Shown here: positions 1-14,235 of the stretch, piece after piece
Layout: every line of letters starts with the position of its first letter
Numbering within the stretch: the first letter of the stretch is position 1
Source of the DNA: a virus
Taxonomy: Duplodnaviria; Heunggongvirae; Uroviricota; Caudoviricetes
IMG/VR virus record: IMGVR_UViG_2660238215_000005
Reading direction: 5' to 3' (one strand)
Length of the DNA: 14,235 nt
Translations under genes and position numbers: made by a program
The notes under the pieces: model-generated
The model's input: only the letters and a program-made list of their open reading frames with translations
What the model was told of the DNA's origin: nothing
Databases searched by the model: none

Positions 1-222
1 GTCCTCCTGGTGGGGTGGGCCTGAACACGGGGCGGGCGGCGCGGAAAAAAGCGCATTTTTGTGATTTTATCGTCATCATCATCATGTGTGTAACCTGTTG
101 TTTTTAATGTGGTTGATGCAAAAAAGATGATTGTGGTTAATTTTTGTTCGACATCTTTTAGCGTGACAGATTCTTTACAAAAAATCTGAGCTTGTTTTCT
201 TCACCAGCGCGATGGGGGCACA

Positions 223-504
223 ATGACAGAAGCCGAAATACTGGGATTAATCCGCCGCGTCGCCGGAATCAGCCAGCAGGTTGACGAACAGGCCACGCAG
301 CCGGACAGCATGACCGCAGATAATTATGTGCGTGTAGTGGTGGAGGTGATGCGCGGTGATGGTATCCAGCTTAATGATGTGGATATGCGCAATATACGAA
401 CCAGAGTCCTTGAGTTGCTGGCATACCGTCGCCGTTCTCAACAACGGAGGGAGAGCGCGAAAAATACTTACCAGTGGAAGACGCCGGAACGGCTGCGGAG
501 GTAA
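223..504 (+). CDS. hypothetical small protein (93 aa), function unknown; occupies the position where a lambda-type small terminase subunit (Nu1) would sit
   Basis: ATG at 223 preceded by GGGGG (214-218) as a Shine-Dalgarno-like element; TAA stop at 502-504. Basic Arg-rich C-terminus. No recognisable winged-HTH or catalytic motif. Lies in AT-rich DNA unlike the GC-rich structural genes. Confidence 0.4.
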   Translation: MTEAEILGLIRRVAGISQQVDEQATQPDSMTADNYVRVVVEVMRGDGIQLNDVDMRNIRTRVLELLAYRRRSQQRRESAKNTYQWKTPERLRR

Positions 505-539
505 CTTGTTGATATTCCCGATAACGCAAAATTGCGTTG

Positions 540-547
540 GCTGGTGG
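540..547 (+). other. Chi octamer 5'-GCTGGTGG-3' (RecBCD recombination hotspot sequence)
   Basis: Exact match to the E. coli Chi octamer, read directly; sits between two palindromes at the junction. Whether it is functional is unknown. Confidence 0.5.
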
Positions 548-549
548 GT

Positions 550-569
550 GAGTTGCAGATCTGCAACTC
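550..569. repeat. perfect 20-bp palindrome GAGTTGCAGATCTGCAACTC
   Basis: The sequence equals its own reverse complement over 20 bp; no U-tract follows, so it is not a canonical intrinsic terminator. Candidate protein-binding or recombination site. Confidence 0.9.
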
Positions 570-587
570 GATCATGAAATTACGGAA

Positions 588-668
588 ACTACCCGTAGTT
601 TGGGTAGTAAGAGCAACACCCAGATTTTGGGGCTTACTTGCGATACCCAAATAAAGGGTATCGGTGGA
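588..668. repeat. three phased ~27-bp tandem units, each with a CCC-N7-GGG dyad
   Basis: ACCC at 591, 618 and 645 and GGG at 602, 629 and 656 give an exact 27-bp period. Unit 1 is ACTACCC-N7-GGGTAGT (588-608) and unit 3 is CGATACCC-N7-GGGTATCG (641-663); unit 2 is a weaker copy. Confidence 0.6.
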
Positions 669-701
669 AGAAATATCGTTTCTCATATGTGAGTTCCGAG
701 A

Positions 702-713
702 GCGGAATTCCGC
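702..713. repeat. perfect 12-bp palindrome GCGGAATTCCGC
   Basis: Self-complementary 12-mer read directly from the sequence. Confidence 0.85.
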
Positions 714-840
714 CTCTGATTTGTCATTGTGATCATGCATAGCGGCAATAATTAATATTGCTTCCTTTTTTGCTTTTTTATCGCTTAAGCAGGTACTAAA
801 TCTGGGACTATGTTGTAGGGGGCATAACTCAATAGTACCT

Positions 841-846
841 TATAAT
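841..846 (+). promoter_or_regulatory. consensus -10 hexamer TATAAT, possible promoter element upstream of the truncated terminase
   Basis: Exact TATAAT 33 bp upstream of the ATG at 879; no good -35 element at 16-18 bp spacing, so weak support. Confidence 0.2.
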
Positions 847-878
847 CATTTAGTTACCTTTTATTTACTTCTTCTTGG

Positions 879-2000
879 ATGGAGGGGCCAGCTGCGGCGT
901 TTCAGACCTGGGAACAACTGATTTTTAAACTGCTGGCGGCAGAAGAAGAGTATGAGCGAACCGGCAGTGAAGAGACTCTGAAAGCGGTGGTGAACACCGA
1001 TATCGGACGACCCTATCTGCCCCGTTCAGCCACGGAACAGCGTAAAAGTGAACTGCTTGAACAGCGTGCCGAGCCGTTTCCCCGGCGATCTGTGCCGGAT
1101 GGTGTGCGTTTTATTGAGGCAACGGTTGACGTACAGGGCGGTAAAAATCGCCGTTTTGTTGTGCAGATCACCGGATACGGAGAGCAGGGGGAACGCTGGA
1201 TTGTTGATCGCTACAACATCCGGCATTCACTGCGCTGCAGTCCCAACGGTGAAAGTCTGCCGGTTGATCCGGCGGCATATCCGGAGGACTGGGATTTGTT
1301 GCTGACGGATGTGTTCCATAAAACATGGCCGCTGGCTTCTGATCCGGATGTGCGCATGCGTCTGATGGCCATGGCGGTGGATACGGGAGGGGAAGCCGGG
1401 GTGACAGATAACGCCTATCGTTTCTGGCGTCGTTGCCGGAGTGACGGACTGGGCAACAGGGTGTTTCTGTTCAAGGGGGATGGACTTCGCCGTGACAGGC
1501 TGATTAACCGAACCTTCCCGGATAATACCGGCAGAAGTGCCCGCCGTGCCAGAGCCAGTGGCGATGTCGCGCTGTGGCTGGTTCAGACGGATGCGTTTAA
1601 GGATCGTGTAAATAATGCCCTGTGGCGTGACACACCAGGGCCGAACTATATCCACTTTCCCGACTGGCTGGGGCGGTGGTTTTACGATGAGCTGACCTAT
1701 GAAGAGCGCGGCAGTGACGGAAAATGGCGAAAACCGGGCAGGGGCGCTAACGAAGCGTTTGACCTGCTGGTTTATGCAGATGCGCTTGCCGTTCTGCATG
1801 GTTACGAAAAGATCCGCTGGCCCTCCGCACCGGACTGGGCACAGCGGGAAACGTGGCTCGTCTTCCCGCAGGAGCGTTCTGGTGAAACGGTATCCCCGGA
1901 ACTGACGGCCGGGGCAGAAAAACGCCGTCGCCGGAAGAAAAAACTGCGGACGGAGCGTGCGGAAGATAATCCATGGATAACATCAGGAGGCTGGTTGTGA
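879..2000 (+). CDS. terminase large subunit (lambda gpA-like), C-terminal nuclease half only; probable 5'-truncated remnant or pseudogene
   Basis: The 373-aa product aligns, from memory, with roughly residues 330-640 of lambda gpA (for example FQTWEQLIF against TTWVQIVKD, RWIVDRYNI against SWLIDRQII, NEAFDLLVYADALAVL against NEALDCFVYALAAL). Similarity begins at the ATG; the N-terminal ATPase half (about 330 aa) is absent and the upstream DNA is AT-rich and unrelated. Poor Shine-Dalgarno sequence. Confidence 0.75.
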   Translation: MEGPAAAFQTWEQLIFKLLAAEEEYERTGSEETLKAVVNTDIGRPYLPRSATEQRKSELLEQRAEPFPRRSVPDGVRFIEATVDVQGGKNRRFVVQITGYGEQGERWIVDRYNIRHSLRCSPNGESLPVDPAAYPEDWDLLLTDVFHKTWPLASDPDVRMRLMAMAVDTGGEAGVTDNAYRFWRRCRSDGLGNRVFLFKGDGLRRDRLINRTFPDNTGRSARRARASGDVALWLVQTDAFKDRVNNALWRDTPGPNYIHFPDWLGRWFYDELTYEERGSDGKWRKPGRGANEAFDLLVYADALAVLHGYEKIRWPSAPDWAQRETWLVFPQERSGETVSPELTAGAEKRRRRKKKLRTERAEDNPWITSGGWL

Positions 2001-2209
2001 GCACAGAAGAAGCCAGAGAAATGATACAGCGGTACCGTGAAGCGGAAATGGCCGTACTGGAGGGAAAGTCTGTCACCTTCAACGGGCAGCAACTGACGCT
2101 GGAAAGCCTTTCTCAGATCCGCGCCGGACGTCAGGAGTGGGAACGCAGGCTTGCCGCGATGGTGAGCCGCAGGCGGGGAAAACCGGGATTTAAACTGGCG
2201 AGGTTTTAA
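1997..2209 (+). CDS. head-tail joining protein (lambda gpW-like), about 70 aa
   Basis: GTG at 1997 with AGGAGG (1985-1990) at 6-nt spacing, overlapping the terminase stop (GTGA). Size and C-terminal RRRGKPGF match lambda W (RRRGPAGF). An alternative ATG at 1973 would give 78 aa. Confidence 0.7.
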   Translation: MSTEEAREMIQRYREAEMAVLEGKSVTFNGQQLTLESLSQIRAGRQEWERRLAAMVSRRRGKPGFKLARF

Positions 2210-3711
2210 TGGCAATTATTGATGATGTGATCGGCGTGTTTTCCCCTAGGTGGAAAGCAGCCAGACTGCGTTCAAGGGCGTTAATCATGGCCTATGAGGC
2301 GGTGAAACCGACCCGGACACATAAAGCCCGGCGGGAAAATCGCTCTGCTGATCAGCTCAGTAAATACGGTGCGGTTTCCCTGCGGGAGCAGGCCCGTTTT
2401 CTGGATATCAATCATGACCTGGTGATTGGTGTGTTTGACAAGCTGGAAGAGCGGGTGATTGGTGCCAGGGGAATTATTGTGGAGCCTCAGCCATTACGAA
2501 AAAACGGGGAAATGGCGGCTGAGCTGGCTGCGGATATCCGCCGTTTGTGGGCTGAATGGTCCGTGAGTCCGGATGTGACAGGGCAGTATACCCGTCCTGT
2601 GCTTGAACGTTTACTGCTGCGGACCTGGCTGCGGGATGGTGAAGTGTTTGCGCAGATGGTCAGTGGTGCGGGAAACGGTCTGGAACGGACGGCGGGAGTG
2701 CCATTCTGGCTTGAGGCGATGGAGCCGGATTTTGTTCCCATGCGCACTGATGAATCCGCCGGACTGAATCAGGGGGTTTTTCTTGATGAGTGGGGAAGAC
2801 CGAAAAAATATCTGGTTTATAAAAATTATCCGGTCAGCGGCCGGCAGAGTGATACGAAAGAAATCGCTGCCGGAAAAATGATCCACCTGAAGTTCACTCG
2901 TCGTCTGCACCAGACGCGAGGCTCATCCATGTTATCGGGGGTGCTGATGCGGATCAGTGCCCTTAAGGAGTATGAGGATGCGGAACTGACAGCGGCGCGT
3001 ATTGCTGCGGCGCTGGGACTGTATATCCGTAAAGGTGACGGACAGGACTATGAAGATCCGGGGAGCAAAGAGACCGAGCGGGAAGTCCATATCACCCCGG
3101 GTATTATTTATGACGATTTGCGCAAGGGCGAGGATATCGGCATGGTCAAATCTGACCGTCCCAATCCCAACCTTGAAACTTTCCGCAACGGCCAGTTGCG
3201 TGCAGTGGCAGCAGGCAGTCGTCTGAGTTTTTCCAGTGCGGCGCGTAACTATAACGGCACCTACAGCGCCCAGCGGCAGGAGCTGGTCGAGTCCACGGAT
3301 GGTTACCTGATCCTGCAGGACTGTTTTATTGGCGCGGTAACCCGCCCGGTGTACCGGACATGGCTGAATATGGTGGTTGCGGCAGGTCTGCTGAAAATTC
3401 CGGCGGATGTGGAGATGAAAACGCTATATAACGCGACGTATTCCGGTCCGGTGATGCCGTGGATCGACCCGGTTAAGGAAGCTGAAGCCTGGAGAATTCA
3501 GATCCGGGGTGGTGCAGCGACAGAATCTGACTGGGTGCGTGCCGGTGGGCGCAATCCGGATGAGGTCAAACGTCGCCGCAAGGCTGAAATTGATGAAAAC
3601 AGCAGACTGGGGCTGGTCTTTGATACTGACCCCGTCAACGACAAAGGAGGCAACAGTGCCGGAACTGAACGACAGTATCAGCGCGACACCGAAAGCCAGC
3701 ATGAAGAATAA
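2209..3711 (+). CDS. portal protein (lambda gpB-position, 500 aa)
   Basis: 500-aa ORF immediately after W with a TAATG stop/start overlap, in the syntenic portal position of a lambda-type head module. Confidence 0.8.
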   Translation: MAIIDDVIGVFSPRWKAARLRSRALIMAYEAVKPTRTHKARRENRSADQLSKYGAVSLREQARFLDINHDLVIGVFDKLEERVIGARGIIVEPQPLRKNGEMAAELAADIRRLWAEWSVSPDVTGQYTRPVLERLLLRTWLRDGEVFAQMVSGAGNGLERTAGVPFWLEAMEPDFVPMRTDESAGLNQGVFLDEWGRPKKYLVYKNYPVSGRQSDTKEIAAGKMIHLKFTRRLHQTRGSSMLSGVLMRISALKEYEDAELTAARIAAALGLYIRKGDGQDYEDPGSKETEREVHITPGIIYDDLRKGEDIGMVKSDRPNPNLETFRNGQLRAVAAGSRLSFSSAARNYNGTYSAQRQELVESTDGYLILQDCFIGAVTRPVYRTWLNMVVAAGLLKIPADVEMKTLYNATYSGPVMPWIDPVKEAEAWRIQIRGGAATESDWVRAGGRNPDEVKRRRKAEIDENSRLGLVFDTDPVNDKGGNSAGTERQYQRDTESQHEE

Positions 3712-5680
3712 ATCCTGGTTCAGGATGCAGGCTGGGGGGCCGGGTGACGCGGATATTTATATTTATGACGAGATTGGTTTCTGGGGAGTTACCGCGAAGC
3801 AGTTTGTCAGCGAACTGAATGCACTGGGTGATATCACCCACATTAATCTCCATATCAATTCACCGGGTGGCGATGTCTTTGAAGGCATCGCCATTTTTAA
3901 TGCCCTGAAAAATCAGGGGGCGACCATTACCGTGTATGTGGATGGCGTTGCCGCCTCGATGGCATCTGTGATTGCGATGGCCGGTGATACGGTCATTATG
4001 CCGGAAAATGCCTTCATGATGATCCATAAGCCATGGGGATTCAGTGGCGGGGATGCTGAGGATATGCGCAGTTATGCCGATTTGCTGGATAAAGTCGAAT
4101 CGGTACTGTTGCCAGCCTATGCGCAGAGAACCGGAAAAACCACCGATGAAATTGCCGCCATGCTGGCGGATGAAACCTGGATGTCCGGTGCCGAATGTCT
4201 GGCACACGGATTTGCTGACCAGGTGACACCCGCTGTTGAGGCAATGGCATGTATTCAGTCAAAACGTACAGAGGAATTTAAAAAGATGCCGGAATCCATC
4301 CGAAACATGATTACTCCGCCACGCAACAGTGCCCCGCGTGATACCACAGTGACAATCCCTGCACCGGCGGTAACAGAACCATCACCGGTACCGGCAGTGT
4401 CTGATGAGGCGACCATTCGCGCCCGCGTTATGGCAGAACAGAAAGCCCGCATGTCAGGCATTAACGATCTGTTTGCCATGTTCGGCGGTCGCTATCAGAC
4501 GCTTCAGGCACAGTGCGTGGCTGATCCTGACTGTTCGCTGGAAATGGCCCGTGAACGACTGCTGAATGAAATGGGCAAGGAGTCCTCGCCGACCAACAAA
4601 AATACACCGGCCCATATTTATGCCGGAAACGGCAATTTTGTGGGGGACGGGATCCGCCAGGCGATGCTGGCCCGTGCCGGATTTGAAAATGTCGAGAAGG
4701 ATAACGCCTATAACGGGATGACCCTGCGTGAATGGGCTCGCATGTCACTGACGGAGCGCGGTATTGGGGTGGCCAGTTATAACCCCATGCAGATGGTCGG
4801 GCTGGCGCTGACGCACAGCACCTCTGATTTTGGCAATATTCTGCTGGATGTGTCGAACAAGGGGCTGATCCAGGGCTGGGAGGAATCAGAAGAAACCTTC
4901 CAGAAGTGGACCCGTAAGGGACGCCTGTCAGACTTCAAAACAGCGTATCGCGTGGGGATGGGCGGTTTTGGTTCTCTGCGCCAGGTTCGTGAGGGGGCGG
5001 AGTATAAATACATCACCACCTCAGATCGCAAGGAGACCATTGCACTGGCCACTTACGGGGAGATTTTCTCCATCACCCGCCAGGCCATTATCAATGATGA
5101 TCTGAATATGCTGGTGGACGTGCCGATGAAGATGGGGCGTGCGGCGAAGGCAACGATTGGTGACCTGGTCTACAAGGTGCTGACGGATAACCCGAAACTG
5201 TCCGACGGTAAGGCGCTGTTCCATGCCGATCACAAAAATATTGCCACCGGGGGGATCTCCGTTTCCGGACTGGATGCGGCCCGTCAGATGATGCGCCTGC
5301 AGAAAGAAGGCGATCGTGCCCTGAATATCCGTCCGGCCTTTATGCTGGTACCGGTGGCACTGGAGACGGTGGCGAACCAGACCATCAAATCGGCCAGTGT
5401 GAAAGGGGCGGATGCAAACGCCGGTGTCATTAACCCTATCCAGAACTTTGCTGAGGTGATTGCAGAAGCGCGTCTTGATGCGGCAGACCCGAAAACCTGG
5501 TATCTGGCGGCGGCACAGGGCACTGACACCATTGAAGTGGCCTGGCTGGATGGTGTGGACACGCCATACATTGATCAGCAGGAAGGTTTCACCACTGACG
5601 GCATTGCCACAAAAATCCGTATTGATGCCGGAGTGGCACCACTTGACTGGCGCGGGCTGGTGCGTTCGTCGGTGGCCTGA
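3656..5680 (+). CDS. prohead protease (ClpP/S49-like) - scaffold-like linker - major capsid protein fusion
   Basis: Likely GTG start at 3656 with AAAGGAGG at 5-nt spacing (alternative ATG at 3701; the six-frame ORF opens at 3509). The N-terminal domain carries ClpP-type motifs INSPGG, AASMAS (catalytic Ser) and MMIHKPW (catalytic His). It is followed by a Pro/Ala-rich linker and a roughly 300-aa C-terminal domain that is the only candidate major capsid protein in the module. Confidence 0.8.
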   Translation: MPELNDSISATPKASMKNKSWFRMQAGGPGDADIYIYDEIGFWGVTAKQFVSELNALGDITHINLHINSPGGDVFEGIAIFNALKNQGATITVYVDGVAASMASVIAMAGDTVIMPENAFMMIHKPWGFSGGDAEDMRSYADLLDKVESVLLPAYAQRTGKTTDEIAAMLADETWMSGAECLAHGFADQVTPAVEAMACIQSKRTEEFKKMPESIRNMITPPRNSAPRDTTVTIPAPAVTEPSPVPAVSDEATIRARVMAEQKARMSGINDLFAMFGGRYQTLQAQCVADPDCSLEMARERLLNEMGKESSPTNKNTPAHIYAGNGNFVGDGIRQAMLARAGFENVEKDNAYNGMTLREWARMSLTERGIGVASYNPMQMVGLALTHSTSDFGNILLDVSNKGLIQGWEESEETFQKWTRKGRLSDFKTAYRVGMGGFGSLRQVREGAEYKYITTSDRKETIALATYGEIFSITRQAIINDDLNMLVDVPMKMGRAAKATIGDLVYKVLTDNPKLSDGKALFHADHKNIATGGISVSGLDAARQMMRLQKEGDRALNIRPAFMLVPVALETVANQTIKSASVKGADANAGVINPIQNFAEVIAEARLDAADPKTWYLAAAQGTDTIEVAWLDGVDTPYIDQQEGFTTDGIATKIRIDAGVAPLDWRGLVRSSVA

Positions 5681-5702
5681 TAACCGCGTTATCACAATCA
5701 CT

Positions 5703-5721
5703 GCCCGAAAGGGCTTTTTTT
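5703..5721 (+). terminator. weak intrinsic terminator or attenuator after the capsid gene (GCCC-GAAA-GGGC plus T7)
   Basis: 4-bp GC stem with a GNRA loop followed by TTTTTTT, 23 bp after the capsid stop; the short stem suggests partial termination. Confidence 0.4.
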
Positions 5722-5733
5722 ATGCCTGAAAAA

Positions 5734-5750
5734 CAGCCCCACAGGGGCTG
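5734..5750 (+). other. stable hairpin (CAGCCCC-ACA-GGGGCTG) just upstream of the next gene's ribosome-binding site
   Basis: 7-bp GC-rich stem with a 3-nt loop, no U-tract; GGAG at 5754-5757 and ATG at 5768 follow. Confidence 0.4.
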
Positions 5751-5767
5751 TCCGGAGAAACAGCATT

Positions 5768-6094
5768 ATGGCGAAAAATTTTGTACAGGACGGTACCACC
5801 ATTGAACTGGTGAATGCCGGAGATCAGACCATCCTGAGCGGTGCTGCGGTGGTGGTCGGCAGTATGGTGGCCGTGGCCATTACCGATATTCCTGCCGGTG
5901 AGGCCGGTGACGGTTTTGCCGAAGGCGTGTTCCTGCTGCCCAAACAGTCTGCTGACGACATTCAGTCCGGCGCGGTGGTTTATCTGAAGGACGGGGTTGT
6001 GCAGCTGGCTGCAGACGGTGCGGTGGCAGCGGGGGTAGCCTGGGAAAATGCCCCTGCAAACAGCGCCACTGTGGCGGTAAAAATCAATGTCTGA
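5768..6094 (+). CDS. small head-associated protein (DUF2190-like; head decoration/cement candidate), 108 aa
   Basis: Gly/Ala/Val-rich 108-aa ORF directly downstream of the capsid gene with GGAG at 10-nt spacing; sits in the lambda gpD position but is not gpD-like in sequence. Confidence 0.55.
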   Translation: MAKNFVQDGTTIELVNAGDQTILSGAAVVVGSMVAVAITDIPAGEAGDGFAEGVFLLPKQSADDIQSGAVVYLKDGVVQLAADGAVAAGVAWENAPANSATVAVKINV

Positions 6095-6368
6095 TCTGTT
6101 TACGCGAATGTGTTGCCGGATGGACGTGGCGACCGTTCGGGTGATGGGCAAACAGGCGGAGATTAACGGCGTCGTGTACGACGTGATGCCGGAGGAAGAG
6201 TCCGCGGAGATGGGGGCGCTTTCGGGCAGCCAGTTGTCACTGGTGGTGTTTTCAGCCCGGTACCGTCCGGCCCGTCATGATGTTGTTGTGTTTGCGGGGC
6301 GCACACTGACGGTGACCCGTTATGACACGTACAACGGTAAACCCCGGATTTTTGTCGAACAGGAATGA
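6087..6368 (+). CDS. head-tail connector or head completion protein (FII-like candidate), 93 aa
   Basis: ORF overlapping the previous stop and lying between the head genes and the Z-like gene; assignment by synteny only. Confidence 0.45.
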   Translation: MSDLFTRMCCRMDVATVRVMGKQAEINGVVYDVMPEEESAEMGALSGSQLSLVVFSARYRPARHDVVVFAGRTLTVTRYDTYNGKPRIFVEQE

Positions 6369-6370
6369 GT

Positions 6371-6994
6371 ATGGCAATAAAAGGTCTGGCGCAGGCCATG
6401 AAAAATCTGGATGCAATTGATCGCCGTGCCGTTCCCCGGGCCTCTGCCACGACACTGAACCGCGTGGCGGGGGCCATTATTGCGAAAACGGCCTCTTCAG
6501 TTGCCAGGGAGCTGGCCGTTCCCCGTCGTTTTATCCGTGCCCGCATCCGGTTAAGTCCGGCACGACCGGATAAGGTTTACGCAAAGGTTTACATCAATAC
6601 CGGCAACCTGCCCGCCATCAAACTGGGGGAGGCCCGCGTTCGACTTTCCCGCAGAAAACGGAGAAAGAAAGGACAGCGTGCGGCCCTGAAAGGGGGCGGC
6701 AGTGTGCTGATTGTGGGGAAAAGACGGATCCCGGACGCCTTTATCACCCGGCTGGCTAACGGACGCTGGCATGTGATGCAGCGTATGCCGTGGGCATCAT
6801 CATCCACCGGCGCGGACAGCAAAGGGAGGCCGAAACGCCACCGTCTGCCGATCGAAGTGGTGAAGATTACGACTGCCGGACCGCTGGCAGAAACCTTTGA
6901 ACGTGAACGGGACCGGATGTACCGGGAAAAATTACCGGCGCAGATGATGAAAGCCATGACGCATCAGTTACGCCTGGTGCTGAAAAGAAAATGA
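6371..6994 (+). CDS. tail completion protein (lambda gpZ-like)
   Basis: ATG at 6371 with AGGA at 6-nt spacing (alternative ATG at 6365); N-terminus MAIKGL and the basic RRKRRKKGQR stretch resemble the minor tail protein Z family as I recall it; syntenic position before U. Confidence 0.65.
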   Translation: MAIKGLAQAMKNLDAIDRRAVPRASATTLNRVAGAIIAKTASSVARELAVPRRFIRARIRLSPARPDKVYAKVYINTGNLPAIKLGEARVRLSRRKRRKKGQRAALKGGGSVLIVGKRRIPDAFITRLANGRWHVMQRMPWASSSTGADSKGRPKRHRLPIEVVKITTAGPLAETFERERDRMYREKLPAQMMKAMTHQLRLVLKRK

Positions 6995-7006
6995 CTGGGA
7001 GGGTGT

Positions 7007-7405
7007 ATGAAACACCGTGAAATACGGGCGGCAGTTCTGTCTGCCCTGAAAGAAAATATTTCTGAGAGGGTGAGCTGGTTTGACGGTCGCCCGGTTTTTA
7101 TTGATGAACAGGAACTGCCTGCTGTTGCTGTTTACCTGACAGATGCGTCTGCTGCTGACGAGTTCGTTGATGAGGGAACCTGGGAGGCGACACTGCATAT
7201 TGAGGTTTTTCTCAGGGCAAAAGAACCGGACTCGGCACTGGATATGTGGATGGAAGAAAAAATTCTTCCTGCGCTGGAGGCAGTTCCCGGGCTCAGTGCA
7301 TTACTGCTGAAGATGAATCTTCAGGGGTATGACTACCGCCGGGATGATGAGTTTATGATGTGGGGATCGGCAGATCTCCTGTGGAAAATTACCTACGAGA
7401 TGTGA
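7007..7405 (+). CDS. tail terminator protein (lambda gpU-like)
   Basis: 132 aa with strong similarity to lambda U throughout (MKH.E.RAAVL...FDGRP...LPAVAVYLT...LHIEVFL...GYDYRRDD...ITYEM); GGGAGGG ribosome-binding site. Confidence 0.9.
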
Positions 7406-7412
7406 GGACGAT

Positions 7413-8165
7413 ATGGCAACACCAAATCCCCTTGAGCCGGTAAAAGGTGCCGGTACCACTCTGTGGGTTTACAACGGCAAGGGTGATGCTTATGCAAACC
7501 CGTTGTCAGACGATGACTGGCAGCGACTGGCTAAGGTGAAGGATCTGACGCCGGGCGAGATGACGGCAGAACCCTACGATGATAACTACCTGGATGATGA
7601 AGACGCGGACTGGACCGCGACCGGGCAGGGGCAGAAGTCTGCAGGAGATACCAGTTTTACGCTGGCCTGGAAACCGGGAGAAGAAGGTCAGAAAGGGCTT
7701 ATAGGCTGGTTTGAAAGCGGGGATGTGCGGGCCTATAAAATCCGTTTCCCAAATGGCACGGTGGATGTGTTCCGTGGCTGGGTCAGCAGTATCGGTAAGG
7801 CCGTGACGGCGAAAGAAGTGATCACCCGCACGGTGAAAGTCACTAACGTGGGCAAACCTTCCGTGGCGGAAGAACGCAGCGAAATTACGCCGGCCACTGC
7901 AATTAAGGTGACACCGACATCCGGTACGGTGGCAAAAGGGAAAACAACCACCCTGACGGTTTCTTTTGAGCCGGAAAGTGCAACCGACAAGACGTTCAGA
8001 GCGGTTTCCGCCGATCCGTCGAAAGCCACCATTAGTGTGAAAGATATGACAATTACGGTAAACGGCGTGGCGACAGGTAAGGTGCAGATCCCTGTGGTGA
8101 GCGGAAATGGTCAGTTCGCCGCAGTGGCTGAAGTCACCGTTACTGAAGCGGGCGCTGCAGGGTAA
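7413..8165 (+). CDS. major tail tube protein (lambda gpV-like) with C-terminal Ig-like (Big_2-type) domain
   Basis: 250 aa, near-collinear with lambda V ([76 protein letters not shown], and so on). Confidence 0.9.
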
Positions 8166-8178
8166 ACGGAGGTAATAC

Positions 8179-8601
8179 ATGTTTCTGAAAACAGAACAAT
8201 TTGAATATAACGGTGTGTCCGTCACGCTTTCCGAATTGTCTGCGCTGCAGCGGTTTGATTATATAAAGTTTGTTTCAGACGCAGAACAACAGGAGACAAC
8301 GAAGCATGATGTCGTGCACATTAACCAGCGATATCTGGAAACGGCATCCCTGCTTGTGGCGATGTCGCTATGGCATTCCCATTCCCTCAAAGGCACTCTG
8401 GCCTCTCCGGAGACAGAGATGCAGCAGATCCGCCGTGAAGTGATGCTGGGATGGCCTGCTGATGCACTGAATCAGGCAACGAACCGGGTGCTTTATCTTT
8501 CAGGTATGCTGGATAACCGGCACGATGCCGATCCTGAACCAACCGGGAAAACAGAAGCGACTGAGCCGGTAACATCAAAAAAGCATTCGAAGGCGAGCTG
8601 A
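8179..8601 (+). CDS. tail assembly chaperone (lambda gpG-like)
   Basis: 140 aa; N-terminus MFLKTEQFEYNGVSVTLSELSALQR matches lambda G; GGAGG ribosome-binding site. Confidence 0.85.
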   Translation: MFLKTEQFEYNGVSVTLSELSALQRFDYIKFVSDAEQQETTKHDVVHINQRYLETASLLVAMSLWHSHSLKGTLASPETEMQQIRREVMLGWPADALNQATNRVLYLSGMLDNRHDADPEPTGKTEATEPVTSKKHSKAS

Positions 8602-8936
8602 ACTTTGTCCTGAAACTGGCGCGTGAGATGGGGAGAGCCGACTGGCGCGCCATGCTTGCCGGGATGACATCCACCGAATATGCCGACTGGCGACGTTTTT
8701 ACTGCACGCATTATTTTCAGGATACCCAGCTGGATATGCATTTTTCCGGGCTGATGTACGCCGTACTCAGCCTGTTTTTTTGCGATCCGGATATGCATCC
8801 GGCGGATTTCAGCCTGTTCGCTCCGGAGGCAGAGGAAGGACAGGCGGAGACGCCGGACGAAAATGATGTACTGATGCAGAAGGCGGCGGGCCTCGCCGGT
8901 GGAGTCCGTTTCGGGGAGGAGGGAAGGAGGTTGTGA
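8179..8936 (+). CDS. tail assembly chaperone G-T fusion made by programmed -1 ribosomal frameshift
   Basis: Slippery heptamer A_AAA_AAG at 8577-8583, in the G frame, lies 5 codons before the G stop. The -1 frame is open from 8565 to TGA at 8934-8936 and encodes ...FEGELNFVLKLAREMGRADWRAMLAGM..., matching the lambda gpT portion. Confidence 0.75.
8577..8583 (+). promoter_or_regulatory. -1 frameshift slippery site A AAA AAG (dnaX-type heptamer)
   Basis: X_XXY_YYZ heptamer in the zero frame of G; the upstream GGGAAA at 8545-8550 cannot serve because the -1 frame has a stop at 8562-8564. Confidence 0.7.
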
Positions 8937-8979
8937 CAGTTATTGATGGTATCAGAGGACATTTCAGGAGGTGACCACG

Positions 8980-11625
8980 ATGGCAGGTAATTTTGCCGAT
9001 CTGACAGCCGTGCTGACACTGGATTCTGCCCGTTTTTCTGAAGAGGCAGCGCGGGTAAAAAAAGAGCTGGGTGAAACCAGTGCGCTTGCTGATTTGATGT
9101 CCGGGAAAGTCAGTCAGTCTTTCAGAAAACAGGCTGATGCTGCTGAGCAGAGTCTGAGCCGACAGGCGCTGGCTGCACAAAAAGCCGGGATATCAGTCGG
9201 ACAGTATAAGGCTGCCATGCGCACACTGCCCGCACAGTTCACGGATATTGTCACTCAGCTTGCCGGTGGTCAGAATCCCTTCCTTATCATGCTGCAGCAG
9301 GGGGGGCAGATCAGCGATTCATTCGGTGGACCGCTCAGCCTGCTTACCCTGCTGAAGGAGGAACTTCTCGGGATCAGGGATGCCTCTGAATCATCAGAGG
9401 AGTCGCTGTCAGATACGGCAAATGCACTGGCTGAAAATGCCCGGAATGCCGGTGAGCTGGGACGATTTATGTCGGTGGCCCGTGTGGCGGCAGGTGGCGG
9501 GGTTGCCGTACTGGCCGCGCTTGCTGCCGCCGCCTGGCAGGCAGAGCAGGCTGACCGGGCCTTATTGCGTTCACTGACCCTGACCGGAGGGGCTGCTGCC
9601 ACCACAACGGCAGAATTGTGGAAAATGGCCGGGGTGATCAGCGATGAAGCCGGTGGTGGTATCAGACAGGCGGCAGAAAATCTGGCCCGTCTGGCAGAAA
9701 GCGGGAAATATACCGCCGGGCAGCTACGGATCATGGGGGAAACCTCTCAGAGATGGCTGCAGACGGTGGGGGACGATGCCGGGAAGGTGGAAAAAGCCTT
9801 TGAAGGGATTGCAGCAGATCCGGTGAAGGCGCTGGCCTCCCTGAATCAGCAGTATAACTTCCTGAGCGTTTCCCAGTTACGCCATATTGATGAGCTTGAG
9901 CGCACGAAAGGTAAACAGGCTGCGGTGACGGAGGCGATGTCCCTGTTTGCGGATGTCATGAATGCACGTCTGGAGCAACTTGATAAAGCGGCCACGCCGG
10001 TGGAAAAAATCTGGGACGATGTTAAAACCTGGACTTCTGACGCATGGGCATGGATAGGTGATCATACACTGGGGGCACTCAGTCTGATCACTGACGTGGT
10101 GGCAGGAACCGTTGAACAGGTGAAGCTGCTGCTTGTGCAGGGGGATCTGGCGCTGGCTGAATTTATTCAGTCAGCCTGGGAAACGACAAAGAATGTGCCC
10201 GGCGTTGGTGCGTTGTTTGGTGAACTGGCAGAAGAGAACCGCGTATTTATTGAGAAAACAAAACGTGATGAACTGGCGCTGAGAAAATCCATTGCGGAAC
10301 GGGATGCGCGTATACGCCAGGGGGAAATGGGGTACATCAACCGTTCGCGTGCAACAGGCGTCAGCAAAGGTCCGGGGCAGCAGGAAGCCGTCAGCCGTCT
10401 GGCTGAAGAGCTGACAGGTAAAAAGCATACATCACCGAAAACGCGCTCTGCCGGGGAGAGGGAAGAGGAGCAGGCAAGAGAGGCTCTGCTTGCCCTTGAA
10501 GCTGAGCTCAGGACGCTGGAAAAACACAGCGGTGCGAATGAGAAAATCAGCCGGCAGCGCCGTGATTTATGGAAGGCGGAAAGTCAGTATGCGGTCCTGA
10601 AAGAGGCTGCCACGAAACGACAGTTATCTGAGCAGGAAAAATCCCTGCTGGCGCATAAAGACGAGACGCTGGAGTACAAACGCCAGCTGGCTGAGCTGGG
10701 CGACAAGGTTGAATACCAGAAACGCCTGAATGAGCTGGCACAGCAGGCGGTGCGGTTTGAAGAGCAGCAGAGCTCGAAGCAGGCCGCCATCAGCGCAAAA
10801 GCCCGCGGTCTCACTGACCGTCAGGCGCAGCGGGAGTCTGAAGCGCAGCGTCTTCGGGACGTGTACGGTGATAATCCGGCTGCGCTGGCGAAGGCCACAT
10901 CGGCACTGAAGAACACCTGGTCTGCGGAGGAGCAGCTTCGTGGAAGCTGGATGGCCGGGCTGAAGTCCGGCTGGGGCGAGTGGGCGGAAAGTGCGACGGA
11001 CAGTTTTTCGCAGGTTAAAAGTGCTGCCACGCAGACCTTTGACGGTATTGCACAGAATATGGCGGCGATGCTGACCGGTGCAGAGGCAGACTGGCGGGGA
11101 TTCACCCGTTCGGTGCTGTCCATGATGACAGAAATCCTGCTTAAACAGGCCATGGTGGGCATTGTCGGGCGTATCGGCAGCGCCATTGGCGGTGCTTTCG
11201 GTGGTGGTGCATCTGCTTCCTCGGGGACGGCCATTGAGGCTGCGGCGGCGAACTTCCATTTCGCGACCGGAGGATTTACGGGGACGGGCGGCAAATATGA
11301 GCCTGCGGGGATAGTTCACCGCGGGGAGTTTGTTTTCACGAAAGAGGCAACCAGCCGGATAGGTGTGGGGAATCTTTACCGTCTGATGCGCGGCTATGCG
11401 GAAGGTGGTTATGTGGGTGGTGCCGGAAGTCCGGCGCAGATGCGGCGGGCGGAAGGTATTAATTTTAATCAGAACAATCACGTGGTGATTCAGAACGACG
11501 GTATCAACGGACAGGCGGGGCCGCAGCTGATGAAGGCGGTGTATGACATGGCCCGCAAGGGGGCGCAGGATGAGCTCCGGCTGCAGTTGCGTGATGGCGG
11601 TATGTTATCAGGGAGCGGGCGATGA
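8980..11625 (+). CDS. tail tape measure protein (lambda gpH-like)
   Basis: About 881 aa from ATG 8980 (AGGAGG at 8966-8971); long collinear identity with lambda H (SLSRQALAAQKAGISVGQYKAAMR, LQAELRTLEKHSGANEKIS, LLKQAMVGIVGRIGSAIGG, HRGEFVFTKEATSRIGVGNLYRLMRGYA). Confidence 0.9.
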   Translation: MAGNFADLTAVLTLDSARFSEEAARVKKELGETSALADLMSGKVSQSFRKQADAAEQSLSRQALAAQKAGISVGQYKAAMRTLPAQFTDIVTQLAGGQNPFLIMLQQGGQISDSFGGPLSLLTLLKEELLGIRDASESSEESLSDTANALAENARNAGELGRFMSVARVAAGGGVAVLAALAAAAWQAEQADRALLRSLTLTGGAAATTTAELWKMAGVISDEAGGGIRQAAENLARLAESGKYTAGQLRIMGETSQRWLQTVGDDAGKVEKAFEGIAADPVKALASLNQQYNFLSVSQLRHIDELERTKGKQAAVTEAMSLFADVMNARLEQLDKAATPVEKIWDDVKTWTSDAWAWIGDHTLGALSLITDVVAGTVEQVKLLLVQGDLALAEFIQSAWETTKNVPGVGALFGELAEENRVFIEKTKRDELALRKSIAERDARIRQGEMGYINRSRATGVSKGPGQQEAVSRLAEELTGKKHTSPKTRSAGEREEEQAREALLALEAELRTLEKHSGANEKISRQRRDLWKAESQYAVLKEAATKRQLSEQEKSLLAHKDETLEYKRQLAELGDKVEYQKRLNELAQQAVRFEEQQSSKQAAISAKARGLTDRQAQRESEAQRLRDVYGDNPAALAKATSALKNTWSAEEQLRGSWMAGLKSGWGEWAESATDSFSQVKSAATQTFDGIAQNMAAMLTGAEADWRGFTRSVLSMMTEILLKQAMVGIVGRIGSAIGGAFGGGASASSGTAIEAAAANFHFATGGFTGTGGKYEPAGIVHRGEFVFTKEATSRIGVGNLYRLMRGYAEGGYVGGAGSPAQMRRAEGINFNQNNHVVIQNDGINGQAGPQLMKAVYDMARKGAQDELRLQLRDGGMLSGSGR

Positions 11626-11951
11626 AAACATTTCGCTGGAAAGTGAAGCCGGATATGGAGGTGAACTCGCAGCCATCGGTGCGTGAAGTGCGTTTTGGTG
11701 ACGGGTACTCACAGCGTATGGCGGCAGGGCTGAATGCTGACCTGAAAACATACCGGGTGACGCTTTCCGTGACCCGGGAGGAGGCCCGGCATCTGGAAGC
11801 GTTTCTGGCAGAGCACGGGGGCTGGAAGGCATTTTTGTGGAAGCCACCCTATGCATACCGGCAGATAAAGGTGACCTGTGCCGGGTGGTCTGCGCGGGTC
11901 GGGATGTTGCGCGTTGAGTTCAGCGCGGAGTTTAAGCAGGTGGTGAACTGA
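11622..11951 (+). CDS. minor tail protein (lambda gpM-like)
   Basis: 109 aa, MKTFRWKVKP...VREVRFGDGYSQR...LRVEFSAEF.QVVN, nearly identical in layout to lambda M; ATGA overlap with the H stop. Confidence 0.9.
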   Translation: MKTFRWKVKPDMEVNSQPSVREVRFGDGYSQRMAAGLNADLKTYRVTLSVTREEARHLEAFLAEHGGWKAFLWKPPYAYRQIKVTCAGWSARVGMLRVEFSAEFKQVVN

Positions 11952-12649
11952 TGCAGGATATTCACGAAGAAACTCTTAACGAGTCGGTTAAGTCAGAGCA
12001 GTCACCGCGGGTGGTGCTCTGGGAAATCGACCTGACGGTGCAGGGCGGTGAGCGGTATTTTTTCTGCAATGAGCTGAATGAAAAAGGGGAGCCGGTGACC
12101 TGGCAGGGGCGGCAATATCAGGCATACCCGATTGAGGGGAGTGGCTTTGAGATGAACGGAAAGGGCAGCAGTGCCCGCCCGTCGCTGACAGTGTCCAATC
12201 TTTTCGGCCTTGTCACCGGGATGGCGGAGGATTTGCAGAGCCTGGTGGGTGCCACGGTGGTCCGCCGCCGGGTGTATGCGCGTTTTCTGGATGCGGTGAA
12301 CTTTGTGGCAGGCAATCCGGAGGCCGACCCGGAGCAGGAGCTGACTGACCGGTGGGTGGTGGAGCAGATGTCATCGCTGACGGCCATGACGGCCTCGTTT
12401 GTGCTGGCCACACCGACCGAGACGGACGGGGCGCTGTTTCCCGGTCGCATCATGCTGGCGAACACCTGTATGTGGGATTACCGGGGAGATGAATGCGGGT
12501 ATAACGGTCCTGCGGTGGCGGATGAGTTCGACAACCCCACCACGGATATCCGTAAGGACAGATGCAGCAAGTGCATGCGCGGGTGTGAGATGCGCGGCAT
12601 GGTGGCTAATTTTGGCGGTTTCCTTTCCATTAATAAACTTTCGCAGTAA
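11951..12649 (+). CDS. minor tail protein (lambda gpL-like)
   Basis: 232 aa, same length as lambda L; conserved C-terminal cysteine cluster (CMWDYRGDEC...CSKCMRGC) and terminal FGGFLSINKLSQ. Confidence 0.9.
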   Translation: MQDIHEETLNESVKSEQSPRVVLWEIDLTVQGGERYFFCNELNEKGEPVTWQGRQYQAYPIEGSGFEMNGKGSSARPSLTVSNLFGLVTGMAEDLQSLVGATVVRRRVYARFLDAVNFVAGNPEADPEQELTDRWVVEQMSSLTAMTASFVLATPTETDGALFPGRIMLANTCMWDYRGDECGYNGPAVADEFDNPTTDIRKDRCSKCMRGCEMRGMVANFGGFLSINKLSQ

Positions 12650-12653
12650 ATCC

Positions 12654-13397
12654 ATGACAGAGACAGAATCAGCGATTCTGGCGCATGCCCGGCGGTGTGC
12701 GCCTGCGGAGTCTTGCGGCTTCGTGATAAGCACGCCGGAGGGTGACCGGTACCAGCCGTGCGTGAATATCTCTGCAGAGCCTGAGGCATATTTTCGTATT
12801 GCACCGGAAGACTGGCTGCGGGCAGAGATGCAGGGGGAGATTGTGGCACTGGTCCACAGCCATCCCGGTGGCCTGCCCTGGCTGAGCGAGGCCGACCGGC
12901 GGCTGCAGATAAAAAGTGCACTGTCCTGGTGGCTGGTCTGCCGGGGTGACATTCACAAATTCCGCTGTGTGCCACATCTGACAGGACGGCGCTTTGAGCA
13001 CGGGGTGACGGACTGTTACACGCTGTTCCGGGATGCTTATCATCTGGCGGGGACTGAAATGCCGGATTTTCATCGCGAGGATGACTGGTGGCGCAACGGT
13101 CAGAACCTGTACCTGGACAATATGGCGGCGACTGGTTTTTACCGGATTTCCCTGCCTTCCGCACAGCCTGGCGATATCCTGCTGTGCTGCTTTGGCGCAT
13201 CGGTGGCCAATCATGCCGCCATATACTGCGGCAACGGTGAACTGCTTCACCATATACCTGAACAACTGAGTAAACGGGAGAGGTATTCTGAAAAATGGCA
13301 ACGACGAACGCATTCTGTCTGGCGTCACCGCCACTGGTCCGCATCTGCCTTCACGGGGATTTACAACGATTTGGTCGCCGCCTCAGCCTGTATGTGA
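12654..13397 (+). CDS. tail tip assembly protein (lambda gpK-like; JAMM/MPN plus NlpC/P60-like motifs)
   Basis: ATG at 12654 directly after the L stop (the six-frame ORF opens further upstream at 12399 with no support). JAMM motif HSHPGG-x5-S-x2-D plus a Cys/His pattern consistent with an NlpC/P60 domain. The 3' end overlaps the I gene by 103 bp, as in lambda. Confidence 0.85.
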   Translation: MTETESAILAHARRCAPAESCGFVISTPEGDRYQPCVNISAEPEAYFRIAPEDWLRAEMQGEIVALVHSHPGGLPWLSEADRRLQIKSALSWWLVCRGDIHKFRCVPHLTGRRFEHGVTDCYTLFRDAYHLAGTEMPDFHREDDWWRNGQNLYLDNMAATGFYRISLPSAQPGDILLCCFGASVANHAAIYCGNGELLHHIPEQLSKRERYSEKWQRRTHSVWRHRHWSASAFTGIYNDLVAASACM

Positions 13398-13978
13398 ACA
13401 CGGCAGCGGAGGCCATCCGTGCCCTGTCGCTGCAGGTGCCAGGATTCCGCGGTCAGATGAACGAAGGCTGGTACCAGATACGTATTGCCGGTGAGGATAC
13501 CGCGCCGGAGGCGGTGTATGCCCGTCTTCATGAGCCACTGAGCGGGAGGGCCGTGATTCATATTGTACCGCGGCTGGCAGGGGCCGGGGGAAATGGTGTT
13601 TTTCAGGTGGTGCTGGGGGCAGCAGCCATCGTGGGCTCTTTCTTCACCGCCGGCGCAACGATGGCGTTGTGGGGCGCAGCCCTGAGTGCCGGAGCGCTGA
13701 CTGCCACCACGATGCTGTTCTCACTGGGGGCCAGCATGATACTGGGCGGTGTGGCCCAGATGCTGGCCCCGAAGGCAAAAACACCGGATTACCGCGCAAC
13801 GGATAACGGTAAACAGAACACGTATTTTTCGTCACTGGACAATATGATTGCCCAGGGTAACCCGATGCCGGTGCCTTACGGGGAAATGCTGGTTGGCTCC
13901 CGGCGAATCTCCCAGGACATCAGTACCCGTGATGAAGGCGGTGGCGGAAAGGTCGTGGTTATCGGGCGGCAGGGGTAA
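13295..13978 (+). CDS. tail assembly protein (lambda gpI-like)
   Basis: 227 aa; RICL.GDLQRFGRR at the N-terminus, a hydrophobic Gly/Ala-rich centre and C-terminal KQNTYFSSLDNM...YGEM.VGSR match lambda I. Confidence 0.85.
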   Translation: MATTNAFCLASPPLVRICLHGDLQRFGRRLSLYVNTAAEAIRALSLQVPGFRGQMNEGWYQIRIAGEDTAPEAVYARLHEPLSGRAVIHIVPRLAGAGGNGVFQVVLGAAAIVGSFFTAGATMALWGAALSAGALTATTMLFSLGASMILGGVAQMLAPKAKTPDYRATDNGKQNTYFSSLDNMIAQGNPMPVPYGEMLVGSRRISQDISTRDEGGGGKVVVIGRQG

Positions 13979-13991
13979 AGCATAAAAAAAT

Positions 13992-14015
13992 CCCGCAGTG
14001 TATGGAGGCTGCGGG
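13992..14015 (-). terminator. hairpin CCCGCAG-N10-CTGCGGG with an adjacent A7/T7 run; terminator-like for a minus-strand transcript
   Basis: 7-bp stem and 10-nt loop; the A7 run at 13984-13990 becomes a U-tract after the hairpin on the minus strand. No convincing minus-strand gene is visible inside the window. Confidence 0.35.
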
Positions 14016-14149
14016 AACAGAAAATGAAGATTAACCACAGGGAGTTTTGTTTTTATTGGCCCGAAAAAACTGTAACGCCCGGGAATGATATCTGCCACGG
14101 GGGCGTACAGAAAATGTGAAGAAATTCAGAAATTTTATTCCGTCATGAC

Positions 14150-14175
14150 ACAGGCACCCTCCGGGGTGCCTGTTT
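14150..14175 (+). terminator. hairpin ACAGGCACCC-TCCG-GGGTGCCTGT followed by TT; candidate intrinsic terminator for the tail operon
   Basis: 10-bp GC-rich stem with a 4-nt loop; the downstream U-tract is short (UGUUUG), so efficiency is uncertain. Confidence 0.35.
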
Positions 14176-14235
14176 GAACCGCCCCGGGTTTCCTGGAGAG
14201 TATTTTATCTGTGAACTCAGGCTGCCAGATCATTA

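What the first reader, a model, noticed from the sequence alone, without database searches (positions are those of the whole stretch)
505..760. Dense array of dyad symmetries and a 3 x 27-bp phased hairpin repeat in the AT-rich junction upstream of the truncated terminase
In about 200 bp of non-coding DNA there is a 16-bp near-palindrome (AACGCAA-AA-TTGCGTT, 523-538), a Chi octamer (540-547), a perfect 20-bp palindrome (550-569), three phased 27-bp units (ACCC at 591/618/645, GGG at 602/629/656; two form 7-8 bp stems with 7-nt loops) and a perfect 12-bp palindrome (702-713). A perfect 20-bp palindrome is not expected by chance in 14 kb. The 27-bp phasing suggests an iteron or operator array for a dimeric DNA-binding protein, a packaging or partition-type site, or a structured RNA. 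It might instead be a small ERIC/MITE-like intergenic repeat: the reverse complement contains AAGTAAG...CTGGGTG, loosely reminiscent of ERIC motifs. The region coincides with the point where terminase homology is lost.
Basis: seen in the sequence. Interest (0 to 1): 0.65.

Follow-up and report, generated by a model that had tools for sequence, protein, structure and literature searches.

The report
Phage satellite's conserved non-coding end-piece
The hairpin-rich stretch is the conserved non-coding end of a small phage satellite inserted in the terminase gene of a Shiga-toxin prophage; this kind of satellite is known, but I found no description of the end-piece, which is kept more faithfully than the gene beside it.

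Summary
In detail: every palindrome and the 27-bp phasing are at the stated coordinates and exceed chance. The terminase is not decayed. It is split at a 7-bp core (TTGGATG, 875-881) by a ~10.4-kb PICI-type satellite embedded in an Stx1 prophage, and strain Sakai carries the intact gene. Positions 505-742 are the satellite's non-coding trailer. It starts at the stop codon of the satellite's last gene (93 aa, unknown function). It occurs about once per satellite in 707-1106 of 5426 E. coli genomes and is absent from 50,697 phage genomes. It lies 283-1067 bp from att sites belonging to at least six integrase types, so it is not ERIC/REP/MITE and not an att arm. It consists of an IHF-consensus linker plus a covarying stem-loop, then a core (the 20-bp palindrome and three phased repeats) that is 96% conserved against 85% for the adjacent gene, then further hairpins. 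No Rfam family, promoter or coding signal was found. My best reading, at moderate confidence, is a BIME-like structured 3' trailer of the late operon that acts in cis as RNA and carries IHF sites in the DNA. A double-stranded DNA protein-binding site and a trans-acting RNA remain possible. I found no description of this module in the papers searched.

The parts
1..200 (+). Context: the satellite's cos region, a near-identical copy of the helper prophage's cos (cosN-like GGGGCGGGCGGCGCGG plus about 170 bp downstream).
   Evidence: Alignment with the helper region upstream of its small terminase gene.
223..504 (+). Last gene of the satellite's late (packaging) operon: a 93-aa protein of unknown function with three predicted helices and an arginine-rich C-terminal helix.
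   Evidence: It lies within 1.5 kb upstream in 95 of about 99 module copies. It matches phrog_1561 (unknown function) and has no Pfam, NCBIfam or PADLOC match. The AlphaFold2 model has pLDDT 71 and no PDB fold match.
502..514 (-). Linker that matches the IHF consensus WATCARNNNNTTR (TATCAACAAGTTA) and overlaps the stop codon.
   Evidence: It is the only match in the window. Across 50 distinct homologous segments there are 109 matches against about 4.6 expected, nearly all in this orientation and position. The invariant bases across units are the informative consensus bases.
523..538 (+). First stem-loop (H0) of the 'linker + hairpin' unit that spans 502-549.
   Evidence: At least seven different complementary stem sequences occupy this position in other satellites. 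Six of 6 pairs have two-sided changes. The covariation score is 0.397 against 0.175 in shuffles, reached by 0 of 500 shuffles.
540..547 (+). Chi octamer, probably incidental.
   Evidence: There are 2 in the window against 0.83 expected. It is absent from the L004, L005 and L006 copy types.
550..569 (.). Perfect 20-bp palindrome (P20), the start of the highly conserved core.
   Evidence: Pair 9:12 is G:C in most copies, G:T in the L002 type and A:T in the L005 type.
575..667 (+). Three dyads in 27-bp phase: hp1 at 589-607, hp2 at 617-632, hp3 at 642-662. The blocks that stay conserved are GTAGTTTGGGTAGTAA, GATTTTGGGGCTT and GGTATCGGTGG.
   Evidence: hp3 shows A:T changing to C:G through an A.G intermediate. 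The left arms of hp1 and hp2 change without compensation in the L005 type.
669..693 (+). Two small overlapping hairpins (AGAAA/TTTCT and CTCA/TGAG).
   Evidence: Seen in the sequence and the RNA fold. Conserved in full-length copies.
698..717 (+). GC-rich hairpin H5 containing the 12-bp palindrome 702-713. It is terminator-like in other copies.
   Evidence: The copy in the circular satellite scores as an intrinsic-terminator-like site (11-bp stem and T-rich tail). The window's copy has a bulge and does not score. The stem is kept with a shifted register between types.
743..874 (+). Integrase-specific arm of attR: AT-rich, with an AT hairpin at 744-762 followed by T-runs at 766-771 and 774-779. 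Similarity to other satellites ends at about 742.
   Evidence: Only the 81 genomes with the insertion in gpA share this part. Fold.
875..881 (+). att core TTGGATG, the 7-bp block shared by attL, attR and the empty site.
   Evidence: Comparison of attL (L093), attR (window) and the intact terminase gene of Sakai Sp15. Flanks are 99.8-100% identical.
882..2000 (+). Distal part (from about codon 335 of 707) of the helper prophage's large terminase gene.
   Evidence: Pfam GpA_nuclease match at 1.9e-81. The N-terminal part lies on the other side of the satellite.

Best explanation
Positions 505-742 are the conserved non-coding trailer of the late (packaging) operon of an E. coli PICI-type phage satellite. 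In this window the satellite is embedded in the large terminase gene of an Stx1 prophage. The trailer is a mosaic. It begins with a linker that matches the IHF consensus and a stem-loop ('unit', 502-549). A strongly conserved core follows (the 20-bp palindrome plus three dyads in 27-bp phase, 550-667), then two small hairpins and a GC hairpin (669-717). I think it works chiefly in cis as the structured 3' untranslated end of the late transcript. In this reading the stem-loops stop 3'-to-5' exonucleases and end or slow transcription. That stabilises the packaging mRNA and insulates what lies downstream: attP and int in the excised circle, or the distal terminase and late genes of the helper when the satellite is embedded. 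The linkers would additionally bind IHF in the DNA, as in BIME-1/RIP elements of the E. coli chromosome. The core's conservation goes beyond what hairpins alone need, which suggests it is also a binding platform for a protein, perhaps the adjacent 93-aa protein. Shown: the element's identity, position, distribution, conservation, lack of coding signal, covariation of the unit stem-loop, and independence from att. Inferred: that it is transcribed, which strand acts, IHF binding, and the stabiliser/insulator role.
For: Identity and position. The satellite genes (int, AlpA-like HTH, BRO-N, Icd-like, primase, SSB, capsid fusion, 93-aa gene) lie between the two halves of gpA. An empty site exists in Sakai. 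A 10.79-kb circular form is on record, with the order 93-aa gene, module, about 480 bp of attP, int.

The module starts at the stop codon of the last co-oriented gene in 95 of about 99 copies. That gene ends satellites with quite different packaging genes: helper cos only, Nu1-like or Rpp, or HNH-TerS-TerL.

The module is not part of att. At least six different doubled arm motifs lie 283-1067 nt away, and an Abi gene can sit in between.

Structure. Both strands fold better than all shuffles. The unit stem-loop covaries. P20, hp3 and H5 keep pairing through changes on both sides or a register shift. G.U pairs number 60 on the + strand against 25 on the - strand, and the + strand is the more stable one in 30 of 45 distinct units.

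A terminator-like hairpin or a strong terminator follows the module in other copy types, which is where a 3' UTR would end.

There is no promoter, Rfam family or coding signal.

IHF consensus matches are enriched about 24-fold in a fixed orientation, and the conserved bases are the informative ones of the consensus.

Constraint. Core identity averages 95.7% against 85.4% for the adjacent gene. In six RefSeq loci found by BLAST the figures are 87-96% against 73-91%.
Against: No expression data were available, so transcription of the region and the acting strand are inferred. The window's own copy has no consensus terminator.

In the core, loops and linkers are as conserved as stems, which plain stabiliser hairpins do not require. 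In the divergent L005 type the left arms of hp1 and hp2 change without compensation. RNAalifold finds little covariation in the core and proposes a different long-range fold. Single-sided variants in the core favour neither strand.

The + strand preference in units is weak (Wilcoxon p = 0.04 on sequences that are not independent). Some unit diversity may come from swapping of paralogous units rather than from compensatory mutation.

High identity could partly reflect recent spread by recombination, since the 3' boundary of similarity differs between loci, and could partly reflect how the copies were collected.

EcCICFT073, the model PICI, has the units but no core, so the core is dispensable for a working satellite.
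Confidence: 0.4

Rival explanations
1. A nucleoprotein site in double-stranded DNA. In this reading IHF bends the DNA at 502-514, and a dimeric or multimeric protein (the 93-aa protein, another satellite protein or a helper protein) binds the palindrome and the three repeats 27 bp apart. The assembly would serve a DNA transaction other than integration, for example enhancing packaging next to cos, late replication, or control of int in the circular form.
For: Nucleotide-level conservation exceeds that of the neighbouring gene and covers loops and spacers. P20 is a perfect palindrome. The blocks kept between the two copy types read as direct repeats (TTTGGGK plus flanks) rather than dyads. The IHF consensus is present and conserved. 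Linkage to the 93-aa gene is strict. The motifs occur nowhere else in the satellite. The module lies about 470 bp downstream of the satellite's cos.
Against: The 93-aa protein has no recognisable DNA-binding fold or family. The H0 stem varies freely while its A-rich centre is kept, which is the opposite of an operator for a dimer. The 27-bp spacing puts neighbouring sites on opposite faces of the helix. att, cos and, according to the literature, ori are already accounted for elsewhere (PMC6092414). The distance to cos and to att varies by kilobases between satellite types. EcCICFT073 transfers without the core (PMC6092414).
Confidence: 0.25
2. A regulatory RNA. Either a small RNA is processed from the 3' UTR and acts in trans on host or helper transcripts, or an RNA-protein switch exists in which the arginine-rich helix of the 93-aa protein binds the hairpins (like lambda N with nut) and controls read-through past the downstream terminator.
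For: The core is conserved in sequence as well as in structure, as expected for a seed or a protein-binding RNA. It sits between a stop codon and a terminator-like hairpin, the usual position of 3'-UTR-derived small RNAs. A strong terminator follows in many satellites, with int beyond it in the circle. The C-terminal helix RRRxQQRRExxKxTYQWK, with an invariant Trp, looks by eye like the lambda N arginine-rich motif. The unit hairpins have A-rich loops closed by C-G on variable stems, which is the pattern of a loop-recognised hairpin.
Against: There is no Rfam hit. Complementarity to the helper prophage or the satellite does not exceed chance. A boxA-like TGCTCTTA on the - strand is not conserved. 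There are no expression or Hfq/ProQ binding data.
Confidence: 0.15
3. No function of its own. The module would be a recombination scar or hitch-hiking spacer at the border between the conserved packaging operon and the variable cargo region. It would look conserved only because it has spread recently among E. coli satellites by homologous recombination.
For: The boundaries are mosaic, with similarity ending after hp2, hp3 or H5 in different loci. Some loci carry tandem copies. Units occur both before and after the core. The core is missing from EcCICFT073. The host range is narrow, with one species representative outside E. coli among 185,579. Metagenomes yielded no new sequence type.
Against: Two copy types that differ by 18% still keep the palindrome, the phasing and long identical blocks, while the adjacent gene has drifted to 73% nucleotide and 60% amino-acid identity. 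The core is more conserved than the gene in 96% of 1326 pairs. The unit hairpin shows compensatory change.
Confidence: 0.1
4. Part of the attachment site: arm-type integrase, excisionase and IHF sites of attP.
For: The region lies at the right end of the integrated element. It holds an IHF consensus and repeats.
Against: The same module serves satellites with at least six different doubled arm motifs at 283-1067 nt from it. It also serves integrases that are 23-42% identical. A cargo gene can lie between the module and attR. The crossover core is at 875-881, 210-370 bp away, and the arm specific to this integrase starts only at about 743.
Confidence: 0.03
5. A member of a dispersed repeat family (ERIC, REP/BIME, MITE or an IS end), or a hidden small gene (the 90-aa ORF on the - strand at 740-468, or the 26-aa ORF from the ATG at 574).
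For: An open frame crosses the core on the - strand in three copy types.
Against: There is no match to the ERIC primer cores or the REP core with up to 3 mismatches in the region. The median is one copy per genome that has it, and every context I opened was a satellite. It is absent from phages, and the 5 matching plasmid records all typed as non-mobilizable; of the two with a match over most of the module, one is a circular satellite and the other is a 4.9-Mb record. No frame shows an excess of synonymous changes (5-10 synonymous against 18-23 non-synonymous in every frame). There is no Pfam or PHROG hit for the ORF.
Confidence: 0.02

Closest known systems
Helper-embedded PICIs (Tommasini, Mageeney and Williams 2023, PMC10111431)
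   Same: A PICI-type satellite of about 10 kb with int, an AlpA-like gene, BRO-N, primase, SSB and a late zone. It is integrated inside a late gene of a lambdoid prophage, in the same orientation, with a short identity block, and a related strain carries the intact target gene. The paper lists gene A among its targets.
   Different: The doubled motif TGTATTGC, which the paper reports at 81 bp from the crossover in every member, is absent here. The integrase is only 25% identical to an integrase of the capsid-gene type. The paper does not mention the trailer studied here.
EcCICFT073 and related E. coli PICIs and capsid-forming PICIs (PMC6092414, PMC6739421, 10.1101/2025.02.11.637232)
   Same: The same 93-aa gene closes the late operon of EcCICFT073, after rppA. 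It is followed by three 'IHF linker + hairpin' units. Capsid-forming types carry the gene and the full module after TerL.
   Different: EcCICFT073 lacks the palindrome and the three-repeat core. These papers define cos, ori, Rpp and AlpA functions, but the text searches I ran in them turned up no function for this gene or for the trailer.
BIME-1 / RIP elements (REP palindromes flanking an IHF site at the 3' ends of E. coli operons); from my own knowledge of the literature
   Same: A mosaic of hairpin-forming palindromes and a conserved linker with an IHF consensus, placed just after the last gene of an operon. Hairpin structure is maintained while the sequence varies.
   Different: There is no sequence similarity to REP. 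It is not dispersed: one array per satellite, none elsewhere. It contains a unique, sequence-conserved core with no counterpart in BIMEs.
Lambda N / nut, HK022 put and lambda sib (RNA hairpins that govern read-through or retroregulation near att); from my own knowledge
   Same: Hairpins lie in a transcript just upstream of a terminator and next to attP and int. A small basic-helix protein is encoded alongside.
   Different: There is no sequence or profile similarity. No conserved boxA exists. The hairpins follow the protein's gene rather than a promoter. No functional data exist.
Lambda cosB (an IHF site between terminase-binding R repeats)
   Same: An IHF consensus with three repeats nearby, downstream of a cos site.
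   Different: The satellite already carries the helper's own cosB next to cosN at 1-200. The module is 470 bp to several kb from cos, depending on satellite type. It is shared by satellites with unrelated small terminases.

Membership tests
Helper-embedded PICI (configuration) | [quoted passage not shown] | tested here: met
   The two gpA halves flank the satellite. Sakai ECs_2963 is intact, the 7-bp block is TTGGATG, and the flanks are 99.8-100% identical.
Helper-embedded PICI (configuration) | PICI gene zones in order: int with AlpA, Bro, primase with SSB, then late genes. | tested here: met
   RefSeq annotation of L093.
Helper-embedded PICI (integrase clade of Tommasini et al.) | Doubled motif tgTGTATTGCantgTGTATTGCa about 81 bp upstream of the attP centre. 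| tested here: not met
   No match with up to 3 mismatches in the window. The motif is present in L002 and L005.
Helper-embedded PICI (integrase clade of Tommasini et al.) | The integrase belongs to the 11capE-related clade. | tested here: inconclusive
   It is 25% identical to a capsid-site integrase, whereas that integrase is 42% identical to a chromosomal PICI integrase. No phylogeny was made.
attP arm | The sequence co-varies with integrase type and lies at a fixed distance from the crossover. | tested here: not met
   Six arm-motif types occur at 283-1067 nt from the palindrome, and a cargo gene can lie in between.
ERIC | Similarity to the ERIC consensus core (the ERIC1R and ERIC2 primer sequences, recalled from memory) and many dispersed intergenic copies. 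| tested here: not met
   No match with up to 3 mismatches. The median is one copy per genome that has it.
REP / BIME | REP consensus sequence (tail CTTATCMGGCCTAC, recalled from memory) and hundreds of chromosomal copies. | tested here: not met
   No match in the region. There are 1-6 copies per genome, and the contexts examined were satellites. Only the architecture (IHF linker plus palindromes after an operon) is alike.
MITE / IS end | Terminal inverted repeats, a target-site duplication and multiple insertion sites. | tested here: not met
   The only flanking inverted repeat is 15 nt at 80%. The position is fixed after one gene.
Iteron / replication origin | Several near-identical direct repeats, usually next to the initiator gene. 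| tested here: not met
   TRF finds no array. The units are about 50% alike by my own count. The module is about 4 kb from the primase gene. Origin function itself was not tested.
Any Rfam RNA family | A score at or above the family's gathering threshold. | tested here: not met
   The best matches have E = 0.69 and 0.84, far below threshold.
Structured RNA (general) | Base pairs kept through compensatory changes. | tested here: inconclusive
   Met for the unit hairpin. In the core there is only one compensated pair each in P20 and hp3, and there are uncompensated changes in hp1 and hp2.
Intrinsic terminator | A GC-rich stem followed by a U-tract. | tested here: inconclusive
   None in window 1-1000. 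H5 scores in the circular satellite. A strong terminator follows the module in the L002 type.
IHF binding site | A match to WATCARNNNNTTR, and binding by IHF. | tested here: inconclusive
   The consensus is met and conserved. Binding is not testable with these tools.
Lambda N-like antiterminator with nut site | An arginine-rich motif homologous to N, with boxA and boxB. | tested here: not met
   BLASTP finds no alignment. The boxA-like octamer is not conserved.
Protein-coding gene | A conserved open frame with an excess of synonymous changes. | tested here: not met
   5-10 synonymous against 18-23 non-synonymous changes in all six frames. The + strand frame has a stop in the L005 type.

The most novel reading that the evidence does not exclude
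The 93-aa protein, with its arginine-rich helix, and the hairpin array that follows its gene form a satellite-specific RNA-protein switch, comparable to N/nut or to a retroregulator. The switch would decide whether late transcription stops at the end of the satellite. If it does not stop, transcription would run on across attP into int in the excised circle, or into the distal terminase and late genes of the Shiga-toxin helper phage while the satellite is still embedded. That would couple satellite and helper gene expression in cis.
Probability: 0.1. Interest if true: 0.75.

Novelty: new variant of a known kind. Interest (0 to 1): 0.45.

Why it matters
PICI-type satellites are studied as drivers of gene transfer and phage interference in E. 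coli. Their known cis sites are att, ori and cos. This is a fourth non-coding element, paired with an uncharacterised gene. The pair is shared by classical, capsid-forming and helper-embedded satellites, and the element is kept more faithfully than the coding sequence next to it. That points to an unrecognised step in the satellite life cycle, whether in mRNA fate, read-through control or a DNA-protein assembly. It is directly testable, because a deletion of about 120 bp in an established model system would show it. In this window the satellite also splits the terminase gene of an Stx1 prophage in EHEC. Whatever governs transcription and excision at this end therefore bears on whether the toxin phage can package its DNA.

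Tried and rejected
I tried the following, and each was negative or unsupported.

- Rfam scan of 1-1500 at a permissive threshold: nothing meaningful.
- tRNA/tmRNA scan: none.
- Sigma-70 promoter and terminator scan of the window: none in the region.
- A sigma-54-like TGGTGG-N5-TTGCA at 542-557 (my own reading): rejected because the spacing is not kept in the L004 and L006 types.
- Chi: not enriched and not conserved.
- A boxA-like TGCTCTTA on the - strand: not conserved.
- Small ORFs on both strands: no coding signature.
- Antisense target search against the helper prophage and the satellite: longest matches of 13 nt, within chance.
- An oriT-like origin borrowed from a plasmid: no similarity to 72,556 plasmids beyond a few records, including one circular satellite. 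Short matches could have been missed.
- Distant homologues for covariation: two genome-collection scans, a metagenome scan and a search of 1.8 billion representative proteins. The 93-aa family and the module are essentially confined to Escherichia and Shigella, with only two sequence types, so covariation in the core cannot be settled.
- Structure of the 93-aa protein: three helices, no fold match, and no Pfam, NCBIfam, PADLOC or PDB sequence match.
- RNAalifold on 30 full-length copies: an alternative long-range fold with almost no covariation.
- Papers on E. coli O157 small RNAs: no mention of this locus. Strain Sakai, which those studies used, lacks this insertion.
Full report
Reading 1-1500 confirms each feature:
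- the 7+7 near-palindrome at 523-538;
- the Chi octamer at 540-547;
- the perfect 20-bp palindrome at 550-569, which is the longest gap-free perfect palindrome in the window;
- ACCC-N7-GGG three times in exact 27-bp phase at 591-658, never seen in 200 shuffles;
- the perfect 12-bp palindrome at 702-713.

Both strands of 505-745 fold better than all 200 shuffles (z = -4.4 and -5.9). Two details need correcting. Chi is not significant (2 found, 0.83 expected). The three 27-bp units are only about half identical by my own count, and Tandem Repeats Finder reports nothing.

**2. The terminase is interrupted, not truncated.** The 373-aa ORF at 879-2000 is the nuclease half of gpA. In an O157:H7 genome that carries the same 374-bp spacer, the N-terminal half of gpA lies 10.4 kb upstream. 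Between the halves lie an integrase, an AlpA-like HTH gene, BRO-N, an Icd-like gene, primase, SSB, a ClpP-capsid fusion and the 93-aa gene, all in the same orientation, inside an Stx1 prophage.

Strain Sakai's Sp15 prophage has the gene intact. Comparing attL, attR and this empty site gives a 7-bp identity block, TTGGATG, at window 875-881 (about codon 333 of 707), with flanks 99.8-100% identical. This is the helper-embedded PICI configuration described by Tommasini, Mageeney and Williams (PMC10111431).

A 10,790-bp record deposited as a plasmid is the circular form of a related satellite. Its order is 93-aa gene, module, about 480 bp of attP, then int.

**3. What is shared, and by which elements.** Megablast of 505-878 finds 767 of 5426 complete E. 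coli genomes, but only 81 share the whole stretch. Most share only 505-742 at about 92% identity, or 545-667.

In the loci I opened, the shared part always follows the same 93-aa gene at the right end of a satellite. These include classical PICI types with capsid, decoration and Nu1-like genes, capsid-forming types with portal, HNH, TerS and TerL, and satellites embedded in portal or capsid genes. Of about 99 copies in RefSeq and IMG/VR loci, 95 have the gene within 1.5 kb upstream, and 46 are directly adjacent to it.

The module and the gene are absent from 50,697 phage genomes. The protein family is tiny. It has 36 representative clusters, and only one of 185,579 species-representative genomes carries it, a Shigella flexneri genome. 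A metagenome scan added no new sequence type.

**4. It is not att, a dispersed repeat or a gene.**
- *Not att.* Downstream of the module, different satellites carry at least six different doubled arm-type motifs at 283-1067 nt from the palindrome. One type has an Abi gene in between. The integrases compared are 23-42% identical.
- *Not a dispersed repeat.* ERIC and REP core sequences have no match in the region. There is a median of one copy per genome that has it.
- *Not a gene.* Between the two sequence types (29 substitutions in 158 nt) no reading frame shows an excess of synonymous change. The ORFs have no family match.

**5. Anatomy.** Comparison across loci resolves a repeating 'unit'. 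Each unit is a linker, TAAC-N3-YTGATATT, followed by a two-tier stem-loop with an A-rich loop.

On the - strand the linker is a perfect IHF consensus. The copy at 502-514 overlaps the stop codon and is the only match in the window. In 50 distinct homologous segments there are 109 matches against about 4.6 expected, nearly all in one orientation just upstream of the palindrome. The invariant bases are the informative ones of the consensus, while the N4 positions vary.

The stem-loop keeps its position with at least seven different complementary stem sequences:
- six of 6 pairs show two-sided changes;
- compensated cells number 24 against 12.3 in shuffles;
- the covariation score is 0.397 against 0.175, reached by 0 of 500 shuffles;
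- the in-register structure beats all slid versions.

Some satellites have two to four units before the core and more after it. The model PICI EcCICFT073 has three units and no core.

The core (palindrome plus three phased dyads) is far more uniform. Its mean pairwise identity is 95.7% against 85.4% for the adjacent gene, and it is higher in 96% of 1326 pairs. In six RefSeq loci found by BLAST the figures are 87-96% against 73-91%. Part of this figure is biased by how the copies were collected, because most were found by exact patterns inside the core.

**6. RNA or DNA?**

*For hairpins in a transcript:*
- the unit covaries;
- palindrome pair 9:12 is G:C, G:T or A:T in different types;
- hp3 goes from A:T to C:G through A.G, seen in two sequence backgrounds;
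- H5 keeps a stem with a shifted register;
- G.U pairs number 60 on the + strand against 25 on the - strand, and the + strand is more stable in 30 of 45 units;
- the module sits between a stop codon and a terminator-like hairpin or a strong terminator in other copy types;
- there is no promoter.

*Against a purely structural RNA:*
- loops and linkers of the core are as fixed as the stems;
- the divergent type changes the left arms of hp1 and hp2 without compensation, while GTAGTTTGGGTAGTAA and GATTTTGGGGCTT stay intact;
- RNAalifold finds almost no covariation in the core;
- the window's own copy has no consensus terminator.

The IHF consensus is a DNA-level feature. The closest analogy I know is the BIME-1/RIP class of chromosomal elements, where REP hairpins after an operon flank an IHF site. 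The likeness is in architecture only.

**7. The neighbouring protein.** The protein has 93 aa and three predicted helices (pLDDT 71). The last helix carries RRRxQQRRExxKxTYQWK with an invariant Trp. It has no fold or family match. To my eye the motif recalls the arginine-rich peptide of lambda N, but BLASTP gives nothing. I treat this as a lead only.

**8. Verdict.** The region is the conserved, non-coding 3' trailer of the late operon of an E. coli PICI-type satellite. I commit, at about 0.4, to a cis-acting structured RNA end (stabiliser, terminator and insulator) with IHF sites in the DNA. The core's sequence conservation points to an added protein-binding role. A double-stranded DNA nucleoprotein site (0.25), a regulatory RNA or RNA-protein switch (0.15) and a functionless recombination border (0.1) remain open.

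The satellite type and its embedding in a helper gene are published. The text searches I ran in the satellite papers found no description of the trailer or its partner gene.

Noticed in passing
window 743-881; L093:14457-15859: This satellite is embedded in a helper gene, yet it lacks the doubled TGTATTGC motif reported for all helper-embedded PICIs. Its integrase is only 25% identical to a capsid-site helper-embedded integrase and 23% to a chromosomal PICI integrase, while those two are 42% identical to each other. This may be an independent origin of helper embedding. It is present in 81 of 5426 E. coli genomes, including O157:H7, O111 and O145.
   Followed up: partly
window 875-2000 and L093:13452-14456: The Stx1 prophage's large terminase gene is split by the satellite, so the toxin phage presumably cannot package DNA until the satellite excises. 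Sakai's Sp15 prophage has the intact gene, but its capsid-protease gene is cut by IS629 instead.
   Followed up: partly
window 1-200: The satellite carries a near-identical copy of the helper's cos region, including about 170 bp downstream of cosN. The 93-aa gene sits where the helper has its small terminase gene.
   Followed up: partly
L097 (NZ_CP148328.1, whole record): A 10,790-bp record deposited as a plasmid is a circular PICI-type satellite with a complete attP. The doubled motif GGTGTAGTTAAT lies on both sides of the core.
   Followed up: yes
L098:2530-2600 and 3260-3330: In EcCICFT073, two lambda-like cosN sequences in opposite orientation flank rppA. The 93-aa gene is the island's last gene, and three IHF-linker/hairpin units follow it without the palindrome core.
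   Followed up: partly
L005:7256-8017; L169:737-1612: The divergent module type belongs to a capsid-gene-embedded satellite that carries an Abi-family gene between the module and attR. It also carries a TIR-domain gene next to int. Both are probably defence cargo.
   Followed up: no
L013, L024, L041, L063 (IMG/VR): Two copies of the core lie 434 bp apart. The first is followed by a third arm-motif type (TTGCGGGTTATTT repeats). In L041 the second copy is cut by what looks to me like an IS903 end. This suggests recombination between satellites at the module.
   Followed up: no
L097:10747: The right half of the palindrome plus the following bases (TGCAACTC..ATGAAA) recurs once next to the attP core of the circular satellite. 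This could be chance.
   Followed up: no
window 223-504: The 93-aa protein ends in a long basic helix (RRRxQQRRExxKxTYQWK, Trp85 invariant) that looks like an arginine-rich RNA-binding motif. No tool supported homology to lambda N.
   Followed up: partly

What the first reader, a model, noticed from the sequence alone, without database searches (positions are those of the whole stretch)
13979..14235. No J-like tail-tip gene after I; hairpin-flanked spacer with a possible 31-aa mini-ORF
In lambda the central tail fibre gene J follows I closely. Here gpI ends at 13978 and is followed by an A7 run with a minus-sense terminator-like hairpin (13992-14015), a possible 31-aa ORF (14024-14119, MKINHREFCFYWPEKTVTPGNDICHGGVQKM, weak ribosome-binding site), a 10-bp-stem hairpin (14150-14173) and then GGAGAG plus GTG at 14211, which may start the next gene. 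This looks like a module boundary, a moron insertion site, or a second deletion junction.
Basis: seen in the sequence. Interest (0 to 1): 0.45.

Follow-up and report, generated by a model that had tools for sequence, protein, structure and literature searches.

The report
Known prophage sRNA gene, then IS629
The stretch after tail gene I is the normal I–J spacer of Shiga-toxin-type lambdoid prophages: it carries a known Hfq-binding small-RNA gene (PasB / EcOnc22-24 family) on the opposite strand, and the window then runs into an IS629-type insertion sequence about 50 bases before the usual J start, so it is ordinary.

Summary
The hairpins and the 31-codon ORF are at the stated coordinates.

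- **Spacer:** 13979-14174 is the conserved I–J spacer of more than 700 E. coli genomes and of functional Stx phages, where J starts about 50 nt after hairpin 2.
- **Hairpin 1:** with its A7 run, it is the intrinsic terminator of a minus-strand small-RNA gene (about 14078→13984).
  - A covariance model built only from other alleles matches it end to end (73.6 bits, E 1e-12).
  - Its homologues are PasB in EPEC E2348/69 (83 nt, Hfq-dependent) and EcOnc22/23/24 in EHEC Sakai (~85 nt, Hfq-dependent). The published coordinates and Northern probes of both map to this position.
- **Mini-ORF:** it is the complement of the sRNA seed region. Its ATG is lost in 16 of 43 unique spacers and its frame is not kept.
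- **Hairpin 2:** a conserved sense-strand terminator-like hairpin before the J leader.
- **Window end:** homology breaks at 14174/14175. Bases 14175-14235 are the end of a 1310-bp IS629/IS1203 element. The "GGAGAG + GTG" lies inside it.
- **Source contig:** the same junction occurs in three draft assemblies whose contigs end inside the IS, so whether J survives beyond it is unknown.

The window copy is a roughly 75%-identical, undescribed allele of a known sRNA family. Interest is low.

The parts
13394..13978 (+). Tail assembly gene I (context). It is 194 aa as annotated in relatives. The 227-aa ORF from 13295 overlaps K.
   Evidence: Pfam Lambda_tail_I. Annotated as tail assembly protein in relatives.
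13984..14078 (-). PasB / EcOnc22-24-family small-RNA gene. The predicted primary transcript is about 95 nt. The part equivalent to the published 83-nt PasB is 13984-14066.
   Evidence: A covariance model built without window-type alleles hits 14078→13984 end to end (73.6 bits, E 1e-12) and is the only hit in the window. It aligns to PasB and to the Sp15 sRNA. The 5' end is inferred from the conserved -10 plus 7 nt.
13984..14016 (-). Intrinsic terminator of the sRNA. The 3' end lies 6 nt after the I stop codon.
   Evidence: Fold -13.9 kcal/mol, z -4.15. The stem CCCGCAG/CUGCGGG is the same in 39 of 40 distinct sequences while the loops vary. The 3' end has the same offset from the I stop as published PasB.
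14026..14046 (-). Single-stranded conserved core of the sRNA and likely seed. It comprises UUAAUCUUC (14034→14026) and the anti-Shine-Dalgarno-like AACUCCCU (14046→14039).
   Evidence: These are the most conserved unpaired positions among 39 unique alleles. Zhu et al. place the PasB seed just upstream of the terminator.
14085..14090 (-). Candidate -10 hexamer of the sRNA promoter. It reads TATCAT here and TATAAT, AATAAT or GATAAT in other alleles.
   Evidence: It sits at a fixed 6 nt from the conserved 5' GCGUUA in 26 unique modules. E2348/69 has TTCACA-16-TATAAT, 11 of 12 matches. The window allele has no good -35, and the scan finds no consensus promoter.
14115..14130 (.). Invariant motif TGTGAAGAAATTCAGA (CRP-like TGTGA-N6-TCAGA) upstream of the sRNA promoter. 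Its function is not established.
   Evidence: It is invariant in 33 unique spacers. It lies 24 nt from the -10 in 24 of 26 unique modules despite 18 different spacer sequences. It is repeated with each tandem sRNA copy in L015.
14150..14173 (+). Hairpin 2. In intact relatives it is a sense-strand terminator-like hairpin followed by (C/T)GTTTTT and then the J leader. In the window the T-tract is replaced by the IS.
   Evidence: Fold -21.4 kcal/mol, z -4.5. It is listed as a + strand terminator in L001 and E2348/69. It is 98% paired in 11 unique variants, with one C-G↔U-A compensatory pair.
14175..14235 (-). Outer 61 nt of an IS629/IS1203-type (IS3 family) insertion sequence. It is the right end, with the transposase on the minus strand.
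   Evidence: Homology to intact spacers stops at 14174. The 66-nt end occurs at 23,558 places in 3,970 E. coli genomes under 'IS3 family transposase'. It matches 59 of 61 nt at the end of a 1310-bp element that has inverted ends and a 3-bp duplication in L002. Copies 96% identical are annotated IS1203.
14024..14119 (+). It is the complement of the sRNA body and promoter.
   Evidence: The start codon is ACG or ACA in 16 of 43 unique spacers. ORF length ranges from 12 to over 100 codons and the frame is not kept beyond about 10 codons.

Best explanation
Bases 13979-14174 are the ordinary I–J intergenic spacer of Stx-phage-type lambdoid prophages of E. coli.

**The sRNA gene.** The spacer carries a self-contained small-RNA gene on the strand opposite to the late operon. 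It is an allele of the family known as PasB in EPEC E2348/69 and as EcOnc22/23/24 in EHEC Sakai. Transcription is inferred to start near 14078 from a promoter whose -10 is TATCAT (14090→14085). An invariant upstream motif lies at 14115-14130. The transcript runs leftward and ends at hairpin 1 plus U7, 6 nt after the I stop.

**How it works (by homology).** The product is an Hfq-dependent, trans-acting base-pairing sRNA of about 83-95 nt, made in the lysogen. It has a single-stranded seed (UUAAUCUUC, with an anti-SD-like AACUCCCU) just 5' of the terminator. Its targets are unknown.

**Hairpin 2.** This is a separate, sense-strand terminator-like hairpin in front of the J leader. Lambda itself has an analogous hairpin there. 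It is presumably read through by Q-modified polymerase during lytic growth. This step is inferred.

**The IS.** An IS629/IS1203 element has inserted immediately after hairpin 2. It replaces the hairpin's T-tract, about 50 nt upstream of where J starts in intact relatives. The window ends 61 nt into the IS, and the source contig ends 124 nt into it.

**The mini-ORF.** It is a by-product of the sRNA sequence read on the wrong strand.
For: **Position**
- In intact relatives J follows I after a 246-nt spacer. That spacer is 99.6% identical to the window up to 14173.
- The spacer is present in 147 phage records, including inducible Stx phages.

**Family membership**
- PasB is published at NC_011601.1 1466343→1466261, minus strand, 83 nt. 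This lies between I (ends 1466255) and J (starts 1466496).
- The PasB Northern probe is the hairpin-1 sequence of that allele.
- The EcOnc22/23/24 Hfq-CRAC peaks fall in the I–J spacers of Sp15, Sp14 and Sp11. Their Northern probe has a 23-nt exact target just 5' of hairpin 1 on the antisense strand.
- Both RNAs are about 83-85 nt and are destabilised without Hfq.
- Model R1, built without window-type alleles, matches window 14078→13984 at 73.6 bits, E 1e-12.
- 79 of 80 IMG/VR loci with gpI at least 85% identical have such a hit 5-12 nt after the I stop, always antisense. No searched locus with a lambda-type gpI or with gpI of at most 63% identity has one.

**Structure**
- Hairpin z-scores are -4.15 and -4.5. 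Stems are conserved while loops vary.
- The promoter geometry is conserved.

**IS**.

**Source**: the window is 100% identical over 6842 nt to GCA_023722065.1 contig JAKYOS010000055.1. That contig carries the same junction and ends inside the IS.
Against: - No expression data exist for this particular allele. It is only 74.7% identical to PasB and 71.4% to the Sp15 EcOnc22 allele.
- Its promoter has a poor -35 and is not picked up by the consensus scan.
- The predicted primary transcript (about 95 nt) is longer than the published 83-85 nt. Either the 5' end is processed or my start site is off by about 12 nt.
- Rfam has no model for this family, so there is no curated threshold to pass.
- Covariation support for the hairpins is weak, because the stems hardly vary. 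Hairpin 2 has one compensatory pair, and 51 of 500 shuffles reach the observed score.
- The function of hairpin 2 and of the highly conserved block 14100-14150 is inferred, not shown.
Confidence: 0.85

Rival explanations
1. The spacer encodes a 31-aa micro-protein (14024-14119, + strand) expressed from the late operon or from its own weak ribosome-binding site.
For: The ORF exists. An AGGGAG-like purine run lies nearby. The first roughly 9 codons, (M/T)KI(N/S)x(K/R)EL, look conserved.
Against: - The start codon is ACG or ACA in 16 of 43 unique spacers.
- Indels change the frame after about 10 codons, and length ranges from 12 to over 100 codons.
- The conserved 'N-terminus' coincides with the conserved seed of the antisense sRNA.
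- Only two phage records annotate any ORF here, and they annotate different ones.
Confidence: 0.03
2. The IS marks an IS-mediated deletion, so J and the tail-fibre genes are gone from this prophage. In that sense 13979-14235 borders a second deletion junction.
For: - The prophage is already defective. Its large terminase retains only the nuclease domain.
- IS629 sits mostly in prophages and is linked to IS-mediated deletions in O157.
- The source contig ends inside the IS, so nothing shows that J follows.
Against: - The left flank is perfectly colinear with intact spacers up to the last base before the IS, as for a simple insertion.
- Another prophage (L002) has the same IS type simply inserted inside J, with a 3-bp duplication and the rest of J following.
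- Contigs ending in an IS are the normal result of short-read assembly.
Confidence: 0.2
3. Not exclusive of the main explanation: the most conserved block (14100-14174, including hairpin 2 and, in relatives, its T-tract) is itself a product. It would be a short sense-strand RNA of about 60-80 nt divergent from the PasB-like gene, or an attenuator that tunes J expression.
For: - The block is more conserved than the sRNA body.
- It folds well (-27.5 kcal/mol, z -3.5) and ends in a canonical terminator in relatives.
- Hairpin 2 shows a compensatory C-G↔U-A change.
- Lambda also has a sense hairpin before J.
Against: - No sense-strand promoter was found.
- No sense-strand Hfq-CRAC peak or RIL-seq entry is reported for this spacer in the texts held.
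- The TGTGA-N6-TCAGA part is duplicated together with each sRNA copy, while hairpin 2 occurs only once. This fits 'promoter element plus separate terminator' better than one RNA.
Confidence: 0.15
4. The two hairpins are only generic transcription terminators or a recombination module boundary, with no gene between them.
For: Mosaic boundaries in lambdoid phages often coincide with intergenic hairpins. The alleles of the spacer are reassorted relative to I and J.
Against: - Two independent laboratories detected an Hfq-bound RNA of the expected size from this exact position, with probes that map here.
- A promoter-like -10 is conserved at a fixed distance.
- The model hits are always in the same orientation and at the same offset.
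Confidence: 0.03

Closest known systems
PasB sRNA of EPEC O127:H6 E2348/69 (Pearl Mizrahi et al. 2021, PMC8550237; Zhu, Shabalina & Storz 2026, bioRxiv 10.64898/2026.05.13.724894)
   Same: - Same slot: the I–J spacer, antisense to the late operon, with the 3' end 6 nt after the I stop.
- Identical terminator stem and U-tract.
- Shared UUAAUCUUC-type core upstream of the terminator.
- Same 5' GCGUUA..GUUUUUU, and the same -10 and upstream-motif geometry.
   Different: - Only 74.7% identical over the 83-nt RNA.
- Different terminator loop and a different 5' half.
- The anti-SD-like motif is CUCCCU rather than CUCCUU.
- The -35 is much weaker than E2348/69's TTCACA.
- This allele is probably outside the published PasB census, which reports only 'a few nucleotide differences' among PasB variants.
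EcOnc22/EcOnc23/EcOnc24 of EHEC O157:H7 Sakai prophages Sp15, Sp14 and Sp11 (Tree et al. 2014, PMC4104026)
   Same: Same slot, same orientation, same terminator stem and same core. The RNA is about 85 nt on a Northern blot and destabilised in Δhfq. The host background is the same (Stx and other lambdoid prophages of STEC).
   Different: - 71.4% identical.
- The function of EcOnc22-24 is also unknown.
- The papers I could search do not state that EcOnc22-24 and PasB are the same family.
IS629 / IS1203 (IS3 family, 1310 bp)
   Same: The 61 nt at 14175-14235 match the terminal inverted-repeat end (TGAACCGCCCCGG...) in 59 of 61 positions. Such elements are multi-copy and mostly sit in prophages of STEC.
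   Different: Only the outer 61 nt are in the window (124 nt in the source contig). The transposase genes, the other end and the target duplication cannot be seen.
Phage lambda I–J junction
   Same: The gene order K-I-J is the same. A GC-rich sense hairpin with a U-rich tail lies shortly before the J ribosome-binding site.
   Different: Lambda's spacer is only 60 nt, and the PasB-family model gives no hit in the four lambda-type loci searched. The sRNA cassette is an addition found in the Stx-phage-type lineage.
AgvB/AsxR 'anti-sRNAs' and sodC-type morons of lambdoid prophages
   Same: They are independently transcribed cargo at a fixed slot inside the late region, expressed in the lysogen. 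Some relatives carry sodC in this same I–J slot.
   Different: AgvB and AsxR sit downstream of PR' near the Q/stx region and are 51-60 nt with a different conserved 3' domain. Rfam AgvB and AsxR models do not hit here.

Membership tests
PasB / EcOnc22-24 prophage sRNA family | Located in the I–J intergenic spacer of a lambdoid prophage, antisense to I and J, with the 3' end a few nt after the I stop codon | tested here: met
   Window hit at 14078→13984, and I stops at 13978. PasB ends at 1466261, and I stops at 1466255. The EcOnc22-24 probe target lies in the Sp15, Sp14 and Sp11 I–J spacers.
PasB / EcOnc22-24 prophage sRNA family | Sequence and structure similarity to the family, judged by a model that does not contain the window's own allele type | tested here: met
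   Model R1 (20 sequences, window-type alleles excluded) gives 73.6 bits, E 1e-12, over model positions 1-96 of 96, and is the sole hit in 14,235 nt.
PasB / EcOnc22-24 prophage sRNA family | [quoted passage not shown] | tested here: met
   8-bp stem, -13.9 kcal/mol, z -4.15, followed by U7. The stem is the same in 39 of 40 distinct family sequences.
PasB / EcOnc22-24 prophage sRNA family | [quoted passage not shown] | tested here: met
   UUAAUCUUC at 14034→14026 is unpaired in the predicted fold and conserved across alleles. The seed location follows Zhu et al..
PasB / EcOnc22-24 prophage sRNA family | Own promoter | tested here: inconclusive
   A -10 (TATCAT) lies at the family's fixed position, 6 nt before GCGUUA. 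However, there is no consensus -35 and no hit in the promoter scan for the window allele. E2348/69 has an 11-of-12 promoter.
PasB / EcOnc22-24 prophage sRNA family | Expressed as an Hfq-dependent RNA of about 83-85 nt | not testable with these tools
   This is shown only for the E2348/69 and Sakai alleles. No transcript data exist for the window allele.
IS629/IS1203 (IS3 family) insertion sequence | Terminal inverted repeat beginning TGAACCGCCCCGG at the point where homology with uninterrupted spacers ends | tested here: met
   Searches show the break at 14174/14175. 59 of 61 nt are identical to the end of a 1310-bp element with inverted ends.
IS629/IS1203 (IS3 family) insertion sequence | Multi-copy, at unrelated genomic sites | tested here: met
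   23,558 places in 3,970 of 5,426 E. coli genomes, on chromosomes and plasmids, next to unrelated genes.
IS629/IS1203 (IS3 family) insertion sequence | Complete element with orfA/orfB (programmed frameshift), a second inverted end and a 3-bp target duplication | not testable with these tools
   The window holds 61 nt and the source contig 124 nt of the element. These features are seen only in other copies, such as L002.
Small protein gene (the 31-aa mini-ORF) | Start codon and reading frame conserved among homologous loci | tested here: not met
   ATG is replaced by ACG or ACA in 16 of 43 unique spacers, and frame and length are not kept.
Intrinsic terminator (hairpin 2, + strand) | GC-rich stem immediately followed by a T-tract | tested here: not met
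   The feature is met in intact relatives, which have CGTTTTT or TGTTTTT. In the window the tract is replaced by TTGAACCGCC of the IS, and the scan finds no terminator there.

The most novel reading that the evidence does not exclude
The I–J spacer of Stx-type lambdoid phages may be a dedicated, expandable slot for one family of antisense sRNA genes.

- It holds 1-3 tandem copies.
- Each copy has an invariant CRP-like TGTGA-N6-TCAGA box at a fixed 24 nt from its -10.
- The alleles (PasB, EcOnc22-24, the window type and about 36 more) keep the terminator and a short core but diversify the rest.

The published PasB census would then have seen only one allele class, and the family would be a carbon-source-regulated, rapidly re-targeting phage regulator. 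Because the sRNA is perfectly complementary to the late mRNA between I and J, it might also act in cis on expression of the host-range protein J.
Probability: 0.2. Interest if true: 0.45.

Novelty: new member of a known kind. Interest (0 to 1): 0.2.

Why it matters
The main value is for annotation. A region that looks like an odd gap with a possible micro-gene is explained by two known elements: a PasB/EcOnc22-24-family sRNA gene and an IS629/IS1203 end.

Two modest by-products may be useful.
- EcOnc22/23/24 of EHEC and PasB of EPEC are alleles of one family at one fixed locus. The window type is a third common allele class, present in more than 700 complete E. coli genomes. BLAST-based censuses of PasB therefore probably undercount the family in STEC.
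- Each copy carries an invariant upstream motif at fixed spacing, which gives a testable handle on regulation.

The IS insertion separates the late operon from J. It adds to the evidence that this prophage is decaying, alongside its truncated terminase.

Tried and rejected
- **Rfam** (E-value mode, window 13800-14235 and the intact relative): only sub-threshold hits that reflect a generic terminator (anti-hemB 18.5 bits against 49.5 needed). No curated family exists.
- **Exact junction pattern**: absent from complete E. coli genomes, GTDB species representatives and IMG/VR. It was finally found through an exact-protein look-up of gpI in three draft assemblies.
- **Tree et al. coordinates** at first seemed to put EcOnc22 over hairpin 2 near the J start. 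Calibration with AgvB (Rfam hit in NC_002695.2) showed that the paper's coordinates are offset by about +137 to +146. The probe sequence then settled the position.
- **Hairpin 1 as a + strand terminator**: rejected, because no T-tract follows it on that strand.
- **Sigma-54 promoter** at the conserved GTGGC: rejected by inspection, because the GG-N10-GC spacing is not met.
- **CRP class II activation**: the box centre would lie at about -44.5 from the start predicted by the TATAAT-type -10. That is off the canonical -41.5, so it stays only a lead (my calculation).
- **Sense-strand promoter for a hairpin-2 RNA**: none found.
- **A second RIL-seq RNA in the E2348/69 I–J spacer**: none in the held (partly truncated) supplementary tables.
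- **The minus-strand 32-aa ORF 14135-14233** crosses the IS junction, so it is a chimera.
- **Lambda hairpin**: the terminator scan did not list lambda's I–J hairpin. Folding shows it.

Full report
**What is in the sequence.** gpI ends at 13978. It is followed by GCAT, an A7 run (13984-13990), an inverted repeat at 13992-14015, an ATG ORF of 31 codons (14024-14119), and a 10-bp-stem hairpin at 14150-14173. As RNA, hairpin 1 on the minus strand folds at -13.9 kcal/mol (z = -4.15 against dinucleotide shuffles). Hairpin 2 folds at -21.4 kcal/mol (z = -4.5). The physical observation is therefore correct.

**Where the window stops being prophage.**
- A megablast of 13900-14235 against 5,426 complete E. 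coli genomes gave 738 genomes that match 13900-14173 at up to 99.6% identity under 'tail assembly protein'. None continues past 14174.
- The last 66 bases alone occur at 23,558 places in 3,970 genomes, on chromosomes and plasmids, under 'IS3 family transposase' and next to unrelated genes.
- In the intact relative L001, hairpin 2 is followed by CGTTTTTGGGG, a short leader and AGGAGAGGGGGACAGAGTG. That GTG is the start of a 3,477-nt 'phage attachment tail tip protein J', and Lom and tail-fibre genes follow.
- In L002 the same repeat end (TGAACCGCCCCGGGTTTCCTGGAGAG...) begins a 1310-bp element. It has imperfect inverted ends, a frameshifted transposase on the opposite strand and a 3-bp duplication (AAG), and there it is inserted inside J.
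- Copies 96% identical are annotated as IS1203. IS1203 is an isoform of IS629, and 62% of IS629 copies in O157 genomes lie in prophages (PMC3271280).
- The window matches this end at 59 of 61 positions from 14175.
In a full copy that frame closes after 41 codons.

**The source.** An exact-protein look-up of gpI found three draft assemblies (GCA_023722065.1, GCA_023722045.1, GCA_023722085.1) with the same junction. Contig JAKYOS010000055.1 is identical to the window over 6,842 compared bases and ends 63 nt beyond the window, 124 nt into the IS. This is the usual short-read assembly break in a repeat. What lies beyond the IS cannot be seen.

**What the spacer is.** The spacer occurs in 147 phage records, including BP-4795, Stx2 phage 1717, phi330 and PhiR12_4. 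It is thus a normal part of functional phages. Aligning diverged versions showed four blocks:
- an invariant A-run and hairpin-1 stem with free-varying loops;
- a conserved AAGATTAA core;
- a conserved AAAAC..TAACGC;
- a nearly invariant block from AAATGTGAAGA to hairpin 2 and its T-tract.

On the minus strand, hairpin 1 followed by U7 is a canonical intrinsic terminator. This suggested a small-RNA gene.

**Literature match: PasB.** Pearl Mizrahi et al. (PMC8550237, Table S6) give PasB as NC_011601.1, minus strand, 1466343→1466261, 83 nt, between E2348C_1436 and _1437, with Northern probe AATCCCGCAGTGATCGCGGAGCT. In that genome I ends at 1466255 and J starts at 1466496. The probe is the hairpin-1 sequence of that allele. 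PasB is Hfq-dependent and more abundant under the non-activating condition.

**Literature match: EcOnc22/23/24.** Tree et al. (PMC4104026, Table S2) list these in Sakai prophages Sp15, Sp14 and Sp11 as Hfq-CRAC peaks, with a Northern band of about 85 nt that is destabilised in Δhfq.
- All three coordinates fall in I–J spacers.
- The paper uses an older coordinate version. Calibration on AgvB gives an offset of about +137 to +146. This moves the peaks onto the sRNA body.
- The probe GGGAGAGAACGATGAAGATTAACTGATGAGTTA has a 23-nt exact target (GTTAATCTTCATCGTTCTCTCCC) immediately 5' of hairpin 1, on the strand antisense to I and J, in all three prophages.
- The targets of EcOnc22-24 are unknown.
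- The papers I could search do not link PasB with EcOnc22-24.

**Membership test.** I fetched 80 IMG/VR loci and 34 species-representative loci encoding gpI relatives.
- Thirty-nine unique sRNA-region sequences were found.
- A covariance model built from 20 of them, excluding every window-type allele, hits the window once, at 14078→13984, over the full model (73.6 bits, E 1e-12).
- The same model hits 79 of 80 IMG/VR loci 5-12 nt after the I stop, always antisense.
- L015 and L017 have two or three tandem copies.
- Lambda-type loci (gpI 67% identical) and loci with gpI of at most 63% identity have none.
- The window allele is 74.7% identical to PasB and 71.4% to the Sp15 allele.

**Promoter.** In E2348/69 the scan finds TTCACA-16-TATAAT (11 of 12 matches) on the minus strand. 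Across 26 unique modules the -10 reads TATAAT, AATAAT, TATCAT or GATAAT. It always lies 6 nt before the conserved GCGTTA.
- In the window this places the start near 14078 and predicts a primary transcript of about 95 nt.
- That is longer than the published 83-85 nt, so the 5' end is uncertain or processed.
- The window allele has no good -35 and is missed by the consensus scan.
- Upstream, TGTGAAGA-NN-TTCAGA is invariant and sits 24 nt from the -10 in 24 of 26 modules, despite 18 different intervening sequences.
- It is repeated with each tandem copy in L015.
- It resembles a CRP site, but by my calculation it would be centred near -44.5, so I treat it only as a lead.

**The mini-ORF.** The position of its ATG reads ACG or ACA in 16 of 43 unique spacers. 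ORF length ranges from 12 to over 100 codons and the frame is not kept. The apparently conserved first codons are the complement of the sRNA's conserved core. It is not a gene.

**Hairpin 2.** In every uninterrupted spacer it is followed by (C/T)GTTTT(T), and it is listed as a + strand terminator.
- Among 11 unique variants 98% of cells pair, with one C-G↔U-A compensatory pair plus a U·G intermediate. Statistical support is weak because most pairs never vary.
- It occurs once per spacer, at the J-proximal end, even when the sRNA module is repeated.
- Lambda's own 60-nt I–J spacer has an analogous sense hairpin with a U-rich tail.
- I therefore read it as a feature of the late operon in front of J, overridden by Q antitermination (inferred), and not as part of the sRNA gene.
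- In the window the IS has replaced its T-tract.

**Verdict.** The explanation is ordinary: a known prophage sRNA family in its usual slot, plus the end of a common IS element. 'Moron site' is close to the truth, since relatives also carry sodC there. The mini-ORF, the next-gene start and a deletion junction within 13979-14174 are not supported. Whether J survives beyond the IS is open. The only new points are that this is an undescribed allele class, and that PasB and EcOnc22-24 are one family with a conserved promoter architecture.

Noticed in passing
window 879-2000 (and 1-2300): The large terminase ORF (373 aa) contains only the GpA nuclease domain. The first 2.3 kb match intact Stx phages in two pieces covering 70% of the query. 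The ATPase part appears to be lost, so the prophage is probably defective.
   Followed up: partly
L018 1973-2500 (also L027, L035, L037, L043 and others): In a subset of related prophages the I–J spacer also holds a Cu/Zn superoxide dismutase gene (sodC, Pfam Sod_Cu, E 4e-32). It lies on the minus strand, right after the PasB-like gene. The slot therefore accepts protein-coding morons too.
   Followed up: partly
L015 1788-2350; L017 1787-2352: Two or three tandem PasB-like modules lie in one I–J spacer. Each has its own minus-sense terminator, -10 and TGTGAAGAnnTTCAGA box. The third copy has a different terminator stem (CUCCCGU/ACGGGAG) that still pairs.
   Followed up: partly
window 14100-14150: The block between the sRNA promoter and hairpin 2 is more conserved than the sRNA body. 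It contains several short palindromes (TGAAnnnnTTCA, GTCATGAC). Its role is unexplained.
   Followed up: partly
L093-L107 (genome-contig hits): Loci with an identical lambda-type gpI (67% to the query) occur in assemblies labelled Neobacillus, Pseudomonas, Shewanella, Chromatium, Paenibacillus and others. Several sit on contigs of about 48.5 kb, and several are at low coverage. They look like phage lambda control-DNA contamination.
   Followed up: no
L092 (NZ_JBHTEB010000006.1, labelled Streptomyces flavalbus): A 3.4-kb contig carries an E. coli-type gpI (89% identical) and a PasB-family hit (106 bits). This is almost certainly contamination of that assembly.
   Followed up: no
L021, J leader (alignment): The heptamer CATCAGA in the J leader is expanded to extra tandem copies in one prophage. 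It is a small variable repeat just upstream of the J ribosome-binding site.
   Followed up: no
L126 (GCA_027941635.1 JAQIZC010000059.1) 2693-4242: A Nu1-like small terminase gene is followed directly by gpI and J. This prophage remnant has lost everything from the large terminase to K.
   Followed up: no
NC_002695.2 versus Tree et al. 2014 Table S2: The published EcOnc coordinates are offset by about +137 to +146 nt from the current Sakai RefSeq record at AgvB1. Mapped naively, they land beside the real sRNAs.
   Followed up: yes
window 3509-5680: A single 723-aa ORF combines a ClpP-type protease domain and a capsid domain. It overlaps the end of the portal gene by about 200 nt. This may be typical for this phage group, but I did not examine it further.
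   Followed up: no
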